A DNA stretch of 64,000 nt. Source: Alphaproteobacteria bacterium (lineage in GTDB: Bacteria > Pseudomonadota > Alphaproteobacteria > UBA828). The notes beneath the pieces are model-generated. The model saw only the letters and a list, made by a program, of their open reading frames with translations. It was not told the origin of the DNA and ran no database searches. Below, in pieces: positions 1 to 64,000 of this stretch (positions within the stretch are counted from its first letter, which is position 1; each line of letters starts with the position of its first letter). The stretch lies in contig CBDCCI010000001.1 of NCBI GenBank assembly GCA_965214705.1, forward strand, positions 350,887 through 414,886, given 5' to 3'. A program made the translations under genes and the position numbers.

Positions 1-169
1 GGTCGCGGTGATCGACGAGGCGGTGGCGGGCTTCAGCCAGGAATCGCACGACGCGACGCTGGCCTCGCTCAGGGGCGGTTTCGCCGCGATGATCCCGACG
101 GTCGCGGACACGGTGGCGATGCTGGACGAGCTCGCGGGCCGCAGCACTGCGCGCGCTGCAGCCGAGTAA
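1..169 (+). CDS. 3' end of a gene entering from the left edge; isochorismatase/cysteine-hydrolase-like C-terminus
   Basis: Frame 2 is open from the window edge to TAA at 167-169 (VAVIDEAVAGFSQESHDATLASLRGGFAAMIPTVADTVAMLDEL...). Codon usage matches neighbouring genes. The family call rests only on recollection of isochorismatase-family C-termini. Confidence 0.4.
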   Translation, partial: VAVIDEAVAGFSQESHDATLASLRGGFAAMIPTVADTVAMLDELAGRSTARAAAE

Positions 170-179
170 GGGGCGAGGC

Positions 180-428
180 ATGGGCAGTTTCTACGCGCCC
201 GATCTTGGCCGCAATCCGGACGATCCCTTCGCGCGCGATGCGGACGGCAAGCTGATCCGCCGCGCCTTCTGGCTCGACATGAGCGACCGCTCCCTGGTGC
301 TGGCGATGACGCAAGGCATCGGCGCCGCGCTGAGCAACGATCACAAGCGCGCCCACCTCGCGGACATCGGCCGCGCCCACGTGATCGACCAAGTGTGCGT
401 GCAGGAGATCCTGCCGCCCGAGAGATAG
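180..428 (+). CDS. hypothetical small protein (82 aa)
   Basis: ATG at 180 with AAGGGG about 6 nt upstream. The ORF fills the gap up to the convergent transporter gene. No recognisable family. Confidence 0.35.
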   Translation: MGSFYAPDLGRNPDDPFARDADGKLIRRAFWLDMSDRSLVLAMTQGIGAALSNDHKRAHLADIGRAHVIDQVCVQEILPPER

Positions 429-432
429 AAGG

Positions 433-1350
433 CTACGGCTCCGCCGGTGTCTCCGGCTGGCGCCTGGCCGCGTGGATCAGCAGGGCAACGCCCGCCAGCA
501 TCAGCACCGCGGCGGCCCAGACGTAGGCGCTGTGGCTCTCCTGGAAGAAGAGAATGCCCCAGCCAAGGCCGGCCACCACCACCACGTAGTTGAACTGCGA
601 GAAGAACACCGGGCCGGCCGCGCGCACGATGATCAGGAAGGTGATGTACATGGTGATGGTGACGCCAGCGGCGCCCAGGATCGCGAGATCGGCGACGGTG
701 TCCGGCCCCGGCACCACGTAGGTCTCGCCGAGCCCGATCATCACCGGCGCCAGCATGATCGCCGCCGCGGTCACGATGCCGCTCGCGAAGGTGAGCACCG
801 GTGTCTCCGGCGGGTCGATCACGGCCGCGAGATTGTTGGTCAGCGCGAAGGAGGCGGGCGCCAGCAGGGCGAGCAGGAACCACACCACCATGCCGGGCTC
901 GGGCAGGGAAAACGTCGGGATTGCCATCAGGAGGATGCCGACCACACCGCACAGCACGCCGATCAGGCTCAAGGCGCGCACCCGTTCCAGCCGGAGCGCG
1001 AGCGCGATCAGATAGGTGATGGGCGGCGAGAGGATCACCACCATGGAGAGGATGCCGGTCGGCAGCTTCGGCGCGAGCCAGGTGATCAGCGCGATCGGCG
1101 CGGCGATGCCGAAGAGCCCGAGCACGATATAGGCCTTGAGATGCCGGGCCCCCAGGCGCGGAAGCGCGCGGCGCCAGGCGGCGAGGATCAGCAGCAGGAC
1201 CGCGGCGCCGAGCGTCTGCCAGAAGGTGAAGGCGACCGGCGGCGTCCCTGCCTCCACCGCGATCTTGTTCATGGTGAAGATGAGCGGATAGACCGCCCCA
1301 ATCGTGAACAGCAGGAAGATCGGGAGAGAAAGCGGCCCGCGGCGCCGCAT
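433..1350 (-). CDS. DMT (EamA-type) family transporter
   Basis: 305-aa ORF that is hydrophobic throughout, with about 10 predicted TM segments in two EamA-like halves (FTFWQTLGAAVLLL..., FFSQFNYVVVVAGLGWGILFFQE). Confidence 0.85.
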   Translation of the reverse strand: MRRRGPLSLPIFLLFTIGAVYPLIFTMNKIAVEAGTPPVAFTFWQTLGAAVLLLILAAWRRALPRLGARHLKAYIVLGLFGIAAPIALITWLAPKLPTGILSMVVILSPPITYLIALALRLERVRALSLIGVLCGVVGILLMAIPTFSLPEPGMVVWFLLALLAPASFALTNNLAAVIDPPETPVLTFASGIVTAAAIMLAPVMIGLGETYVVPGPDTVADLAILGAAGVTITMYITFLIIVRAAGPVFFSQFNYVVVVAGLGWGILFFQESHSAYVWAAAVLMLAGVALLIHAARRQPETPAEP

Positions 1351-1378
1351 CAGGCTTGTGGTCTAAGAAACGTGAAGA

Positions 1379-2176
1379 CTATTGGGCGGCGGCGGTGCGC
1401 TCGGGTTCCGACAGCAGGCAATCGTCGTCGAGCGGCTCGACCGGGGTGAAATCCCGGTGCGCGATGTACTCCGGCCGCTGGAAGCGCCGGATCGCATTGT
1501 CCACCCGGTTGGCCGAAAAATAGACCGCGCGACGGCCCCAGGGCGACATGTTGGGCGCGGAGCCGTGCACCAGATTGCAGTGGAAGAGCAGCGCCGCGCC
1601 GGGCTCACCCTTGGGTGCCACGATGCCGCCTTCCGCCACCAGTTTCTCGATGGTCTCGTTGTCGACGGTCCAGAGCGGGTAGCTCGTGGTCTCGAGATCG
1701 TGACCGGCCTCGATCCGGCCGCGCCGGTGCGAGCGCGGAATGAACATCAGCGGGCCGTTGAACTCGTTCACCGGGTCCAGGTAGACGGCAAGGTTCATGG
1801 CCCGGGGCTCGGGCATCAGGTCGTCCCGCGACCAGGTGCCGTAATCCTGGTGCCACTGCCAGACGTCGCCGTCGAAGGCGGCCTTGGCGTTCACCTTGAA
1901 CTGGTGGATGTAGACCGGCCCGCCGAGGATCTGCATCGCTGGCTCGACCAGGCGCGGATGGCGGGAAAGCCGCCAGTAGATGTCGCTGTAGGTGTGGACG
2001 CCGAACGCGGTGCGCACGGCGCCGTTGCGCTCGCGCACGATTTCCGGCCCCTCGTGCGCGAAAACGGCCGGCAGCGCCGCGCGCAACGCGGCTGCTTCCT
2101 CGGCCGAGAACAGGTCCGGCAGGAAGAGAAATCCCTCGCGGTCCAGGGTCTCGCACTGTTCGGCGGAAAGCTTCAT
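1379..2176 (-). CDS. Fe(II)/2-oxoglutarate dioxygenase, PhyH family, ectoine-hydroxylase-like
   Basis: ATG at 2176 preceded by GGAGGGAG. WQWHQDYGTWSRDDLMP (HxD iron ligands) and LLFHCNLVHGSAPNMSPWGRR resemble the EctD/PhyH signature regions. Confidence 0.85.
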   Translation of the reverse strand: MKLSAEQCETLDREGFLFLPDLFSAEEAAALRAALPAVFAHEGPEIVRERNGAVRTAFGVHTYSDIYWRLSRHPRLVEPAMQILGGPVYIHQFKVNAKAAFDGDVWQWHQDYGTWSRDDLMPEPRAMNLAVYLDPVNEFNGPLMFIPRSHRRGRIEAGHDLETTSYPLWTVDNETIEKLVAEGGIVAPKGEPGAALLFHCNLVHGSAPNMSPWGRRAVYFSANRVDNAIRRFQRPEYIAHRDFTPVEPLDDDCLLSEPERTAAAQ

Positions 2177-2230
2177 CGGTCGCTCCCTCCTGCGCCTCGC
2201 GCTCAAATTGCGCCCAGAGCGGCGGGTGCG

Positions 2231-3169
2231 TCAAGACGCCGGATCGCCTGCCTTGCCCTTCGGCGCAGCGGGCCGGTTGACCAGGAAGAGCCCCGCAAGC
2301 ATGAGCACGAGCGCGAGCCAGATCCAGTAGCTGTGGCTCTCGCCGAAGAAGAGCACGCCCCAGCCGATGCCGGTGAGCGGGATCATGAAGTTGACCGTGG
2401 TGAAGAACACGGGGCCGGCGAGGCGGATGATCTCGACCATCAGGTAGAAAACCAGCGCCGTGACTCCCGCAGCGGCGGCCAGCGCCCAATGGCCGTCGGT
2501 CATCGGCCCTTCGAACCACCACCACTGGCCGGTTGCCGCCATGACGACGAACATGAAGGCGGCCCCGGTTGCGAGTATGCCGCCGGCGAGCGGCAGCGCG
2601 CCGTCGGGCGGCGGCTTGAGCCACGAGATGATCAACGCGTTCGCGACATAGAGCACCGGGCCGACGAAGCTCAGCAGCACCCAGGGTGCCATGTCGCGGC
2701 TGGGCAGGCTGGTCTCGGGCACGACCACGAGCGCCACGCCGCCGACGCCGAGGACCAGCCCGATGGTGCGGATCGCGCGGAAGCGGTCCATGCGAAAGAG
2801 CGCGGCGGCCGGGTAGGTGAGGATGGGCGTGAGCGTCGCGCCCAGCCCGAGCACGCCCGCCGGCACCTTGGGCGCGACGAAGGCCAGCACGGTGTAGGTC
2901 ATGCCGAAGGAGATCGTGCCGAGCACGAGATAGCCGCGCATATGCTCCCACGAGAGCTTGGGCAGCGTGCGGAACACCGCGCCGAATGCCAGCAGGATGA
3001 GCGCGGCGCCGGTCCCCATCCAGAACACGTAGGGAATGAAGGGAATGCCGTCGGTGGTCGCCAGCCGATTGAGCGAATAGAGGATGCCCCAGCCTAAGGC
3101 GGAAACGACCAGCAAGACCGCCGGCCAAAGGAGCGCGTGTGCGCCGCCGCGCGGTGCAGGTTCTGGCAC
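2231..3169 (-). CDS. DMT (EamA-type) family transporter
   Basis: Hydrophobic EamA-like repeats (FIPYVFWMGTGAALILL..., FFTTVNFMIPLTGIGWGVLFFGE). The listed ORF's Arg-rich N-terminal extension overlaps the upstream gene, so a GTG start at 3169, 6 nt after the upstream stop, is preferred. The start is uncertain. Confidence 0.75.
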   Translation of the reverse strand: MPEPAPRGGAHALLWPAVLLVVSALGWGILYSLNRLATTDGIPFIPYVFWMGTGAALILLAFGAVFRTLPKLSWEHMRGYLVLGTISFGMTYTVLAFVAPKVPAGVLGLGATLTPILTYPAAALFRMDRFRAIRTIGLVLGVGGVALVVVPETSLPSRDMAPWVLLSFVGPVLYVANALIISWLKPPPDGALPLAGGILATGAAFMFVVMAATGQWWWFEGPMTDGHWALAAAAGVTALVFYLMVEIIRLAGPVFFTTVNFMIPLTGIGWGVLFFGESHSYWIWLALVLMLAGLFLVNRPAAPKGKAGDPAS

Positions 3170-3174
3170 GTGCG

Positions 3175-5169
3175 CTACAGCCTCATGCCAAGCATGCGGC
3201 CTTCGTAGAAGGCCATGCTCGCGGTGCGAGCGGCGACCGTGTCGCCCGCGGCGTGGACCTCGATGGAATCGTCGGCGAGTGCGCGGGCGAGCCCGTCGTC
3301 GACCGTGTTGGTGGTCGCGAGCACGAGGCTGTCGGCTTCCACCTGCCGCTCCTCGCCGGTGTGAAGGTTCGCGATGGTGGCCGTGCCGCCGGCCCAGCGG
3401 GTCAGCGCGTGGGCGCCGATCACCTCGACGCCCTGCTTGGCAAAGCGCTCGCGCGTGCTCGAGCCGAGATGCGAGTTGTCGAGCGCTTCCGCGGGCTTCT
3501 CGGAGGCGGTGACGACGGTCACGGCATGACCCCGCTCGGAGAGGTGGAGCGCGGTGCCAGACGCGGGCCACCAGCCGTTGAGGTCATCGAGCAGGAGGAC
3601 CCGCGCGCCGGGCTTGGCGGTGCCGTCCAGAACATCGTTCACGGCATACACGTTCTCCCGCCCGACGCCGGGAAGGGCATCGACGTGCGGGAGCGCCCGC
3701 TGGAATCCCGTGCGCGTGGGCACCGACCCGGTGGAGAGCACGACCGCGTCGGCGCCGAAGTCGCGGATGGCGTCGGCGGTCATCTCCGTACCCAGCTCGA
3801 CGCGGACCTGCAGCTTCTCAAGCTGGGTCCCGTACCAGGTCAGCAGCTCGTCGATCTCCTCCCGCTCCGGCTGCGCCGCGGCGAGGCGAAACTGCCCGCC
3901 GAGCGCGTCCGCCTTCTCCACCAGCGTGACCCGGTGCCCGCGCATCGCCGCGACACGGGCGGTCTCCAGCCCTGCCGGGCCGCCGCCCACTACCAGGACG
4001 TGACGGGGCGTCTCGGCAGGCGGGGCGCTGTCGCCGTCCCACGCGAACTCGCGGCCGGCGGAGGGATTGACGAGGCACGAGATGTGGTAGTCCCGCATGC
4101 GCCGACCGAGGCAGAGCTGATTGCAGGAGATGCAGGGCCGGATGTCGTCTGCGCGGCCCTCGCGCGCCTTGTTGGCGAGGTGCGGATCGGCGATCTGCCC
4201 GCGCACGATCGAGACCAGATCGCAACAGCCGCTCGCGATGGCGGCCTCGGCGCGCGCGGGCGTCTTCACCCGCGCTTCGGCGGTGACCAGCGCGTGCTTC
4301 ACCACCTGCTTGATGGCGGCGGCGGAGTCTGTGCCGAGCGGCGCCGCGTAGTGGAAGCCCGGCACGATCGCCGTGAACCGGTTGATGTAGCTGCCGGTGC
4401 CGCAGGAGAAGTAGTCCGCGAGGCCGCGCTCGTCGAGCCAGGCGAAGATCTCCTGCTTGTCGGCCATGGTGAGGCCGCCGGGGTAGGGCTCGGCGCCGGA
4501 GACGGTCATGCCGACGATGAAATCCGACCCGCAGGCCTTGCGGATGCCGTCTGCGATCTTGGTCACGAAGCGCAGCCGGTTCTCCAGGCTGCCGCCCCAG
4601 GCATCGTCGCGCCGGTTGGTGAGCGGCGACCAGAATTGGTCGATCAGGCAGGAGTAGCCGGCGAAGAGGTCGACCCCGTCGAACCCGCCCTTCTGGTCGC
4701 GCACTGCCTGGCCGATAAAGGCCTGGATCAGCTCGCGGATCTCCGCCTCGCTCATGGCGTGGCTGCCCCAGGGGTCGTGGTGGCTGACCTGGCCGGAGGG
4801 GGACCAGTAGGGCGACCAGGAGTTGTCCTGATCGCCGTGGGCGCCGACGTGATAGATCTGGTGGCACATGACGGTGCCATGGCTGTGGCACTCGTCGGTG
4901 ATCCTGCGGAAGTGGGGGATGACGGCGTCGTCGGCCATGAAGTTGCCGCGCGTGAGGACCGCCGTCGGATGGGGCGGCGTGGGCTCGACCACGATCATGC
5001 CGGCGCCGCCACGCGCGCGCTCCCGGTAGTAGCCGAAGTGGCGCTCGGCCGGCAGCCCGCCCTCGGCCATGTTGGCGGTGTGCGCGCCGAAGACGATGCG
5101 GCAGCGGAGCGTATGCCCCCGGAGGCGCGCCGGCGCAAACAGGTTGGGGAAGTGTTCCGGTTGCGTCAT
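3175..5169 (-). CDS. Multi-domain flavoprotein: OYE-like FMN barrel + 4Fe-4S Cys motif + FAD/NAD(P)-binding domain (2,4-dienoyl-CoA reductase / amine demethylase type)
   Basis: ATG at 5169 preceded by GGGGAGCG. CISCNQLCLGR...C cysteine cluster and VLVVGGGPAGLETARVAA Rossmann motif. The N-terminal half resembles Old Yellow Enzyme family proteins. Confidence 0.85.
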   Translation of the reverse strand: MTQPEHFPNLFAPARLRGHTLRCRIVFGAHTANMAEGGLPAERHFGYYRERARGGAGMIVVEPTPPHPTAVLTRGNFMADDAVIPHFRRITDECHSHGTVMCHQIYHVGAHGDQDNSWSPYWSPSGQVSHHDPWGSHAMSEAEIRELIQAFIGQAVRDQKGGFDGVDLFAGYSCLIDQFWSPLTNRRDDAWGGSLENRLRFVTKIADGIRKACGSDFIVGMTVSGAEPYPGGLTMADKQEIFAWLDERGLADYFSCGTGSYINRFTAIVPGFHYAAPLGTDSAAAIKQVVKHALVTAEARVKTPARAEAAIASGCCDLVSIVRGQIADPHLANKAREGRADDIRPCISCNQLCLGRRMRDYHISCLVNPSAGREFAWDGDSAPPAETPRHVLVVGGGPAGLETARVAAMRGHRVTLVEKADALGGQFRLAAAQPEREEIDELLTWYGTQLEKLQVRVELGTEMTADAIRDFGADAVVLSTGSVPTRTGFQRALPHVDALPGVGRENVYAVNDVLDGTAKPGARVLLLDDLNGWWPASGTALHLSERGHAVTVVTASEKPAEALDNSHLGSSTRERFAKQGVEVIGAHALTRWAGGTATIANLHTGEERQVEADSLVLATTNTVDDGLARALADDSIEVHAAGDTVAARTASMAFYEGRMLGMRL

Positions 5170-5303
5170 CGCGCTCCCCATGACGACTGCGGCCGCGAGC
5201 GGGCACGCCGCGCCGCCCGCGGCGTGGCCGGCAACGATAACACCATCTGTACCCGCAGGTTTTCGTGGACATCGCGGCGATGGCGTGACATTTGGCACCC
5301 ACC

Positions 5304-6215
5304 ATGACCTGCAAAAGCGTGAGCTTCTACAGCGAGGGCGTGCGGCTCGAGGGCGATCTCTATCGGCCCAAGGGCGCGAGCGCGGACGAGCTGCGCGCCG
5401 GCATCGTGCTCTGCCACGGCTATACCGGCGTGAAGAGCCTCTACCTGCCCGACAACGCGCGGGTGCTGACCGAGGCGGGCTACGTGGTGCTCACCTTCGA
5501 CTACAAGGGCTGGGGGGCGAGCAAGGGGCCGCGCACCCGATTGGCGCCGTTCAGCCGCGTCGCCGACGTGCAGGCCGCGCTCACCTACCTCGGAACCCGG
5601 CCCGGCGTGGATCCGACGCATCTCGGCCTCTACGGCACCAGCTACGGCGGCGCCACAGTGGTCTGGGCTGCGGCGATGGACGAGCGGGTACGCTGCGTGG
5701 TGAGCGTTGTCGGGATCGGCGACGGGCGGCGCTGGATGCGGAGCGTGCGCCGGCCGGACGAATGGCACGACTTGCTGGAACGGGCGCGCGAGGATCGGGA
5801 GCAGGCGGTGGAGAGCGGCGAGTCCGCGCCCGCCGAACGCGACGAAATCTTGATGCAGGACCGGGCATCGGCCGCGCTCTCGGCTGCGCAGCGGGCGAAC
5901 AATCCAGACGCGGTCTCCACCGTGCCGGCCTCCTTCATCGACGAGACGCTCTCCTTCCACGCCGACTGGGTGGTAGACAAGATCGCCCCGCGTCCCCTGC
6001 TCCTCATCACGACCGAGGACGACCGGCTGGTACCACCGGAGGAATCGCGCTCTCTATACAACCACGCCGGCGAGCCCAAGAAGCTCGTCGTGCTCAAGGG
6101 CTACGGGCACTACGACGTCTACGCCGAGCCCGCCTTTGGCGAGGTCATGGCGGCGACGCTCTCCTGGTATCGGGCCCACCTGCCGCCGCAGGCGCTCGAC
6201 GCGCCGTCGACCTGA
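5304..6215 (+). CDS. alpha/beta-fold hydrolase
   Basis: GTSYGG nucleophile elbow, HGYTG oxyanion region, and C-terminal GYGHYDV histidine region. The start is ATG 5304 or TTG 5292. Confidence 0.8.
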   Translation: MTCKSVSFYSEGVRLEGDLYRPKGASADELRAGIVLCHGYTGVKSLYLPDNARVLTEAGYVVLTFDYKGWGASKGPRTRLAPFSRVADVQAALTYLGTRPGVDPTHLGLYGTSYGGATVVWAAAMDERVRCVVSVVGIGDGRRWMRSVRRPDEWHDLLERAREDREQAVESGESAPAERDEILMQDRASAALSAAQRANNPDAVSTVPASFIDETLSFHADWVVDKIAPRPLLLITTEDDRLVPPEESRSLYNHAGEPKKLVVLKGYGHYDVYAEPAFGEVMAATLSWYRAHLPPQALDAPST

Positions 6216-6219
6216 TCCC

Positions 6220-7221
6220 ATGAGCGAGCCCGCGACGATCAGGCTGGAGCCATCCGGCGACAGCTTCACCTGTCGCCCCGGCGAGACCATCCTGCGCGCC
6301 GGGCTCGCGGCGGGCTTCGCCATGCCCTACGAGTGCGCGAGCGGAAGCTGTAGCTCGTGCAAGGGGCGGCTCCTGGAGGGCGCGGTGGATCACCTCTGGC
6401 CCAACGCGACCGGGCTGAGCGAGCGCGACCGGCGCAAGGGCGACCGCATCCTCTGCTGCCAGGCGCTGCCCACGGGCGACTGCACCGTCCAGGTGCGCCT
6501 CGGCCAGGTGGAGGGCGCGCGGGAGGAGCCGGCGCCGGCGCCGTTCACGGCGACGGTGGAGACGCTGGAGCGGCTGGTGCCGGGCGTGATTGCGTTCACC
6601 TGCCGGCCGGAGCGGCCGATCCCTTTCCTGCCCGGTCAGTACGTGCTGCTGCAGGTGCCGGGCGGCCAGCGCCGCGCCTACTCGATGGCGAACACGGAGG
6701 CCGAGACGTTGGCCTTCATCGTCAAGGAGAAGCCGGGCGGCCACGGCTCGCGCTATCTCTTCGACGAGCTCGCCCAAGGCGACACGGTGAGCCTGGAGGG
6801 GCCTTACGGCCGGGCCTACCTGCGCACCCCGCCGGAGCGGGAGATCGTCTGCGTCGCCGGCGGCTCCGGGCTTGCCCCGATACTCTCGGTGATCGAGGGG
6901 GCGCTTGCCCGGCCCGAAACCCCCGGCGTCCGGCTCTTCTTCGGCGCGAACAGGGCCGAGGAGCTCTTCATGGTGGACGAGATGCAGGCGCTCGCCGCCA
7001 CGCACGATCGCTTTTCGCTCACGCTGGCCGTCCGCGACGGTGGTGCGCCGGGCGCGGTCACGGGCCTCGTCGGCGACGTCGCGCTGGCGGCGATGGAAGA
7101 CCTCGATGACTGCGACTTCTACATGGCCGGGCCGCCGGGGCTGATCGACGCGCTGCTCCGGCCGGTCATGCGCTGCGGCAAGGTCCGGCCCGAGCGCATC
7201 TTCTTCGACCGCTTCTACTAA
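6220..7221 (+). CDS. 2Fe-2S ferredoxin fused to an FNR-type FAD/NAD(P)H oxidoreductase (oxygenase reductase component type)
   Basis: ATG at 6220, 5 nt after the hydrolase stop. CASGSCSSCKG...ILCC plant-type 2Fe-2S motif, RAYSMAN (RxYS FAD motif) and GGSGLAPILS NAD motif. Confidence 0.85.
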   Translation: MSEPATIRLEPSGDSFTCRPGETILRAGLAAGFAMPYECASGSCSSCKGRLLEGAVDHLWPNATGLSERDRRKGDRILCCQALPTGDCTVQVRLGQVEGAREEPAPAPFTATVETLERLVPGVIAFTCRPERPIPFLPGQYVLLQVPGGQRRAYSMANTEAETLAFIVKEKPGGHGSRYLFDELAQGDTVSLEGPYGRAYLRTPPEREIVCVAGGSGLAPILSVIEGALARPETPGVRLFFGANRAEELFMVDEMQALAATHDRFSLTLAVRDGGAPGAVTGLVGDVALAAMEDLDDCDFYMAGPPGLIDALLRPVMRCGKVRPERIFFDRFY

Positions 7222-7462
7222 GGTGGTGCCGGCCAGATTCCCGGCAAGCCGGCAACTTTCCCTCTATTGTGAGTTATGATTCGGGAGTGTTGCTCGGCAG
7301 CACGCACGTCACGAGCCTCATGAGCCAGACCCGAGTCTCGACGTCCGAAGGCCTTCAGGAGCTCGACGGCCACCGTCTTCCTCTCGCGTGCGGGCCGCGC
7401 GCAACAACGTAGGAGATATTCCGGGACTATAACCGCCACCAACTTCCAGGAGTGCCAACGGC

Positions 7463-8482
7463 ATGAGAGCAGCGTCGATAGTGTTCGCGACAGCGTTGAT
7501 TCTCACCATCGGAGGGTGCCTGCACAGCCCCAGCCAGGACCCAATGACCGACGAAATGGAGGAGGGACGCATCGATTTCTCTCGAACAACGTCGTTCGAC
7601 GGCGACAAACTCACCGTATTCGTGAAGGGGGAAGAGGAAGGGAAGCTACACCTGAACACGATGCGTGACGCCGTCGAGACGAATGAGTTCCGTCCCCAGA
7701 TCCCGAACCACTCCGGCCGGTCCTGGGTGCTGCGGAACACCGCCCACGAGAGCACCACGCAGGTCTACGCCCTGGTGAGCTGGAGCAACGAAGACTCCAC
7801 CGACTATCTCGCCGCCGGGTGGTGGCTGCACCAGGTGAAGGGAGAGCGGCGCCTAGAAAGAGTCATATTCGTCGACGGGCCCGAAATCGACCCTGTGATG
7901 AATCCGCCTGACCTGCCGGTGACGGGTTCGGCAAGCTACCTTGGGCGCGGCAGCGGGATATTCGGCTATGCCTTCGGATCGAACTGGAACGAGCTCGAGG
8001 GCGGGTACACCTACGACGCGTACCGGGGGGCGTTGGACGTCGTCGCAGACTTCGAAGCCGGCACGCTCAGTGGGTGCCTCGGATGCACCGGCGACCTCGT
8101 CGCCGACCGCACGCACGTCGAATATCGCTTCGAGCAGTTCCCCGAGCGGTACCTGCCTGAGGTGGACGCTCCGCTGGAGGACTACGAGATTCAATTCGCG
8201 CCCGTCGCATACAACGACGACGGCAGCTTCGAATCCGAGTTCAGCAGCGCCGCGGCGAGTGTGCGCCATCCCCAACGCGAGGTGACGGGGTCACACGGCT
8301 ACTGGGGCGGGAGCATCTCAGCGTTCGCCGACGAAGACGGCAATCCGAGGCTCATCGCCGGATTCAAGGAGACAGGCTTCCAGGAGGAGGACGGGAGCAG
8401 GGGGTTCTTCTGGGGTGTGTTCACCGTGCTTAGCGAGACGTTCAGGATGGGAGAAAACGCTCCGGACGGTTCGGGCGAATAA
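7463..8482 (+). CDS. lipoprotein, possibly with a TbpB/fHbp-like beta-barrel
   Basis: Signal peptide with lipobox LTIGGC. Repeated pattern GSASYLGRGSGIFGY...ALDVVADFEAGTLSGCL...GYWGGSISAF...IAGF...GFFWGVF resembles handle/barrel surface lipoproteins (from memory). It sits in a visibly lower-GC stretch (about 7.2-8.5 kb). Confidence 0.7.
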   Translation: MRAASIVFATALILTIGGCLHSPSQDPMTDEMEEGRIDFSRTTSFDGDKLTVFVKGEEEGKLHLNTMRDAVETNEFRPQIPNHSGRSWVLRNTAHESTTQVYALVSWSNEDSTDYLAAGWWLHQVKGERRLERVIFVDGPEIDPVMNPPDLPVTGSASYLGRGSGIFGYAFGSNWNELEGGYTYDAYRGALDVVADFEAGTLSGCLGCTGDLVADRTHVEYRFEQFPERYLPEVDAPLEDYEIQFAPVAYNDDGSFESEFSSAAASVRHPQREVTGSHGYWGGSISAFADEDGNPRLIAGFKETGFQEEDGSRGFFWGVFTVLSETFRMGENAPDGSGE

Positions 8483-8560
8483 GGGTAAAGCAAAGAACGA
8501 GCGCCGCAGGGGCTCGCTTCGCGGCTAGACCGGCTGTCCGCGACCCCTTAGCCTCAGCCC

Positions 8561-9517
8561 ATGCGCAAGATTCTCGTTACCGGCGCGCTCGGACAGATCG
8601 GCGCCGAGCTGGTGCCGGAGCTGCGAAAGCGCCACGGGGCCGATAACGTCATCGCCTCGGGCTGGCGGCGGCGGGATGTGGCGTCGGTGGTCGACGGTGG
8701 GCCGTTCGAGATCGTCGACTGCACCAAGCCGGGCGATATCACCGCAGTGGTCGAGAAGTACGAGATCGGCACCATCTACCACATGCCGGCGTTTCTCTCG
8801 GTGCTGGGCGAGGAGAAGCCGGAGGAGGCCTGGGCGCTCAATCTCGGCGGCTATGCCAACGCGCTGGAGGTGGCGCGGCGGCACGACTGCGCGGTGTTCT
8901 TCCCGAGCTCCATCGGCGCCTTCGGGCCGAGCACGCCGCTCCAGAACACGCCGCAGGACACGATCCAGCGGCCGAACACCATCTACGGCGTCTCCAAGGT
9001 CGCGGGCGAGCTGCTCGGCGACTACTACCACGCACGCTTCGGGCTCGATACGCGCGGGCTCAGGCTGCCGGGCCTGATCTCCCACGTGGCGCTGCCGGGC
9101 GGCGGCACCACGGACTATGCGGTGCACATCTTCTACGAGGCGCTGCGCGAGGGCCGATTCAGCTGCTTCCTGCGCCCCGATTCCCGCCTCGACATGATGT
9201 ACATGCCCGACGCGGTGGCCGCGACTATCAACCTGATGGACGCGGACCCGAGCCGGCTTCGCCACCGTAACGCCTTCAACGTGACCGCCATGAGCTTCAC
9301 GCCCGAGGAGCTCGCGGCCGAGATCCGCAAGCACGTACCCGGCTTCACGATCGACTACGAGGTCGACCCGCTGAAACAGGCCATCGCCGATTCATGGCCG
9401 GATTCGATGGACGACAGTGCCGCCCGCGAGGAGTGGGACTGGCGGCCGCGCTACGACCTAGCCGCCATGACGGCGGAGATGATCGGGACGCTCAGGCGGA
9501 AGCACGACCTCGCCTGA
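8561..9517 (+). CDS. tdh: L-threonine 3-dehydrogenase, short-chain (NAD-dependent epimerase/dehydratase) type
   Basis: MRKILVTGALGQIGAEL Rossmann N-terminus, YGVSKVAGE catalytic YxxxK, and LPGGGTTDYAVHIFYEA plus ADSWPDSMDDSAAREEWDW blocks characteristic of SDR-type TDH. Confidence 0.85.
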   Translation: MRKILVTGALGQIGAELVPELRKRHGADNVIASGWRRRDVASVVDGGPFEIVDCTKPGDITAVVEKYEIGTIYHMPAFLSVLGEEKPEEAWALNLGGYANALEVARRHDCAVFFPSSIGAFGPSTPLQNTPQDTIQRPNTIYGVSKVAGELLGDYYHARFGLDTRGLRLPGLISHVALPGGGTTDYAVHIFYEALREGRFSCFLRPDSRLDMMYMPDAVAATINLMDADPSRLRHRNAFNVTAMSFTPEELAAEIRKHVPGFTIDYEVDPLKQAIADSWPDSMDDSAAREEWDWRPRYDLAAMTAEMIGTLRRKHDLA

Positions 9518-10177
9518 CGCCGGCGGGCGCGACCGAAGGGGGCGCTCGGGCGGAAGCGGTGCCTCTCCTGAGGCTGCCACGCGGGGCCGTGCCCGTTCCC
9601 CATAAACCCAGCTTCGCACGGGACCCACGTCGAGGTGGACGAAGTCGGATGCCGGGTAGAGGCCGGCGCCGCCCCGCCGCATGTCCACGGCCGCGCGCCA
9701 CACCGCCTCGGTGGCGAGGCCGGGCACCCTGATGTCCGCCGCCATGCCGATCGTATGCAACGAGCTGCGGGCGACGCCTGCGGAGTTCGCGCGGAGCCAC
9801 GCGTTCGTTCTGCCCGAGCGGTAGCCCGAGACGAGGTCGATCCGCGCCGGCCGGCCGAGCGCCTTCCACAGGAAGAAGAGCTGATCGAGCACGCCGTAGA
9901 AAATCGGCTCGACCTCGCCGTTGCGCCGGTCGCGGAACAGGTAGCTGTACGCGTCGAGCGCATGACGGTCGTAGCTGCCGTCGCGCCAGTAGACCAGATC
10001 GCGCCGCTCCCCGGTCCACAGATTGCGGATGGGCACGCGGCGTTCCGTGTCCTCTTGGAAGGTCCGGGCCAAGGCTGTGCCAGGAGAGGCCGCAAGGCCA
10101 AGAAGGGCCGCCGCTCCGGCCGTACAGAAAGTCCGGCGATCGGGACCCCTGCCCCGCGCTCCTCCCCGGTCGCGCAT
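9458..10177 (-). CDS. DUF882 / peptidase M15A (YcbK-like) protein with Tat signal
   Basis: RRTFCTAGAAALLGLA twin-arginine signal, and SGYRS...NSAGVARSSLHTIGMAADIRV...SDFVHLDVG metal-ligand blocks. Its 3' tail overlaps the convergent tdh end by 60 nt. Confidence 0.8.
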   Translation of the reverse strand: MRDRGGARGRGPDRRTFCTAGAAALLGLAASPGTALARTFQEDTERRVPIRNLWTGERRDLVYWRDGSYDRHALDAYSYLFRDRRNGEVEPIFYGVLDQLFFLWKALGRPARIDLVSGYRSGRTNAWLRANSAGVARSSLHTIGMAADIRVPGLATEAVWRAAVDMRRGGAGLYPASDFVHLDVGPVRSWVYGERARPRVAASGEAPLPPERPLRSRPPASGEVVLPPERPDHLRRHGG

Positions 10178-10185
10178 GGCTCACC

Positions 10186-10244
10186 CTAGCCCGGCTTTCT
10201 CACCAATGTCATGGTCTGTGACATTGGTGAGAAATCCGGGCTAG
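10186..10244. repeat. 59-bp near-perfect palindrome (26-nt arms, 1 mismatch, 7-nt spacer)
   Basis: CTAGCCCGGCTTTCTCACCAATGTCA-TGGTCTG-TGACATTGGTGAGAAATCCGGGCTAG. It ends 8 nt from the ATG of the DUF882 gene, in the divergent intergenic region toward gabD. Confidence 0.9.
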
Positions 10245-10680
10245 CACGGACAGTCGCCCGCGCCTGAAAGGTCGCGAGCGCACATCGCTTGCCCGCACCA
10301 TGGTGCGGTGCACGGCGGGCGGCAGGGGCACCATCGTTGCGCCATGAGGTGCGTGAGCGGCTTATGGTTTGAGGAGAGCAGAGCGTATCGCAGGGCGGCA
10401 AGACCCGGTGTCGCGCGCTGGACTCTTGATTTCGCGCGGGCGGTCTTGTTGCCGTGCGCTAGCCCTTTCGGGCTCGCGAGACGCACGTGCCTGACATCGC
10501 ACTTGTCCCGTTAGATCCCGGTGAATGCCGCAACAAATTTTTGTTTGCTATCCCACACGCGCGCGTTCGAGCGGGGCAAGTGTCGGGGCGCGCCTTGCCG
10601 GCCCGACGCCGCATCGGCGATACTGCCGGCCTTCCGCCGCAATTCCGCGACCAATCCGCCGACCGAAGGAACACCGCACC

Positions 10681-12171
10681 ATGAGCACTGCCGCCGCCGA
10701 GATCGTGAAGGGCGTCTTCCTCCAGGACCCGTCGCTGTTCCGCCAGCAATGCTATGTGGACGGCCAGTGGCTCGACGCGAAGTCCGGGCGGAGCACCGAC
10801 GTGGTGAACCCGGCGGACGGCCGGGTGATCGGCACCGTGCCGGCGTTCTCCGCCGCCGAGACCCGGGCCGCCATCGAGGCCGCGAACCGGGCCTTCCCCG
10901 CCTGGCGCGCCAAGACCGCGAAAGAGCGCGCCCAAATCCTCCGCAAGTGGTACGACCTGATGATGGCGAACCAGGAGGACCTCGCCATCATCATGACCGC
11001 CGAGCAGGGCAAGCCGATGGCGGAATCGCGGGGCGAGATCGGCTACGGCGGCTCCTTCATCGAGTGGTTCGCGGAGGAGGGCAAGCGCGCCTACGGCGAT
11101 GTCATCCCGCAGCATCTCAACGACCGGCGGATCGTGGTCACGAAGGAGCCGGTGGGCGTGGTCGGCATGATCACACCGTGGAACTTCCCGAACGCCATGA
11201 TCACCCGCAAGGCCGGGCCCGCGCTCGCGGCCGGCTGCACCGTGGTCTCGCGGCCCGCGACCGCAACGCCGTTCTCTGCGCTGGCGCTCTGCGAGCTGGC
11301 TGAGCGCGCCGGCATCCCGCGCGGCGTGTTCAACGTGATCACCGGCCCCTCGGGCGAGGTCGGCGGCGAGATGACCGCCAACCCCATCGTGCGCAAGCTC
11401 TCCTTCACCGGCTCGACCGAGGTGGGCAAGGTCCTGCTCGAGCAGTGCGCGAGCACGGTCAAGAAGGTCTCGATGGAGCTTGGCGGCAATGCGCCCTTCA
11501 TCGTCTTCGACGATGCCGACATGGATTCGGCCGTAAGCGGCGCCATCGCGTCCAAGTACCGCAACACGGGCCAGACCTGCGTCTGCGCCAACCGCTTCCT
11601 GGTGCAGGGCGGGGTCTACGACACCTTCGCCGAGCGGCTGGCCGAGGCGTCTTCCCAGCTCGTCGTCGGCCCCGGCCTCGAAGGCGAGACCCAGCAGGGG
11701 CCGCTGATCGACGAAGACGCCGTCGCCAAGGTCGAGGAGCACATCCAGGATGCGGTGGACAAGGGGGCGGAGGTGATCCAGGGCGGCAAGCGCCACCCGC
11801 TCGGCGGCAATTTCTTCGAGCCGACCGTGATCGCCAACGTGAACACCCAGATGAAGGTGGCGCGCGAGGAGACCTTCGGCCCGCTCGCGCCGATCTTCCG
11901 TTTCGAGACCGACGACGAGGCGGTGCAGCTCGCCAACGACACGGAGTTCGGCCTCGCGGCCTATTTCTACAGCCGCGACATCGGGCGCATCTGGCGGGTG
12001 GCGGAGCAGCTCGAATACGGCATCGTCGGCATCAACACCGGGATCATCTCGACCGAGGTGGCGCCCTTCGGCGGCATGAAGGAATCCGGCATCGGCCGCG
12101 AAGGCTCGCACTACGGCCTCGATGAGTTCCTCGAGGTCAAGTACATGTGCATGGGCGACATCGACAAGTAG
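10681..12171 (+). CDS. gabD: succinate-semialdehyde dehydrogenase (NAD(P)+), aldehyde dehydrogenase family
   Basis: ATG at 10681. The sequence shows strong GabD-like blocks: VVNPADGRVIGTVP, KEPVGVVGMITPWNFP, SMELGGNAPFIVFDDAD, YRNTGQTCVCANRF and EETFGPLAP. Confidence 0.9.
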   Translation: MSTAAAEIVKGVFLQDPSLFRQQCYVDGQWLDAKSGRSTDVVNPADGRVIGTVPAFSAAETRAAIEAANRAFPAWRAKTAKERAQILRKWYDLMMANQEDLAIIMTAEQGKPMAESRGEIGYGGSFIEWFAEEGKRAYGDVIPQHLNDRRIVVTKEPVGVVGMITPWNFPNAMITRKAGPALAAGCTVVSRPATATPFSALALCELAERAGIPRGVFNVITGPSGEVGGEMTANPIVRKLSFTGSTEVGKVLLEQCASTVKKVSMELGGNAPFIVFDDADMDSAVSGAIASKYRNTGQTCVCANRFLVQGGVYDTFAERLAEASSQLVVGPGLEGETQQGPLIDEDAVAKVEEHIQDAVDKGAEVIQGGKRHPLGGNFFEPTVIANVNTQMKVAREETFGPLAPIFRFETDDEAVQLANDTEFGLAAYFYSRDIGRIWRVAEQLEYGIVGINTGIISTEVAPFGGMKESGIGREGSHYGLDEFLEVKYMCMGDIDK

Positions 12172-12254
12172 CGGGTTACGAGGCCGCCCCCTCACTTGAG
12201 TCCCCTGGACAGGCCCCTAAGCGCGCCTTCCACGACGGGCGGCGGGGAGAGAGC

Positions 12255-12911
12255 GTGAGCGCCTTGAAGGGTCCGGAACGGCCGCCGGCGGGCGGTGGCC
12301 AGCCGCGCAAGCTGGTGCTTCTGCTGCATGGCCTCGGCGCCGACGGCAACGACCTGATCGGCCTCGCCGAGCCCTGGGGACGGCTCGTGCCCCACGCCTG
12401 CTTCGCCGCACCGGACGCGCCCGAGCCCTGCGACATGGCGCCCATGGGGCGGCAATGGTTCAGCCTGAGCGACCGCTCGCCCGAGCGCGTGGCCGAGGGC
12501 GTCGCCAGTGCGGCGGACGCGCTCAACGCCGATATCGACGCGCGGCTGGAGGCGCTCGGGCTCGGCGAGCAGGACCTCGCGCTGGTGGGCTTCAGCCAGG
12601 GCACGATGATGTCGCTCCACGTCGCCTATCGCCGCGCCGCTCCGTGCGCGGGCGTGCTCGGCTTCTCGGGGCGGCTGGTGGGTGGCGAGCACCTGAAGGG
12701 CGAGCTGCGTGCCAGGCCGCCGGCCCTGCTGATTCACGGCGATGCGGACGATCTGGTGCCGGTGGGTGCGCTCTTCGAGGCCGCGACCATGCTCGGCGCC
12801 TGCGAGGTGCCGGTGCAATGGCACGTGAGCCGGGGGATCGGCCACGGCATCGCGCCGGACGGGCTGGAGTTCGGCGGGCGCTTCCTGCGCGACGTGCTGG
12901 GCGCAGGTTGA
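12255..12911 (+). CDS. phospholipase/carboxylesterase-family alpha/beta hydrolase
   Basis: LVLLLHGLGADGNDL, GFSQGTMMS nucleophile elbow, and IHGDADDLVP...GHGI triad regions. The GTG start at 12255 follows GGGGAGAGAG with very short spacing, so the start is uncertain. Confidence 0.75.
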   Translation: MSALKGPERPPAGGGQPRKLVLLLHGLGADGNDLIGLAEPWGRLVPHACFAAPDAPEPCDMAPMGRQWFSLSDRSPERVAEGVASAADALNADIDARLEALGLGEQDLALVGFSQGTMMSLHVAYRRAAPCAGVLGFSGRLVGGEHLKGELRARPPALLIHGDADDLVPVGALFEAATMLGACEVPVQWHVSRGIGHGIAPDGLEFGGRFLRDVLGAG

Positions 12912-12927
12912 GCGCCGCGCCCCGGCG

Positions 12928-14172
12928 TCAGTCGAGGCCGGTGCTGCTCTCGCGCAGCGCCGCCACGGCTGTGTCGTCGAGGTCGAGCCAGTCGCGCAGG
13001 ACCGTGTCGCAGTCCTCTCCCAGCATCGGCGCCGCGCGGGGATAATCCACCGGTGTCTCCGAGAACTTGATCGGGTTGGCCGGGTAGTCCACCTCGACAC
13101 CGAGGCTGTGGGGCACGCTCACCCTCATGCCCCGCGCCTGGACGTGCGGGTCTTCAAAGACCCGGTCGATGCTGTTGATCGGCCCGCAGGGGACGCCCAC
13201 CGGCTCCAGCAGGGCGCTCCACTCGTCGAGCGTCCGCTGCCGGGTGATGCCGTTCAACGTGGCGATCAGCTCCACGCGGTTGCGCAGCCGATCGACGTTG
13301 GTCGCGAAGCGCGGGTCGTCGGGAAGTTCCGGGTGGCCGGCCACGTCGCAGAATTTGCGAAGCTGGCTGTTGTTGCCGATGGCGAGCGCGAAGTGCCCGT
13401 CGCGGGTCTCGAAGACGCCGTAAGGCACCATGTTCTGATGCTCGTTGCCGGCGCGGGCCGGTGCCTCGCCCCCGATCAGATAGTTCATGGCCTGGTTGGC
13501 GAGCCAGGCCACCTGGGTGTCGAGCAGGGCGAGGTCGATGTGCTGGCCGCGCCCGGAGTGCTCGCGGCTCGCGAGCGCGGCGAGGATCGCCGTCGCCGCG
13601 TACATGCCGGTCATCAGGTCGGCGGCAGCCACGCCCACCTTCTGCGGTCCGCCGCCGGGCAAGTCGTCGCGCTCGCCGGTGATGCTCATGATGCCGCCCA
13701 TGGCCTGGGCGATCAGGTCGTAGCCGGTGCGGTGCGCATAGGGTCCCGACTGGCCGAATCCGGTGATCGAACAATAGATGAGGCGCGGATTGACTTCGCT
13801 GAGCGCGGGATAGTCGAGGCCGAATTTGGCGAGCCCGCCCACCTTGTAATTCTCGATCAGGACGTCCGCGCACTCGACGAGCCGCCTCACCACCACCTGC
13901 CCCTCGGGCGCGGCGAAGTCGAGCGTGATCGAGCGTTTCCCCCGGTTGGCCGACATGTAGTAGGCGGCGTTGTCGGTGGTCTCGGCGCCGGAAGCATCGC
14001 GCAGGAAGGGCGGCCCCCAGGCGCGCGTGTCGTCGCCCACGCCCGGCCGCTCGACCTTGACCACGTCGGCGCCGAAGTCAGCCAGCAGCTGGCCCGCCCA
14101 GGGGCCCGCGAGGATGCGGCTGAGGTCGAGCACCTTGAGGCCCGCGAGCGGGCCGGATCTTTGCTGTTGCAT
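12928..14172 (-). CDS. family III CoA-transferase (CaiB/BaiF type)
   Basis: N-terminus GPLAGLKVLDLSRILAGPWAGQLLADFGADVVKVERP and mid-protein DLIAQAMGGIMSITG are typical of the family. Confidence 0.9.
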   Translation of the reverse strand: MQQQRSGPLAGLKVLDLSRILAGPWAGQLLADFGADVVKVERPGVGDDTRAWGPPFLRDASGAETTDNAAYYMSANRGKRSITLDFAAPEGQVVVRRLVECADVLIENYKVGGLAKFGLDYPALSEVNPRLIYCSITGFGQSGPYAHRTGYDLIAQAMGGIMSITGERDDLPGGGPQKVGVAAADLMTGMYAATAILAALASREHSGRGQHIDLALLDTQVAWLANQAMNYLIGGEAPARAGNEHQNMVPYGVFETRDGHFALAIGNNSQLRKFCDVAGHPELPDDPRFATNVDRLRNRVELIATLNGITRQRTLDEWSALLEPVGVPCGPINSIDRVFEDPHVQARGMRVSVPHSLGVEVDYPANPIKFSETPVDYPRAAPMLGEDCDTVLRDWLDLDDTAVAALRESSTGLD

Positions 14173-14181
14173 GGGTGATAC

Positions 14182-14745
14182 CTAGGTGTGGTCCTCGCCG
14201 CCGGCGATGATCTCCAGCGCGCGGAGGTTCTCCCGTGTGGTGTGGTCGAGGGCGATACCGCGCGCGGTGGCCGCGTGGGCGGCGTGACGGACGATCGTGT
14301 TGAACCCTTCGATCTGAGAATCGATCCTGAGACTCCGGCGTCCGGCCTTGAGCGTGAGCTGCATCCAGCCGCGATCGCGCTTCCGCCTGGTGGAATAGTA
14401 GCCGAGGGTGCAGCGGGTCAGCCGCTCCCAGGGCAAGTGCCGGGGCAGGAGGCCGTGCACGGTGATGCCGTCCTCGCTCACGCCGAGCCACGTCCGGTGC
14501 CTGAGCAAAGTACGCACGCCGTAGACGGCGAATAGCGCCGCGAGTGCGCCGAGCACCCAGGCGGCGGGACCGCCGGACGCTGCCAACCCTAGCGGGCCGA
14601 GGGTGAACAGCAGGCCGAGCCCGGAATAGAGATAGTCGAGCAGGACCGCGCGCGGCGGGTAGCGGTGGCGGCTCTCGCCGGCCTCCGCCGCCTCGGCGCT
14701 CTCGGATGGGCCCTCGGGCAGGGCCTCGTGAACGGGCGCGCTCAT
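14182..14745 (-). CDS. membrane protein with C-terminal bacterial PH-like domain (hypothetical)
   Basis: Acidic N-terminus, two hydrophobic helices, then a basic soluble domain. The start overlaps the upstream ligase stop by 4 nt (ATGA-type coupling). Confidence 0.6.
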   Translation of the reverse strand: MSAPVHEALPEGPSESAEAAEAGESRHRYPPRAVLLDYLYSGLGLLFTLGPLGLAASGGPAAWVLGALAALFAVYGVRTLLRHRTWLGVSEDGITVHGLLPRHLPWERLTRCTLGYYSTRRKRDRGWMQLTLKAGRRSLRIDSQIEGFNTIVRHAAHAATARGIALDHTTRENLRALEIIAGGEDHT

Positions 14746-16403
14746 CGGGAAGCCCCGAGCATCTCGCGCCTGATGCGCACGCCTGCGGCCTCGCGGTCCC
14801 AGCTATCCGCGGTGATGCCGTCGGCGCGCAGCCTGTGCTTCTCGATCTTCTCTGTCGGCGTCTTGGGCAGGGCGTCGACGATGCGCACGTAGCGCGGGAT
14901 CATGAAGTGGGCGAGGCGCGGTTCGAGGAATTCCAGCAGATCGGCCGGCTCCAGCGCCTGCTCTGGCTGGAGCGCGACCACCGCCATGACCTCGTCTTCG
15001 CCAAGCTCGCTCGGCACCGGGACCACGGCGGCCTCGCGCACCGCCGGGTGGGCCGCGACCTCGGTCTCCACCTCCAGGGACGAGATGTTCTCGCCGCGCC
15101 GGCGGATCGTGTCCTTCAGGCGGTCGACGAAGTAGAGGTTGCCGTCCTCGTCCACGCGGCCGGCATCGCCGGTGTGGAACCAACCGTTGCGCCAGGCCCG
15201 CGCTGTCGCCTCGGGCTCCTTGTAGTAGCCGTGGTTGATGGCCCAGGGCGTGTCCGCCCGTACCACGATCTCGCCCACCGCGCCCGTCGGCACCTCACAG
15301 TCGTTGGCGTCGACCACGCGAAGCTCGCAGCCCGGCCGCACGCGGCCCGCGCTCCCCGGCACGGTCATGGGCACGGTGGTCATCACCGGGCAGCACAGCT
15401 CGGTCATGTTGTAGATCGAATAGACCTCCAGGCCGAAGCGCTCCATGAACGCGTCGACATCGTTTACCAGCGGCACCATGCCGACCGTGCGCAAGGGGTG
15501 GTCGCGGTCATCCGGCCTGGGCGGCTCCTTCTCCAGGAACTGCGCCATGACACCGAGCAGGAACACCGAGGTCACGCCGGTGCGGCGCACCGTGTCCCAG
15601 AACGAGTGCGTCTTGAAATACTCCACCAGCGTGATCGAGGCGTGCTGGCAGAGCATGCCGTAGGCGATGGTCGCGCCGCCGAGGTGGAAGAGCGGCAGGC
15701 TGATAAGGTAGCGGTCCTCCGGCGTGATGAACTGCCAGGTGTCGGGCCCGAAATTCGAGAACGCGTGACAGTAAGAGCTGAGCACCGCCTTCGACGGGCC
15801 CGTGGTACCGGAGGTGAAGATGATCGATTGCGTGTCCCAGGGCTCGATGGGGCGCTCCAGCGGTGCGAGCGAGCCGCCCTCCGGATGAAGCGCCGCCTCG
15901 TCCAGGACGGCGAGGTCGTCGATGGCGGGCGGCGGGCCGCCGACCGCCACCAGGGTCTTCAGGCTGGCGAGCCCGATGGTGACGAGCCTCGGCGCGAGTT
16001 CCGCGTGGGCGACCATGAGGCGGGCGTCGGAGCGCGCCACCACGTGCTCCAGCAGCCGGCCCTTGTAGGCCGTGTTGATGGGCACGTAGACCGCGCCCAG
16101 ATAGTTCGAGCCCAAGAAGATGCGGAGCGCTTCGGCGCCGTTGGGCAGCCACGAGAGCACGTGATCGCCCTGGCGCACACCCAGCGCCTGCAGGCCGATG
16201 GCTGTCTCGATCACCTCGGCGCGGGTGCGCGCGTAACTCCACTCCGTGCCGTCCTCGAAGACGCAGAAAACCTTGTCCGGCGTCGCCGCGGCCAGCCGGT
16301 CGAGCAGGTAGCGCAGCACGCACCTGTCCGCTGCCGGGACGCGCGGATCGCTGTGTGACGCCATCGGGTGTTCCACCGCCGTCGCTCGCTCATGGCCCGT
16401 CAT
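14742..16403 (-). CDS. AMP-forming acyl-CoA synthetase/ligase
   Basis: IIFTSGTTGPSKAV (AMP-binding motif), GEIVVR, WFHTGDAGRVDEDGNLYFVDRLKDTIRRRGENIS. The ATG at 16403 has GGGGG 9 nt upstream. An alternative start is at 16364. Confidence 0.85.
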   Translation of the reverse strand: MTGHERATAVEHPMASHSDPRVPAADRCVLRYLLDRLAAATPDKVFCVFEDGTEWSYARTRAEVIETAIGLQALGVRQGDHVLSWLPNGAEALRIFLGSNYLGAVYVPINTAYKGRLLEHVVARSDARLMVAHAELAPRLVTIGLASLKTLVAVGGPPPAIDDLAVLDEAALHPEGGSLAPLERPIEPWDTQSIIFTSGTTGPSKAVLSSYCHAFSNFGPDTWQFITPEDRYLISLPLFHLGGATIAYGMLCQHASITLVEYFKTHSFWDTVRRTGVTSVFLLGVMAQFLEKEPPRPDDRDHPLRTVGMVPLVNDVDAFMERFGLEVYSIYNMTELCCPVMTTVPMTVPGSAGRVRPGCELRVVDANDCEVPTGAVGEIVVRADTPWAINHGYYKEPEATARAWRNGWFHTGDAGRVDEDGNLYFVDRLKDTIRRRGENISSLEVETEVAAHPAVREAAVVPVPSELGEDEVMAVVALQPEQALEPADLLEFLEPRLAHFMIPRYVRIVDALPKTPTEKIEKHRLRADGITADSWDREAAGVRIRREMLGASR

Positions 16404-16465
16404 CTCAGACGGCCCCCTTGTAGCCCGGAGCCGGCTTTGGATTAACCCGGATTTCTATCCGAGGA

Positions 16466-17608
16466 TCAGGCGTCGGTGAGCGCGGCGTCGAGGGCGCGTT
16501 GCAGCGTTGCGGCGGCGCTCTCGATCCCGTGCTGCTTCTGCGCCCGTGCCGCTGCAGCCTCGCCCATCGCCCGGCGCCTCTCTTCGTCGGCACAAAGCTC
16601 GACCACCGCGCCGGCGAAGGCCACGTCGTCCTGGCGCGGCGTGAGCAGCCCGGTCTCGCCACTGGCGACGACCTCGGCAGCGCCGGGCCAATCCTGCGCA
16701 ACGACGGGGAGGCCGGCCGCCTGCGCCTCCAGCGTCGCCATGCCGAAGGTCTCCTGGTAGGCGGGCCAGACGTAGAGGTCGCAGGCGGCGTAGACCGCCG
16801 GGAGCGCGTCGTCCGCGCGCGCACCGGCGAAGACCGCGAGACCCGGCCCGACCGGCGCCATCGCCTCCTCCACCAGCCACCGCGCCTCTCCGTCGCCGAC
16901 GACGAGTAGCTGCCAGGGCGGGTCCGCGATCAGGTTGAGCGAACGCCCCAGCAGGCGCCAGGAAGCCAGTGCCGCGCCGGTCTGCATCGGGGCGACCGCC
17001 AGCAGCCACGGGCGCGCGGGGTCGAGCGGCAACGCGTCCGCGAGCGCTCTGCGGGTCGCGACGCGGTCTGCCGCCCGGTAGGGCGCGAGGTCGAGGAAGG
17101 GCGCCAGCCGGTAGAGCCGCGCGGTATTCGGGACCAGCGCCCGGATGCTCTCCTCGTCCTCGGCGGTGAGCGAGAGCACCGCCCGTGCCCGCGCGATGGC
17201 GCGGGCCGTGTACGAGAGCCAGCGCGCGTGCGCGCCGCCCGCCTCCGCCCGCGCGTAGGAAGCGCCCACCAGCAGGTAGGGGATGTCGAGCGCCTCCGCC
17301 ACGGCGGGGCCGATCAGGTCCGGCGCCGTGTGGCGGAGGTCGCAGGTGAGCCACGCCTCGGGCCGGGCGACGGCCGGTAGGTCGCGGTAGGCGACGACGA
17401 GCTTGCGCGCCCGCCTGGCGGCCTTTCGCTCGAGCGCCGTTTGCCGGCGGCTGTCTTCGAGACCCTCGTCGCTGTGAAATTCTGTGGGCGCGATGGTGTG
17501 GTAGCCGGCGGCCTCCAGCGCCCGTGCGACCAGGCGCATCAGCCGCGGCCCACCCCACGGCGCGGCGGGGTCGGGACGAGCGGCGGGTGTGTAGAGCGCG
17601 ATGGGCAT
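16466..17608 (-). CDS. GT-B fold glycosyltransferase (GT4-like)
   Basis: C-terminal block ACDLYVWPAYQETFGMATLEAQAAGLPVVAQDWPGAAEVVASGETGLL is the typical E-x7-E glycosyltransferase group 1 region. Confidence 0.8.
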   Translation of the reverse strand: MPIALYTPAARPDPAAPWGGPRLMRLVARALEAAGYHTIAPTEFHSDEGLEDSRRQTALERKAARRARKLVVAYRDLPAVARPEAWLTCDLRHTAPDLIGPAVAEALDIPYLLVGASYARAEAGGAHARWLSYTARAIARARAVLSLTAEDEESIRALVPNTARLYRLAPFLDLAPYRAADRVATRRALADALPLDPARPWLLAVAPMQTGAALASWRLLGRSLNLIADPPWQLLVVGDGEARWLVEEAMAPVGPGLAVFAGARADDALPAVYAACDLYVWPAYQETFGMATLEAQAAGLPVVAQDWPGAAEVVASGETGLLTPRQDDVAFAGAVVELCADEERRRAMGEAAAARAQKQHGIESAAATLQRALDAALTDA

Positions 17609-17702
17609 GTCAGGCGGCGGGCGGCGGCACCGGCGGCATGGGATTTGCGCCTGGCGCCCTCCATCGGCGAATATCCGGCGCCATCAACAGGGAGGACCCC
17701 CG

Positions 17703-18410
17703 GTGACCGAGACACCCCTCAACGAAGCCGAGTTGGCTGCGCTTCGCGCCTACGACACGCCGACGATCTGCAACGCGCTGGAGATCGTCTGCCCCGAGCG
17801 CCGCACCTTCGGCTTCACGACCGAGACGCTGATCTGCGCCTTCCCGGAGCTTCAGCCGATGGTGGGCTACGCGCGCACCGCTACCATCCGCTCGATGGAG
17901 AAGCCCGCGAAGGACGGTGACGCGATGACCGCCGACCGCGTGGCCTACTACCGTTACGTGGAGGCGGGGCACCGGCCCGGCATCATGGTCATCCAGGACA
18001 TCGATTCCCGGCGCGGCGCGGCGTCGTGGTGGGGCGAGGTGCATTCCGCCGTGCATCAGGCCCTGGGCTGCCTCGGCGTCGTGACCGACGGCGCGGTGCG
18101 CGACCTCGACATGATCGCCGACGGCTTCCAGCTCATCTCGGGCACGGTGGTTCCTTCTCATGCCTGGGTTCACCTGGTCAGCCACGGTGAGCCCGTGGAT
18201 GTCTGCGGCATGGTGACTCACTCGGGCGACCTCGTACACGCCGACCGCCACGGCGCGGTCATCATCCCGCACGAGGCGGCACGCGAGGTGCCGGCGGCGG
18301 CCGAGCTCTGCATGCGACGCGAGGCGCCGATCCTCGCCGCCTGCAAGGAGTCGGGGTTTTCGGCCGACGTGATGGCGCGGGTCCTGGGCGAGGCGAAGGA
18401 GATTCACTAG
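17703..18410 (+). CDS. RraA-family protein (RraA / HMG-CHA aldolase-like)
   Basis: GTG at 17703 preceded by AGGGAGGA. TPTICNALE, WWGEVHSAVHQALGCLGVVTDGAVRD and GDLVHADRHGAVIIP match the RraA-like fold family. Confidence 0.8.
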   Translation: MTETPLNEAELAALRAYDTPTICNALEIVCPERRTFGFTTETLICAFPELQPMVGYARTATIRSMEKPAKDGDAMTADRVAYYRYVEAGHRPGIMVIQDIDSRRGAASWWGEVHSAVHQALGCLGVVTDGAVRDLDMIADGFQLISGTVVPSHAWVHLVSHGEPVDVCGMVTHSGDLVHADRHGAVIIPHEAAREVPAAAELCMRREAPILAACKESGFSADVMARVLGEAKEIH

Positions 18411-18519
18411 TCTGCAGCCCTCGCCACGGTCTCGGCCCTTGACGCTGCGGCCGGCATCGGTGGAATGGACACGTTGAAAACGACTCGCATAGCCACTCGG
18501 CAGGTCGGCCGGGCCGCGG

Positions 18520-18525
18520 TATAAT
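18520..18525 (+). promoter_or_regulatory. candidate -10 box (TATAAT) upstream of the radical-SAM gene
   Basis: A perfect TATAAT lies 19 nt upstream of ATG 18545, followed by GGAGG. No convincing -35 element is present (TCGGCA at best). Confidence 0.2.
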
Positions 18526-18544
18526 CGCGCGAGCGGAGGTACGC

Positions 18545-19996
18545 ATGCGCACTCGAATCATCCACCTCATCAATCCTCAGACCAACCAGTTCACGACGCG
18601 CCCGATGTACTTCAACCGGGCGCTCTATTCGCCGCTGGCGGGTCTGCTGGCGGTGGCGGCGGTGATTCCGCAGGACCGCTACGAAGTCGTGATGACCGAC
18701 GAGAACATCGAGGACATCGACTTCGACCTGAAGGTCGACATGGTCGGAATCTCGGCCATGACGAGCTACATCAAGCGCGGCTACGAGATTGCCGACCGCT
18801 ACCGCGCGAAAGGTGTGCCCGTGGTCATAGGTGGCGTGCATGCGAGCTTCATGCCCCAGGAGGCACTCCAGCACTGCGACGCCGTTGTGATCGGCGAGGC
18901 CGAGCTGGTCATGCCCAAGCTCCTGGACGATCTGGATCACGGCGAGGTCAAGGGCATCTACCGCGCCGACACGCTGCACCCCATGGTCGACGTGCCCATT
19001 CCCCGCTACGACCTGGTGAAGAAGAACCGCTACGTCAACCGCACCTTCGTCCAGACCTCGCGCGGCTGCCACCAGGGCTGCACCTTCTGCGCCGAGCCGC
19101 TGATGAACGGGCTCAAGTTCCGTTACCGGCCGGTCGACGAGGTGATCCGCGAGATCGAGATGTGCGGGCAGCGCACGATCTCCCTCAACGACGCCGATTT
19201 CTTCGGCACCGAGGAGCGGCCCAAGGAGGTGATGCGGGCGCTCAGGGGGCGCGGCATCCGCTGGCAGGCTGCCGCTACCAGCAAGCTCGCCCAGAAGGAC
19301 GAGATGCTGGAGCTCGCGGCCGAGAGTGGCTGCTACATGCTGAGCATCGGCTTCGAATCGATCTCGCGCGAAACGCTCAAGCGCGTCCACAAGTACGTCA
19401 ACCGGCCGGAGCAGTTCGCGGCGCTGGTGGAGAAGATCCACAGCTACGGGATCATGGTCTTCGGGCTCTTCATGTTCGGCTTCGGCGGCGACGACGAGAC
19501 CGTGTTCGACGAGACGACGAACTTCAACATCGACGCCAAGTACGACGCCTGCGCCTATTCGGTGCTGACCCCCTATCCCGGCACGCTCACCTGGTACGAG
19601 ATGAAGAAGGCCGGGCAGATCGTCTCCTACGACTGGGATCTCTACGACCAGGGGCACATCGTCTACCAGCCCGAGAAGCTCAGCACCCAGACGCTGCGCG
19701 AAGGCCACATGCGGGCCTACAGAAACTTCTACTCGCTGCCCTCGATCGCCAAGCGCTTCCCGCTCACCGGCTCGCGCAACCGGCTCCACTGGAGCATCTA
19801 CAACGGCTTCTTCCGTCGGGGCGAGGTGACGGGACGGGCGATGGAGAAGCCGATCGCGGATGCCACGCCCGAGCCCACGACCATCCCGGTGCCGCCGATC
19901 ATGCCGCAGAAGCGCGAATGGCGTGAGATGGTGGCCGAGGGCATCGGCCCGATGCCGGCCCCGCAGACCGAGCGCGAGCTGCGCAGCCAGGCTTGA
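18545..19996 (+). CDS. B12-binding-domain radical SAM protein
   Basis: N-terminal cobalamin-binding-like domain (DMVGISAMTSYIKRGYEIADRYRAKGVPVVIGGVHAS) followed by a CHQGCTFC (CxxxCxxC) radical-SAM cluster motif. Confidence 0.85.
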   Translation: MRTRIIHLINPQTNQFTTRPMYFNRALYSPLAGLLAVAAVIPQDRYEVVMTDENIEDIDFDLKVDMVGISAMTSYIKRGYEIADRYRAKGVPVVIGGVHASFMPQEALQHCDAVVIGEAELVMPKLLDDLDHGEVKGIYRADTLHPMVDVPIPRYDLVKKNRYVNRTFVQTSRGCHQGCTFCAEPLMNGLKFRYRPVDEVIREIEMCGQRTISLNDADFFGTEERPKEVMRALRGRGIRWQAAATSKLAQKDEMLELAAESGCYMLSIGFESISRETLKRVHKYVNRPEQFAALVEKIHSYGIMVFGLFMFGFGGDDETVFDETTNFNIDAKYDACAYSVLTPYPGTLTWYEMKKAGQIVSYDWDLYDQGHIVYQPEKLSTQTLREGHMRAYRNFYSLPSIAKRFPLTGSRNRLHWSIYNGFFRRGEVTGRAMEKPIADATPEPTTIPVPPIMPQKREWREMVAEGIGPMPAPQTERELRSQA

Positions 19997-20164
19997 GCGT
20001 CCGCGTCGCTGCCGGCACCCGGCCGAAGGAGTTTTTGCAAAACGAACCCAATCTCTCGTAACACATTGATGTAGTTGAATATATTATCGAGCCAAGGGAC
20101 CGCTGCCCCTCTCCCGGATATCTCACCACGGCCGTGGTGAGCAAGGCGGGTTAGCTCTTCTGTC

Positions 20165-20193
20165 CCTAAAGACAATTGGGATTGTCCTTTAGG
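20165..20193. promoter_or_regulatory. operator-like inverted repeat upstream of the betaine-transporter operon
   Basis: CCTAAAGACAAT-TGGG-ATTGTCCTTTAGG (12/13-nt arms) in an AT-rich stretch about 135 nt upstream of the proX-like start. A second palindrome, CTCACCACGGCCGTGGTGAG, lies at 20122-20141. Confidence 0.35.
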
Positions 20194-20328
20194 CTGATAG
20201 AGAGCGATCGATTGCCACGGGCCGGCCGGGCTGACTATGATCGCCACCTGGAGGAGTTCGCCGTACCGGCGGATTCCGCAATGAGCATCGCGCCGATGGA
20301 TGAGCGCGATGCAACAGGGAGCAGTCCA

Positions 20329-20426
20329 ATGTCTAGATTGTCGATGTCACTGGCGGCGGCACTCATGGTTGCCGGCGCCCTTGTCCTTGCGCGCGGGGCC
20401 GATGCGGCCTGCGGCAAGGTGACCAT
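20329..20426 (+). pseudogene. 5' fragment (signal peptide) of the glycine-betaine ABC substrate-binding protein gene, cut by IS insertion
   Basis: MSRLSMSLAAALMVAGALVLARGADAACGKVT then diverges. Joining it to 23088 onward gives ...ACGKVTIAEMTWASAG..., a continuous ProX-like mature N-terminus. Confidence 0.8.
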
Positions 20427-20655
20427 GAACGAAGCCGCTACGCGGAGTTAGCGGCGTAGAGTTCATTCATTTCCGAGGCGTCGCGGGTGCCGTTTGCCCT
20501 GTGCGTTCGCTTCCCGGTTGCGTCAGTGGCGCTCCGCCCGTCGGGTGGCGGATCCCCAGCAGCCTCCCGATCACCAGTGGTTAGCATCGACCCCTGCGAC
20601 GGACCGTCGCCGGATCGGTCCGGCGGCGCGCCGTCGCGATCCAGGGAGATCGATA

Positions 20656-21534
20656 ATGACCGGGACCGCGTGCGACACGAACACCGTCACCCCTCTTCGC
20701 CAGCGCATGGAGGAGCAGCTCCGCATCGCCAATCTGGCCGCGAGCACGTCCAAGGCCTACATCTGCGAGATCAAGAACCTGGCCAGGTACTACGACGCCT
20801 CGCCGGACGAGCTCGACGCCGAGCAGGTGCGCCAGTGGTACCTGGGGCGGATCGACAAGGGGCTCAGTCCGGGCACGACCAACGTCTCCTTCGCCGCGCT
20901 GAACTTCCTCTACATCGACACACTCGGCTGGCCTGACCACGTCGCCGGCCTGCGCTCCCGCAAGAAGCCCGGCAAGCTGCCGCGCTACATGTCGGAGCAG
21001 GAGGTCGAGCACCTCATCCTTGCGACGCCCGACCTCCGCCACCGTGCTGCCATTGTCACCGGCTATGGCGGCGGGCTCCGCATCTCCGAGACCTTGGCCA
21101 TCAAGGTCGGCGACATCCTGTCGGAGAAGAAGCTGCTGCACATCCCCTCCGGCAAAGGCGGCACCGAGAGAATGGCACCGTTGCCGGACAGCGTCATCCA
21201 CTACTTGCGCGCCTACTACAGGAACATCTGGCCGCGTCCGACGAGCTGGCTCTTCTACGGCGTCTCGCTCGACAGGCCCATCGCAACGGAGACCTTGCAG
21301 GCCGCCTTCAGGAGGGCGCGCGACATTGCCGAGCTCGACCGCAGCTACACCTTCCATTGCCTGCGCCATTCGGCGGCGACCCATCTCCTCGAGCGCGGCG
21401 GCGATATCGAGGTGATCCGGGACATGCTCGGCCATCGAAGCGCGAACACGACCCGTCACTACGCCCGCGTCACCGGCAAGATGTTCGAGGGCCTCGACCA
21501 CCCGATCTCAGGCTTCGCAGCGTTGCGCAACTGA
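20656..21534 (+). CDS. tyrosine site-specific recombinase (phage-integrase family) of the IS91-type element
   Basis: ATG at 20656 after GGGAG. Catalytic regions GGGLRISETLAI (R), FHCLRHSAATHLL (HxxR) and LGHRSANTTRHYARV (H...Y). Confidence 0.9.
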   Translation: MTGTACDTNTVTPLRQRMEEQLRIANLAASTSKAYICEIKNLARYYDASPDELDAEQVRQWYLGRIDKGLSPGTTNVSFAALNFLYIDTLGWPDHVAGLRSRKKPGKLPRYMSEQEVEHLILATPDLRHRAAIVTGYGGGLRISETLAIKVGDILSEKKLLHIPSGKGGTERMAPLPDSVIHYLRAYYRNIWPRPTSWLFYGVSLDRPIATETLQAAFRRARDIAELDRSYTFHCLRHSAATHLLERGGDIEVIRDMLGHRSANTTRHYARVTGKMFEGLDHPISGFAALRN

Positions 21535-21540
21535 CGGCGC

Positions 21541-22782
21541 GTGGAGGCCGAACGCGCGGGCGTGGCGGAGATCCTCCGCCGCGCCGGCGCCGCTTTCCGT
21601 GAGCGCCACAAAGGGCGCATCGACGCCGCCCGGCTCAAGGTCATGGGCGCCATCGAGGCGTGCCGCACCGCCGTGCTCGGCGGCCACATGTACGCCTGCG
21701 AGGGCTGCGGGCGCGAGCATCCGCTCTTCAACTCCTGCCGCAACCGCCACTGCCCGACCTGCCAGGGTCTCGCCGCCAACCTCTGGAGCGAGGCCCGCGC
21801 CGGGGACATCCTGCCGGTGCCCTACTTCCATGTGGTCTTCACCCTGCCCAAGGAGGTCGCCGCCATTGCCTTCTGCAACCGAAGGGTGGTGTTCGACATC
21901 CTCTTCCGGGCCGTCGCCGAGACCCTGCGCACCATCGCCGCCGATCCCCACCACGGTGGCATGCGCATCGGCGGCACCGCGGTCCTCCATACCTGGGATC
22001 AGAAGCTCCGCTTCCACCCGCACCTGCACGTGGTCGTGCCCAACGCGGGCTTCGACGTAGACAGCGGCGAGTGGAAGACGGGGAGCACCACCTTCCTCGC
22101 CCCCGTCAAGGTCCTCGGCAGCCTGTTCCGCCGCCTCTTCCTCGAGGAGCTCGCCCGCGCCCACGGCCGGGGGGACCTGGAGTTCCACGGCACCCTCGCC
22201 CACCTCGCCAATCCCGGCGAGTTCCACGCCACGCTTGCCGCCGCCCGGGCCAGGGACTGGGTGGTCTACGCCAAGCGGCCCTTCCGCGGGCCTGAGCAGG
22301 TCTTCCGGTACCTGTCGCACTACACGCACAGAATCGCCATCTCCGACAGCCGCATCGTCTCCTTCGACGGCGAGACGGTCTCCTTCCGCCACCGAAAGCC
22401 GAAGGCGCCGGGGCAGAGAAAGCCGCGCTACGGCATCGCCACCGTGAGCGCAGACGAGTTCATCCGCCGCTTCCTGAGGCACGTCCTGCCGGACGGCATG
22501 CACCGCATTCGCTACTTCGGCATTCTCGCCAACGGCTGTCGCGCCAGCACGCTGGAGAGAGCACGCCAGACTCTCGGCGCCCTCGGCTGCGCCGTCCCCG
22601 AGGAAAGCGTGGGCGGCGCTCGGGCCGAGCCCGACGAAGAGACCGTGATCGACACCGCGCCCGTGGCCTGCCCCCACTGCGGCGGCGTCATGCGCCTCGT
22701 CCGCGAAATCCGCCGCCGCCATGAGCCCCGCTCGACGCGCGGTCCGCCGGCCGTGCCGCCGACCCACAGGGGGAAACCGTGA
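21541..22782 (+). CDS. IS91-family (HUH, Y2) transposase
   Basis: GTG start. N-terminal zinc-binding CEGCGREHPLFNSCRNRHCPTC, HUH block HTWDQKLRFHPHLHVVV, and tyrosine block YLSHYTHRIAIS. Confidence 0.9.
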   Translation: MEAERAGVAEILRRAGAAFRERHKGRIDAARLKVMGAIEACRTAVLGGHMYACEGCGREHPLFNSCRNRHCPTCQGLAANLWSEARAGDILPVPYFHVVFTLPKEVAAIAFCNRRVVFDILFRAVAETLRTIAADPHHGGMRIGGTAVLHTWDQKLRFHPHLHVVVPNAGFDVDSGEWKTGSTTFLAPVKVLGSLFRRLFLEELARAHGRGDLEFHGTLAHLANPGEFHATLAAARARDWVVYAKRPFRGPEQVFRYLSHYTHRIAISDSRIVSFDGETVSFRHRKPKAPGQRKPRYGIATVSADEFIRRFLRHVLPDGMHRIRYFGILANGCRASTLERARQTLGALGCAVPEESVGGARAEPDEETVIDTAPVACPHCGGVMRLVREIRRRHEPRSTRGPPAVPPTHRGKP

Positions 22783-23046
22783 GACGCCCGCTCGCTTCGG
22801 CCCCGCGCAACGGCGCCAAAGCGCCGACGCACGACCGAACCTGTCTCCGCTTGGGCCGGGCTGACAGCCCTCGGCTCACACCCCGCTCAGTCCTCGCAGC
22901 GTGCGCCCGCATGCCTGCCGAAAGGCCGGCGCGAGCGTCGATCTCATGCGCAACTCTGCTGCCGGTGGATGCCGCCTGACGCTGACATCAGCGCACTTTC
23001 CACATAGCTCAACTTCGCCTCTCGTGGCCCGCGCCTCCGTTCAAAA

Positions 23047-23084
23047 GGGTTGGGCAGGCTCTCGAGAGAGAGCCTGCCCAACCC
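23047..23084. repeat. perfect 17-bp stem / 4-nt loop hairpin at the right end of the IS91-type element
   Basis: GGGTTGGGCAGGCTCTC-GAGA-GAGAGCCTGCCCAACCC, ending 3 nt before the element boundary. Its position fits an oriIS/terIS-like end structure. Confidence 0.85.
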
Positions 23085-23087
23085 TTA

Positions 23088-23996
23088 ACCATCGCCGAGA
23101 TGACCTGGGCCTCGGCGGGTGTCGCGGCTCATGTCGAGGACATCATCCTCAAGGAAGGCTACGGCTGCGATACCGAGATCGTGCCGGGCGACACGGTGCC
23201 CACCGTCACCTCCATGACGGAGAAGGGCGAGCCCGACATCGCGCCCGAGGTGTGGATCAACTCCGCGCGCGAGATCGTGGGCAAAGCGGTGGAGGAAGGC
23301 CGCCTCGTGATCGCCGGCGAGATCCTTTCCGACGGCGGCGAGGAAGGCTGGTGGGTTCCTGACTACGTGGTGGAGCAGAATCCGGAGCTCACCACCCTGC
23401 AGGAGGTCATCAAGCGGCCCGACCTCTTCCCCGACAAGGAGGAGCCGGGCAAGGGTCGCTTCTACGGCTGCCCGCCAGGCTGGGCCTGCGAGTACGTCAA
23501 CTCCAATCTCTTCAAGGCTTATGGGCTCGACGACGCAGGTTTCACCATCTTCAATCCCGGCTCGGGCGAGGGGCTGGCCGGGGCGATCGCCAGCGCCTAT
23601 GAGCGCGGCAACCCGATCTTCGCCTACTACTGGGCGCCGACCGCGCTGCTAGGCAACTACCCGATGGTGAAGCTCGGCGGGATGGTGCACGACCCGGAGA
23701 CGTGGCCCTGCATCATCGACAAGGATTGCGCCGACCCGCAGCCAAACATGTACGCGAAGTCGGTAGTGCTCACGGTGGTGACCGCGAGCTTCGCCGAGAG
23801 CGCGCCCGACGCCTTCGGGTTCGTCTCCAGCGTCTCCTGGCCGAATAACCTGGTGAACAGCGTCCTGGCGTGGAAGGACTCGAATCAGGCGACCACGCGG
23901 GAAGCGGCGGAGTACTTCCTCAAGAACCATGAGGACGTGTGGACCGCCTGGGTGTCCGAAGACGTGGCAGCCAAGGTGAAGGCGGCGATGATGTAG
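23088..23996 (+). pseudogene. proX: 3' part of the glycine-betaine/proline-betaine ABC substrate-binding protein gene (ProX-like), lacking its signal peptide
   Basis: (T)IAEMTWASAGVAAHVEDIILKEGYGCDTEIVPGD..., WWVPDYVV and YYWAPTALLG resemble ProX/OpuAC-type binding proteins. It lies directly upstream of the permease and ATPase genes. Confidence 0.8.
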
Positions 23997-24159
23997 CCCG
24001 CTTCCGGCGGGTCAGACACCGACCGGAAGAGTCCGCGCCGGCCCGCTCTCCCGCCCCGTCCCGGTGAACCGTATGGTGCGTCGGGACGGGGAGCCGCGCC
24101 GGCGCGGCCCGGGTGGGAGCGGCATGTCCTCGGGGGAGCAGAACCGGGGAGCCTGAGCC

Positions 24160-25041
24160 GTGACTGACTGGGTCCTGAATTTTCCCACTCTCGACATTGC
24201 CACGCTGCGCGCCGTCCACAAGTCGATCGACGCAGCTTACAAGACGTTTTCGCGCAACTACGGCGATGCCATCGAAAGCGCCTTCGACCCGCTTCTCTGG
24301 CTCCTGATCAGGTTCGAGTGGATCCTGCTCAACGCCCCCTGGTGGGTGATCGTGCTCGCGATCGCAGGCATCTGCTACGCCGCGAGCCGGCGCGTGCGGC
24401 TGAGCCTCGGCGTCATCGTCGCCTTCCTCATCATCGGTGTCCTCGGCATGTGGGAGGACACGATGCGCACGCTCGCCATCATCTTCGTCGCCACCCTCAT
24501 CGCCATCGCCATCGGCATTCCCCTCGGCATCGCCATGTCGCGTTCCGACCGCATGCAGGCGTTCATGACGCCGATCCTCGACGTGATGCAGACGATGCCG
24601 ATCTTCGTCTACCTGATCCCCGTGGTGATGCTGTTCGGCCTCGGCAAGATACCGGGGCTGATCGCGGTGGTGATCTACGCCGTGCCGCCGGTGATCCGGC
24701 TGACCAACCTCGGCATCCGCCTGGTGGACCAGGAGGTGCTTGAGGCGGCGGACGCCTTCGGCGCCGGTACCTGGCGAAGGCTCTTCGGCGTGCAGTTGCC
24801 GCTGGCGCTGCCCAACATCATGGCCGGCGTCAACCAGACCATCATGATGGCGCTCTCGATGGTGGTGATCGCCTCGATGATCGGCGTGAAGGGCCTCGGC
24901 ATGCCCGTGCTCCAGGCGGTTACCAACCAGTACTTCGCCCTCGGCCTCTTCAACGGGGCGGCGGTGGTCGGGCTCGCGATCGTGTTCGACCGGGTGACCC
25001 AGAGCTACGGCCGGCGCATCCAGGCGCAGCGGCAGTCATGA
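24160..25041 (+). CDS. proW: glycine betaine/proline ABC transporter permease
   Basis: GTG at 24160 after GGGGAG. MQTMPIFVYLIPVVMLFGLGKIPGLIAVVIYAVPPVIRLT and EAADAFGAGTWRRLFGVQLPLA (EAA loop) are ProW/OpuAB-like. Confidence 0.9.
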   Translation: MTDWVLNFPTLDIATLRAVHKSIDAAYKTFSRNYGDAIESAFDPLLWLLIRFEWILLNAPWWVIVLAIAGICYAASRRVRLSLGVIVAFLIIGVLGMWEDTMRTLAIIFVATLIAIAIGIPLGIAMSRSDRMQAFMTPILDVMQTMPIFVYLIPVVMLFGLGKIPGLIAVVIYAVPPVIRLTNLGIRLVDQEVLEAADAFGAGTWRRLFGVQLPLALPNIMAGVNQTIMMALSMVVIASMIGVKGLGMPVLQAVTNQYFALGLFNGAAVVGLAIVFDRVTQSYGRRIQAQRQS

Positions 25042-26120
25042 CCGCGCAAACCCACGAAGGCATCCACGTCGGACGCCTGTACAAGGTGTTCGGCACCGAC
25101 CCGGCGTCCGTGATGCCGCTGGTGCACGAGGGCATCGGCAAGCAGGAGCTGCTGGAAGACCACGGTCACGTGCTTGGACTGCGCGACATCAATCTGGACG
25201 TGTCCCCGCGCAGCATCCAGGTCGTCATGGGGCTCAGCGGCTCCGGCAAGTCCACCCTGGTCCGCCATATCAACCGTCTCATCGACCCGACCGAAGGCGA
25301 AATCCGCGTGGACGGGGAGGACATGCTCGCGCTCGACGCCGCAGCGCTAAAGCAACTCCGACGCTACAAGATCAGCATGGTGTTCCAGCGCTTTGCGCTG
25401 TTCCCGCACCGGACCGTGATGGACAACATCAGTTACGGCCTGGCGCTTCAACGCCTTGCCAAGCGCGAACGCGCCGACCGCGCGGCGCGATGGATCGAGA
25501 GGGTCGGCCTGCAGGGCTACGAAAACTCCTATCCGCATCACCTCTCGGGCGGTATGCAGCAGCGCGTCGGCCTCGCCCGCGCGCTCGCGACCGATGCAGA
25601 CATCTTGCTGATGGACGAGGCCTTCAGTGCGCTCGATCCGCTGATCCGATCGGACATGCGGGTGCTGCTGCTGGACCTGCAGCACGAGTTGCACAAGACC
25701 ATCGTGTTCGTCACCCACGACCTCGAGGAAGCCATTGAGATCGGCGACCGCATCGCGATCCTGCGCGACGGCGAGGTCGTTCAGAACGGCGATTCGCAGG
25801 ACATCGTGCTGCGCCCAGCGGACTCCTACATCGCCGACTTCACGAAGAGCATCAATCGCGGCCGCGTCATTCGCGTGGGCTCCATCATGGAGCCGCTCAG
25901 GCCGGACTTGCAGGGGCCCGATTGCCCGCACGACATGTCGGTGGAGGAGGCGCTGCCGGTCGCGGTCGCATCACCCGGTGGCGAGGCCCGCGTCCTGAAC
26001 GGCGAGGGCGAGCCGGTCGGCACCGTATCGCTCGGCACCCTGGTCCGCGCCCTCGGCAACGACCGGGAGCGCGACCGGGCGGCGGCGGGGAACGCCGGGC
26101 AGGCGGCCGAAGCCGGTTGA
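25038..26120 (+). CDS. proV: glycine betaine/proline ABC transporter ATP-binding protein with C-terminal CBS-like region
   Basis: Walker A GLSGSGKST, signature LSGGMQQRV, Walker B ILLMDEAFSALD. The start overlaps the proW stop (ATGA). Confidence 0.9.
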   Translation: MTAQTHEGIHVGRLYKVFGTDPASVMPLVHEGIGKQELLEDHGHVLGLRDINLDVSPRSIQVVMGLSGSGKSTLVRHINRLIDPTEGEIRVDGEDMLALDAAALKQLRRYKISMVFQRFALFPHRTVMDNISYGLALQRLAKRERADRAARWIERVGLQGYENSYPHHLSGGMQQRVGLARALATDADILLMDEAFSALDPLIRSDMRVLLLDLQHELHKTIVFVTHDLEEAIEIGDRIAILRDGEVVQNGDSQDIVLRPADSYIADFTKSINRGRVIRVGSIMEPLRPDLQGPDCPHDMSVEEALPVAVASPGGEARVLNGEGEPVGTVSLGTLVRALGNDRERDRAAAGNAGQAAEAG

Positions 26121-26123
26121 CGT

Positions 26124-29100
26124 CTATTCCGCTGCTGCGGCTTCCTTCACCGCGTCGGCGAAGCTCGCGTCGCGGCCGTAGGCCGAGAGCCCTTCCACGC
26201 TGACGAAGCCGTCTTCCAGGTCGGCGCGTAGCGCGTCCTCCGCCCGCTCGTGCGGGTCGCCGTAGCCGCCGCCGCCCGGCACGCGGACCAGGATCTGATC
26301 GCCCCGGTGGAGCCGGATGTTGACGAACTTGGTGGGGCTCACGGTGCCGTAGACCTCCTTGAAGGTGCGGAACTCATCGTCCTCGACCCGCTTGACGAAG
26401 AAGCCCGTGGGCGCGCCAGCCTCCCCCTTCATCAACCCATAGGGTCCCTCGGTGATGCGGTCGGTGAGCGCGCTCACGCTGATCGCGTCCGCGATCACCT
26501 CGAACTGCCGCCAGCAGCCGAGCCCGCCCCGCCACTTGCCCGCGCCGCCTGAATCGGGGCGGATCTCGTACTTCATCACCCTGAGCGGGAAGCGGGTCTC
26601 GAACACCTCGATCGGCGTGGCACGGATGGTGCTTGCGTGCGCGCAGCAGAGCGCGGTGTTGCCGTCCTTGCCGAGCCGGCCGCCCCAGCCGCCGCCTTCG
26701 AGCTGGTAGTGGGTCCAATACTCGCCGGTATCGGGGTGGATTCCGCCGAGCAGCAGGTTGCACGCGGTGCCGCCCTCGGCCGCGCTCACCATCTCCGGCA
26801 CGGCTTTGGAGAGCGCGTGCTGTACCGCCGCGATGATGCGGGGCTGGCCTTCGGTGTTGCCGGCGACGCTCGGCGCGGGAAACACCGGGTTCGCCACCGT
26901 GCCAGGCGGCGCCACCACGCGGAGAGGCTTGAAGCAGCCGCTGTTGAGCGGCACGTCGCGGGCGCAGAGGGTCTGCAGCACTGCGGTGCAGCCGGCGGCG
27001 GCGGTCGCCACGTAGGTGACGTTGATCGGCCCCCGCGCCTGCTCGTCCGATTCCGAGAGATCGACCACAATCTCTTCCTCGCGGATGTGCACCGTCGGGC
27101 GGAAGTAGAAGCGATTGGTGCTGACCCCGTCGTCCTCGAAGTAGTCCTCGGCCTTGTAGATGCCGTTGGGGAGCTTGCGGATCTCGTTCCGCATCCAGTG
27201 CTCGGCGTGATCCACGAGCGCGTCGCAAATCTTCTCGAAGGTCTCGACGCCGAGCCGCTTCACCATAGCCCCCAGCCGCTGCTCGGCGGTGTTGAGCGAG
27301 CCGATCATCGCGTGGAAGTCGCCCCAGGTAGTGTTGGGCGTGCGGTGATTGGCGAGCGCGATGCGCCAGACGTCCTTCACGTACTCGCCGCGCGAGAGCA
27401 GCTTCACCGGGGGCAGCCGGAGCCCCTCCTGAAACACCTCGGTGGCGGTGCTGGCGAAGGAGCCCACCGCCATGCCGCCGATCTCGGCGATGTGGGCGAT
27501 GTTGGCGGCGTAGCCGATCAGCGTGCCGTCGACGAAGACCGGCTTCATCAGCAGGTGCTCCGGCATGTGGCACTGGCCGCGGTAGGGATCGTTGTGGACG
27601 ATCACGTCGCCGGGCTCGATCGGCTCCTCCATCTCCTTCACGCAGAGCGGCACCGTGTGCAGGCCTGCGCAGATGATCGCCGGGTTCATCTCGGCCTGGC
27701 CCACCATGCGCAGGCGGCGGTCGAACAGGCAGCACGAGAAGTCTCGCGATTCGCTGAAGATCGGCGAATACGCGGTGCGCACCATGGCGCTTTCCATCTC
27801 GTTACAGATGTTGCCGAGCGCGTTGTTGACCACGGTGAGCGTGACCGGGTCCTTCTCCGGCGCGAGCCGTCCGGTGCCCACCGCAGCACCGGCGGCCCTG
27901 GGCAGGCTCACGATCAGGCTGCCGTCGGCGCCGATCTCCACCTCGCTCTGCGGCGGCACGAGGGTGGTGGAATCCATCTCGTCGATGATCGCGGGCCCCG
28001 CGACCACGGAGCCTGCGGGAAGCTCGGCGCGGCGGTAGATCGGCGTCTCCAGCGGCTGGTCGCCGTCGAAGTAGACCTCGCGGTGGGCGTGGGCCTGGCC
28101 CGAGCCCACGGCGGGCGCGCCCAGGGTCGCATCGGTGCGCTCCTCGCCGACGGCGATCACCCGCACCTCGGTCATCTCGGCGACCTTGTCGCGGAGCGCG
28201 TAGCCGTAGAGCTCCTCGTGCTGGCGGTGGAGCCCCTCCAGCGCCCGCGCGAAGCCGTCCCCATCGAGCTCCAGGGTGTCGAGCTGAACCAGCTCGCCGA
28301 AGTTCTGGCCCATGTAGCGCATGCTGATGTAGCCGGTGACCCGCGCCTCGCCCTCCAGCCCATCGCGCTTGAGTTCCTCGACCGCATCGCGGGCGAGTGC
28401 CTGGAGCTGGCTGTTGAGGGCAGGCAGGTCCACCGTGTCCGAACGGTGGTTGACCGTGCGCGCGCGGTCGACACGGAGGTCGGTGAGCAGCGTGCCGAGC
28501 GCCGAGCAGAGCCCCGGATGCGGCGGGACGACGACCTTCTTCATCTCCAGCGGGGCCGCGACATCGACGGCGTGGAGCGGGCCTGCGCCGCCGAAGGCGA
28601 TCAGGGCATAGTCGCGGTGGTCGATGCCGCGCTCGACCGTCATGAGCCGGATTGCGTCGGCCATGTTCTCGGCCGCCGTCTCCAGGATCGCGCGCGCCGT
28701 CTCCACCGCCGTGAGCCCGAGCGTCTGGCCGAGCCCGGCCACGGCCTCGTGCGCCTTGCCGGCATCGAGCGTCATCTCGCCGCCGAGGAAATAGTCGGGG
28801 TCGAGACGGCCGAGCACCACGTTCGCGTCGGTGACCGTGGGCTCGGTCCCGCCCTTGCCGTAGCAGGCAGGGCCGGGGTCGGCGCCGGCGCTGCGTGGCC
28901 CGACGCGGAGCAGGCCGCCCACGTCGACATAGGCGATGGAGCCGCCGCCTGCGCCGATGGTGGTGTAGTCGATGAAGAGCGCGCTCACCGGCACGCCCCA
29001 CTCCACCTCGTACTCGGTGGTTGAGCCGAAGGCGCCGTCGGTGACGAGGCCGACGTCGCAGCTGGTGCCGCCCATGTCGAGGGTGACGCCGTTGCCTTCG

Positions 29101-29939
29101 GCGTGGTCGCGGGCGAAGCGGGCGCCGGCGATGACCCCGCCGGCGAGGCCGGAGAGCAGAAGCTGGACCGGCGCATCGCCCGCAGACTCCGCCTGCAGAT
29201 GGCCGCCGTTCGACTTCATGAGCGAGAGCGGCGCCGCGATCCCCGCCTTCTCCAGGTCGGTCGAGACCTGACCCACGAAGCGGTCGATGATGCGCTTGAT
29301 GAAGGCGTCGGTGATGACCGTGGCGCTCCGCTGATACTCGCGCCAGATCGGGCAGACATCGCTGGAGAGCGAAACTGGCAGCTCGGGGAAGCGCTCGGCC
29401 AGATAGACGCCGATGGCCTCCTCGTGGCTGGTATCGACATAGGAGAAGAGCAGATTGACCGCGACCGCCCACTCCTGGGCCGGGTCGCTCTTGCGCCATT
29501 CGTCGATCCAGTCGCCGAGCCGCTTCAGCTCAGGCTCTTCCAGCGGGACCAGGATGTTGCCCTTGTGATCGACGCGCTCTTTGATGCCGAAGACATGGCG
29601 GCGCAGCACGCCCGCGCTGGGCTTCTCCCACGCCGGATTGTAGGCCTCTTTGCGCGCGATCAGCCCGATGATGGGCACGTCCTGCACGCCGTCGGTGCCG
29701 ACGTAGAGCACGGTCGCGCCCTTCTTCTGCAGGCGCGCATTGGTGGCGATGGTGGTGCCGAGCACGATGCGGCCGATCTCGTCCGGCGTGAGCCGGCTCT
29801 GGTCGATGGCGTTGAGCGGCGCCGCGGCCGGCTGCTGCGGCGTGGAGGGGACCTTGACGGTGCGGATGTTTCCGCTCGCGTCGTCCAGCGCAACCAGGTC
29901 GGTGAACGTGCCGCCGGTGTCGATGCCGACCCTATACAT
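26124..29939 (-). CDS. fused hydantoinase/oxoprolinase A + B protein (ATP-dependent hydantoinase / 5-oxoprolinase / carboxylase family)
   Basis: ATG at 29939 six nt after GGAGG. MYRVGIDTGGTFTD hydantoinase_A N-terminus. The C-terminal half (from about aa 700) is hydantoinase_B-like (GDVIVHNDPYRGQCHMPE, GGGGYGDP). Confidence 0.9.
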   Translation of the reverse strand: MYRVGIDTGGTFTDLVALDDASGNIRTVKVPSTPQQPAAAPLNAIDQSRLTPDEIGRIVLGTTIATNARLQKKGATVLYVGTDGVQDVPIIGLIARKEAYNPAWEKPSAGVLRRHVFGIKERVDHKGNILVPLEEPELKRLGDWIDEWRKSDPAQEWAVAVNLLFSYVDTSHEEAIGVYLAERFPELPVSLSSDVCPIWREYQRSATVITDAFIKRIIDRFVGQVSTDLEKAGIAAPLSLMKSNGGHLQAESAGDAPVQLLLSGLAGGVIAGARFARDHAEGNGVTLDMGGTSCDVGLVTDGAFGSTTEYEVEWGVPVSALFIDYTTIGAGGGSIAYVDVGGLLRVGPRSAGADPGPACYGKGGTEPTVTDANVVLGRLDPDYFLGGEMTLDAGKAHEAVAGLGQTLGLTAVETARAILETAAENMADAIRLMTVERGIDHRDYALIAFGGAGPLHAVDVAAPLEMKKVVVPPHPGLCSALGTLLTDLRVDRARTVNHRSDTVDLPALNSQLQALARDAVEELKRDGLEGEARVTGYISMRYMGQNFGELVQLDTLELDGDGFARALEGLHRQHEELYGYALRDKVAEMTEVRVIAVGEERTDATLGAPAVGSGQAHAHREVYFDGDQPLETPIYRRAELPAGSVVAGPAIIDEMDSTTLVPPQSEVEIGADGSLIVSLPRAAGAAVGTGRLAPEKDPVTLTVVNNALGNICNEMESAMVRTAYSPIFSESRDFSCCLFDRRLRMVGQAEMNPAIICAGLHTVPLCVKEMEEPIEPGDVIVHNDPYRGQCHMPEHLLMKPVFVDGTLIGYAANIAHIAEIGGMAVGSFASTATEVFQEGLRLPPVKLLSRGEYVKDVWRIALANHRTPNTTWGDFHAMIGSLNTAEQRLGAMVKRLGVETFEKICDALVDHAEHWMRNEIRKLPNGIYKAEDYFEDDGVSTNRFYFRPTVHIREEEIVVDLSESDEQARGPINVTYVATAAAGCTAVLQTLCARDVPLNSGCFKPLRVVAPPGTVANPVFPAPSVAGNTEGQPRIIAAVQHALSKAVPEMVSAAEGGTACNLLLGGIHPDTGEYWTHYQLEGGGWGGRLGKDGNTALCCAHASTIRATPIEVFETRFPLRVMKYEIRPDSGGAGKWRGGLGCWRQFEVIADAISVSALTDRITEGPYGLMKGEAGAPTGFFVKRVEDDEFRTFKEVYGTVSPTKFVNIRLHRGDQILVRVPGGGGYGDPHERAEDALRADLEDGFVSVEGLSAYGRDASFADAVKEAAAAE

Positions 29940-30171
29940 CGCTTGCCTCCTCGCCATGCGTGGCTTCCTCGACGCGGCCGGCCGCCTTCGCTTCGGCGAA
30001 CTCCGCCCGGACCCGCCGCTTCACGTCGGCGCACTTGTCCTCGCAGAACATCTCGCCGGGGAACTCGTCGTCCACCCAGTATTCCCGCGCCATCATGATG
30101 CCGCAGAAGGAACAGTTGAAAATTCGCGTGTCGTACCAGGCGAGCTCAAACGGGAGCCACTTGCCGCTCAT
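29932..30171 (-). CDS. small Cys4 metal-binding protein (TRASH/YHS-like spacing CxxC-x19-CxxxC)
   Basis: ATG at 30171 after GGGAGGCGGGGAGAG. NCSFCG...19 aa...FCEDKC. Its stop overlaps the hydantoinase start (ATGTATAG), indicating translational coupling. Confidence 0.65.
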   Translation of the reverse strand: MSGKWLPFELAWYDTRIFNCSFCGIMMAREYWVDDEFPGEMFCEDKCADVKRRVRAEFAEAKAAGRVEEATHGEEASDV

Positions 30172-30369
30172 CTCTCCCCGCCTCCCAGCGTGTCTCGGAC
30201 GGCCGAGACACTTTCATGGCGCGCCATGCGGGTCAACCGCACGGCTACCGGGCCGTTAGGCCCGGACGGCGCGACCGCGCCGCGCGCGTAGCGCGGAGCC
30301 AAGCGAACGGAGTGAGCGCCCGGCGCCTGAGGGAAATGAAAGAGGGGGTGAGGTACGGACAGCGCCCCT

Positions 30370-31338
30370 CTACCAGCCGCGCGCCTGCTCGATGATGCGG
30401 ACGTTGGCGAGCCCGTCCTGGGCCGTGACCGCGAGCGGCGTGCCGCGGGCGATGGCGCGGGTGATGCTTTCAACCTGGGCCTTGTAAGTGTCGTGGCCCG
30501 CGAGCGGGACGGTGCGCGGCTCGCCGCCCTTGCGCACCGTGGTCATGGTGCCCGGAATGCCGACGAAGCCGCCCTCAATCGTGCAACAGCTCTCGCTGCC
30601 GAGCAGCTCGAACCCGCCGCCGGTGGTCACGGCGGTGGAGGCCGTGATCGTGCCGAAGGCACCGTTGGCGAAGCCGATGGAGACCGCGGCAGTGTCAGCC
30701 GAGCGCCCGTAGGCCTTGTTGGCGAGGTGGGCATGCACTGTCTTCGCCTCGCCGTTGAACCAGCGCAGCAGGTCGATGAAGTGGGTGCCGATATCGCCCA
30801 GCACCCAGCAGCCCGACTTCTCGTCGTCGAGGCGCCACCAGTCGTCGGGCACTTCGGGGTAGCGGTAGCGGAACTGACAGTGCATGTGCACCGGCTCGCC
30901 GAAGCGGCCTGCCTGCCATTGCGCGCGGATGGCATCGAGCCTCGGGTGGTAGCGGCTGTTGTAGCCGATGGTGAGCAGTCGCTCGGCCTTCTTGGCGGCC
31001 CGGATCATTGCCCGGCACTCGGCCTGGTTCATGGCCATGGGCTTCTCGCAGAGCACGTGCTTGCCGGCCTTGAGTGCGGTGATGGTCTGGTCCCTGTGCA
31101 GGTGGTTGGGGCTCGCGATCCACACCACGTCGATGGCGGGATCGGCGAAGAAGGCCTCGAGGTCCGTGTAGCCGCGGGCCACGCCGTGGCTCGCGCAGTA
31201 GCGCTCGGCGTTCTCCTGCTTCGTGGACAGCACGGCCTTGAACCGCGCGCCCCGCGCCGCATTGATCGCCGGGCCAAGGATCATGTCGCTCCAGCCCCGC
31301 GTGCCGATCATGCCCCAGCCGACCGGTTTCGCCGCCAT
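30370..31338 (-). CDS. Gfo/Idh/MocA-family NAD(P)-dependent oxidoreductase
   Basis: ATG at 31338 after GGGAGGTGA. N-terminal Rossmann GWGMIGTRGW...VVWIASPNHLHRDQTITALKAGKHVLCEKPMA is typical of the family. Confidence 0.85.
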   Translation of the reverse strand: MAAKPVGWGMIGTRGWSDMILGPAINAARGARFKAVLSTKQENAERYCASHGVARGYTDLEAFFADPAIDVVWIASPNHLHRDQTITALKAGKHVLCEKPMAMNQAECRAMIRAAKKAERLLTIGYNSRYHPRLDAIRAQWQAGRFGEPVHMHCQFRYRYPEVPDDWWRLDDEKSGCWVLGDIGTHFIDLLRWFNGEAKTVHAHLANKAYGRSADTAAVSIGFANGAFGTITASTAVTTGGGFELLGSESCCTIEGGFVGIPGTMTTVRKGGEPRTVPLAGHDTYKAQVESITRAIARGTPLAVTAQDGLANVRIIEQARGW

Positions 31339-31655
31339 GCTCACCTCCCGCATACCTGTCGTCGCCGCGCGATGGTATCACGGGGCGAGACATGCGACCC
31401 GAGGCCGGCTGCAGCAGCATTGACACCCGCCCGATCTTTCGCCCACCCGACGTAACCATGCGCGGTTACGTGTTACGTTCGTTTCCGCCGCTTGTGTTGC
31501 AAAATGAGCCATTCCGGCGCATGAGTGCGGCGGGTCTTGAGCCACGATGCACGAACTTCCTGCGTGGAATCGCTGCCGACAGTAATGTGTGAGCAGCACT
31601 GGAATCGGTTATGGCTGTGGGCTGTACACGGGAGCGGTGAATCACTCGTAGGGAA

Positions 31656-32558
31656 TTGGACTTGCTGAAATCGGACATCGGCGAATTGGGCGCCGTGCTG
31701 CTTTACCAATTCGTCGCGAGGCGATTCCTTCCCGTCTCTTGGTTTCGCCGGGTCGATCCCGCGCGGATTCCCAGAGCGAAGCGCCGGGACCGGCTTCACC
31801 TGCACATAGTGAGCCACTGTTGGCGCTACGGCCATTTCCTGACCTATCAGCTTAGCTCTCTCGTTATTCATGGAAGCGCAAGATGCGACCTCACGATGAC
31901 GGTGTACTACTCCCCCGAAGATGAGCAAACCCAGGAGGTGCTACGTTTCTTCGGAGAGATTGAGCTCCCAGGTATCACATGGGACTGGCAGCCATTGCCG
32001 AACGAATCCCTGTTTCGGCGTGGCATCGGTCGAAATCTCTCGGCGAAGCGAAGTACCGCCGATTGGGTTTGGTTTACTGACGCGGATGTCGTCTTCGGAG
32101 AGGGCTGCTTGGATTCTCTGGCGGAGCTTCTTCAGGACAGGGACGACATGCTCGTCTTTCCTGCGTTGACGCGAGCAACCATGTTACTGCCGGAAGAGGA
32201 TCCCGTCTTGCAGCGAGGTCGAACGGGTCCGGCGGTCATAGACCTTCCGCTGCAAGCGTTCCCGTATCGCCTGGGGCCGGCGAAGAGAGCCATGGGCCCC
32301 TACCAGATTGTGCACGGGGACATCGCACGCGCGTTCGGATACTGCGACTCGATACCTGTCTATCAGAAACCAGCCAAGCATTGGCGCAAGTGCTATGAAG
32401 ACTCCGCGTTCCGGTGGCTACTCGGCACGCATGGCGTGCCCATTGACCTCGCAGGGGTGTGTCAAATCCGGCACCTCACCAAGGGCCGATACCGACAAAG
32501 TACGCTAAACGCGGTTTTCCGTACCTTTCTACGCAAGAGACGGAACCCGCAGCGGTGA
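31656..32558 (+). CDS. hypothetical protein, GT-A-like glycosyltransferase fold suspected
   Basis: 300-aa ORF in a lower-GC stretch. WVWFTDADVVF contains a DxD-like motif. The TTG start is uncertain. Confidence 0.55.
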   Translation: MDLLKSDIGELGAVLLYQFVARRFLPVSWFRRVDPARIPRAKRRDRLHLHIVSHCWRYGHFLTYQLSSLVIHGSARCDLTMTVYYSPEDEQTQEVLRFFGEIELPGITWDWQPLPNESLFRRGIGRNLSAKRSTADWVWFTDADVVFGEGCLDSLAELLQDRDDMLVFPALTRATMLLPEEDPVLQRGRTGPAVIDLPLQAFPYRLGPAKRAMGPYQIVHGDIARAFGYCDSIPVYQKPAKHWRKCYEDSAFRWLLGTHGVPIDLAGVCQIRHLTKGRYRQSTLNAVFRTFLRKRRNPQR

Positions 32559-32842
32559 GCACGGGGTACTCTTGTTTCGACTGACATCGCCCATCATCTT
32601 CGCCTCCGAGCTCATCACGCGGGGAAGGAAAGTGACGCAAGGACGCTCGGCCAAATTCCCCAGTGCATCAATGGCCAGTAAGTCGTCCGGTTTGGAGATA
32701 CGCTGCCATTTGCCTGGCGGATTTTGCGCGATTCTTTGATCCGCCGATGACCGAGGCGGCCCCTTTCTTGACACGAAAAACGCGCTTATCCCTTCCGGCC
32801 GCGATGGATCGCCGATTCGCCCGAGCTGGACTTGTGGGTTCT

Positions 32843-34138
32843 CTATAATGTTGATGCTCTTGGCCCGACTCCCCAGAAGCCGTACGCATCCGGTCCGGCC
32901 AGCCGCTCGGCGATACTTGCGGCCGCCCCGATCCCGTCGGTCTCAGGGAAATAGACCGACGACAAGTAGCTCATGAAGGCGTCGCGAGCGTCCGCATCAA
33001 AACTAAGTGCCTCGGCCTTGGCGAGGACATCCTTGAGACTGTCCAGGTCAGGCGCCGGTGTCGCGATTCCGGGGATGGACCAGAAGGTTTGTCCGCAGAC
33101 CACCACCGGCTTGTCGAAATAGAACGCCTGGATCCCAACCGAGGAGTTGACCGTGACCACACCGCGAGACGCGGCGACTTGTTCGAAAGTGTCGGTGTCA
33201 TTGTCCAGCCAGATTCGGGACGTGCCGGCTGCGCGAACCGCTTCGACAACCGAGACCTGGGTCGAGGGATGTTCCTTGAGCCGCAGATGCCAGCCATCGG
33301 GCAGTGAACTGGCTGCCGACGCAAGGGATGACACAAAGACATCGACGCTTCTGAACTCGCCACCAAACAACCGGACCTGGGTGTCTTTGGGAACCTGCAA
33401 CGGTACGAAAAGAAAAGGCTCATCCAGGGACGGCAATCCATCATCGCTGACCCGTGGCCGGGAGGCGGTGCGCTGCCGGATGTCGCTCCGCGCCGCGCGC
33501 CATGCCTTTCGATCGGGTGCATGTTTGTCGGCCCATGCCAGATAGGGCTCGAGCGTTCGAGGCAACGAACAGAGCGCATTGACCCCACGCGGGTCGACCG
33601 TAATCCGCCCGGGCAGCGGCGCGAGTTCGAGGTATAGCCGTTGCGCACCAGCAGCTCGCGCACCTTCCATGAAGGCCATACGCCCTCCATCGCTGGCGCC
33701 CCAAGCCACGGCGACGGCCGACCTGCGGCGCTGGAACAGCCGCCGTGCACCAGCATATTGCGCTTTGAGGTGCCACAGTTTGAGTGTTCGCATCAGCCAG
33801 CCAGACGGCTGGTTTGGCGTGTTGGGCAATGCTCTTTCGGCGACTGCGCGCGCCTCTGCATACCGGCGCAGGCCTATCGGGCGCAGCAGGATCCAGCTAA
33901 CCCTGCCCTCTCGACCCAGCACGTGCTCGATCGTCCGCCGCTGTGAAGGGTCGCGGCTCAAGCACAGGAACTCGAATGGCGCGGTCTTGGTCATTTTGAG
34001 ATACGACGACATAGCATGAAGTCGGGGGTCGGCGGCGGCCAATAGCAAGTATGGGGGTTGGAAAACCGGCTTCACCACATCTGTGATCGCCGTGAAGCAC
34101 GACGATGCGGCGCGCTCCGGCGACATAGACACGACCAA
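32843..34138 (-). CDS. capsule polysaccharide biosynthesis protein family (KpsS/KpsC-like)
   Basis: FLFVPLQVPKDTQV..., LRLKEHPS..., VVTVNSSVGIQAFYFDKPVVVCG resemble the Capsule_synth family. Lower GC. The start is ambiguous (34138 or the ATG at 34012). Confidence 0.65.
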   Translation of the reverse strand: MVVSMSPERAASSCFTAITDVVKPVFQPPYLLLAAADPRLHAMSSYLKMTKTAPFEFLCLSRDPSQRRTIEHVLGREGRVSWILLRPIGLRRYAEARAVAERALPNTPNQPSGWLMRTLKLWHLKAQYAGARRLFQRRRSAVAVAWGASDGGRMAFMEGARAAGAQRLYLELAPLPGRITVDPRGVNALCSLPRTLEPYLAWADKHAPDRKAWRAARSDIRQRTASRPRVSDDGLPSLDEPFLFVPLQVPKDTQVRLFGGEFRSVDVFVSSLASAASSLPDGWHLRLKEHPSTQVSVVEAVRAAGTSRIWLDNDTDTFEQVAASRGVVTVNSSVGIQAFYFDKPVVVCGQTFWSIPGIATPAPDLDSLKDVLAKAEALSFDADARDAFMSYLSSVYFPETDGIGAAASIAERLAGPDAYGFWGVGPRASTL

Positions 34139-34229
34139 CGACCGTCATCGGACTGGCCCGCATTGACCGGCCGCGGGCGCCGGTCATAGAGTGTGCACCC
34201 TTCCCGCCGCAGCACGCCAGACGCCCCCG

Positions 34230-35429
34230 ATGAAGGCCCTCTCGGACATCGTGATGCTCGACCTGACGCATATGCTGTCGGGCCCATTCGCGGCGATGCT
34301 GCTGGCCGATCTCGGCGCCCAGACCATCAAGGTGGAGCCGCCGGGCACCGGCGAGATGACCCGTAGCCTGATGGGCGACCACCCACGCTACGCCTACAAG
34401 GGGATGGGGCCTTACTTCCGCACGCTCAACCGCAACAAGAAGAGCGTTTGCATCGACCTGAAGCGGGCGGAAGGCCGCGCCCTCTTCCACGAGCTTGCGG
34501 CCAAGGCAGACATCGTCGTCAACAATTTTCGCGCCGGCGTGACCGAGCGCCTCGGCATCGACCACGCGACGCTCGCCGCGATCAACCCGCGCATCATCAC
34601 CTGCAGCGTGACCGGCTTCGGCGAGGAGGGGCCGGACTGCGACCGCACCGCCTTCGACATGGTGGCCCAGGGCTACGGCGGCGGCATGTCGATTACTGGC
34701 GAGCCCGGCGGCCCGCCCACCCGTGCCGGCGTGCCCATGGGCGACCTCACGAGCGGGCTCTTCGGCGCGGTCGCCATGTTGGCGGCGCTGCACGCGCGCG
34801 AGCTGACCGGGCGAGGCCAGCATATCGACCTCTCCATGCAGGACTGCCAAGTCTCGCTCCTGAGCTACATCGCCGCGATGCACCTGCTCTCCGGCGATGT
34901 GCCGCGCCAGTTCGGCAACGCGCATTCGGTCTACGTGCCGTACGATACATTCCAGACCAAGGACCGATGGCTCATCATCGCGGTGGTGAAGGACGATCAA
35001 TGGGCACGGCTCAGGGACGTGCTGGGGAGCCCGGCGCTCCAGGACGCGCGCTTCGACGGCTACGAGGGCCGGCGTGACCATCGGGAGGAGGTCGTCGGCG
35101 CGATCACGGAGGCGCTTGCGGCGCGCGGCTGCGACGAGTGGCTGGAGAGGCTGCGCGCGGCCCGCGTGCCTTGCGGGCCGGTCAACGACGTGGCCCACGC
35201 GCTCACCGATGTGCAGGTGCAGGCCCGCGACATGGTGGTCGAGATCGAGCACCCGGAGGGCGGCTGCTTCCGCACCACGGGCAACCCGATCAAGCTGAGC
35301 GAGACGCCGGGCGAGAGCTACGCCCCACCGCCGCTCCTCGGCCAGCATACGGACGAGGTGCTGACCGGCCTCTGCAGCAAGAGCGGCGCCGATCTCTCCC
35401 GGCTCAGGCAAGCAGGTGTGATAGCCTGA
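34230..35429 (+). CDS. family III CoA-transferase (CaiB/BaiF type)
   Basis: ATG at 34230. MKALSDIVMLDLTHMLSGPFAAMLLADLGAQTIKVEPPG and AFDMVAQGYGGGMSITG family blocks. Confidence 0.9.
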   Translation: MKALSDIVMLDLTHMLSGPFAAMLLADLGAQTIKVEPPGTGEMTRSLMGDHPRYAYKGMGPYFRTLNRNKKSVCIDLKRAEGRALFHELAAKADIVVNNFRAGVTERLGIDHATLAAINPRIITCSVTGFGEEGPDCDRTAFDMVAQGYGGGMSITGEPGGPPTRAGVPMGDLTSGLFGAVAMLAALHARELTGRGQHIDLSMQDCQVSLLSYIAAMHLLSGDVPRQFGNAHSVYVPYDTFQTKDRWLIIAVVKDDQWARLRDVLGSPALQDARFDGYEGRRDHREEVVGAITEALAARGCDEWLERLRAARVPCGPVNDVAHALTDVQVQARDMVVEIEHPEGGCFRTTGNPIKLSETPGESYAPPPLLGQHTDEVLTGLCSKSGADLSRLRQAGVIA

Positions 35430-35459
35430 ACCGCTGGCACAGACGCAGGGAAACGAACG

Positions 35460-36374
35460 ATGAGTGAGGTTATCACCGTGCACGAGGTGGGGCTCCGGGA
35501 CGGGCTCCAGAACCAGCCGCGCGTCGTGCCGACGGAAGGCAAGCTCCGCCTGCTGGATGCCCTGCTGGATGCGGGCCTCCAGTCCATCGAGGCCGCGAGC
35601 TTCGTCTCGCCCAAGGCAGTACCGCAGATGGCGGACGCGGCGGAGATATTTGCCAACCTGCCGCAGGATCGCCGCGCCGGCTACGAGGCGTTGGTGCCCA
35701 ACGAGAAAGGCTACGAGCGCGCGGCGGAGGCCGGCGTCACCACCGTGGCGCTGGTGCTCGCCGCCACCGACACCTTCAACCGGCGCAACATCAACATGTC
35801 TCTGGACGAGGCGATCCGGGTCAACGAGGCGGTGATAAGGCGAGCGAAGGCGGACGGGATTCGCGCCCGCTCCTATCTCTCGGTGGTCGCCGCCTGCCCC
35901 TACGAGGGCGTGGTCCCGCCCGAGACGGTGTTCGACCTCGCCGCGCGCATGTTCGAAGCCGGTGCCGACGAGCTTGCGCTGGGCGATTCAACCGGCGCGG
36001 GCACCCCGCCGCAGATGGCGCACCTGTTCGAGACGCTGGCCCATCGCTACGGGCCCGAGCGCCTCGCCGGCCACTTCCACGACACGCGCGCCATGGGACT
36101 CACGCTCACCTGGGTCGCCATCGAGTGCGGGATTCGCAAGTTCGACAGCTCCATCGGCGGCCTTGGCGGCTGCCCCTTCGCGCCGGGCGCCACCGGCAAC
36201 CTTGCCACCGAGGACCTGGTGTTCATGGTGACCGAGGCCGGCTTCGAGACCGGCATCGACGTGGGCAGCCTGCGCAAGGCCGTCGCCGTCGCCGAGGAGC
36301 TGACCGGCCAGGCCCTCGGCGGCCGAATCACGCCCTTCCTGGATTCAAGAGAGAAGCGCGCCCGCGCCAATTAA
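35460..36374 (+). CDS. hydroxymethylglutaryl-CoA lyase-like (HMGL family) lyase
   Basis: [40 protein letters not shown] and [21 protein letters not shown] are hallmark HMG-CoA lyase blocks. Confidence 0.9.
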
Positions 36375-37018
36375 TCCGTGCCGAAGAGCCGGTCGCCGGC
36401 GTCACCCAGGCCCGGCACGATATAGGCCTTCTCGTTCAGGCACTCGTCGAGGCTCGCAGCCCACACCTCGACGCTCGCGTGCTTCTCGTTGAAGGCGCGC
36501 ATCCCCTCGGGCGCGGCAACCATGGCCATGAAGCGGACGTTGCTGTCGTCGATGCCGTTCCGGTTGAGCAGGTCGACCGCATAGGAGGCGGAGTAGCCGG
36601 TGGCGAGCATCGGGTCGACCAGGATGAAGAGGCGGTTCGTGTCCGCCGGGAGCCGCACGTAGTACTCCACCGGCCGGTGAGTGTTCGGGTCGCGATAGAG
36701 CCCAATGTGGCCGAGCGGCGCGGTCGGCAGCAGCTCCGCCAGTCCCTCCGCCATGCCGAGACCGGCGCGCAGGATCGGCACGATCGCGGGCTTGCGGCCG
36801 CGCAGGAAGGGTGCCTCCATCTCCGTCAGCGGCGTCTCGATGGTGCGCGAGTCCATCGGCAGGCCTCTGGTGATCTCGTAGCCGATGAGCAAGGCGATCT
36901 CGCGCAACAGATCGCGGAACAGCGGGGTCCAGGTCGTCTTGTCGCGCAGGTGGCTCAGCTTGTGCTGCACCAGCGGGTGATCGACCACATGGAGGTTGGG
37001 GAACGGATTATCGCTCAT
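36371..37018 (-). CDS. upp: uracil phosphoribosyltransferase
   Basis: [17 protein letters not shown]..., [20 protein letters not shown] (PRPP loop), [17 protein letters not shown]-terminus. Confidence 0.9.
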
Positions 37019-37021
37019 GGG

Positions 37022-37606
37022 CTATCGGCTCGCCTGAGGTTGCGGGTCGCTGTAGAGGGAGGGGACGATGACGGGCATCAGCAGCCGGAAGGGGATCAGT
37101 AGGACGGCCGCCATCCCCACCTTGATGCCGAAATCGCCGAGCGCCCAGGTCACCCACGGCAGGCCCGTCAGCGCGAAGGCCGCGCTGAAGAAGATCGCGG
37201 TATCGAGCGCGGACGCGGAGAGCGACGAGACCAGTGGCGCCCGCCACCAGAGGCCGCGCCTCAGCCGGTGGAACAGCGCGATGTCGAAGAGCTGGGCGCA
37301 GATGAAGGCGAAGCCCGAAGCCAGCGCCACGCGAACGCCTTCCCAGAGCGGAATGTCCGCCGCCACCGCGAGGATGATGGAAAGCCCCATCCCGAAGGGG
37401 AAGCCTACATAGGCCACCGTGCGCGCCCGCCCCGGCCCCCACGCCCGGTTGGTGAGATCGGTCACCAGAAAAGCCAGCGGATAGGTGAACGCGCCCCAGG
37501 TCAGCCAGTCGTTGATCGCGTGCTGGACGGCGACGTTCGAGACCCCGATCACCGCCATCATCGCGACGATGGGGAGCAGCAGCGACAGCGGGAAGGGCGC
37601 CTTCAT
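37022..37606 (-). CDS. queuosine-precursor transporter family (YhhQ/DUF165) membrane protein
   Basis: FTYPLAFLVTDLTNR and LVSSLSASALDTAIFF blocks typical of the VUT/YhhQ family. Located 4 nt from upp. Confidence 0.8.
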   Translation of the reverse strand: MKAPFPLSLLLPIVAMMAVIGVSNVAVQHAINDWLTWGAFTYPLAFLVTDLTNRAWGPGRARTVAYVGFPFGMGLSIILAVAADIPLWEGVRVALASGFAFICAQLFDIALFHRLRRGLWWRAPLVSSLSASALDTAIFFSAAFALTGLPWVTWALGDFGIKVGMAAVLLIPFRLLMPVIVPSLYSDPQPQASR

Positions 37607-37669
37607 GGCCGCGGACTATAAGGCGCAGGCCCCACGGGACCAACGCGCGCGGGCGCAAACTGAGGGAGT

Positions 37670-37966
37670 CTATTCCGCGGCGTTGGCCGCGCGGGCATTC
37701 CTCACTTGGCGCTTGATACGCCGGGCATCCTGGGAGAGCCGGTCGTCCGAGGTCTTGAGCAGGTAGCTGTCGAGGCCGCCGTGGCGTTCCACCGTGCGGA
37801 TCGCGCTGGTCGAGACCTTAAGCCGCACCATCCGCCCCAGCGCTTCGCTGTGCAGCGCCTTGTCGTGCAGATTGGGCAGGAACCGCCGACGGGTCTTGTT
37901 GTGAGCGTGGCTCACGTTGTTGCCGGTCAGGACGCCCTTGCCGGTCAGCTCGCAGCGGCGTGCCAT
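37670..37966 (-). CDS. rpmB: 50S ribosomal protein L28
   Basis: [33 protein letters not shown] is the conserved L28 N-terminus. Confidence 0.95.
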
Positions 37967-38043
37967 GGTTCGCGCTCCGTGGAGGAAAGAGCGGGCTATT
38001 TAGAAGGATCGGACGAAACCGTCAAGCATGCGTGCCCGCACGG

Positions 38044-38994
38044 ATGACAGAGCCGGCCTTTTGCTCTAAACCGCGAGGAATGAGCCGAGGAGGACAAGCC
38101 GCCCGGCGCCGCGCCGAAAAGACTCTGGCGGCCGTCAACGGGGTCATCGATGTCCGCTTGCCAGCGTGCCAGACCGCGCCGCTCATCTTCACCTCTCCCC
38201 ACAGCGGCACCGACTACGACCCCGCCTTCATCGCGAGCTCCCGGCTCGACGAGAAGAACCTGCGGCGCTCGGAGGACAGCTTCGTCGACGAGATCTTCGC
38301 CGGCGCGCCGGAGAGCGGGGCGCCGCTGCTCTGCGCGCTCTATCCGCGCGCGTACCTAGACCCCAACCGCGAGCCCTACGAGCTCGACCCGGAGATGTTC
38401 ACCGAGCCGCTGCCGAGCCACGTGAAGACCCGCTCCGACCGGGTGCGCGCGGGCTTCGGCACCATCGCCAAGCTGGTGGCGTCGGGCGCCGAGATCTATG
38501 CCGGCAAGATGACCTTCGCCGAGGCCGAGCGCCGTATCGACAGGCTCTACCGACCCTATCACCGGGCGCTCGAAGGGCTGATCGAGGCGACGCTGCACGA
38601 CTTCGGCGCGGCCTTCGTGCTGGATTGCCACTCGATGCCCTCGGTCGGCGGGCCGACGGACCGGGACCGCGGAACGCCCCGCCCCGACATCGTGCTGGGT
38701 GACCGCTTCGGCGCCTCCTGCGAGCCTGCGGTGGTCGAGACGGCGGAGCGCATCCTGCGTGACCTGGACTTAACGGTCAGGCGCAACGAGCCCTACGCCG
38801 GCGCCTACACCACCGCCCATTACGGCCAGCCCGGCAAGCGCGTGCACGCGCTGCAGATCGAGGTCAACCGCCGGCTCTACATGAACGAGGCCACGGTCGC
38901 GCGCTCGCGCGACCTGCCCCGGCTCAGGCGCAAGATGAACCACTTCATCGCCGCCATGGCGGAGGAGAGCCTGGCGCTGGTGGAGACCCTCTGA
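38044..38994 (+). CDS. N-formylglutamate amidohydrolase family protein
   Basis: FTSPHSGTDYDP, YLDPNREPYELD and LDCHSMPS are FGase-family metal and active-site blocks. The start is at 38044 or 38080. Confidence 0.8.
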   Translation: MTEPAFCSKPRGMSRGGQAARRRAEKTLAAVNGVIDVRLPACQTAPLIFTSPHSGTDYDPAFIASSRLDEKNLRRSEDSFVDEIFAGAPESGAPLLCALYPRAYLDPNREPYELDPEMFTEPLPSHVKTRSDRVRAGFGTIAKLVASGAEIYAGKMTFAEAERRIDRLYRPYHRALEGLIEATLHDFGAAFVLDCHSMPSVGGPTDRDRGTPRPDIVLGDRFGASCEPAVVETAERILRDLDLTVRRNEPYAGAYTTAHYGQPGKRVHALQIEVNRRLYMNEATVARSRDLPRLRRKMNHFIAAMAEESLALVETL

Positions 38995-39094
38995 GCATCG
39001 ACGTTTGTTGAACGGGCGTCGTACCTGGAATTATGATGCCCACGACAATCCACCGGCGGCAAGGGACCGCCCACGCAATCGCAGGGAGCAGACC

Positions 39095-40342
39095 ATGAGA
39101 CTGAGCCGTAGACAGTTCTTCCAGGCAGCATCCGGCGCGCTGGCCTTCGCCAGCCTGCCTCATGTTCTGCGCCGCGCCGGCATAGCAAGCGAGGACCCGA
39201 TCAAGGTCGGCAACATCCTCGACCGCACCGGCATCCTCAACATCTACAGCCTGAAGCAGATTCAGGCGACCGCGATGGCGGTGGACGAGATCAATGCCGC
39301 TGGCGGCCTGCTGGGCCGGCCGCTGGAGCTGGTGTTCTACGATTCCCAGTCCGACGGCCAGTACAACTCGCAGTACGTCACCGAGGCGCTGGTCAAGGAC
39401 AAGTGCGTGGTTGTGCACGGCGGCATCACCAGCTCCTCGCGCGAGGTGATGCGCCCCATCGTGAACCGCTTCAAGGGGCTGTTGTTCTACAACTCGCTCT
39501 ATGAAGGGGGGGTCTGCGACCGCCGCCACGTCTCCACCGGCATGGTGCCGGCACAGCAGCTCGAGCCGCTGTTCGACTACGTGGTGAACGAGCTCGGCGG
39601 CAAGCGCTCCTACATCCTGGCGGCTGACTACAACTACGGCCACATCACGTCCAAGTGGATGCAGAAGTTCACCCGGGACAACGGCGGCGAGGACCTGGCG
39701 GTCGAGTTCTTCCCGCTCGACGTGACCAACTTCCAGCCGGCGATTTCGCGCATCCAGGCGGCGAAGCCCGACGTGGTGATGTCGGCGCTGGTGGGCGGTG
39801 CCCACATCGCCTTCTACCGCCAGTTCGAGGCCTCGATCGGCAAGGACAACATGATGCTGGCGTCGGGCTCTTACGGCGTCGGCCTGGAGCACACCCAGCT
39901 CAGCCCCGAGGAGGGCAACGGCATCATCCTGGCCACCTCCTTCGTGGACGACCTCGACACGGCCGAGGCCAAGGACTTCGTGAGCCGCTTCCACGCCTAC
40001 ACCGGCGACACCGGCTACGTGGGCGAGTACGGCGAATACGGCGAGCGCGGCATCAAGGTCTGGGCCGAGGCGGTGCGTCAGGCGGGCGATGCCAGCTCCG
40101 ATGCGGTGATCGATGCGCTGGCGACGAGCAACGTCAGCGTGATCGGCGCCGGCGGCCAATACACGGTGGACGGGCAGACCAACCACACGACCATGGACAT
40201 TCACATCGTGCGCGGCAACATGACGCAAACCTTCGACGTGATCCGCTCGTTCTCGCAGCGGCCACCGCTGGATACGCAGCAGGTCTGCGATCTCCACGCC
40301 AACCCCGACGACAAGACCCAGTACGAGGTCGAGGTCGAGTAG
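39095..40342 (+). CDS. ABC transporter substrate-binding protein, LIV/AmiC/urea-type (Peripla_BP_6-like) with Tat signal
   Basis: ATG at 39095 after GGGAG. MRLSRRQFFQAASGALAFA twin-arginine signal, and IKVGNILDRTGILNIYS...AVDEINAAGGLLGRPLELVFYDSQSD. Confidence 0.85.
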   Translation: MRLSRRQFFQAASGALAFASLPHVLRRAGIASEDPIKVGNILDRTGILNIYSLKQIQATAMAVDEINAAGGLLGRPLELVFYDSQSDGQYNSQYVTEALVKDKCVVVHGGITSSSREVMRPIVNRFKGLLFYNSLYEGGVCDRRHVSTGMVPAQQLEPLFDYVVNELGGKRSYILAADYNYGHITSKWMQKFTRDNGGEDLAVEFFPLDVTNFQPAISRIQAAKPDVVMSALVGGAHIAFYRQFEASIGKDNMMLASGSYGVGLEHTQLSPEEGNGIILATSFVDDLDTAEAKDFVSRFHAYTGDTGYVGEYGEYGERGIKVWAEAVRQAGDASSDAVIDALATSNVSVIGAGGQYTVDGQTNHTTMDIHIVRGNMTQTFDVIRSFSQRPPLDTQQVCDLHANPDDKTQYEVEVE

Positions 40343-40482
40343 AGATCGGGGCGTTACGACGACAATTTCGTAGCCGGGACGCCGGGTTCGTCGGCGGCGC
40401 GGGTCGCCGCCGACGGGCCGTCCTGCGTTCCCGGATGCGTGTTTGGCCCCGGTGCGCCCGGCCGGGGCGGCGGGGGTGACGG

Positions 40483-41343
40483 TTGGATCAGGTCGCGAAC
40501 TATCTCTTCCAGATCGGCTTTTCCTTCTCGATCTTCATCCTGATCAGCCTCGGGCTCGCGGTCATCTTCGGGATGATGCGGGTGATCAACCTGGCGCAGG
40601 GCGAGTTCCTCATGCTCGGCGCCTACTTCTGCACGCTCTGCAGCCACGCCGGGATCAACCTGTGGCTCTCGTTCATCCTGTCGGCGCTCGCCGTCGGGGT
40701 CTTCGGCATCATCGTCGAGCGGTTCATAATCCGCTGGCTCTACGGCCGCATCATCGACACGCTGCTCGCCACCTGGGGGCTGAGCCTGCTTCTGGTGGGC
40801 GGCGTTACCACCATCTTCGGGCCGCAGACCGAGAGCGTCGCCGCACCGCTCGGCAACGTGCAGGTGGGTGCCTTCGGCTTTCCTATCTACGGTCTGGTGA
40901 TGATGGCGATTGCCGTGGCGTTGCTGGGCGCGGTCTACGCCTTCTGGCGCTTCACCCGCTACGGGCTGATCGTGCGCGGCACCATGCAGAACCCGACGAT
41001 CTCGGCCGCGTTAGGGGTTAACCGCAGCCTTGTCTACATGCTGACCTTCGCCTTTGGCTCTGCGCTCACCGGGCTTGCCGGCGCGGTGCTGGCGCCCATC
41101 GTCGGCGCCTATCCCACGCTCGGCATCGTCTACGTCGCCAAGGCCTTCATCACGGTCATCACCGGCGGGCACCTGCCACTGATCGGCACGGTGAGTGCCT
41201 CTGGCCTCTTCAGCACCATCGACGGCATCGTCGCCACGATCTCGAGCTCGGTGATCGGCGAGATGACGGTGCTGTTCGTGGCCATCATCCTGCTCAGGCT
41301 GCTGCCGCTCGGAATTACCGGGCGTATGACGCGCGGGGTCTGA
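40483..41343 (+). CDS. branched-chain-amino-acid-type ABC permease (LivH-like)
   Basis: ISLGLAVIFGMMRVINLAQGEFLMLGAY is the typical LivH N-terminal block. TTG start. Confidence 0.85.
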   Translation: MDQVANYLFQIGFSFSIFILISLGLAVIFGMMRVINLAQGEFLMLGAYFCTLCSHAGINLWLSFILSALAVGVFGIIVERFIIRWLYGRIIDTLLATWGLSLLLVGGVTTIFGPQTESVAAPLGNVQVGAFGFPIYGLVMMAIAVALLGAVYAFWRFTRYGLIVRGTMQNPTISAALGVNRSLVYMLTFAFGSALTGLAGAVLAPIVGAYPTLGIVYVAKAFITVITGGHLPLIGTVSASGLFSTIDGIVATISSSVIGEMTVLFVAIILLRLLPLGITGRMTRGV

Positions 41344-41346
41344 GCG

Positions 41347-42456
41347 ATGATCCACGGCGTCGCCCTGATGCAGCACTCGAGCGAGCGCCCCAAATGGTGG
41401 TGGTGGGTCTTTGTCGCCGCGCTCGCCGCCTTCTTCATCACCATGCCTTTCCACCTGGAGATCTTCGTCATCCTGGAGATGTCGCGCTTCTTCGGGATGG
41501 CCATGCTCGCGCTCAGCATGGGCTTCCTCTGGGGCTTCAGCGGAATCCTGAGCTTCGGGCAGACCGCGTTCTTCGGGCTCGGCGGTTACGGCTTCACCGT
41601 GCTCGCGCTCAATACCGGCGAGACCACGGGCTCGGTCTTCTTCGCCGTCGTCCTCGGTGCAGCCGGCGCCGGCATCCTCGGCTACTTCATGATCTACGGC
41701 CGCATCAGCGAGATCTACCTGAGCGTCATCACACTGGTCTTCACACTGATATTGGAGAAGGGCATCCGCGCCACCTCGGGCGACCAGTACGTCATCGGCA
41801 AGGTGCGGCTGAACGGGCAGAACGGCATCCCCACCGTGCCGCAGCTGGACGTGCCGTGGAACCCGAGCGTGCAGCTCGACATCAACTGGTTCTTCTGGGT
41901 CGGCGCCGTGCTCATGATCCTGGTCTACATCGGGCTCCGGCTGATCCTCACCACGCCCTTCGGCCGGGTGCTGGTGGGCATCCGTGAGAACGAGCGCAGG
42001 ACCGAGCTGCTGGGCTATGACACGCGGCGCTACAAGCTCGCGGCCTTCATGCTGGCGGGCGGCGTGGCCGGCCTCGGCGGGGCGCTCTACGCCATCTCGA
42101 TCCCGCTGGCGCACCCGGAGATGTTCAGCCTGGGCCGCGCGGCGGACGTCATCATGTGGGTGCTGGTGGGCGGCAAGGGCACCTTGATCGGCCCGATCGC
42201 CGGCGTCTTCGCCATCGAGCACTTCAAGGGCTGGCTCGGCACCCAGGGCGTGGGCCAGGTGACGCTGGTGCTAGGCGCGGTGCTGATCCTCTTCGTCCTC
42301 GTCTTTCACAAGGGCCTGCTGCCGAGCATCGGCTCCCTGCCGGGCCGCTGGCTGGACCGGGCTGCGATCCGCGAGCAGCTGTCCGAGTTCGTGCAGCACC
42401 TCACGTGGCGCTCGGGCCCGCCGCGCCGGCGACGGCGCCAGGGAGGGCGGTCGTGA
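41347..42456 (+). CDS. branched-chain-amino-acid-type ABC permease (LivM-like)
   Basis: GILSFGQTAFFGLGGY, IRENERRTELLGYDTRRYKLAAFMLAGGVAGLGGAL. Confidence 0.85.
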   Translation: MIHGVALMQHSSERPKWWWWVFVAALAAFFITMPFHLEIFVILEMSRFFGMAMLALSMGFLWGFSGILSFGQTAFFGLGGYGFTVLALNTGETTGSVFFAVVLGAAGAGILGYFMIYGRISEIYLSVITLVFTLILEKGIRATSGDQYVIGKVRLNGQNGIPTVPQLDVPWNPSVQLDINWFFWVGAVLMILVYIGLRLILTTPFGRVLVGIRENERRTELLGYDTRRYKLAAFMLAGGVAGLGGALYAISIPLAHPEMFSLGRAADVIMWVLVGGKGTLIGPIAGVFAIEHFKGWLGTQGVGQVTLVLGAVLILFVLVFHKGLLPSIGSLPGRWLDRAAIREQLSEFVQHLTWRSGPPRRRRRQGGRS

Positions 42457-43193
42457 GCGAGGCGGTGCGCGAGGACGCGGTGATCCTGGAGACCCGGGCG
42501 CTGGAGAAGCGCTTCGGCGGGGTGAGCGCCATCGCCGGGGTCGACTTCGCGCTCCGACGGGGCGAGCTGCGCTGCCTGATCGGGCCGAACGGCGCCGGCA
42601 AGAGCACCTTCTTCAAGATGCTCACCGCCCAGATCAGGCCGTCCAGCGGTCAGGTCCTGTTCGACGGCCGCGACATCAGCCGCGCGCACCCGCACGAAAT
42701 CTCGCGCCTCGGCATCGGCATCAAGAACCAGGTGCCGGACGTCTACGACGGCATCACCGTGGACGAGAACCTGTGGCTGGCGGCGCATCCGCGCCACGGC
42801 ACCAGGGCCGCGCGCGCCAAGGTGGACGAGATCCTGGACAGGCTGGAGCTTCGCGATATCCGCTGGCAACTGCTCGGCGCGCTCGCCCACGGCCAGCGCC
42901 AGTGGGTCGAGTTCGGCATGGTCATGGCGCTGGAGCCCAAGATCATCCTGCTCGACGAGCCCACCGCCGGCATGAGCATCGAAGAGACCAACCGCACGGC
43001 GGCGCTGATCCGCGAGGTGAACCGGACTACGACCATCGTCGTGGTCGAGCACGACATGCAGTTCATCCGCCAGATCGCCGATGTCGTCACCGTGTTCCAC
43101 CAGGGCCGCATCCTGGCCGAGGACACCATGGCGCGCATCCAGGCCAACCAGGCCGTGCGGGAGGTCTATCTGGGGACGTCGGGCCTTGCTTGA
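42453..43193 (+). CDS. ABC transporter ATP-binding protein (LivG-like)
   Basis: GTG at 42453 after GGGAGGG, overlapping the LivM-like stop. Walker A GPNGAGKST, Walker B ILLDEPTAGM. Confidence 0.85.
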   Translation: MSEAVREDAVILETRALEKRFGGVSAIAGVDFALRRGELRCLIGPNGAGKSTFFKMLTAQIRPSSGQVLFDGRDISRAHPHEISRLGIGIKNQVPDVYDGITVDENLWLAAHPRHGTRAARAKVDEILDRLELRDIRWQLLGALAHGQRQWVEFGMVMALEPKIILLDEPTAGMSIEETNRTAALIREVNRTTTIVVVEHDMQFIRQIADVVTVFHQGRILAEDTMARIQANQAVREVYLGTSGLA

Positions 43194-43878
43194 GGTGGAG
43201 GGCCTGGGAGCCGGCTACGGCCGCATCCCGATCCTGAACGGAATCGATTTTTCCATCGCGCGCGGCGAGATCGTGGGCGTGCTCGGCCACAACGGCATGG
43301 GCAAGACCACGCTGCTGCGCACGCTGATGGGGGAGATCAGGGCCACCGGCGGCAGCATCGTGTTCGAGGACGAGGACATCACCCGGGTCGCCATGCACCG
43401 CCGCGCCCGGCTCGGCATCGGCTACGTGCCGCAGGGGCGGGACATCTATCCGCAGCTGAGCGTGATGGACAACCTGCGCATGGGCGAAATCGTGCGCCGG
43501 GGCCAAAGCGCGGTGCCGGAGCTGCTGGACTACTTCCCGGTGCTGGAAGCGCTGCTGGAGCGGCCGGGGCGGGCGCTCTCGGGCGGCGAGCAGCAAATTC
43601 TGGCGCTCGCCCGCTGCCTCGCCGGCCGACCGCGCCTGCTTCTGCTGGACGAGCCCACCGAGGGCATCCAGCCCTCCATCGTTGATCAGATCCAGGCGAA
43701 GCTCGCCGAGCTTGCCGCCGCCCTTGACCTCACGGTGCTCCTGGTCGAGCAGAACCTGCGCTTCATCCAGGCGCTGGCGGAGCGGGTGCTGATCATGCAG
43801 AAGGGCACCATCGTGGCGACCATCACGCCCGACCAACTCTCCGACCACGCAATCGTAGACGAGTACCTGGGTATCTGA
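43186..43878 (+). CDS. ABC transporter ATP-binding protein (LivF-like)
   Basis: TTG at 43186 overlaps the LivG-like stop by 8 nt. Walker A GHNGMGKTT, signature LSGGEQQ, Walker B LLLLDEPTEG. Confidence 0.85.
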   Translation: MLEVEGLGAGYGRIPILNGIDFSIARGEIVGVLGHNGMGKTTLLRTLMGEIRATGGSIVFEDEDITRVAMHRRARLGIGYVPQGRDIYPQLSVMDNLRMGEIVRRGQSAVPELLDYFPVLEALLERPGRALSGGEQQILALARCLAGRPRLLLLDEPTEGIQPSIVDQIQAKLAELAAALDLTVLLVEQNLRFIQALAERVLIMQKGTIVATITPDQLSDHAIVDEYLGI

Positions 43879-44075
43879 CGGCGGGACACCTTTGACCCCG
43901 GACCATGGTGCGGTGTCGAATTAGGTACGACGGGGGTACGCTGGATTACATTTCATGGCGTAATATCAGTCGATTGACATATTATCAGTGCGATGCGCAT
44001 AGTCTAGAATACGCGCCTGTTCGCTTCCGTCAGGTACCTATTGGGTACCCCGTACAGGCTCAAGGAAAACGTGCC

Positions 44076-44942
44076 ATGCCCAAAATCACCAAGCGAGTCG
44101 TCGATGTCCTGCTCCCTGGTGAACGCGAGCGCATCGTCTGGGATAGCGACATCAAGGGCTTCGGTGTCCGCGTCCACCCAACAGGACGAAAGGTCTACAT
44201 CGTCAAGTACCGGCACGAGGGACGGTCCGTCAAAGTCACAATCGGACCCCACGGACCCATCACACCGGCAGCAGCTCGGGCCAAAGCCGCCGAGATCGTG
44301 ACGCTCGCAAAGACCGGCCGCGATGTGGCAGGAAAGACGCCCCTCGTAAGAGGGAGCGCCACCATGGAGAAACTCGCCCGGCGCTTCATGGACGAGTACG
44401 CGCCTGCCCATCTGAAACCGAGTACTGCCCGGTTGTACCGGAAGATTATCGAGAACCGGATCCTGCCGCGGTTCGGCAAGCGCCGTGTCAGCGATATCGG
44501 AAAGAGTGATGTCGTCGCCCTCCATCACGACATGCGCGACGTCCCCGACCATGCCAACCGCACGCTGAGCGTTCTCTCGCGCATGCTCACCCTGGCCGAG
44601 GTCTGGGAGATGCGCCCCGAGGGCGTGAACCCATGCCGGCACGTCAAGAAATATCCCGAGCACAAGCGCGAGCGGTTTCTCTCGGACGAGGAGTACGGGC
44701 GCCTCGGTGCTGCGCTGCGTGACGCGGAACGGGAGGGCTTCGCCTCTGCGGTGGTGATCGCCGCCATTCGCCTGCTGATGCTGACCGGCTGCCGGAGCGG
44801 TGAGATCATGAGCCTGCGGTGGGAGCACGTCGATCTGGAGATGGGCGAGCTTCGGTTGCCGGATTCGAAAACCGGCTCCAAGGTGGTGCATCTGGGCGAT
44901 CCGGCCATAGCGGTGCTGCGCGGCATTCTCCGCAAGGCGGAC
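44076..44942 (+). pseudogene. P4-type tyrosine integrase, 5' part (interrupted)
   Basis: MPKITKRVVDVL...DSDIKGFGVRVHPTGRKVYIVKYR (DUF4102-type arm-binding N-terminus) and LTGCRSGEIMSLRWEHVD (catalytic R). The frame is broken after ...ILRKAD at 44942. Confidence 0.85.
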
Positions 44943-45165
44943 TATGGCGCGACAATCTGCATGAGATCCGCGCGGCTATCAGGATGAGATTCCTGGCGGC
45001 GACGGCGCGTTGAGGATTCCGCTGTGAGGCGGGGATTGCAAGCTCTTTTTGGATTTTGATTGTCGCGGCGCGACAGTTTCTTCGAGCAGCCAGATTGACG
45101 CGGAGAGGAGGCGGCCCGCGGGGGTCGATCTCTCGCGGGCCGCGAGTGGGGCAGTGGTGGCCGGC

Positions 45166-47615
<2,450 letters not shown>

Positions 47616-47750
47616 CTACGCCCTCCCTACATTCCTGGCCGCCGATCTCCCCCGTCTCATCCTGATTGACGCTGCTGTTTTGCGGTAGGAACGCCGGTTA
47701 CCCAGCGCCCCCCGCACAGATCCCCGCAGGCCCGTTAGGGCACGAGGCTC

Positions 47751-49194
47751 CTACCTTGAGTGGTTGACGGCAAATCGCTGGTTTGGCCAAGGGTGGCGGA
47801 TGCTCAGTGGCGGCCAAAAGGCCCGCGCCAGGGCGCCGACCTTGGCCAGCGTGAAGCGGTCCTTTTGGGATCGGCGCCGCAGCACGCGACGCCATAGCCG
47901 CACGAGCCGGAACGTGAACTGCTTGAGGTACGGGAAGCTGGTTGGGACGGCATAGTATCGAAGCCATCCGTCCACGACCCTCCCAAGCCATTTTGCAACC
48001 TCGTACCGGTCATGGTGCATCCTTCGGCGCAGTTCGGCCTTGATGCGCTTGAGGGTTCGGTTGACCCGGCTTCGCATCGGTTTCCGGCCCAGACCGGGAC
48101 GTCCGGTCCTCGTGGTCCGGCAGTAATGCGTGAACCCGAGGAAGTCGAACGTTTCGGGACGCCGCTCGCCTCGCGCCCGCCGGCGTGCGATCGCCCGCTG
48201 GCCAAACTCGATGAGCCGCGTCTTGTCCGGGTGGAGGTCGAGCGAGAACAAAGCCAGCCTCGCCTTCAAGTCGCGCAGGAACCGTTCCGCGTCGCTCTTG
48301 TGCTCGAAACCGACCACAAAATCATCGGCGTAACGCACGATGATCGTGTCGCCGCAGGCCGTCCGCGAACGCCATTTCTGGAACCACAGGTCGAGCACAT
48401 AGTGGAGGTAGACGTTCGCGAGAATCGGCGAAGCCACCGCCCCTTGCGGGGTGCCCACCAGCGTGTCTGACCATGCGCCCTCTTCGATGACGCCCGCGTT
48501 GAGCCACTTGGCGATCAGCCGGAGTGCCCGCCGATCCCCGATGCGATGGCCCAAGAACCGGAGCGTCCAGTTCCTGTCCAGGTTATCGAAGAACCCACGG
48601 ATGTCGGCGTCAACGATCCAGTTGACCCGGCGTCGGTCGATCCCGTACGCCAGAGCATCGAGCGCGTCGTGCGCCCCACGCCCCGGACGGAACCCATAGC
48701 TGAACCCGAGGAAGGCCGGCTCGTAAATTGGCGTCAGGATAATCTCCGTCACCGCCTTCTGGACGATCTTGTCCTCTAGCGCGGCGACGCCGAGCGGTCG
48801 TGTCCCGCCGTCTGGCTTGGGTATCTCTACCCGCCGGACCGGCGGCGCCCGATACGCTCCGGTCTGTACGCGACGGTGAAGGTCGAGCAGCCGCTCTTCC
48901 AGCCCCTCCGCGTACTGAGCCCATGTCATGCCGTCTACCCCCGCTGCGGCGTCCCGCTTCAGCGCGTGGAAGGCCCAGCGCAGCGCGTCCGGCGTGACAT
49001 GATGCAAGAGCGCCGTCAGCTTCTCCCGCGGCTTCCTCGTTGCAGTTTGCCGTATCCGCTCGGCGGCCTGGGACACGCTTTCCCGGCTCTGCGTCCGGCG
49101 CGTGCTTTCGCGTCGCGGATTCCTCTCGGTTCCGGCCCTTCGCTTCATCGGCTCCGCCGGACCTCGCGGCCCCTTGTTCGCCGACTTCATCGCT
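47751..49194 (-). CDS. group II intron reverse transcriptase/maturase (outer intron), major 3' portion; a 35-nt 5' portion lies at 51219-51253
   Basis: RT motifs PKPDGGTRPLGV, FSYGFRPGRGAHDAL, GTPQGAVASPILANVYL, RYADDFVVGF. Maturase X-like C-terminus. The N-terminal codons (MYESKQSDSAIV) are separated from the rest by the inner intron. Confidence 0.85.
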
Positions 49195-51218
49195 GTCGGG
49201 TCGGAGGAGGCGCCCCGCGAGGCTAGCCTCCGTCCGCCGCTCAAACGGCCCGTACGGTTTTCCCGTAAGCCGCTTTCACAAAGGTGTCTCAACGAAGGTT
49301 CAAGGACGGAACCAGTGAGATCAGGCGAACAAGCCCGTATTCGTCGATCAGCTTGCGCTCCGGCAACTGTTTCCAGCCAGCGTTGCGCCAGCGCTTGCGA
49401 CGATGCGACCAGAGCCGCCGCACGATCCAGCCGTCAAGCTGGTGGAAGAGCCCGCGGACGTGGGCCTTGCAATAGTATTGGCCCCATCCCCGAATGATCG
49501 GGTTGATCTCGTCAATCAGCTCCTGCGTGCTGACAGGAGCCTTGCGCCGGGTACGCTGGCGAATCTGGTCCTTGAAGTGCCGGATGGATTTCTCACGCGG
49601 AACCGCGTAGCGCGCTCCCCCGCGAACCCCGCTCTTGATCTTGGAGGACGACAGCCGGAGAGGCCGCTCGCCCTGCTTGATCTTGTAGCCGAGGAACTCA
49701 AACCCGTGCCTGACATGGACAATGCGGGTCTTCCCGGCGTTGAGGGACACACCCAGCTTTGCCAGAATCCGCCTGGCCGTCTCCAGTGCTGCGCGGGCTT
49801 CCCCGCGTGTGCGGCACGTGATCAGCCAATCATCGGCGTATCGCGTTAGTCGATAGCCGCGACGACGCATTTCCCAATCGAACGGGGTCAGCAAGATATT
49901 GCTGAGCAGCGGTGAAACGATGCCGCCCTGCGGAGTGCCCTGTTCGGTCGGCAGCCTCTTACCGTCGGCCACCACCCCGGCCGTGAGCATCTGCCTGAGC
50001 AGACCTAATACCCGGCCATCCGAGACTCGCTGGTTGACGAGTTCGAGGAGCTTTTCGTGGTCCACGGACCCGAAAAAGTCTTTCAAATCCGCATCGAGAA
50101 CCCACTCGTTGCCCTCGTCCAGTTCCCTCCATATCTTGCGTAACGCTCCATGGGCAGACCTTCCTTGCCGGTACCCGTAGTTGGCATCGTCGAACACCGG
50201 CTCGAAGATCGGTTCCAGCCGGTTCAGCAGCGCCTGCTGGCACACCCGGTCGTAGATTGTCGGGATGCCGAGCGGGCGGAACTTCCCCGGCTGGCCCGCC
50301 TTGGGGATCAGGCATTGGAGAACCGGCTGCGGGTGATACTCACCGTCCCGCAACTCCCGGTGCAGGCGATCGAGATTTGCATCCAGCGATGCCTCGAACG
50401 CCGCTAAATCCTCTCCGTCCACGCCACCGGCACCCCGGTTGCGCTTCACCTTTTCCCAGGCCACCTCAAGGTTCTTCCGCTTGTACACCTTGTCCACCAG
50501 TGAGTGGACCTTCCTGTCACCCGCCGGGTTGATCCAGTCGATGAGTCTCCTCGGGCCATGATGTCCGGGTCTTTCGCTCAAGGAACTTGTCCGCGTCATG
50601 GTCCTTACTCACTCATCGCTGTCTCTCGCCGACCACCTCTGCCAACCGACTTCCCCGGCCCACACGGCCGCCGCTCGCGCGGTCACCCGGCTTTCGCCGG
50701 GCTTCAGGTACTATTCGGTTGTCCGATTGCTCGCCGCGCATCCTTTCCCATTTCGCCTTTCGGCTTATAGGGTCCGTTATCCCGGTGCCACCCGGGAACG
50801 CGGCGAGCCCTCCTGGGGTCACGTCCAGATCTTCCGTACCGTGCCGCTCGCAAACACCTTGGTGCGACGGGTGGGTAAGAACGCCTTCGCCGCCATAGTG
50901 CCGGCTCGACCTTGCCCCGTCTTTGGCCGACCGATTCATCATGGGGTGGCCCCCTCGATTACGGCCCGGTACTTCTCCGCAAGCCCTTCAGATTCCACCT
51001 CGCGGTGGACACCCTGCCTTCCGGTTGTCTTTCGACAGTGGACCAACTTAGCTCCTCCCTTGGCTGTCTCCGCCGTTTCCGGCTTCGTGCCCGTTTAGAG
51101 TTTCGCTTATCGGCTCACTCCGGCCAGTGAGGAATTACCCCCACTTTTGGATATGGCGCCCCTTACCCGAGCGCCAGTGGGACTTGAACCCACCTGATCT
51201 GGGCGCTGCCCAGCACAC
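49195..51218 (-). mobile_element. group II intron (inner), 2,024 nt, inserted in the RT ORF of the outer intron
   Basis: 5' GUGUGC at 51218. Canonical domain V AAGCGGCU-UACGG-GAAAA-CCGUA-CG-GGCCGUUU at 49275-49243 (AGC triad, 2-nt bulge). Domain VI has an A bulged 7 nt before the ...CCCGAC 3' end. An alternative boundary pair 51220/49200 also preserves the frame. Confidence 0.75.
49289..50599 (-). CDS. group II intron reverse transcriptase/maturase (inner intron), no endonuclease domain evident
   Basis: VDKVYKRKNLEVAWEKVKRNRGAGGVDG, PKAGQPGKFRPLGIPT, YGYRQGRSAHGAL, GTPQGGIVSPLLSNILL, RYADDWLI, and the X-domain block RGWGQYY. Confidence 0.9.
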   Translation of the reverse strand: MTRTSSLSERPGHHGPRRLIDWINPAGDRKVHSLVDKVYKRKNLEVAWEKVKRNRGAGGVDGEDLAAFEASLDANLDRLHRELRDGEYHPQPVLQCLIPKAGQPGKFRPLGIPTIYDRVCQQALLNRLEPIFEPVFDDANYGYRQGRSAHGALRKIWRELDEGNEWVLDADLKDFFGSVDHEKLLELVNQRVSDGRVLGLLRQMLTAGVVADGKRLPTEQGTPQGGIVSPLLSNILLTPFDWEMRRRGYRLTRYADDWLITCRTRGEARAALETARRILAKLGVSLNAGKTRIVHVRHGFEFLGYKIKQGERPLRLSSSKIKSGVRGGARYAVPREKSIRHFKDQIRQRTRRKAPVSTQELIDEINPIIRGWGQYYCKAHVRGLFHQLDGWIVRRLWSHRRKRWRNAGWKQLPERKLIDEYGLVRLISLVPSLNLR

Positions 51219-51642
51219 ACTATGGCCGAATCAGATTGCTTCGACTCGTACATCTTCGATTCGGATATCCTCCTTTCTTCCGCGGCCCCGGTACGACCAC
51301 CGGGGCAAGTCGAAGCCCTCCCGAGTCCCGGCACAGGGGTGTACGTGCGTCCATGGATTCCTCAGACAACGCGGAGCCCCGCAGTGCCTCACCAGAGCGG
51401 TCCTGCGGGTGTCGCCTTCGGCCGATGAGAAAACCTCGGCACTCCGGACCATAACATTTTCGATGCTCAATCATCCCGGCCACACGCGCCGCTACCGACG
51501 CTTCGACCGCACCCTCACGGATGCCGCCGCACGGCTCGCGGTGGAAGTAGTGGTTAGCCTTTCCTTCCCGTCGGACTCTCACCGACTCCCCTGCGCCAGT
51601 TAGCTCGGCGCTCCTCATCTTGTTTGTCGCGCCGCACCGGAC

Positions 51643-51930
51643 AGTCCCTGGGTATTCCCGGGCGTCAAGCCCGGCAGGCATATGACCTATTTGCACGACT
51701 CGTGGCGTCGCATTCTCGACCGGGCCGGGATCGAGAATCTGCGCATCCACGATCTTCGGCATTCCTACGCGAGTGGCGGTCTACTGGTCGGCGAAGGATT
51801 GCCGATGATCGGAAAGCTTCTGGGTCACAGCAAAGTGCAGACCACGGCCCGCTACGCTCATCTGGCCAACGATCCTCTGAAGGCTGCTGCCAACCGAATC
51901 GCGAGCCGAATCGCCGAAGTCGCGGGTTAA
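51643..51930 (+). pseudogene. P4-type tyrosine integrase, 3' part
   Basis: SPWVFPGVKPGRHMTYLHDSWRRILDRAGIENLRIHDLRHSYAS (HxxR) ... LGHSKVQTTARYAHL (catalytic Y). Joining 44942 to 51643 restores one 384-codon frame. Confidence 0.85.
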
Positions 51931-52328
51931 GAGCGTCCCCACTGTTGGTCGGCGCATGCGTGGAACGCTGAATGGAAGGCTAAGTCCCTGATATATTCTC
52001 GTACAGGAAGTCTGACTCCGACGTCGTAAAGCTGGATAGAACCGCTACGAGGGGTCGGCCGAGCAGCTTCCTCAAGAGCAGCGCCATTGTCGCGCAAAGC
52101 TTGGCAACCTGCGCTTTCAGTGCCTCGGTCCAAGCGTTCGACGTCTTCATGGTCTTGCAGAATCGGGCGTATTGCCTCCGCTCTCTCCCAGAACAGCCTT
52201 TCGCACTTTCGCCAACCCCGCAGTATTCGGTTGCCAAAGACGAAGGGGGATCGTCCGACGCTCGTAGCCAGCCCGGCTCGCATGCATTCTTGGACCGAAA
52301 TGGCCGAATATCACTGACCAGGACGCGA

Positions 52329-52745
52329 TTATCGATGTGCGAGCTCTCGAGTACCGAGTTTTCTCAACAGTCGGGCGCGTTTCCTCAGCCACCATCCGGC
52401 TTCGACCGGCCAAGCCTCGTGGTCGTCGTCGGCGGTGAGCTCTCGGGCAGCGTGAAGCGGCCAATTGGGGTCGTCGAGCAGCTCACGCGCGAGCGCCATC
52501 ATATCGGCTTTACCGGCAGCAAGCGCATCCTCGCAGAAACTCGCGTCCCACAAGTAACCCACGGTCATGGTTGGAACGTCCACAGCTTCACGAATGCGAG
52601 CCGCGAAAGGCACCTGAAAGCCCTGTTCGATCGTCATGCGGCGCGGGCGTTCCTTGCCCCCGATGCCGCCGCTCGAGCAGTCGATCATGTCTACGCCTTC
52701 CGCCAGGAGTGCCCTGGCGGTTTCGATCGTATCTCTTGAGTAACT
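52329..52745 (-). pseudogene. C-terminal fragment of an OYE-family NADH:flavin oxidoreductase
   Basis: ...SRDTIETARALLAEGVDMIDCSSGGI...FQVPFAARIREAVDVPTMTVGYL...GKADMMALARELLDDPNWPL, which is the typical OYE/YqjM C-terminal half. There is no N-terminal half upstream, where IS110 abuts. Confidence 0.75.
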
Positions 52746-52750
52746 TCTCT

Positions 52751-54175
52751 CTAAGCCGTTGACATAGAGGCATTTGTGTTTTTGTTGTCGTCGTCGATCT
52801 CGACCAGTTGGAAGCCGAGCTTCTTGGCCTGTCGACGGAGCGAAGAGAACTTTCGGTCCAGGCGTCGGCTCTCGTAGACCTCCATCCCCTTCTCGGCATA
52901 TTGCTGGCCGCGGGTCACCATCAGGTAGATCAGGCAGGCGAGTTCTCGGGCGGTGGCGACAACGGCTACGCTGGTGTCCATCCGGGCGAGGCGGCTGCGG
53001 TGCTTGGCGCCGATGAAGGTTTGGCTGGTGCGAGCGGTCATGGCCGCCATGCGCAGTGCCTGGCCAACGCGGTTGACCACCTTGGGCCCCCGGCCCGGCA
53101 ACGGTTTGCCGCCGCTGATCCTGGTCCCAGGCGCCAGCCCCAGCCAGGAACTGAAGTGCTGTGCGGAGGGAAAGGCGGAGAAGTCAGGACCGATCTCGGC
53201 GGCGATCACCAGGGCAGTGTTGACGCCGACGGTGGGGATTGCGGTGAGATCGACCCCCATCATCTTATGCAGCGCCATAGCCATGGCCTTATCCTGCCCG
53301 CGGAGCGCCCTGCCGCTGCTGCTTGGGGTCTCGTTCGACGCCGTGCCCGATGATCCGACACTGGGAGTGTCCTCGGGCGTACCCTCATCCGTCGGATCGT
53401 CCGGCGGGGTCAGGTGCTCAACCTCCGCCATGATCCGCGCCTCGCAGTCCGCGATCTGCTGCTCCAGAAAGTCGTAGCGCTGCATCGCCTGCTCAAGCGC
53501 GAACAGGTGCTCCTCGCGCCAAGTGCCCTCCAGGCTCGCGGCAATCGTGTCGGCGCTGGCCTTGATCCGCCTGTCGCGAAGCGACGCCAGCCGCCCGGGG
53601 TCGCGCTCGCCGGCGATGATCGCCCGCAGGATGCGCTCACCCGTCTTCCCCATGATATCGCTGATCACCGAGTCCAGACGCACGTTCATCTGGGTCAGCG
53701 CCTTCTGCATATGCAGCACGCAGCGAGAGCGGTCCTCGATCAACTGCTTCGCCTGGCGCATGAAGGAGCGCAACGGGCAGATCGCGTCGCCCGGCCGGAA
53801 GGCGCCGCGCAGAAGGCCGTAGGACATCAGCTGCCAGATCCACTGGCAGTCCAGCACATCGCTCTTGCGCCCGCCGATCTGCTTCGTCATCCGGGGCGGC
53901 ACAAGCATCACCTCGAAGCCGGCTCGATCCAGGACCTCGTAAACCGGGATCCAGTAGACCGAGGTCGACTCCATCGCCACCTTCGTCACACCGCACGACT
54001 TCAGCCACTCGGCCATCGCATCCAGGTCGCGCGTGAACGCGCCGAACTCCCTCACCGGTTCCTCGGCTCGCTCCGGATCCACCGCCACGAAGTGCCGGTC
54101 CTTGCCGATGTCGATCCCGGCGCAATTCGGGTGCACTACCTTGAGGCGCTGCCTCCTTCTCCGCTTGCGCGCCAT
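52751..54175 (-). CDS. IS110-family transposase/recombinase
   Basis: ATG at 54175 seven nt after GGAGG. VVHPNCAGIDIGKDRHFVAV, VAMESTSVYW and SDVLDCQW (DEDD-type N-domain). C-terminal LTAIPTVGVNTALVIAAEIG...FSSWLGLAPGTRISGGK block. Confidence 0.9.
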   Translation of the reverse strand: MARKRRRRQRLKVVHPNCAGIDIGKDRHFVAVDPERAEEPVREFGAFTRDLDAMAEWLKSCGVTKVAMESTSVYWIPVYEVLDRAGFEVMLVPPRMTKQIGGRKSDVLDCQWIWQLMSYGLLRGAFRPGDAICPLRSFMRQAKQLIEDRSRCVLHMQKALTQMNVRLDSVISDIMGKTGERILRAIIAGERDPGRLASLRDRRIKASADTIAASLEGTWREEHLFALEQAMQRYDFLEQQIADCEARIMAEVEHLTPPDDPTDEGTPEDTPSVGSSGTASNETPSSSGRALRGQDKAMAMALHKMMGVDLTAIPTVGVNTALVIAAEIGPDFSAFPSAQHFSSWLGLAPGTRISGGKPLPGRGPKVVNRVGQALRMAAMTARTSQTFIGAKHRSRLARMDTSVAVVATARELACLIYLMVTRGQQYAEKGMEVYESRRLDRKFSSLRRQAKKLGFQLVEIDDDNKNTNASMSTA

Positions 54176-54418
54176 CGAGAGCCCTCCCAAACTCCGTTGA
54201 CGTTGCGGGTGGGGAGGAACCGCGGCGAAGTCTCAATCTCTTGAACGAGGTCACGGGCGAACCCGCGCCATCAGTGACAGAAGCCGATCACGGTTCGGGC
54301 CAAGCTTCCAAACGGGTGCCCTCGCACGCCACTGAAGGGACGGCCTCGTCTGCCCTACCCGCTACCACTTCACGCTTCAACCGTCGAAGACTCAACCCCA
54401 GTCGAAGACTCTACCCCC
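54176..54418 (-). ncRNA. candidate bridge (guide) RNA region in the IS110 5' leader
   Basis: The non-coding leader contains a tandem GAGTCTTCGAC x2 and a CGGG-UUCG-CCCG hairpin. A 9-mer (54236-54244) is identical to the DNA just outside the element's other end (52731-52739). An 8-mer (54194-54201) is identical to the element's 3' end (52756-52763). Function is inferred by analogy with characterised IS110 elements. Confidence 0.3.
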
Positions 54419-54428
54419 AGTTACTTCA

Positions 54429-54514
54429 GCGACTGAGCCGCTGCGCCGCAGTGGTGGTGGCTTCCAACTGGATGCCGCCGTCGAGCCAATCGGTGGCCGA
54501 TAGTCGGAACACCA
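54429..54514 (-). pseudogene. short continuation of the N-terminal OYE fragment (between IS1634 copy 1 and IS110)
   Basis: Reads (PLV)FRLSATDWLDGGIQLEATTTAAQRLSR* when joined to 58117 after removing IS1634, the IS5-like element and one ACCA repeat. Confidence 0.6.
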
Positions 54515-56610
54515 CCCATCTTTGCCACTTTTCGGTCCCGAAGGCCTGATTTTGGGTAGCCTTTGGGATCTAAGGCACTGATTTTGTTGGATTGTGTTTT
54601 GGGAAGTCCATTGTAGTGCCATAATCTTTGGTCTGTGGGCCGGCGCTCCTTGACAGTCCGCAAACTGTCCGTGACCCTGCCGCCATGTTCATTCGCAAAA
54701 CCCTCACCGGTCGCGGAGACGGTGGCGAGCGCTATGCCACCTACCGCCTCGTGCGCAGCGAACGCATCGGCGGAAGGGTGCGCCAGGTCACGCTCCTCAA
54801 TCTCGGCGCCGACTTCGGTGTGCCCGAGGAGCAATGGCGCGAATTGGCGCTTCTGATCGAAACCCTTCTCGCCGGCAGCGAGCCGCTGCTGGAGCCGGAT
54901 GCCGCCTTGCGCCCCGTCGCCGAGGACGTCGTACGGCGGCTTCACGCCCGCGATCTCGGCGCGTCGCGGCCCGGGGACGAGAGCGACCTGGCCACGGTCC
55001 GTCTCGATAGCCTCTCCCACGAACAGGTCCGCTCGGTGGGCTGCGAGCGCCTGGCTCTCGCCGCGCTTGACGACCTTCGCTTCATCGAGACGCTGGAGAG
55101 GCTGGGCGCAAGTGAGCGCGACGCACGCATCGCGGCGGCACTGGTGGTCGCGCGCATGATCCATCCCTCCAGCGAGCGCGAGGCCTTCCGCTGGCTGAGC
55201 GCGAACAGCGCGACCCTGGAGTTGCTCGATGTCGACAGCGGCAAGTCGCTCACGCTCAGCAAGCTCTACCGCATCGGCGACCTCTTGTGGCGTCACCGCG
55301 CGGCGCTTGAAGAGGCGCTGTGCGCCCGGGAGCGCGATCTCTTCGGCATCCCCGACACCATCGTCTTCTTCGACCTGACCAACACCCATATGACCGGACG
55401 GCCCAGCTCCGCGCTGGCCCGCTTCGGGCGCTCGAAGCAGAGGCGTGACGATTGTCCGATCGTGACCCTGGCCCTGTCGCTGAACCAGGCCGGCTTTCCG
55501 CAGCACAGCGAGATCCTGCCCGGCAACATCTCCGAGCCGGCCACTCTCGCCGACGCCATCGGGCGGCTGGAATGCCAAGCGCGCGGCAGCAACGCCCCCA
55601 GGCCCACGGTCATCATGGACGCCGGCATCTCCACCGAGGCCAACCTCGCCTGGCTGCGGGCGGGCGGCTATCACTGGATCACCGTTCGCCGCGGCGTCTC
55701 GGCGCCGCCCGGGCGCGAAGCCGATGCCGCCTTCGAAACCCGGGCCGGCCACGATGCCCGCGCCTGGCGTCTCGCGGCAGGGGACGACGAAGCGCACCTG
55801 TGCGTCTGGAGCCATGAGCGCCAGCAGAAGGACGAGGCCGTGCTCGCCCGTCAGCGTCACAACTTCGAGGACGCCCTGCGCGCCCTGCATGGCGGGCTGT
55901 CGAAGAAGAACCACATCAAGCAGTTCACCAAGGTGATGGAGAAGCTGGGCCGGCTGAAGGAAAGGTACAGGCGCGTCCACCGTCAGTACGACATCGAGGT
56001 CGAGCCCGGAGAGAAGGGGCGGGCCAGTGCGGTCCGCTGGAGGCGCAACGCTCTCCATGCCGAGCGCGACCGCCAAGCGGGCATCTATGTGCTGCGCACC
56101 AGCCACGTCGAGTGGGATCTTGAAACCGTGGTCCGAACCTACTGGAAGCTCACAGAGCTCGAGGCCACCTTCCGCAGCCTGAAATCCGAAATCGGCCTGC
56201 GCCCGGTCTGGCACTCCAAGACCTCGCGCATCGCCGCCCACCTGTTCATCGCCGTCCTCGCCTACCACGCGGTTCATCTGCTGCGAACCCGTCTGGCGGC
56301 GCACGGCTTGCATGACCGCTGGAGTACGATCCGCGACAAGCTCGCGGGCTGGGTGCGTCTCACCTCCACCATCCGGGAGGTGGACGGAAACCGCATCGTC
56401 ATCCGCCAGGATGCTCAACCCGACGCCGAGGCGCGCGTCATCGCGCAGGCGGCGGGCCTCACGGTGGATCCCCACAGGCGCCGGGCCGTGCTCCCGGGAG
56501 TGTCGCGATGAGCGCACAAACGTAGTGCCATAATCCCAGATGGGCCAGAAAATCAGCCCATCATCGCAACTACTTAGGTCGCAGGCGCGCGCCAAAATGG
56601 CAAAGATGGG
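54515..56610 (+). mobile_element. IS1634-family insertion sequence, copy 1 (2,096 bp)
   Basis: Ends CCCATCTTTGCCACTTTT... and ...AAAATGGCAAAGATGGG form an imperfect inverted repeat. 4-bp ACCA direct repeat at 54511-54514 and 58117-58120. Its last base or bases are displaced by the IS5-like insertion. Confidence 0.85.
54685..56511 (+). CDS. IS1634-family (IS4-related DDE) transposase
   Basis: ATG at 54685 (MFIRKTLTGR...). FFDLTNTHMTG, RSKQRRDDCPIVTLALSLNQAGFP, VIMDAGISTEANLAWL, YWKLTELEATFRSLKSEIGLRPVWH. Confidence 0.9.
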   Translation: MFIRKTLTGRGDGGERYATYRLVRSERIGGRVRQVTLLNLGADFGVPEEQWRELALLIETLLAGSEPLLEPDAALRPVAEDVVRRLHARDLGASRPGDESDLATVRLDSLSHEQVRSVGCERLALAALDDLRFIETLERLGASERDARIAAALVVARMIHPSSEREAFRWLSANSATLELLDVDSGKSLTLSKLYRIGDLLWRHRAALEEALCARERDLFGIPDTIVFFDLTNTHMTGRPSSALARFGRSKQRRDDCPIVTLALSLNQAGFPQHSEILPGNISEPATLADAIGRLECQARGSNAPRPTVIMDAGISTEANLAWLRAGGYHWITVRRGVSAPPGREADAAFETRAGHDARAWRLAAGDDEAHLCVWSHERQQKDEAVLARQRHNFEDALRALHGGLSKKNHIKQFTKVMEKLGRLKERYRRVHRQYDIEVEPGEKGRASAVRWRRNALHAERDRQAGIYVLRTSHVEWDLETVVRTYWKLTELEATFRSLKSEIGLRPVWHSKTSRIAAHLFIAVLAYHAVHLLRTRLAAHGLHDRWSTIRDKLAGWVRLTSTIREVDGNRIVIRQDAQPDAEARVIAQAAGLTVDPHRRRAVLPGVSR

Positions 56611-58111
56611 AGCCACTTGCAAAACTCCCAGGCGCGGTCTGCTTTTCCCGAGAGCCCGGCGTGAGGACATTGACGGTCGGAACGTAACATGAACTTCGGG
56701 ACGAGCGGACGTCGCTGGCTGCCGCCGGGGCGCCGATTCGCCGCAAACCGATGCCCATGCGGGCGCATTTTGGACCCGCCGTCGCGATGCGGACATGGCT
56801 TTTTGCGCCTCCGCGGAGGGAGGCGTGCCGGCGTGACAGCGACGGAGGCGCCGCTCAGGCCAGGAGGCGCATCAGCTGGTCGACCGTCAGCACCAGGATG
56901 CCGAACATCAGGTGGCAATGAACCTTGGCATGGCCGCGCACGCGGACATGGCGGCCCCCGCAGTTGTCCTTCAGCCCACCGTTGATGCGCTCGATGTTCG
57001 AGCGCTCGTTGTAGCGCTCGTCCGCCGGGTGGCGGTGACCGACGCCTCTCTGCGCCCTGGCCTCGCGCGCCAGCTCCTCCTTGTACTCCTTGTCGCGAGG
57101 GTTGACGTCGATGATCGGGACGTGGCCCAGCAGGTAGCTGTGCCAGCCGATCTCGGGCGCGTCATAGGCTGAGTCCATGAGGTCGTACAGATTGGTGACG
57201 CGGTCGGCGGTCATACTCGCCAGCGGGATCGCGGCCTGGCTGTCGTGCAGCGAGGCGGACGTCAGGATGCAACTGATCGGAATGCCGCCATCGGCGGCGT
57301 CGATGTGCAGCTTGTAACCGATCCACGATGTGGTATGGCCCCTGGCGTTGCGCTTGGTGCCGACGTCGCAGGCTTTCGGCAGGTCGTCGAGCATCTGGGG
57401 CAAGCTCATCGTGAGCTGGCGTTTCACGCGGCGCTCCTCCTTGGGCCGCTCCTCGCCCTTGCGCGGGCGGCCGCGCTTGCGCTTCGGCTTCTCCGCCTTG
57501 GGCTTGGGCTGAGGCTTCTCGCGCGCCTCGATCGCCGTCGAGTCGCGCGAGACGTGCCCGACCAGATGGTCTCCGAGGGTCTGCTTGATCAGCGCCTCAT
57601 GCACGCGAGCGGGCAACGCACTCTCGGAGAACTCCGCAAACGCCCGCGAAAACGTCGCCTCGCTCGGGATCTCTGCGGCATAGGTCCAGCCGCAGAGACG
57701 GCGTAGCGTCTTGTCGTTCTCAAGGCGCTCGATCAGGGCGCGCGTCGTGGGTACGTCGAACACCGCCTTGGCGATGAAGGCGCGGGCCAAGGCCGCCCGA
57801 TCCTCGACCGGCCGACCGGGCAGGCCATGGAAATGGGGAAGGAAGCTCTCGACCCGCGCAAGCTCAAGCACGGTGACGAAGCGCCGGTACCTCTCGCCGA
57901 GCGGCCCGAGCTCCTCCTCAAGCCACGGGAAAAGATCCGCTTGAATGTGATGCCAGAATCCGGATAGTGTCTGTCCCAGCGACATGGGGCCGCCCTCTCC
58001 GTCGACGTTGTCCGAAACCCGACAGGAACAGAGAGCGGTCCCGATTTCCAGGACAATCTGACCGCCACGGCGGCAAAATCCCGCTCAAATGCGGAATTTT
58101 GCAAGTGGCTC
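56610..58111 (-). mobile_element. IS4/IS5-superfamily insertion sequence (1,502 bp) inserted into the terminus of IS1634 copy 1
   Basis: Terminal inverted repeats GAGCCACTTGCAAAA(C/T)TCC at both ends. 4-bp ATGG direct repeat at 56606-56609 and 58112-58115. Confidence 0.85.
56855..57985 (-). CDS. DDE transposase (DUF772 N-terminus + DDE_Tnp_1 type, IS5/IS4 superfamily)
   Basis: GRPVEDRAALARAFIAKAVFDVPTTRALIERL, VSRDSTAIEA, LYDLMDSAYDA, YNERSNIERINGGLKD. Confidence 0.9.
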   Translation of the reverse strand: MSLGQTLSGFWHHIQADLFPWLEEELGPLGERYRRFVTVLELARVESFLPHFHGLPGRPVEDRAALARAFIAKAVFDVPTTRALIERLENDKTLRRLCGWTYAAEIPSEATFSRAFAEFSESALPARVHEALIKQTLGDHLVGHVSRDSTAIEAREKPQPKPKAEKPKRKRGRPRKGEERPKEERRVKRQLTMSLPQMLDDLPKACDVGTKRNARGHTTSWIGYKLHIDAADGGIPISCILTSASLHDSQAAIPLASMTADRVTNLYDLMDSAYDAPEIGWHSYLLGHVPIIDVNPRDKEYKEELAREARAQRGVGHRHPADERYNERSNIERINGGLKDNCGGRHVRVRGHAKVHCHLMFGILVLTVDQLMRLLA

Positions 58112-58116
58112 ATGGG

Positions 58117-58814
58117 ACCAGAGGAAATTCGTCGGGCCAGTTCCTGCGGATCGATCTCGCAACCTCGACAGCAAGTCGTCGGCGATTCTCACTGCTGCCG
58201 CCCCACCGGTCCCTTCTTTGGTTGGAAATCGGCGACAGAAACTGATGAATCAGAAACCCATGAGCCGCATAGACCTCAAGCACCCTGAAGCCTGCGTCGC
58301 GGGAGCGCCGCGCGGCGTCGCCAAACGACCCTACGACCCGCTGCACGTCGTCGTCGGACATTTCTGCCGGCTCCGGCCAACCCTCGGAATAGGGCATGGG
58401 AGACGGTGCAATCGCGGTCCAAGGGGCTTCATTTCGCTCCGACAGATCCTCAGCATCGACCGGCGTTTCTCCATGCCAGGGCCGCCGTTCGGATGCCTTT
58501 CTGCCAGCATGACCGAGCTGGATTCCCGGCACTGCTCCTTCACGCGAGAGGAAACTGGTCACCGGTCTCAGGTAATCAATCTGTGTGTCGCACCAGACCC
58601 CTAGGTCACCATGCGTGCGTCTGCCGTCCTTCTCGACGGCAGTGGCCTCGACAAAAACGAGCCCGGCTCCTCCCAGCGCGAAGCGGCCAAGATGAACAAG
58701 GTGCCAGTCATTCGCCTCCCCGTCCTTGGCGCGATACTGGCTCATGGGCGAGACGGCGATGCGGTTCTTGAACGTGACGTCGCGCAGCTTGAAAGGGGAG
58801 AAGAGAACAGACAT
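58117..58814 (-). pseudogene. N-terminal fragment of an OYE-family NADH:flavin oxidoreductase
   Basis: MSVLFSPFKLRDVTFKNRIAVSPMSQY..., IQLGHAGRKAS, VYAAHGFLIHQFLSPISNQRRDRWGGSSENR. The frame is cut after ...DEFPLV by the IS1634 and IS5-like insertions. Confidence 0.85.
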
Positions 58815-59086
58815 TACGATGGGACCATACTCGATGGGTTACCGTCAGACAGTCCGCACAACGTGGAGACGGTGCGGACGAAAGAGGCGCCGGATCGGCC
58901 GCCGCTAGCGGATACAAGCCAAAGCCGGCGGGAGCTGGACAGGTTATGCTGCGGCACTCACACTGTCAGGCCCCCCGCGGTTCTAACTTACTGATATAGA
59001 GTTGCTTTTCTCCCTCCTGAGTTGGCCGGAGAAAACGGAATCGGTTCGTGTCTTCGCCCAGGCCGCAGCAGCAGGAGGGCAAATCT

Positions 59087-59650
59087 ATGACAGCGCTTCG
59101 TCTCAACCAAGCCTGGATTGATGCGTTCAAGCCCCACAAGTCGGCCTACGACGTTCGCGACCGAGACCTCAAGGGCTTTGGTGCAAGGGTCCTGCCCTCG
59201 GATGCCAAGCGATACTTCAACCATAGCCAGCACAACTACCGGTGGGTCTGGAAGATCATCGGTCGAGCCCGAACCACGGGCATGGACTCGTGGTTCGGCG
59301 TCACCTTCTATCTGGACGAGCGGGCCATCCGTCACACGTTGCAAACCATCGCGGCGAAGATGGCCCCCGGTTCCGCGGTGATGTTCGACTACCTCTCCTA
59401 CCTTGTACACACGCCCGCTCCCTGGCGCGGCCTGCAGCAACGCTGCGCGGACTTCACGGCACGGCGGGGAGAGCCCTGGTTATCCAGTTTCGATCCTGTG
59501 GAGATGACCGTGTTTCTCGAGGGCTTCGGCTATTCGGACATCGCCAACCTGGAACCGGACGAGATCGGCTGTCGGTACTTTTCCCGGCATCCCGAACTGG
59601 TCTATCCCCCCTTCGTGGGTTTCTGCCACGCGGCCACGCCGGCGAGCTGA
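59087..59650 (+). pseudogene. chimeric ORF: integrase arm-binding N-terminus fused to the C-terminal part of a class I SAM-dependent (LCMT-like) methyltransferase
   Basis: ATG at 59087 after GGAGGG. MTALRLNQAWIDAFKPHKSAYDVRDRDLKGFGARVLPSDAKRYF is DUF4102-like. From about 59280, FGVTFYLDERAIRHTLQTIAAKMAPGSAVMFDY...PWLSSFDP is methyltransferase-like. Confidence 0.6.
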
Positions 59651-59902
59651 GGCCGTGCGGTGCTGGCTCTCAACTCTCCATGCAGGGACTGCGGAGGTAG
59701 CGCACGTCTGGGACGGCGAAGAGGTGAATGTGACGAGCGCCTGCCCGGAGACGGCATCGCACCTCCTTGTAATGCTGCGGCTCGAGCGCTCGCGAAGTCG
59801 CCGGGGTAGCAGCGTCGGATACCGGTTGCGGCCTGCTTCCCCGATGTGGGGTTCGAGAGGATCATCCCAACTGCGATGGCGAACCCGCCGATGTCGGCAT
59901 TG

Positions 59903-60379
59903 TCACGAGCGAATCATCGCCGCCCGCATCTCTTTCCACCGGCGCGGGACGAGCTCCGAGGTCGTCGACCCAGCCGCTCCTGATAGTCGACGACCTCGGA
60001 GCTCGTCCCGCTGTCGTTGGGCGAGAGCCCGGTCGATTTCCACCTCGTCGAAGCCGCTTCGCCGGGCCATGACGTATTGATCTGCGAGGATGTGGCCTGT
60101 CGCACGCAGCCGACCCCGGTAGCCCAGCAGCCGCAAATGGCGAGCCAGCGAGAAGCCTCGACCGTCCATGTGCGATGGGAAGGTAATGCGAATGAGGGCG
60201 ATGCGCTCGAAGAGGGGCACGATGTCTTCGGCCGGCGCGGTGTTCTCGACGTCGAGCGTGGCCCGGTCAGGCAGAGCGGAATGGTCGTCCTCCCCTCTCC
60301 ACCGGACAAATTCGCCGCGCCAGTCGTCGTCCTGAAACCCGCAGTCGCGGACGAGAATCCCGGGGCTTCCGCGTCCCAT
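59903..60379 (-). CDS. DUF934-family protein (sulfite-reductase-associated)
   Basis: ATG at 60379 after GGAGG. LIRITFPSHMDGRGFSLARHLRLLGYRGRLRATGHILADQYVMARRSGFDEVEI matches the DUF934 core. The C-terminal about 40 codons run through a perfect palindrome and may not be native. Confidence 0.7.
   Translation of the reverse strand: MGRGSPGILVRDCGFQDDDWRGEFVRWRGEDDHSALPDRATLDVENTAPAEDIVPLFERIALIRITFPSHMDGRGFSLARHLRLLGYRGRLRATGHILADQYVMARRSGFDEVEIDRALAQRQRDELRGRRLSGAAGSTTSELVPRRWKEMRAAMIRS
59944..60011. repeat. 68-bp perfect palindrome (26-nt arms, 16-nt spacer)
   Basis: GCGGGACGAGCTCCGAGGTCGTCGAC-CCAGCCGCTCCTGATA-GTCGACGACCTCGGAGCTCGTCCCGC, inside the 3' end of the DUF934 ORF. Confidence 0.95.
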
Positions 60380-60381
60380 AC

Positions 60382-60704
60382 CTAGCCTCCTGCGGCCGAG
60401 ATGTCGGGATAGAGCGCCGCCTTGAAGGGCTGCATGCCGACGCGTCGGTAGGTCGCGAGAAAGACTTCGTCTTCATCCGACCGCAGCTCGAGGTAAGCGT
60501 CGATCAGGCGCTCCACGGCAGGGACGACGTCATCTGCGGCAAAGCCAGGGCCTGTGCGTTGGCCGAGTGCGGCGGTCTCCGTTCCGTCGCCTCCAAGGGT
60601 GATCTGGTAGTTCTCGGCACCGGCACGATCGAGGCCGAGAACGCCGATGTGGCCGACATGGTGATGTCCGCACGCATTGATGCAGCCGGAAATCTTGATC
60701 TTGA
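60382..60704 (-). pseudogene. C-terminal fragment of a sulfite/nitrite reductase hemoprotein (CysI-like)
   Basis: (V)KIKISGCINACGHHHVGHIGVLGLDRAGAENYQITLGG... carries the 4Fe-4S/siroheme cysteine region. It is truncated at 60704 by IS1634 copy 2, and its stop lies 3 nt before the DUF934 start. Confidence 0.8.
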
Positions 60705-62800
60705 CCCATCTTTGCCATTTTGGCGCGCGCCTGCGACCTAAGTAGTTGCGATGATGGGCTGATTTTCTGGCCCATCTGGGATTATGGCACTACGTTTGTG
60801 CGCTCATCGCGACACTCCCGGGAGCACCGCCCGGCGCCTGTGGGGATCCACCGTGAGGCCCGCCGCCTGCGCGATGACGCGCGCCTCGGCGTCGGGTTGA
60901 GCATCCTGGCGGATGACGATGCGGTTTCCGTCCACCTCCCGGATGGTGGAGGTGAGACGCACCCAGCCCGCGAGCTTGTCGCGGATCGTACTCCAGCGGT
61001 CATGCAAGCCGTGCGCCGCCAGACGGGTTCGCAGCAGATGAACCGCGTGGTAGGCGAGGACGGCGATGAACAGGTGGGCGGCGATGCGCGAGGTCTTGGA
61101 GTGCCAGACCGGGCGCAGGCCGATTTCGGATTTCAGGCTGCGGAAGGTGGCCTCGAGCTCTGTGAGCTTCCAGTAGGTTCGGACCACGGTTTCAAGATCC
61201 CACTCGACGTGGCTGGTGCGCAGCACATAGATGCCCGCTTGGCGGTCGCGCTCGGCATGGAGAGCGTTGCGCCTCCAGCGGACCGCACTGGCCCGCCCCT
61301 TCTCTCCGGGCTCGACCTCGATGTCGTACTGACGGTGGACGCGCCTGTACCTTTCCTTCAGCCGGCCCAGCTTCTCCATCACCTTGGTGAACTGCTTGAT
61401 GTGGTTCTTCTTCGACAGCCCGCCATGCAGGGCGCGCAGGGCGTCCTCGAAGTTGTGACGCTGACGGGCGAGCACGGCCTCGTCCTTCTGCTGGCGCTCA
61501 TGGCTCCAGACGCACAGGTGCGCTTCGTCGTCCCCTGCCGCGAGACGCCAGGCGCGGGCATCGTGGCCGGCCCGGGTTTCGAAGGCGGCATCGGCTTCGC
61601 GCCCGGGCGGCGCCGAGACGCCGCGGCGAACGGTGATCCAGTGATAGCCGCCCGCCCGCAGCCAGGCGAGGTTGGCCTCGGTGGAGATGCCGGCGTCCAT
61701 GATGACCGTGGGCCTGGGGGCGTTGCTGCCGCGCGCTTGGCATTCCAGCCGCCCGATGGCGTCGGCGAGAGTGGCCGGCTCGGAGATGTTGCCGGGCAGG
61801 ATCTCGCTGTGCTGCGGAAAGCCGGCCTGGTTCAGCGACAGGGCCAGGGTCACGATCGGACAATCGTCACGCCTCTGCTTCGAGCGCCCGAAGCGGGCCA
61901 GCGCGGAGCTGGGCCGTCCGGTCATATGGGTGTTGGTCAGGTCGAAGAAGACGATGGTGTCGGGGATGCCGAAGAGATCGCGCTCCCGGGCGCACAGCGC
62001 CTCTTCAAGCGCCGCGCGGTGACGCCACAAGAGGTCGCCGATGCGGTAGAGCTTGCTGAGCGTGAGCGACTTGCCGCTGTCGACATCGAGCAACTCCAGG
62101 GTCGCGCTGTTCGCGCTCAGCCAGCGGAAGGCCTCGCGCTCGCTGGAGGGATGGATCATGCGCGCGACCACCAGTGCCGCCGCGATGCGTGCGTCGCGCT
62201 CACTTGCGCCCAGCCTCTCCAGCGTCTCGATGAAGCGAAGGTCGTCAAGCGCGGCGAGAGCCAGGCGCTCGCAGCCCACCGAGCGGACCTGTTCGTGGGA
62301 GAGGCTATCGAGACGGACCGTGGCCAGGTCGCTCTCGTCCCCGGGCCGCGACGCGCCGAGATCGCGGGCGTGAAGCCGCCGTACGACGTCCTCGGCGACG
62401 GGGCGCAAGGCGGCATCCGGCTCCAGCAGCGGCTCGCTGCCGGCGAGAAGGGTTTCGATCAGAAGCGCCAATTCGCGCCATTGCTCCTCGGGCACACCGA
62501 AGTCGGCGCCGAGATTGAGGAGCGTGACCTGGCGCACCCTTCCGCCGATGCGTTCGCTGCGCACGAGGCGGTAGGTGGCATAGCGCTCGCCACCGTCTCC
62601 GCGACCGGTGAGGGTTTTGCGAATGAACATGGCGGCAGGGTCACGGACAGTTTGCGGACTGTCAAGGAGCGCCGGCCCACAGACCAAAGATTATGGCACT
62701 ACAATGGACTTCCCAAAACACAATCCAACAAAATCAGTGCCTTAGATCCCAAAGGCTACCCAAAATCAGGCCTTCGGGACCGAAAAGTGGCAAAGATGGG
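60705..62800 (-). mobile_element. IS1634-family insertion sequence, copy 2 (2,096 bp, inverted relative to copy 1)
   Basis: Same ends and length as copy 1. The transposase translation is identical, and one synonymous difference was noticed. TTGA is present on both sides (60701-60704 and 62801-62804). Confidence 0.9.
60804..62630 (-). CDS. IS1634-family transposase (copy 2)
   Basis: The ORF-track translation is identical to that of 54628-56511. The preferred start is MFIRK at 62630. Confidence 0.9.
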   Translation of the reverse strand: MFIRKTLTGRGDGGERYATYRLVRSERIGGRVRQVTLLNLGADFGVPEEQWRELALLIETLLAGSEPLLEPDAALRPVAEDVVRRLHARDLGASRPGDESDLATVRLDSLSHEQVRSVGCERLALAALDDLRFIETLERLGASERDARIAAALVVARMIHPSSEREAFRWLSANSATLELLDVDSGKSLTLSKLYRIGDLLWRHRAALEEALCARERDLFGIPDTIVFFDLTNTHMTGRPSSALARFGRSKQRRDDCPIVTLALSLNQAGFPQHSEILPGNISEPATLADAIGRLECQARGSNAPRPTVIMDAGISTEANLAWLRAGGYHWITVRRGVSAPPGREADAAFETRAGHDARAWRLAAGDDEAHLCVWSHERQQKDEAVLARQRHNFEDALRALHGGLSKKNHIKQFTKVMEKLGRLKERYRRVHRQYDIEVEPGEKGRASAVRWRRNALHAERDRQAGIYVLRTSHVEWDLETVVRTYWKLTELEATFRSLKSEIGLRPVWHSKTSRIAAHLFIAVLAYHAVHLLRTRLAAHGLHDRWSTIRDKLAGWVRLTSTIREVDGNRIVIRQDAQPDAEARVIAQAAGLTVDPHRRRAVLPGVSR

Positions 62801-62805
62801 TTGAC

Positions 62806-63561
62806 CTGGCCAGGTACTACGACGCCTCGCCGGACGAGCTCGACGCCGAGCAGGTGCGCCAGTGGTACCTGGGGCGGATCGACAAGGGGCTCAGTCCGGG
62901 CACGACCAACGTCTCCTTCGCCGCGCTGAACTTCCTCTACATCGACACACTCGGCTGGCCTGACCATGTCGCCGGCCTGCGCTCCCGCAAGAAGCCCGGC
63001 AAGCTGCCGCGCTACATGTCGGAGCAGGAGGTCGAGCACCTCATCCTTGCGACACCCGACCTCCGCCACCGTGCTGCCATTGTCACCGGCTATGGCGGCG
63101 GGCTCCGCATCTCCGAGACCTTGGCCATCAAGGTCGGCGACATCCTGTCGGAGAAGAAGCTGCTGCACATCCCCTCCGGCAAAGGCGGCACCGAGAGAAT
63201 GGCACCGTTGCCGGACATCGTCATCCACTACTTGCGCGTCTACTACAGGAACATCTGGCCGCGTCCGACGAACTGGCTCTTCTACGGCGTCTCGCTCGAC
63301 AGGCCCATCGCAACGGAGACCTTGCAGGCCGCCTTCAGGAGGGCGCGCGACATTGCCGAGCTCGACCGCAGCTACACCTTCCATTGCCTGCGCCATTCGG
63401 CGGCGACCCATCTCCTCGAGCGCGGCGGCGATATCGAGGTGATCCGGGACATGCTCGGCCATCGAAGCGCGAACACGACCCGTCACTACGCCCGCGTCAC
63501 CGGCAAGATGTTCGAGGGCCTCGACCACCCGATCTCAGGCTTCGCAGCGTTGCGCAACTGA
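62806..63561 (+). pseudogene. 5'-truncated tyrosine recombinase gene of IS91-type copy 2
   Basis: LARYYDASPDELDAEQVRQWYLG... through ...GFAALRN. It differs from copy 1 at three residues noticed (S->I, A->V, S->N in PDSVIHYLRAYYRNIWPRPTSW). Confidence 0.85.
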
Positions 63562-63567
63562 CGGCGC

Positions 63568-63757
63568 GTGGAGGCCGAACGCGCGGGCGTGGCGGAGATC
63601 TTCCGCCGCGCCGGCGCCGCTTTCCGTGAGCGCCACAAAGGGCGCATCGACGCCGCCCGGCTCAAGGTCATGGGCGCCATCGAGGCGTGCCGCACCGCCG
63701 TGCTCGGCGGCCACATGTACGCCTGCGAGGGCTGCGGGCGCGAGCATCCGCTCTTCA
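63568..63757 (+). pseudogene. IS91-family transposase gene fragment (first about 63 codons)
   Basis: Identical reading to copy 1 up to ...CEGCGREHPLF, then diverges at 63758. Confidence 0.85.
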
Positions 63758-63805
63758 GATACCATGAGCACGGTGGCACCGAATCGATTCTGGCGGTTAG
63801 ACAAG

Positions 63806-63837
63806 CTCGGAGAGAAGGCCAGCACCTTCTCTCCGAG
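63806..63837 (+). repeat. perfect 13-bp stem / 6-nt loop hairpin in the IS110-type leader
   Basis: CTCGGAGAGAAGG-CCAGCA-CCTTCTCTCCGAG. Confidence 0.9.
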
Positions 63838-63864
63838 CGGAATCGTCAACAACGGAGTGGACGG

Positions 63865-64000
63865 ATGTCGGATGGTCCAGACACGACCGCGCTGACAGGC
63901 GCAAGTAGTAGCACGATTTATGTCGCGGTGGAGATCAGCCTCAAATCGTGGATCGTTGGCGTGCATTGCCCGGATGCCTCGGGTGGCAGCATCAGCATCC
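63865..64000 (+). CDS. IS110-family transposase, N-terminal 45 codons (partial)
   Basis: ATG at 63865 after GGAGTGGACGG. MSDGPDTTALTGASSSTIYVAVEISLKSWIVGVHCPD... resembles the first beta-strand and Asp/Glu region of IS110-family recombinases. The frame is open to the window end. Confidence 0.6.
   Translation, partial: MSDGPDTTALTGASSSTIYVAVEISLKSWIVGVHCPDASGGSISI

Follow-up and report, generated by a model that had tools for sequence, protein, structure and literature searches.

This locus raises the question of whether the minus strand of the window (the whole 64,000-nt stretch of alphaproteobacterial DNA that was analysed) carries one group II intron within the reverse transcriptase (RT) ORF of another and, if so, what in turn surrounds the pair. 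The nest is real: one complete group II intron sits in the RT ORF of a second. The outer intron lies in an IS21-family element, which itself lies in a tyrosine integrase gene. We consider it very probable that these are four nested layers, mobile or mobile-derived, from which the inner intron would splice first and the outer intron next, with the guest family persisting in host introns.

The original prediction of an intron inside another's RT ORF, whose excision restores the frame, was supported by both an uninterrupted DNA copy and a seamless junction in homologues. The uninterrupted copy of the outer intron (L001, 96–98% DNA identity) aligned on either side of the predicted 2,024-nt gap between ATG 51253 and the remainder of the ORF from 49194 downward, with its positions 133–545 matching 51631–51219 and 546–2116 matching 49194–47601. 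As this alignment breaks exactly at 51219/49194, the 2,024 nt (49195..51218, minus strand) are a precise insertion. The inner intron is thus wholly within the outer intron, whose own sequence is recovered once the inner one is cut out precisely. A second occupied/empty pair, in another host lineage (L010 versus L069), had ~97% flank identity, which shows recent movement of the inner family. Precise insertion free of a duplication is as expected if the inner intron entered by reverse splicing into DNA (retrohoming).

Removal of 49195–51218 fused ATG 51253 ...AIV|AMKSANK... in frame, to give 492 codons plus a stop codon (493 codons had been predicted). The first piece of the outer maturase ORF, identified like the second from the fused ORF and the alignment of homologues, encodes MYESKQSDSAIV (51219..51253, minus strand) and ends within codon 12, and a GGAGG is located 15 nt upstream of its ATG. 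The second piece runs from AMKSANK... to the stop codon (47751..49194, minus strand), placing the insertion point 35 nt past the start codon, at codon 12/13. The fused protein was ~99.8% identical to an uninterrupted database protein of 492 aa (P0001), matched TIGR04416 at 345 bits (cut-off 300), and showed no gap or insertion at the junction when aligned with 21 homologues. Homologues beginning naturally at MKSANK with their own domains I–III upstream were not found. Chance is ruled out as the source of the nest by the RF02005 match to the outer intron (51579–51357), which scored 152 bits against a gathering score of 49 (E = 1e-43).

The inner intron starts with GUGUGC at 51218 and ends in ...GAC, in keeping with the GUGYG and AY consensus, and these ends, read originally from the window, were common to 30 full-length relatives that were 69–91% identical in DNA. 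Its 5' non-coding RNA, estimated originally at ~620 nt, is 619 nt long; in an alignment fold of the 31 copies it formed 136 pairs, 73 with compensatory changes and with 2.3% non-standard cells. The region 50600–51218, where domains I–III were expected, thus folds as structured RNA. Domain IV contains the RT/maturase (49289..50599, minus strand), a protein of 436 aa with a YADD motif and a maturase (X) domain but no endonuclease domain, which matched Pfam RVT_1 and GIIM, and TIGR04416 at 384 bits (cut-off 300). This RT lies nearer to IIC-type RTs, with E = 1e-63 for GsI-IIC against 7e-47 for TeI4h. Domain V (49243..49275, minus strand) has an AGC triad, an AC bulge, a GAAAA loop and five compensatory pairs, and domain VI (49195..49242, minus strand) has the anticipated bulged A, 7 nt away from the 3' end; compensatory changes affected 10 of the 32 pairs of the two domains in the alignment fold of the 31 copies.

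A scan with Rfam models, proposed originally as a check, gave the RF02005 match to the outer intron. RF00029 missed the domain V of both introns of the window at a cut-off as loose as E ≤ 10, and RF02001 alone matched the window's inner intron, at 21.4 bits, below its gathering score of 32. RF00029 did reach its threshold at the homologous 3' end in six relatives (L020, L023, L024, L028, L040 and L052).

The 5' exon pairing of the inner intron was apparent from covariation. Its IBS1, CAUAGU (51219..51224, minus strand), is within the host motif GGCCAUAGU^A, where it matches the RF01998 consensus, and pairs with an EBS1, ACUAUG (50894..50899, minus strand), in the structured 5' RNA. The two covary in 6 variant lineages, such that an altered target is matched by a compensating change in EBS1; the IBS1/EBS1 pairs were CAUAGU/ACUAUG, CAUGGU/ACCAUG, CAAAGU/ACUUUG, CGUAUU/AGUAUG, UGUAAU/AUUAUG and ACGGUGG/CCACCGU. 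Comparison of the window with the relatives revealed no convincing EBS2/IBS2 pairing for the inner intron, as the candidate EBS2, GAAUCGG, was invariant while the exon positions varied and hence lacked covariation. For builders of targetrons, a short, well-defined EBS1/IBS1 rule with naturally retargeted variants may be of interest.

Outside the window, 26 of the 30 full-length relatives occupy the corresponding position in some other group II intron, the hosts being recognised by a match to RF02005, RF02001 plus RF01998, RF01999 or RF02003, or by a downstream RT gene. Three of the other four had no recognisable host intron, and the fourth (L026) was at a different site adjoining another intron. 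The hosts span at least four RNA classes and the inner relatives come from many phyla, ranging from Alphaproteobacteria to Planctomycetota, Acidobacteriota and Chloroflexota. Their target is a conserved ribozyme motif at the boundary of domain III and domain IV (Rfam RF01998 ...AGAAGUCAGCAGAGGCCAUAGU^A..., also written GGCCAUAGUA), with the layout ...GAAGUCAG..GGCCAUAGU^A... in the hosts, the last six bases of which pair with the inner EBS1. Taken over 25 distinct sites, the consensus is gnaGnAGTCaGannngGcCATAGT|A, in agreement with that of RF01998, AGAAgUCAGCAGAgGcCAUAGU|A. In different hosts the motif is read in different frames or is outside the ORF, and the insertion divides its small helix and internal loop. 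Inner copies were 88–91% identical to that in the window and their hosts only 69–82%, which points to independent invasions.

Bacterial twintrons have been treated as rare curiosities, and the survey of relatives points to an entire family of introns living mainly inside other group II introns. We tentatively propose that the inner intron might belong to an undescribed cross-phylum, RT-encoding lineage of obligate "parasites of introns" that homes to a conserved motif of the catalytic core, the RF01998 GGCCAUAGU^A internal loop common to several classes. Any group II intron bearing the motif would then be a potential host, and splicing of the guest might gate expression of the host maturase or its binding to domain IVa. 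In evolutionary terms this would be a clear example of a selfish element exploiting another as a safe landing site that renews itself, a parallel to the build-up of nested retroelements in eukaryotes.

The boundaries of the outer intron required revision. It had been predicted to run from GTGCGG at 51637 to 47677 and to interrupt the surrounding DNA directly. That start is closer to the GUGYG consensus than is GAGCG, and the L001 homology extends to 51631. However, a block of 6,695 bp with a 5-bp duplication on either side ends at 51637, and taking this block out restores a 384-aa integrase. The 24 nt from 51637 to 51614 recur, inverted, at the other end of that block, identifying the GTGCGG hexamer as the terminus of an IS21-family element. 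In addition, homology to L068 begins exactly at GAGCG, 51613, and only with a start at that position do IBS1 and EBS1 pair and covary. These four lines of evidence refute 51637 as the 5' end, a reading to which we assign almost no weight, and place the true start 24 nt further in. The outer intron, which like the inner one has no endonuclease, therefore occupies 47677..51613 (minus strand) and is 3,937 nt long with the inner intron and 1,913 nt without it.

The 5' end of the outer intron departs from GUGYG, in that GAGCG is found in the window, L001, L068 and L039; relatives L008 and L011 have GUGCG at this position, and other outer-type 5' ends were GAGUG (L006 group) and GAAUG (L010). The occurrence of GAGCG in L001, L068 and L039 marks it as a lineage trait and not a private mutation of the window copy. 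IBS1, GAUGAG (51614..51619, minus strand), pairs with EBS1, CUCAUC (51424..51429, minus strand), in a hairpin loop of domain I, and six lineages covary, comprising the window and five others with different but complementary pairs. Domains V (47719..47750, minus strand) and VI (47681..47716, minus strand) were located as predicted, with compensatory changes in 6 of 13 pairs of domain V and 12 of 28 pairs overall; the bulge expected in domain VI was present in the alignment fold, as UA. Homology with five relatives ends at 47677, the 3' end.

The enclosing IS21 element, which was absent from the original prediction, extends over 44943..51637 (minus strand) and measures 6,695 bp with the twintron, or 2,758 bp once this is subtracted. 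The element has the features of its family: istA (46005..47543, minus strand; NCBIfam NF033546 transpos_IS21, 216.7 bits against a cut-off of 160), istB, the helper ATPase (45166..46008, minus strand; PF01695 IstB_IS21, 216 bits, E = 5e-64), terminal inverted repeats with internal repeats, seen as a two-repeat structure at both ends after intron removal, and a short target duplication. Terminal repeats L1 and L2 of the left end flank the outer intron, which is upstream of istA and on the same strand, with its IBS1 inside L1. The duplication, CGGAC, was read directly on the plus strand at 44938..44942 and 51638..51642. On that strand the insertion cut a P4-type tyrosine integrase gene into a 5' part (44076..44942, residues 1–289) and a 3' part (51643..51930, residues 290–384 and the stop codon; PF00589). 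Taking out 44943–51637 and one CGGAC copy restores the reading ...ILRKAD|SPWVFPG..., and the joined pieces (384 aa) have many collinear homologues of precisely that length, at 80–94% identity.

A broken integrase gene might suggest an inert fossil, in which dead mobile elements have piled up without present splicing or mobility. Consistent with this, the left-end repeats of the IS are now 3.9 kb apart, which may disable it, the outer 5' end is non-canonical, and several related nests are decayed (L006, L014, L034 and others). We nevertheless judge this explanation improbable, given that both maturases have full-length ORFs above the TIGR04416 cut-off, both introns have intact domains V and VI and perfect EBS1/IBS1 pairing, and the flanks of the L010/L069 pair show recent movement of the family. 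Moreover, the inner protein is identical to entries from three contigs in a public protein collection, in a cluster of 53 members.

The explanation we favor is one of nested elements that would act in sequence. The inner intron would be spliced first from an IS21 or outer-intron transcript by its own maturase, an excision that would rejoin codon 12, so that ribosomes starting at ATG 51253 could make the outer maturase. Splicing of the outer intron from the IS21 leader would follow. Other group II introns would represent harmless, self-renewing homing sites on which the inner family persists, traveling along with its hosts and with the IS. We infer both sequential splicing and a plausible dependence of the outer maturase on inner splicing, and the locus offers a natural system for asking whether a guest intron gates maturase expression of its host.

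The same nest could operate without a hierarchy. The outer maturase has a second in-frame ATG at 49190, only 4 nt beyond the 3' splice site of the inner intron, from which it could be translated without inner splicing. Alternatively, an uninterrupted copy elsewhere could provide it in trans, and near-identical genes of this kind are in public data (P0001). The outer ribozyme would then fold around the inner intron, plausibly so given that a loop of 1.5 kb is normally accommodated in domain IV, and either intron might splice first or the twintron might move as a unit. In Thermosynechococcus twintrons protein from the equivalent second ATG was active, and a single maturase sufficed to mobilise the two introns (PMC2882425). 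Also, L033 and L034, at different loci, have the derived CAUGGU/ACCAUG pair in common, which suggests that a whole nest was copied. Set against this, the residue at Met14 (ATG 49190) varies among homologues (V, M, S, L or E), whereas the upstream start and KQSDSAIV segment are conserved; no Shine-Dalgarno sequence was seen in the region upstream of ATG 49190, which is predicted to be buried in inner domain VI; and the host helix and internal loop are split by the insertion. On balance we consider an arrangement without hierarchy unlikely, though clearly less so than a fossil.

The nest also bears on annotation, as automated gene calling shortens the outer maturase. The shorter cluster members, of 479 and 465 aa, are of lengths that fit internal starts at MKSANK and MKRRAG and, judged by length alone, are probably gene calls on interrupted or cut copies. 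Of the published pipelines for collecting introns, one is blind to a twintron's outer intron (PMC8919778) and a second leaves twintrons out of its main set (PMC4028801).

The original description of such an arrangement as rarely documented in bacteria was fair, yet close precedents exist (PMC2882425, PMC2504315, PMC4649490, PMC4424553), including Thermosynechococcus twintrons, introns of Methanosarcina and Photorhabdus that target YADD, and Trichodesmium. In Thermosynechococcus elongatus, TeI3 F3 introns are inside TeI4 F1 introns (Mohr, Ghanem and Lambowitz 2010, PMC2882425). As there, the inner intron described here occupies a conserved domain IV site that falls after the first and before the second in-frame ATG of the outer maturase ORF, near-identical inner copies lie in diverged outer copies, an insertion sequence is the site of further family members, and the introns are endonuclease-independent throughout. 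Unlike the ORF-less F3 introns, which rely on the maturase of the outer family, it carries its own intact RT/maturase, and an F3-type identity was rejected for this reason. Furthermore, the two T. elongatus introns are related within one genome, whereas the hosts of this inner family belong to at least four RNA structural classes and are spread over many phyla.

The B-like introns M.a.I5, UA.I3, P.l.I2 and B.th.I3 insert in the YADD-coding motif of the RT genes of other introns (Dai and Zimmerly 2003; Tourasse and Kolsto 2008, PMC2504315). They too form an endonuclease-less, RT-encoding lineage homing to a sequence conserved in other retroelements, with nests in archaea and bacteria and recognition chiefly through IBS/EBS pairing with the 5' exon. 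Their target differs, as the YADD codons are near residue 303 of the outer RT, while the inner intron enters a ribozyme motif at codon 12/13; with its target consensus of ..GGCCAUAGU^A it was not assigned to the YADD-targeting lineage. For the bacterial group II twintron of Trichodesmium erythraeum sequential splicing was demonstrated (Pfreundt and Hess 2015, PMC4649490), an order that we propose here from sequence. In that case the inner intron is in host domain I and the twintron in a conserved protein-coding gene, as opposed to the start of a maturase ORF and an IS leader.

Among introns that reside in insertion sequences, RmInt1 homes into ISRm2011-2. The F4 introns of T. elongatus home into ISEL1 (PMC2882425). 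Like both, the outer intron is in a mobile element and not a housekeeping gene, and unlike them its site is between two terminal transposase-binding repeats of an IS21-family element. The outer-type copies L068 and L069 were found outside IS21, indicating that the association of the outer intron with IS21 is not fixed.

Two reverse transcriptase (RT) ORFs were present on the minus strand of the window, and Pfam and NCBIfam models identified both as group II intron RT/maturases, with TIGR04416 scores of 384 and 345 bits (cut-off 300) and a GIIM match also in the inner protein. The inner ORF (50599..49289, minus strand) encodes 436 aa, while the main piece of the outer ORF extends from 49292 to 47751 on the same strand, stop codons closing its upstream in-frame continuation. 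Removal of 49195-51218 fused the ATG at 51253 (MYESKQSDSAIV) to AMKSANK... in frame, as the original prediction had proposed, the product having 492 codons plus a stop. A search of 5.8 billion proteins with this fused outer RT identified more than 100 full-length homologues of 490-505 aa, and the database protein P0001 (492 aa) was listed at 100% identity and full coverage, its alignment having one substitution. When 21 of these homologues were aligned, no gap occurred at the junction ...SDSAIV|AMKSANKG..., which is within a conserved stretch; the fusion was seamless. An uninterrupted copy of the outer intron was also found in the metagenome contig L001, in which positions 133-545 aligned at the DNA level with 51631-51219 of the window and 546-2116 with 49194-47601. 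Because both L001 and the protein homologues are continuous across the junction, the 2,024 nt are a precise insertion without target duplication. Together with P0001, these alignments confirmed the predicted bounds of the inner element, 49195-51218, to the exact base.

The inner element is a complete group II intron (51218-49195, minus strand; 5' GUGUG, 3' GAC). Its domain V (49275-49243, minus strand) has an AGC triad, an AC bulge and a GAAAA loop, and in the adjoining domain VI an A, at 49201, bulges out 7 nt before the 3' end. In the window this intron had only a sub-threshold match to RF02001, and neither domain V of the window was matched by RF00029, even when matches at E <= 10 were allowed, so covariation was used as evidence instead; the RF00029 threshold was reached at the homologous 3' end in several relatives of the inner intron. 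Among 31 copies, pairing in domains V and VI was kept by two-sided changes in 10 of 32 predicted pairs, in agreement with the canonical domain V and the bulged A of domain VI in the original description. The proposed structured 5' RNA was likewise recovered, as the first 640 nt contained 136 consensus pairs, 73 of them compensatory, with 2.3% non-standard cells. A T-arm-like hairpin, GGUGGGUUCAAGUCCCACU, lies near the 5' end (window ~51194-51176, minus strand; inner positions 25-43); it had weak Rfam matches to tRNA-like families (mascRNA, Plastid-ycf2) and was retained in the consensus fold of the inner family.

The outer intron gave the sole above-threshold Rfam match in the window, to RF02005 (group-II-D1D4-6; 51579-51357, 152 bits). 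Its domain V (47750-47719), domain VI (47716-47681) and 3' end (47677), all on the minus strand, agreed with five relatives, and compensatory changes were present in 12 of 28 pairs of domains V and VI, in support of both domains as first proposed. Both domains V in the window (47719-47750 and 49243-49275, minus strand) are canonical and supported by covariation, yet were missed by RF00029, which represents a blind spot of automated intron annotation in this GC-rich lineage.

The 5' end of the outer intron required correction. It had been placed at GTGCGG (51637), a hexamer that belongs to the terminus of an insertion sequence (IS), and the start is instead 51613 (GAGCG), 24 nt inside that terminus. 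In L068, an uninterrupted outer relative in an unrelated context, homology starts exactly at 51613, and in each lineage the loop of a domain I hairpin pairs with the six exon bases preceding this position: the IBS1/EBS1 partners are GAUGAG/CUCAUC in the window, GGUGAG/CUCAUC in L001, GGUGAC/GUCAUC in the L006 group, GCUGGU/AUCAGC in L010, ACUUGA/UCAAGU in L039, GCAAGC/GUUUGC in L011 and GUGUC/GACAU in L068. With this start, a GGUGAGAGUCC motif lies ~31 nt into the intron. Outer-type introns of the window, L001, L068, L039, the L006 group and L010 begin with GAGCG, GAGUG or GAAUG, not GUGYG; L008 and L011 have GUGCG where the window has GAGCG.

The block 44943-51637, which carries both introns, encodes IstA (NF033546, 217 bits) and IstB (PF01695) and has the direct repeat CGGAC on either side (44938-44942 and 51638-51642). 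It splits a tyrosine integrase gene, with codons 1-289 on one side (44076-44942, plus strand) and the last 95 codons on the other (51643-51930, plus strand). Deletion of the block and one repeat copy yielded a 384-aa protein with dozens of homologues, exactly 384 aa long and 80-94% identical, that are collinear across ...ILRKAD|SPWVFPG.... After removal of the intron, both block ends had the same two-repeat pattern, GGCGCGACAA.C..(G/C)ATGAGA followed by GCG.C.ATCAGGATGAGA. The IstA and IstB genes, the two-repeat ends, the CGGAC duplication and the restored integrase identify the block as an IS21-family element with GTGCGG as its terminus. Direct insertion of the outer intron, antisense, into the integrase gene was rejected because a single IS21 block carries the intron, as is evident from the 5-bp duplication, from the inverted repeats and from the reconstructed 384-aa protein. 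The nested introns are real and well supported, after correction of the outer 5' boundary and addition of the IS21 layer that encloses them.

A conserved 3' flank containing a hairpin (47596-47640) is common to the window and L001. We considered that this flank might extend the intron at its 3' end or might be a REP-like repeat and rejected both, as it is present once in the window and belongs to the IS21 left end. The left end, upstream of istA, contains a perfect 14-bp inverted repeat (TCGGCGGCCAGGAA / TTCCTGGCCGCCGA; 47591-47645). L001 has this sequence at 2070-2116, up to the contig end, which precedes the second arm, and lacks the 23 nt directly 3' of the outer intron, including IS repeat L2. 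Outer-type introns are not always tied to IS21, as the istA homologue at L033 is oppositely oriented and L068 and L069 have none.

A scan with the inner RT, covering one genome per species, identified 66 loci in many phyla, 30 of them with full-length copies of 69-91% DNA identity. The closest relatives were from uncultured Alphaproteobacteria, Nitrospirales, Entotheonella and others. All but four of the full-length copies (26/30) were located within another group II intron, always at the same position: the hosts were outer-type (n=13, based on RF02005 upstream or an outer-like RT downstream), RF02001+RF01998 (n=7), RF02003 (n=2), RF01999 (n=1) or others in which a different RT gene or a host domain V followed (n=3). 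No recognisable host intron was found around L016, L020 and L022. The locus pair L010 and L069 represents an occupied and an empty site (L010:3381-5405 versus L069:4038/4039): one outer-type intron, at a genomic position shared by two assemblies and with flanks ~97% identical, differs by a 2,025-nt inner-family guest. The host ORF was intact after conceptual splicing in five related nests (L002, L008, L010, L037 and L039), whereas decayed nests also occur. At L002:1264-3380, two more RF02003 matches (1593-1775 and 2467-2649) lie between the host RF02005 region and the inner-family intron, suggesting a nest deeper than two introns.

The 25 distinct insertion sites had the consensus gnaGnAGTCaGannngGcCATAGT|A, which coincides with the RF01998 consensus AGAAgUCAGCAGAgGcCAUAGU^Agccgcc...ggcggcGAAGGgC. 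A preference for this motif is shown across the family. In the RF01998 model, the motif immediately precedes the ORF region and includes an internal loop (AUAGUA/GAAG) and a short hairpin that are closed by a three-pair helix. The maturase ORF of outer-type hosts reads through the motif as (E/K)(K/Q)SD..IV, and it might be thought that the target is conserved merely as coding sequence. This was rejected, as in RF02001/RF01998-type hosts these nucleotides form part of the Rfam ribozyme consensus and are either read in a different frame or located 5' of the ORF. The target is therefore a ribozyme element and not protein-coding sequence alone. Its recognition by EBS1 is evident from paired sequences: in the window, EBS1 ACUAUG (50899-50894, minus strand) is complementary to the final six exon bases, CAUAGU, and the exon/EBS1 variants in relatives are CAUGGU/ACCAUG, CAAAGU/ACUUUG, CGUAUU/AGUAUG, UGUAAU/AUUAUG and ACGGUGG/CCACCGU. 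No covarying candidate for EBS2/IBS2 of the inner intron was found. The L026 copy occupies another site (L026:3425-3452), where it directly follows a domain V-like sequence from a further intron; it is a naturally retargeted copy, as its altered EBS1, CCACCGU, matches its exon, ACGGUGG.

Some inner-family copies were 88-91% identical to that of the window, while their hosts were only 69-82% identical. As the inner copies are more alike than their hosts, hosts appear to have been invaded repeatedly and independently. At L002-L018 and L039, in MAGs labeled Alphaproteobacteria, Nitrospirales, Thermodesulfobacteriota, Longimicrobiales, Entotheonella and Paracoccaceae, the inner proteins were 88-93% identical, which implies recent horizontal spread of the inner intron, possibly within one community type. 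The whole nest can probably also be copied as a unit, through IS21 transposition or composite retrohoming; L033 and L034 share one derived IBS1/EBS1 pair at different loci.

We propose that the inner intron would splice first, using its own maturase, to give the ligated junction ...GCCATAGT|AGCGATG.... This would rejoin codon 12, and perhaps a small helix of the host near the start codon, and the outer maturase could then be translated from the ATG at 51253. The outer intron would subsequently leave the IS21 leader, with an expected junction of ...AAGATGAG|AGCAGCG... (51614/47676). Whether the outer maturase depends on prior inner splicing, as originally suggested, is uncertain. Translation could begin without splicing at a second ATG (49190), 4 nt past the junction, and in Thermosynechococcus twintrons the equivalent ATG yields an active maturase (PMC2882425). 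However, this Met is unconserved among homologues, and the ATG has no Shine-Dalgarno sequence and is adjoined by the stable inner domain VI. Uninterrupted copies may also supply the maturase in trans. Guest gating of maturase expression could be tested in this twintron.

Reviews describe several bacterial twintrons, as well as repeated homing of Methanosarcina introns into other introns (PMC4424553). The closest known case is that of the T. elongatus twintrons, in which the first and second ATGs of F1 maturase ORFs are separated by ORF-less F3 introns (PMC2882425). Introns of the B-like lineage (M.a.I5, UA.I3, P.l.I2 and B.th.I3) target other RT genes at the sequence that encodes the YADD motif (PMC2504315), and sequential twintron splicing has been demonstrated in Trichodesmium (PMC4649490). 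In contrast to these systems, the guest in the window encodes its own RT, with IIC-type RTs as the closest solved relatives, and targets a ribozyme-core motif, and the hosts of its family belong to at least four RNA classes and to many phyla. No paper describing the inner family was found in the incomplete literature collection searched. The single locus is of a known type; the new aspect, within a known strategy, is that a whole family targets a conserved ribozyme motif.

ARAGORN predicted no tRNA genes across the window, and hence the integrase has no obvious tRNA attachment site here. Just past the split integrase is an IS110-family transposase gene (DEDD_Tnp_IS110 and Transposase_20; 52751-54190, minus strand), a further mobile element of the same island. 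Directly upstream of the integrase, 39005-43878 (plus strand) contains genes resembling a branched-chain amino-acid ABC transporter: a periplasmic binding protein (PF13433/PF13458), two permease-like ORFs and two ATPase-like ORFs.

Follow-up and report, generated by a model that had tools for sequence, protein, structure and literature searches.

An intact IS110-family insertion sequence whose left end is predicted to encode a two-loop bridge RNA

The window analysed here is a 64,000-nt stretch of contig CBDCCI010000001.1 (Alphaproteobacteria bacterium, UBA828; assembly GCA_965214705.1, positions 350,887 to 414,886), and all positions below are counted from its first letter. An intact gene on the minus strand (52751..54175) encodes a recombinase of 474 amino acids in which Pfam identified an N-terminal DEDD (RuvC-like) domain (PF01548, residues 19-163, E 4.4e-23) and a C-terminal Tnp domain with the conserved serine (PF02371, residues 310-382, E 3.1e-12), in agreement with a first-pass annotation that had called the open reading frame an IS110-family recombinase. 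The IS621 transposase (8wt6) was a distant match (E 6.5e-10) in which the GID, E and SG motifs align. Besides the two domains, the element has the other hallmarks of the IS110 family, as the ten copies present in the genome lack terminal inverted repeats and duplicate nothing of the target beyond the 2-bp core. Its layout is that of the IS110 group and not of the IS1111 group, since the predicted RNA region lies upstream of the gene in a left end of 285 nt and the right end, from stop codon to core, comprises only 16 nt.

The mobile unit (52733..54460, minus strand) was delimited by comparison of the ten identical copies, which carry the same open reading frame in 10/10 cases, and of an empty with a filled paralogous site (L098 and L005, a duplicate within the same genome). 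The empty site reads TTGGA-AG-CCCAGT and the filled site TTGGA-AG-element-AG-CCCAGT; the difference, the element plus one AG, gives the exact insertion point and the core. The unit is 1728 bp long with one AG core counted in, its body running from CCACCACC to TTACTCAAG and followed by AG. The core dinucleotide lies at 54461..54462 at the left junction, where AG is present in all related types, and at 52733..52734 at the right junction, and both placements were supported by the ten copies, the empty and filled sites and the related types. The segment common to all ten genome copies extends from 54467 to 52733, of which the outermost TTGGA (54463..54467, minus strand) is the left target half and derives from the target: the empty site L098 has it too, and with it the interrupted OYE gene reads in frame again (..GGIQ-LED-TIE..). 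The ten copies and the empty and filled sites therefore place the non-coding leader at 54460..54176 (285 nt), in place of the narrower boundaries and 243-nt leader proposed at first pass. That the first 25 nt might be a host repeat, such as a REP-like target, was rejected because these 25 nt occur only together with the element.

The motif TTGGAAG is all that the ten insertion sites have in common, one of them (copy L006) reading TTAGAAG, while the right flanks are unconserved; one copy is inserted within an OYE-family gene. When 30 related genomes were queried with two of the left flanks, no empty sites were found. The element is an intact, recently active IS110-family jumping gene, and the corrected ends explain two disruptions of the OYE-family gene region in the genome annotation.

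Within the leader, element positions 123-251 (54217..54345, minus strand) form the putative structured core of a bridge RNA, consisting of two stem, internal-loop and hairpin modules that were compared across 29 element types. The target-binding loop is closed by P1, in which GGCC at 54342..54345 pairs with GGCC at 54298..54301 (GACC/GGUC and GAUC/GAUC being compensatory forms in relatives), and contains the inner hairpin Pa (54313..54331). The donor-binding loop is closed by P4, in which GAACCGUG (54289..54296) pairs with CGCGGUUC (54217..54224); both sides have changed in 5/8 of its pairs, and the sequences are wholly different in alpha- and gamma-proteobacterial relatives. Its inner hairpin, Pb (54246..54273), shows compensatory G-C/A-U and A-U/U-A changes and includes the CGGG-UUCG-CCCG hairpin already remarked upon at first pass, which was found at 54265..54254. 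Over the four helices, 97.8% of cells were paired, compared with 35-44% in slid controls, and both sides had changed in 62 cells and 11 pairs, each of the four helices showing compensatory changes. The covariation score was 0.29 against 0.16 in shuffles, and 0/500 shuffles reached the observed value. Pairs of G.U type are retained: G-U occurs 13 times at one pair of P4, and Pa and Pb are each closed by an invariant U.G. A conserved two-loop structure, the absence of which had been named beforehand as evidence against a guide RNA, is thus present in the 29 types.

A single-sequence fold of the whole leader was no more stable than shuffled sequences (z = +1.37), and an Rfam scan of 52000-55000 with E values up to 10 returned chance matches only and no family. 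A candidate pairing of CAGUG with CACUG (element positions 134-138 with 192-196) was discarded, as it would cross P1 and its middle pair is without covariation. The centroid fold also contained a hairpin over the ribosome-binding site (54182..54217), in which CCUCCC (54217..54212) pairs with GGGAGG (54188..54183); the motif is kept in relatives, and the hairpin probably serves translational control.

The strongest match between the leader and the surroundings of the element, missed at first pass, is UUGGAAG at 54311..54305, identical to the left target half followed by the core. This 3'-side target guide (UUGGA+AG, 54305..54311, minus strand) has the same sense as the left flank and core, and would therefore pair with the bottom strand, with which the TTAGAAG flank of copy L006 makes a G.T wobble. 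The element's own left-flank 5-mer stands at the first five bases of the guide in 25/29 types, which carry 18-20 distinct 5-mers, and per-column identity between guide and flank was 0.90-0.97; of the four exceptions, one is a head-to-tail tandem copy. None of 10000 permutations (0/10000) equalled this agreement, although the significance of this and the following permutation figure is overstated because the related types share a phylogeny and are not independent. On the 5' side of the same loop, the target guide UCCCUU followed by C (54334..54340) comprises a hypervariable 6-mer (54340..54335) complementary to the right flank, with the C opposite the core G. Its register is fixed, element position 133 facing flank base +1 and position 132 facing +2, and across the family 64/108 cells were paired against a mean of 44 (0/5000 permutations), which points to a weak covariation of the guide with the right half of the target.

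In the donor-binding loop, the 3'-side guide UCAAG+AG (54238..54244, minus strand) has the same sense as the right end plus core. Across the related types, 138 Watson-Crick and 2 wobble cells were counted with 0 mismatches, and the guide follows six different right-end 5-mers (TCAAG, TCGAG, TCGGG, ATGAG, ATGAA and ATAAG). This guide accounts for a 9-mer identity reported at first pass between the leader and the DNA immediately outside the other end of the element. The two copies of ATCTCTTGA do lie at 54236-54244 and 52731-52739, but TCAAGAG belongs to the element itself (right end and core), and only AT is flank, which is absent from the other nine copies; the 9-mer is a donor match, a 7-mer of right end and core with two chance bases added, and not a target match. 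A second identity reported within the 3' terminus, CCGTTGAC at 54194-54201 and 52756-52763, was also located. This 8-mer (GTCAACGG) sits in the last codons of the open reading frame. It was rejected as a donor match, since most of the family lacks it and parallel change (C to T at both sites) was seen only in the closest relative, L016. No guide for the left end was identified: the 5' side of the donor loop, immediately ahead of a conserved CAC, showed neither consistent pairing nor covariation; GGCU (element positions 183-186) was dismissed as unconserved, and the best column signals were isolated ones that link left-end base +3 with position 232 or 187.

The near-identical 9-mers AGTTACTTC and AGTAACTTC, which the first-pass annotation had placed at the two junctions, are both present, but are set back from the ends by 36 nt and 5 nt, and are sub-terminal inverted repeats and not junction sequences. 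The left repeat, AGTAACT (54419..54425, minus strand, 36 nt inside the end), pairs with the right repeat, AGTTACT (52739..52745, minus strand), which adjoins the 5-nt right-end guide site. Compensatory forms of the repeat in relatives are GTTAC/GTAAC, GTTTG/CAAAC, GTTTC/GAAAC and GTTCC/GGAAC.

By far the most probable explanation, judged from the sequence comparisons, is that the locus is an autonomous insertion sequence of the IS110 group whose left end encodes a two-loop bridge RNA, and it very probably adds one more member to an RNA-guided system already known, with no new mechanism. The proposal made at first pass, that one loop of a leader RNA addresses the target and the other the ends, is supported by the conserved structure and the three covarying segments, and in homologues with different targets the leader segments have changed correspondingly. 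By homology with IS621 and ISPpu10, the leader would act as an RNA, and the element would excise as a circle joining ...TCAAG-AG-CCACC... The RNA would fold into the two modules, with UUGGA+AG serving as a rigid 7-nt anchor, and the DEDD/Ser recombinase would exchange strands at the AG core, giving insertion with nothing duplicated beyond the core. On the opposite strand the core becomes CT, and the 5' and 3' guides have the canonical LTG and RTG roles; the recombinase and RNA genes are therefore flipped relative to IS621, a reversal also reported for ISPpu10.

Searches for a sigma-70-like promoter were negative both in the integrated copy and across a modelled circle junction, where the best candidate matched 7 of 12 positions, although host promoters may differ. 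Sponge and marine metatranscriptome contigs of relatives with 90-95% identity cover leader and open reading frame together; such contigs give no start, end or strand and are no proof of transcription.

It is an even chance that the RNA is real but that in this host its 5'-side target guide is effectively unused, the element spreading by the TTGGA+AG anchor alone and being far less site-specific than its REP-targeting relatives. Such behaviour would fit insertion sites that share only the anchor (one in its TTAGAAG form), the copy within an OYE-family gene and the tolerance of the equivalent ISPpu10 guide for mismatches at several positions. When the ten right flanks were compared with those of 323 free TTGGAAG sites, pairing with the 5' guide was similar (mean 3.0 vs 2.5 of 6, P =0.14), in a test that has little power at n = 10, and none of the free sites genome-wide pairs fully with it. 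Against this, pairing between the 5' guide and the right flank is seen family-wide, and the element occupies only 9-10 of the roughly 333 anchor sites that the genome offers, so that something else may contribute to site choice. A more extended proposal, which we consider possible but doubtful, is that of a naturally relaxed bridge system, with a 7-nt anchor and an almost unused second guide, that has reached about 3% of the anchor sites in the genome, including sites within genes. Since the anchor guide is encoded by DNA that also constitutes a target site, one copy would insert into the guide gene of another and tandems would arise, and the covarying inverted repeat may draw the two ends together over a folded spacer. 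Insertions into the guide-coding DNA of other copies, as well as head-to-tail tandems, were observed among relatives; if the proposal holds, such insertions could be a built-in copy-number control or a means of guide swapping.

It is very improbable that the guide segments act as single-stranded leader DNA pairing with target and end, in the manner of the sub-terminal guides of IS200/IS605. The covariation and wobble pattern fits a same-sense DNA strand as well as an RNA guide, and the relatives' metatranscriptome contigs demonstrate no RNA; however, the guide of IS621 and ISPpu10 is a recombinase-bound RNA (PMC11208160, PMC11208158, bioRxiv 10.64898/2026.03.19.712850), the recombinase here is homologous to theirs, and G.U-type pairs are kept within P4, Pa and Pb. 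Least credible of all is an ordinary 5' UTR holding expression-control hairpins and recombinase-binding DNA, with matches to flank and end due to chance or shared protein-binding motifs: the unexceptional stability of the leader fold, the sequestered ribosome-binding site, the negative promoter searches, the contigs that demonstrate no RNA and the roughly 2% chance (our own estimate) of a lone 7-mer match in 285 nt would all agree with it, but chance explains neither the left-flank 5-mer at one loop position in 25/29 types nor the tracking of six right-end variants, the helices carry compensatory changes, and the residual right-end mismatches, like the L006 left flank, are G.T wobbles with one strand, a signature of nucleic-acid pairing and not of a protein site.

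With the bridge-RNA reading preferred, the closest parallel is ISPpu10 of Pseudomonas putida (IS110 group), the bridge RNA of which is described by Durrant et al. 2024 (PMC11208160, Extended Data Fig. 10) and in bioRxiv 10.64898/2026.03.19.712850, the latter reporting a rigid 5-position guide by the core, a mismatch-tolerant 6-position guide and reversed strand polarity. Judged against that published description and not the ISPpu10 sequence, the likeness includes an RNA (here predicted) with two internal loops, whose coding region lies in the left end ahead of the recombinase gene, a core of AG when read in the direction of that gene (CT on the complementary strand), a rigid 5-nt guide adjoining the core opposite a 6-nt mismatch-tolerant guide in the same loop, and a short donor site. 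Gamma-proteobacterial relatives of the element (54-60% protein identity) are inserted in Pseudomonas REP palindromes; in contrast, its own ten sites are neither REP nor other repeats and are unrelated apart from 7 nt, and, unlike ISPpu10, it has no recognisable circle-junction promoter. With IS621 and ISCro4 (PDB 8wt6, 9t56; PMC11208160, PMC11208158) it shares a DEDD plus Ser recombinase, a left-end two-loop bridge RNA (here predicted), guides that take in the core dinucleotide, and the absence of terminal inverted repeats and of duplication beyond the core. It differs from them in its distant and longer protein (E 6.5e-10; 474 vs 328 amino acids), in the reversed polarity relative to the core and in its shorter guides (7 nt and about 4 to 6 nt vs 8-9 nt and 4-7 nt). 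Its sub-terminal inverted repeat, of about 6-7 bp with the left copy 36 nt inside the end, exceeds the 2-3 bp of the IS110 group. Elements of the IS1111 group, with a right-end seekRNA or bridge RNA, have the same recombinase family and sub-terminal inverted repeats of at least 7 bp, but differ in the placement of the RNA region, which here lies upstream of the gene in the 285-nt left end, the right end being only 16 nt.

For genome engineering with RNA-guided recombinases, the element is a well-resolved natural example: its ends are exactly defined, an empty site and ten live copies are available, the guides differ among about 29 related types, and the recombinase is only distantly similar to IS621. 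The family alignment offers a series in which the 5-nt anchor guide and the 5-nt right-end guide have both been reprogrammed naturally, and the apparent one-sided specificity in this host and the insertions into guide DNA are relevant to the off-target and half-site behaviour of bridge systems. Two other family members with different guides are present in the same genome, and the guide of one matches its own left flank. The tandem GAGTCTTCGAC noticed at first pass was found at 54411..54401 and 54393..54383, both copies lying in an 18-nt tandem duplication in the 5' part of the leader (54382..54417, minus strand) that is a single unit in relatives and private to this lineage.

The element is, from comparative sequence analysis, a new and well-documented IS110 element with a predicted bridge RNA and an ISPpu10-like polarity. 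Its recombinase ORF (474 amino acids, minus strand, 54175..52751) carries both IS110-family domains (PF01548 and PF02371); PDB matches were distant only (IS621 transposase, E 6.5e-10; ISCro4 transposase, E 3.8e-6) and no Rfam family matched the element region. Ten copies were identified across the 3 contigs (7.9 Mb) of the genome from which the window derives, all with an identical recombinase ORF. The segment common to them corresponds to window 54467..52733 (1735 bp, approximately 100% identity), beyond which the flanks were otherwise unrelated, and comparison of the ten revealed neither terminal inverted repeats nor a target duplication. The left flank of one copy (L005) was found again in the same genome at a locus without the element (L098); the empty site reads ..GTTCCC-TTGGA-AG-CCCAGTCG.. 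and the filled site ..GTTCCC-TTGGA-AG-[CCACCACC...CTCAAG-AG]-CCCAGTCG.., which assigns TTGGA (54467..54463) to the target DNA, makes AG the core and leaves 54460..52733 as the mobile unit. The boundaries of the window's own copy agree with this result: it sits inside an OYE-family flavin oxidoreductase gene, whose frame is rejoined by TTGGAAG and the right flank (..GGIQ-LED-TIETARALL..). Judged by the copies and the empty site, the first-pass annotation had set both ends too far inward, by about 40 nt and 7 nt, and the matching 9-mers that it described at the junctions are a pair of sub-terminal inverted repeats (AGTAACT, 54425..54419; AGTTACT, 52745..52739), which stay complementary despite changes in relatives (GTTAC/GTAAC, GTTTG/CAAAC, GTTTC/GAAAC and GTTCC/GGAAC). 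The OYE-family (Oxidored_FMN) gene is present as fragments flanking the element on both sides (54468-54560 and 52329-52732), and is cut a second time, further upstream, by an IS1634-type element (54515-56610).

With one genome scanned per species, 78 loci with relatives of the recombinase were identified (54-94% protein identity), mainly from alphaproteobacterial MAGs, plus a gamma-proteobacterial and Pseudomonas group; the ends of several types were fixed by the many copies within their genomes. Leaders were collapsed to 35 representative types (29 complete) and aligned, with element position 1 at window 54467. The left-flank guide UUGGA+AG (positions 157-163, window 54311..54305, minus strand) has the same sequence as the five bases on the element's left side followed by the core, and tracks the flank of each type (e.g. 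CTTGA, CCCAT, TTACC, GCAGG, TCTGG, ATGAC, TCATG, CTGCA, TGTTA, CTAGG, GTAGG, GAGGG and GTGGG). The match was perfect in 25 of 29 types with 18-20 distinct 5-mers (permuted mean 1.8; 0/10000 permutations as high); one of the other four types is a tandem copy. The right-end guide UCAAG+AG (positions 224-230, window 54244..54238, minus strand) equals the element's last five bases plus the core and follows six end variants, with 138 Watson-Crick cells, 2 G.T wobbles and no mismatches. These wobbles, and another at copy L006 (left flank TTAGAAG), fit a same-sense guide paired to the bottom DNA strand. The 5' guide (UCCCUU then C, 54340..54334) pairs position 133 with right flank +1 and 132 with +2, its C lying opposite the G of the core; pairing was seen in 64 of 108 cells (permuted mean 44; 0/5000 permutations). 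No guide for the element's left end was found when leader columns were compared with that end in the aligned types. Two further family members in the same genome were observed: L011 (G000:C3:1733818-1734679), whose anchor guide UGUUA+AG equals its own left flank GCTGTTA-AG, and the 5'-truncated L012 (G000:C2:567088-567453), with anchor guide AGAGG+AG.

The same-sense guides lie on the 3' side of their loops and the core is AG, an arrangement which becomes canonical when read on the opposite strand; the RNA and recombinase genes are thus predicted to be inverted with respect to the recombination site. This polarity matches the published description of ISPpu10: its guides pair with the reverse strands, its core is CT forward and AG reverse, its donor site is 11 bp (4+CT+5), and a rigid 5-position guide adjoining the core is combined with a mismatch-tolerant 6-position guide (bioRxiv 10.64898/2026.03.19.712850). 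The gamma-proteobacterial relatives are inserted in Pseudomonas REP palindromes. In the host genome TTGGAAG occurs 342 times (both strands counted), with 9 sites occupied, 10 guide-coding inside copies and 323 free; the tenth copy is at TTAGAAG. Since occupied right flanks paired with the 5' guide much as free ones did (3.0/6 vs 2.5/6, P = 0.14) and none of the 323 free sites paired fully, use of the 7-nt anchor alone is apparent in this genome, on the basis of ten sites, which is compatible with the mismatch tolerance reported for ISPpu10.

A four-helix model was built with RNAalifold and inspection, comprising (element positions) P1 (GGCC 123-126 with GGCC 167-170), hairpin Pa (137-155), P4 (GAACCGUG 172-179 with CGCGGUUC 244-251) and hairpin Pb (195-222), which includes the CGGG-UUCG-CCCG hairpin noted previously. 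Across the 29 types 97.8% of cells were paired (35-44% with slid partners), both sides had changed in 11 of 27 pairs (62 cells), and the covariation score was 0.29 compared to 0.16 in shuffles (0/500 as high); P4 sequences are entirely different between the alpha and gamma groups. Both modules consist of stem, internal loop and hairpin with guides on either side of the loop, as in the bridge RNAs described by Durrant et al. (PMC11208160). The earlier proposal of a two-loop guide RNA, drawn from string matches to end and flank, was right in substance, and its observations held in part. The tandem GAGTCTTCGAC pair exists but is a lineage-private 18-nt duplication, and the 8-mer GTCAACGG shared by leader (54201..54194) and ORF end (52763..52756) is absent from wider relatives, changed in parallel only in L016 (both copies GTCAATGG) and may be a chance match. 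The leader copy of the 8-mer lies in the loop of a hairpin sequestering the ribosome-binding site, and the other copy in the last ORF codons. Downstream of the modules, CCUCCC is predicted to pair with the ribosome-binding site GGGAGG, probably as translational control. Two Pseudomonas-group relatives (L075, L076) have an extra ~85-100 nt just after the left inverted repeat, closing in a long GC-rich hairpin (GGCGGCTG..CAGCCGCC).

A search for sigma-70-type promoters was negative both within the element copy and over the modelled circle junction. Public RNA libraries yielded contigs of 90-95% relatives only, which as such are silent on transcription, strand and ends; one covers the start of the ORF together with the leader as far as 54402 and differs within both target guides. 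In sponge metatranscriptome contigs (runs X15 and X16; 90-95% relative) leader differences include 54307, 54310, 54311 and 54335-54339.

A rearrangement was seen in one of the ten copies (L010/L013, G000:C3:1872736-1874606): positions 1-164, which run precisely to the TTGGAAG(C) encoding the anchor guide, are fused to 26/28 onward via an AG(C) overlap, duplicating ~136 bp of leader. This looks like recombination of the guide-coding pseudo-target with an internal ..GCGC-AG-CGG.. site. Copies within another copy's guide-coding DNA were also observed in relatives (L019, about 3936; L033 and L048, about 2335; L059 right flank), where the right end, followed by AG, directly abuts ..TGGCCCGAACC.., and record OZ253557.1 (a long-read MAG; L041-L058) holds many full-length copies arranged head to tail as perfect tandems, in the order right end-AG-left end. 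Between right end and flank 1, 2 or 3 AG units were seen (L063, L064, L067; right junctions of L015, L028, L031) at seemingly the same kind of target (..GCTGTCGG..), pointing to slippage at the core or to repeated rounds of strand exchange there.
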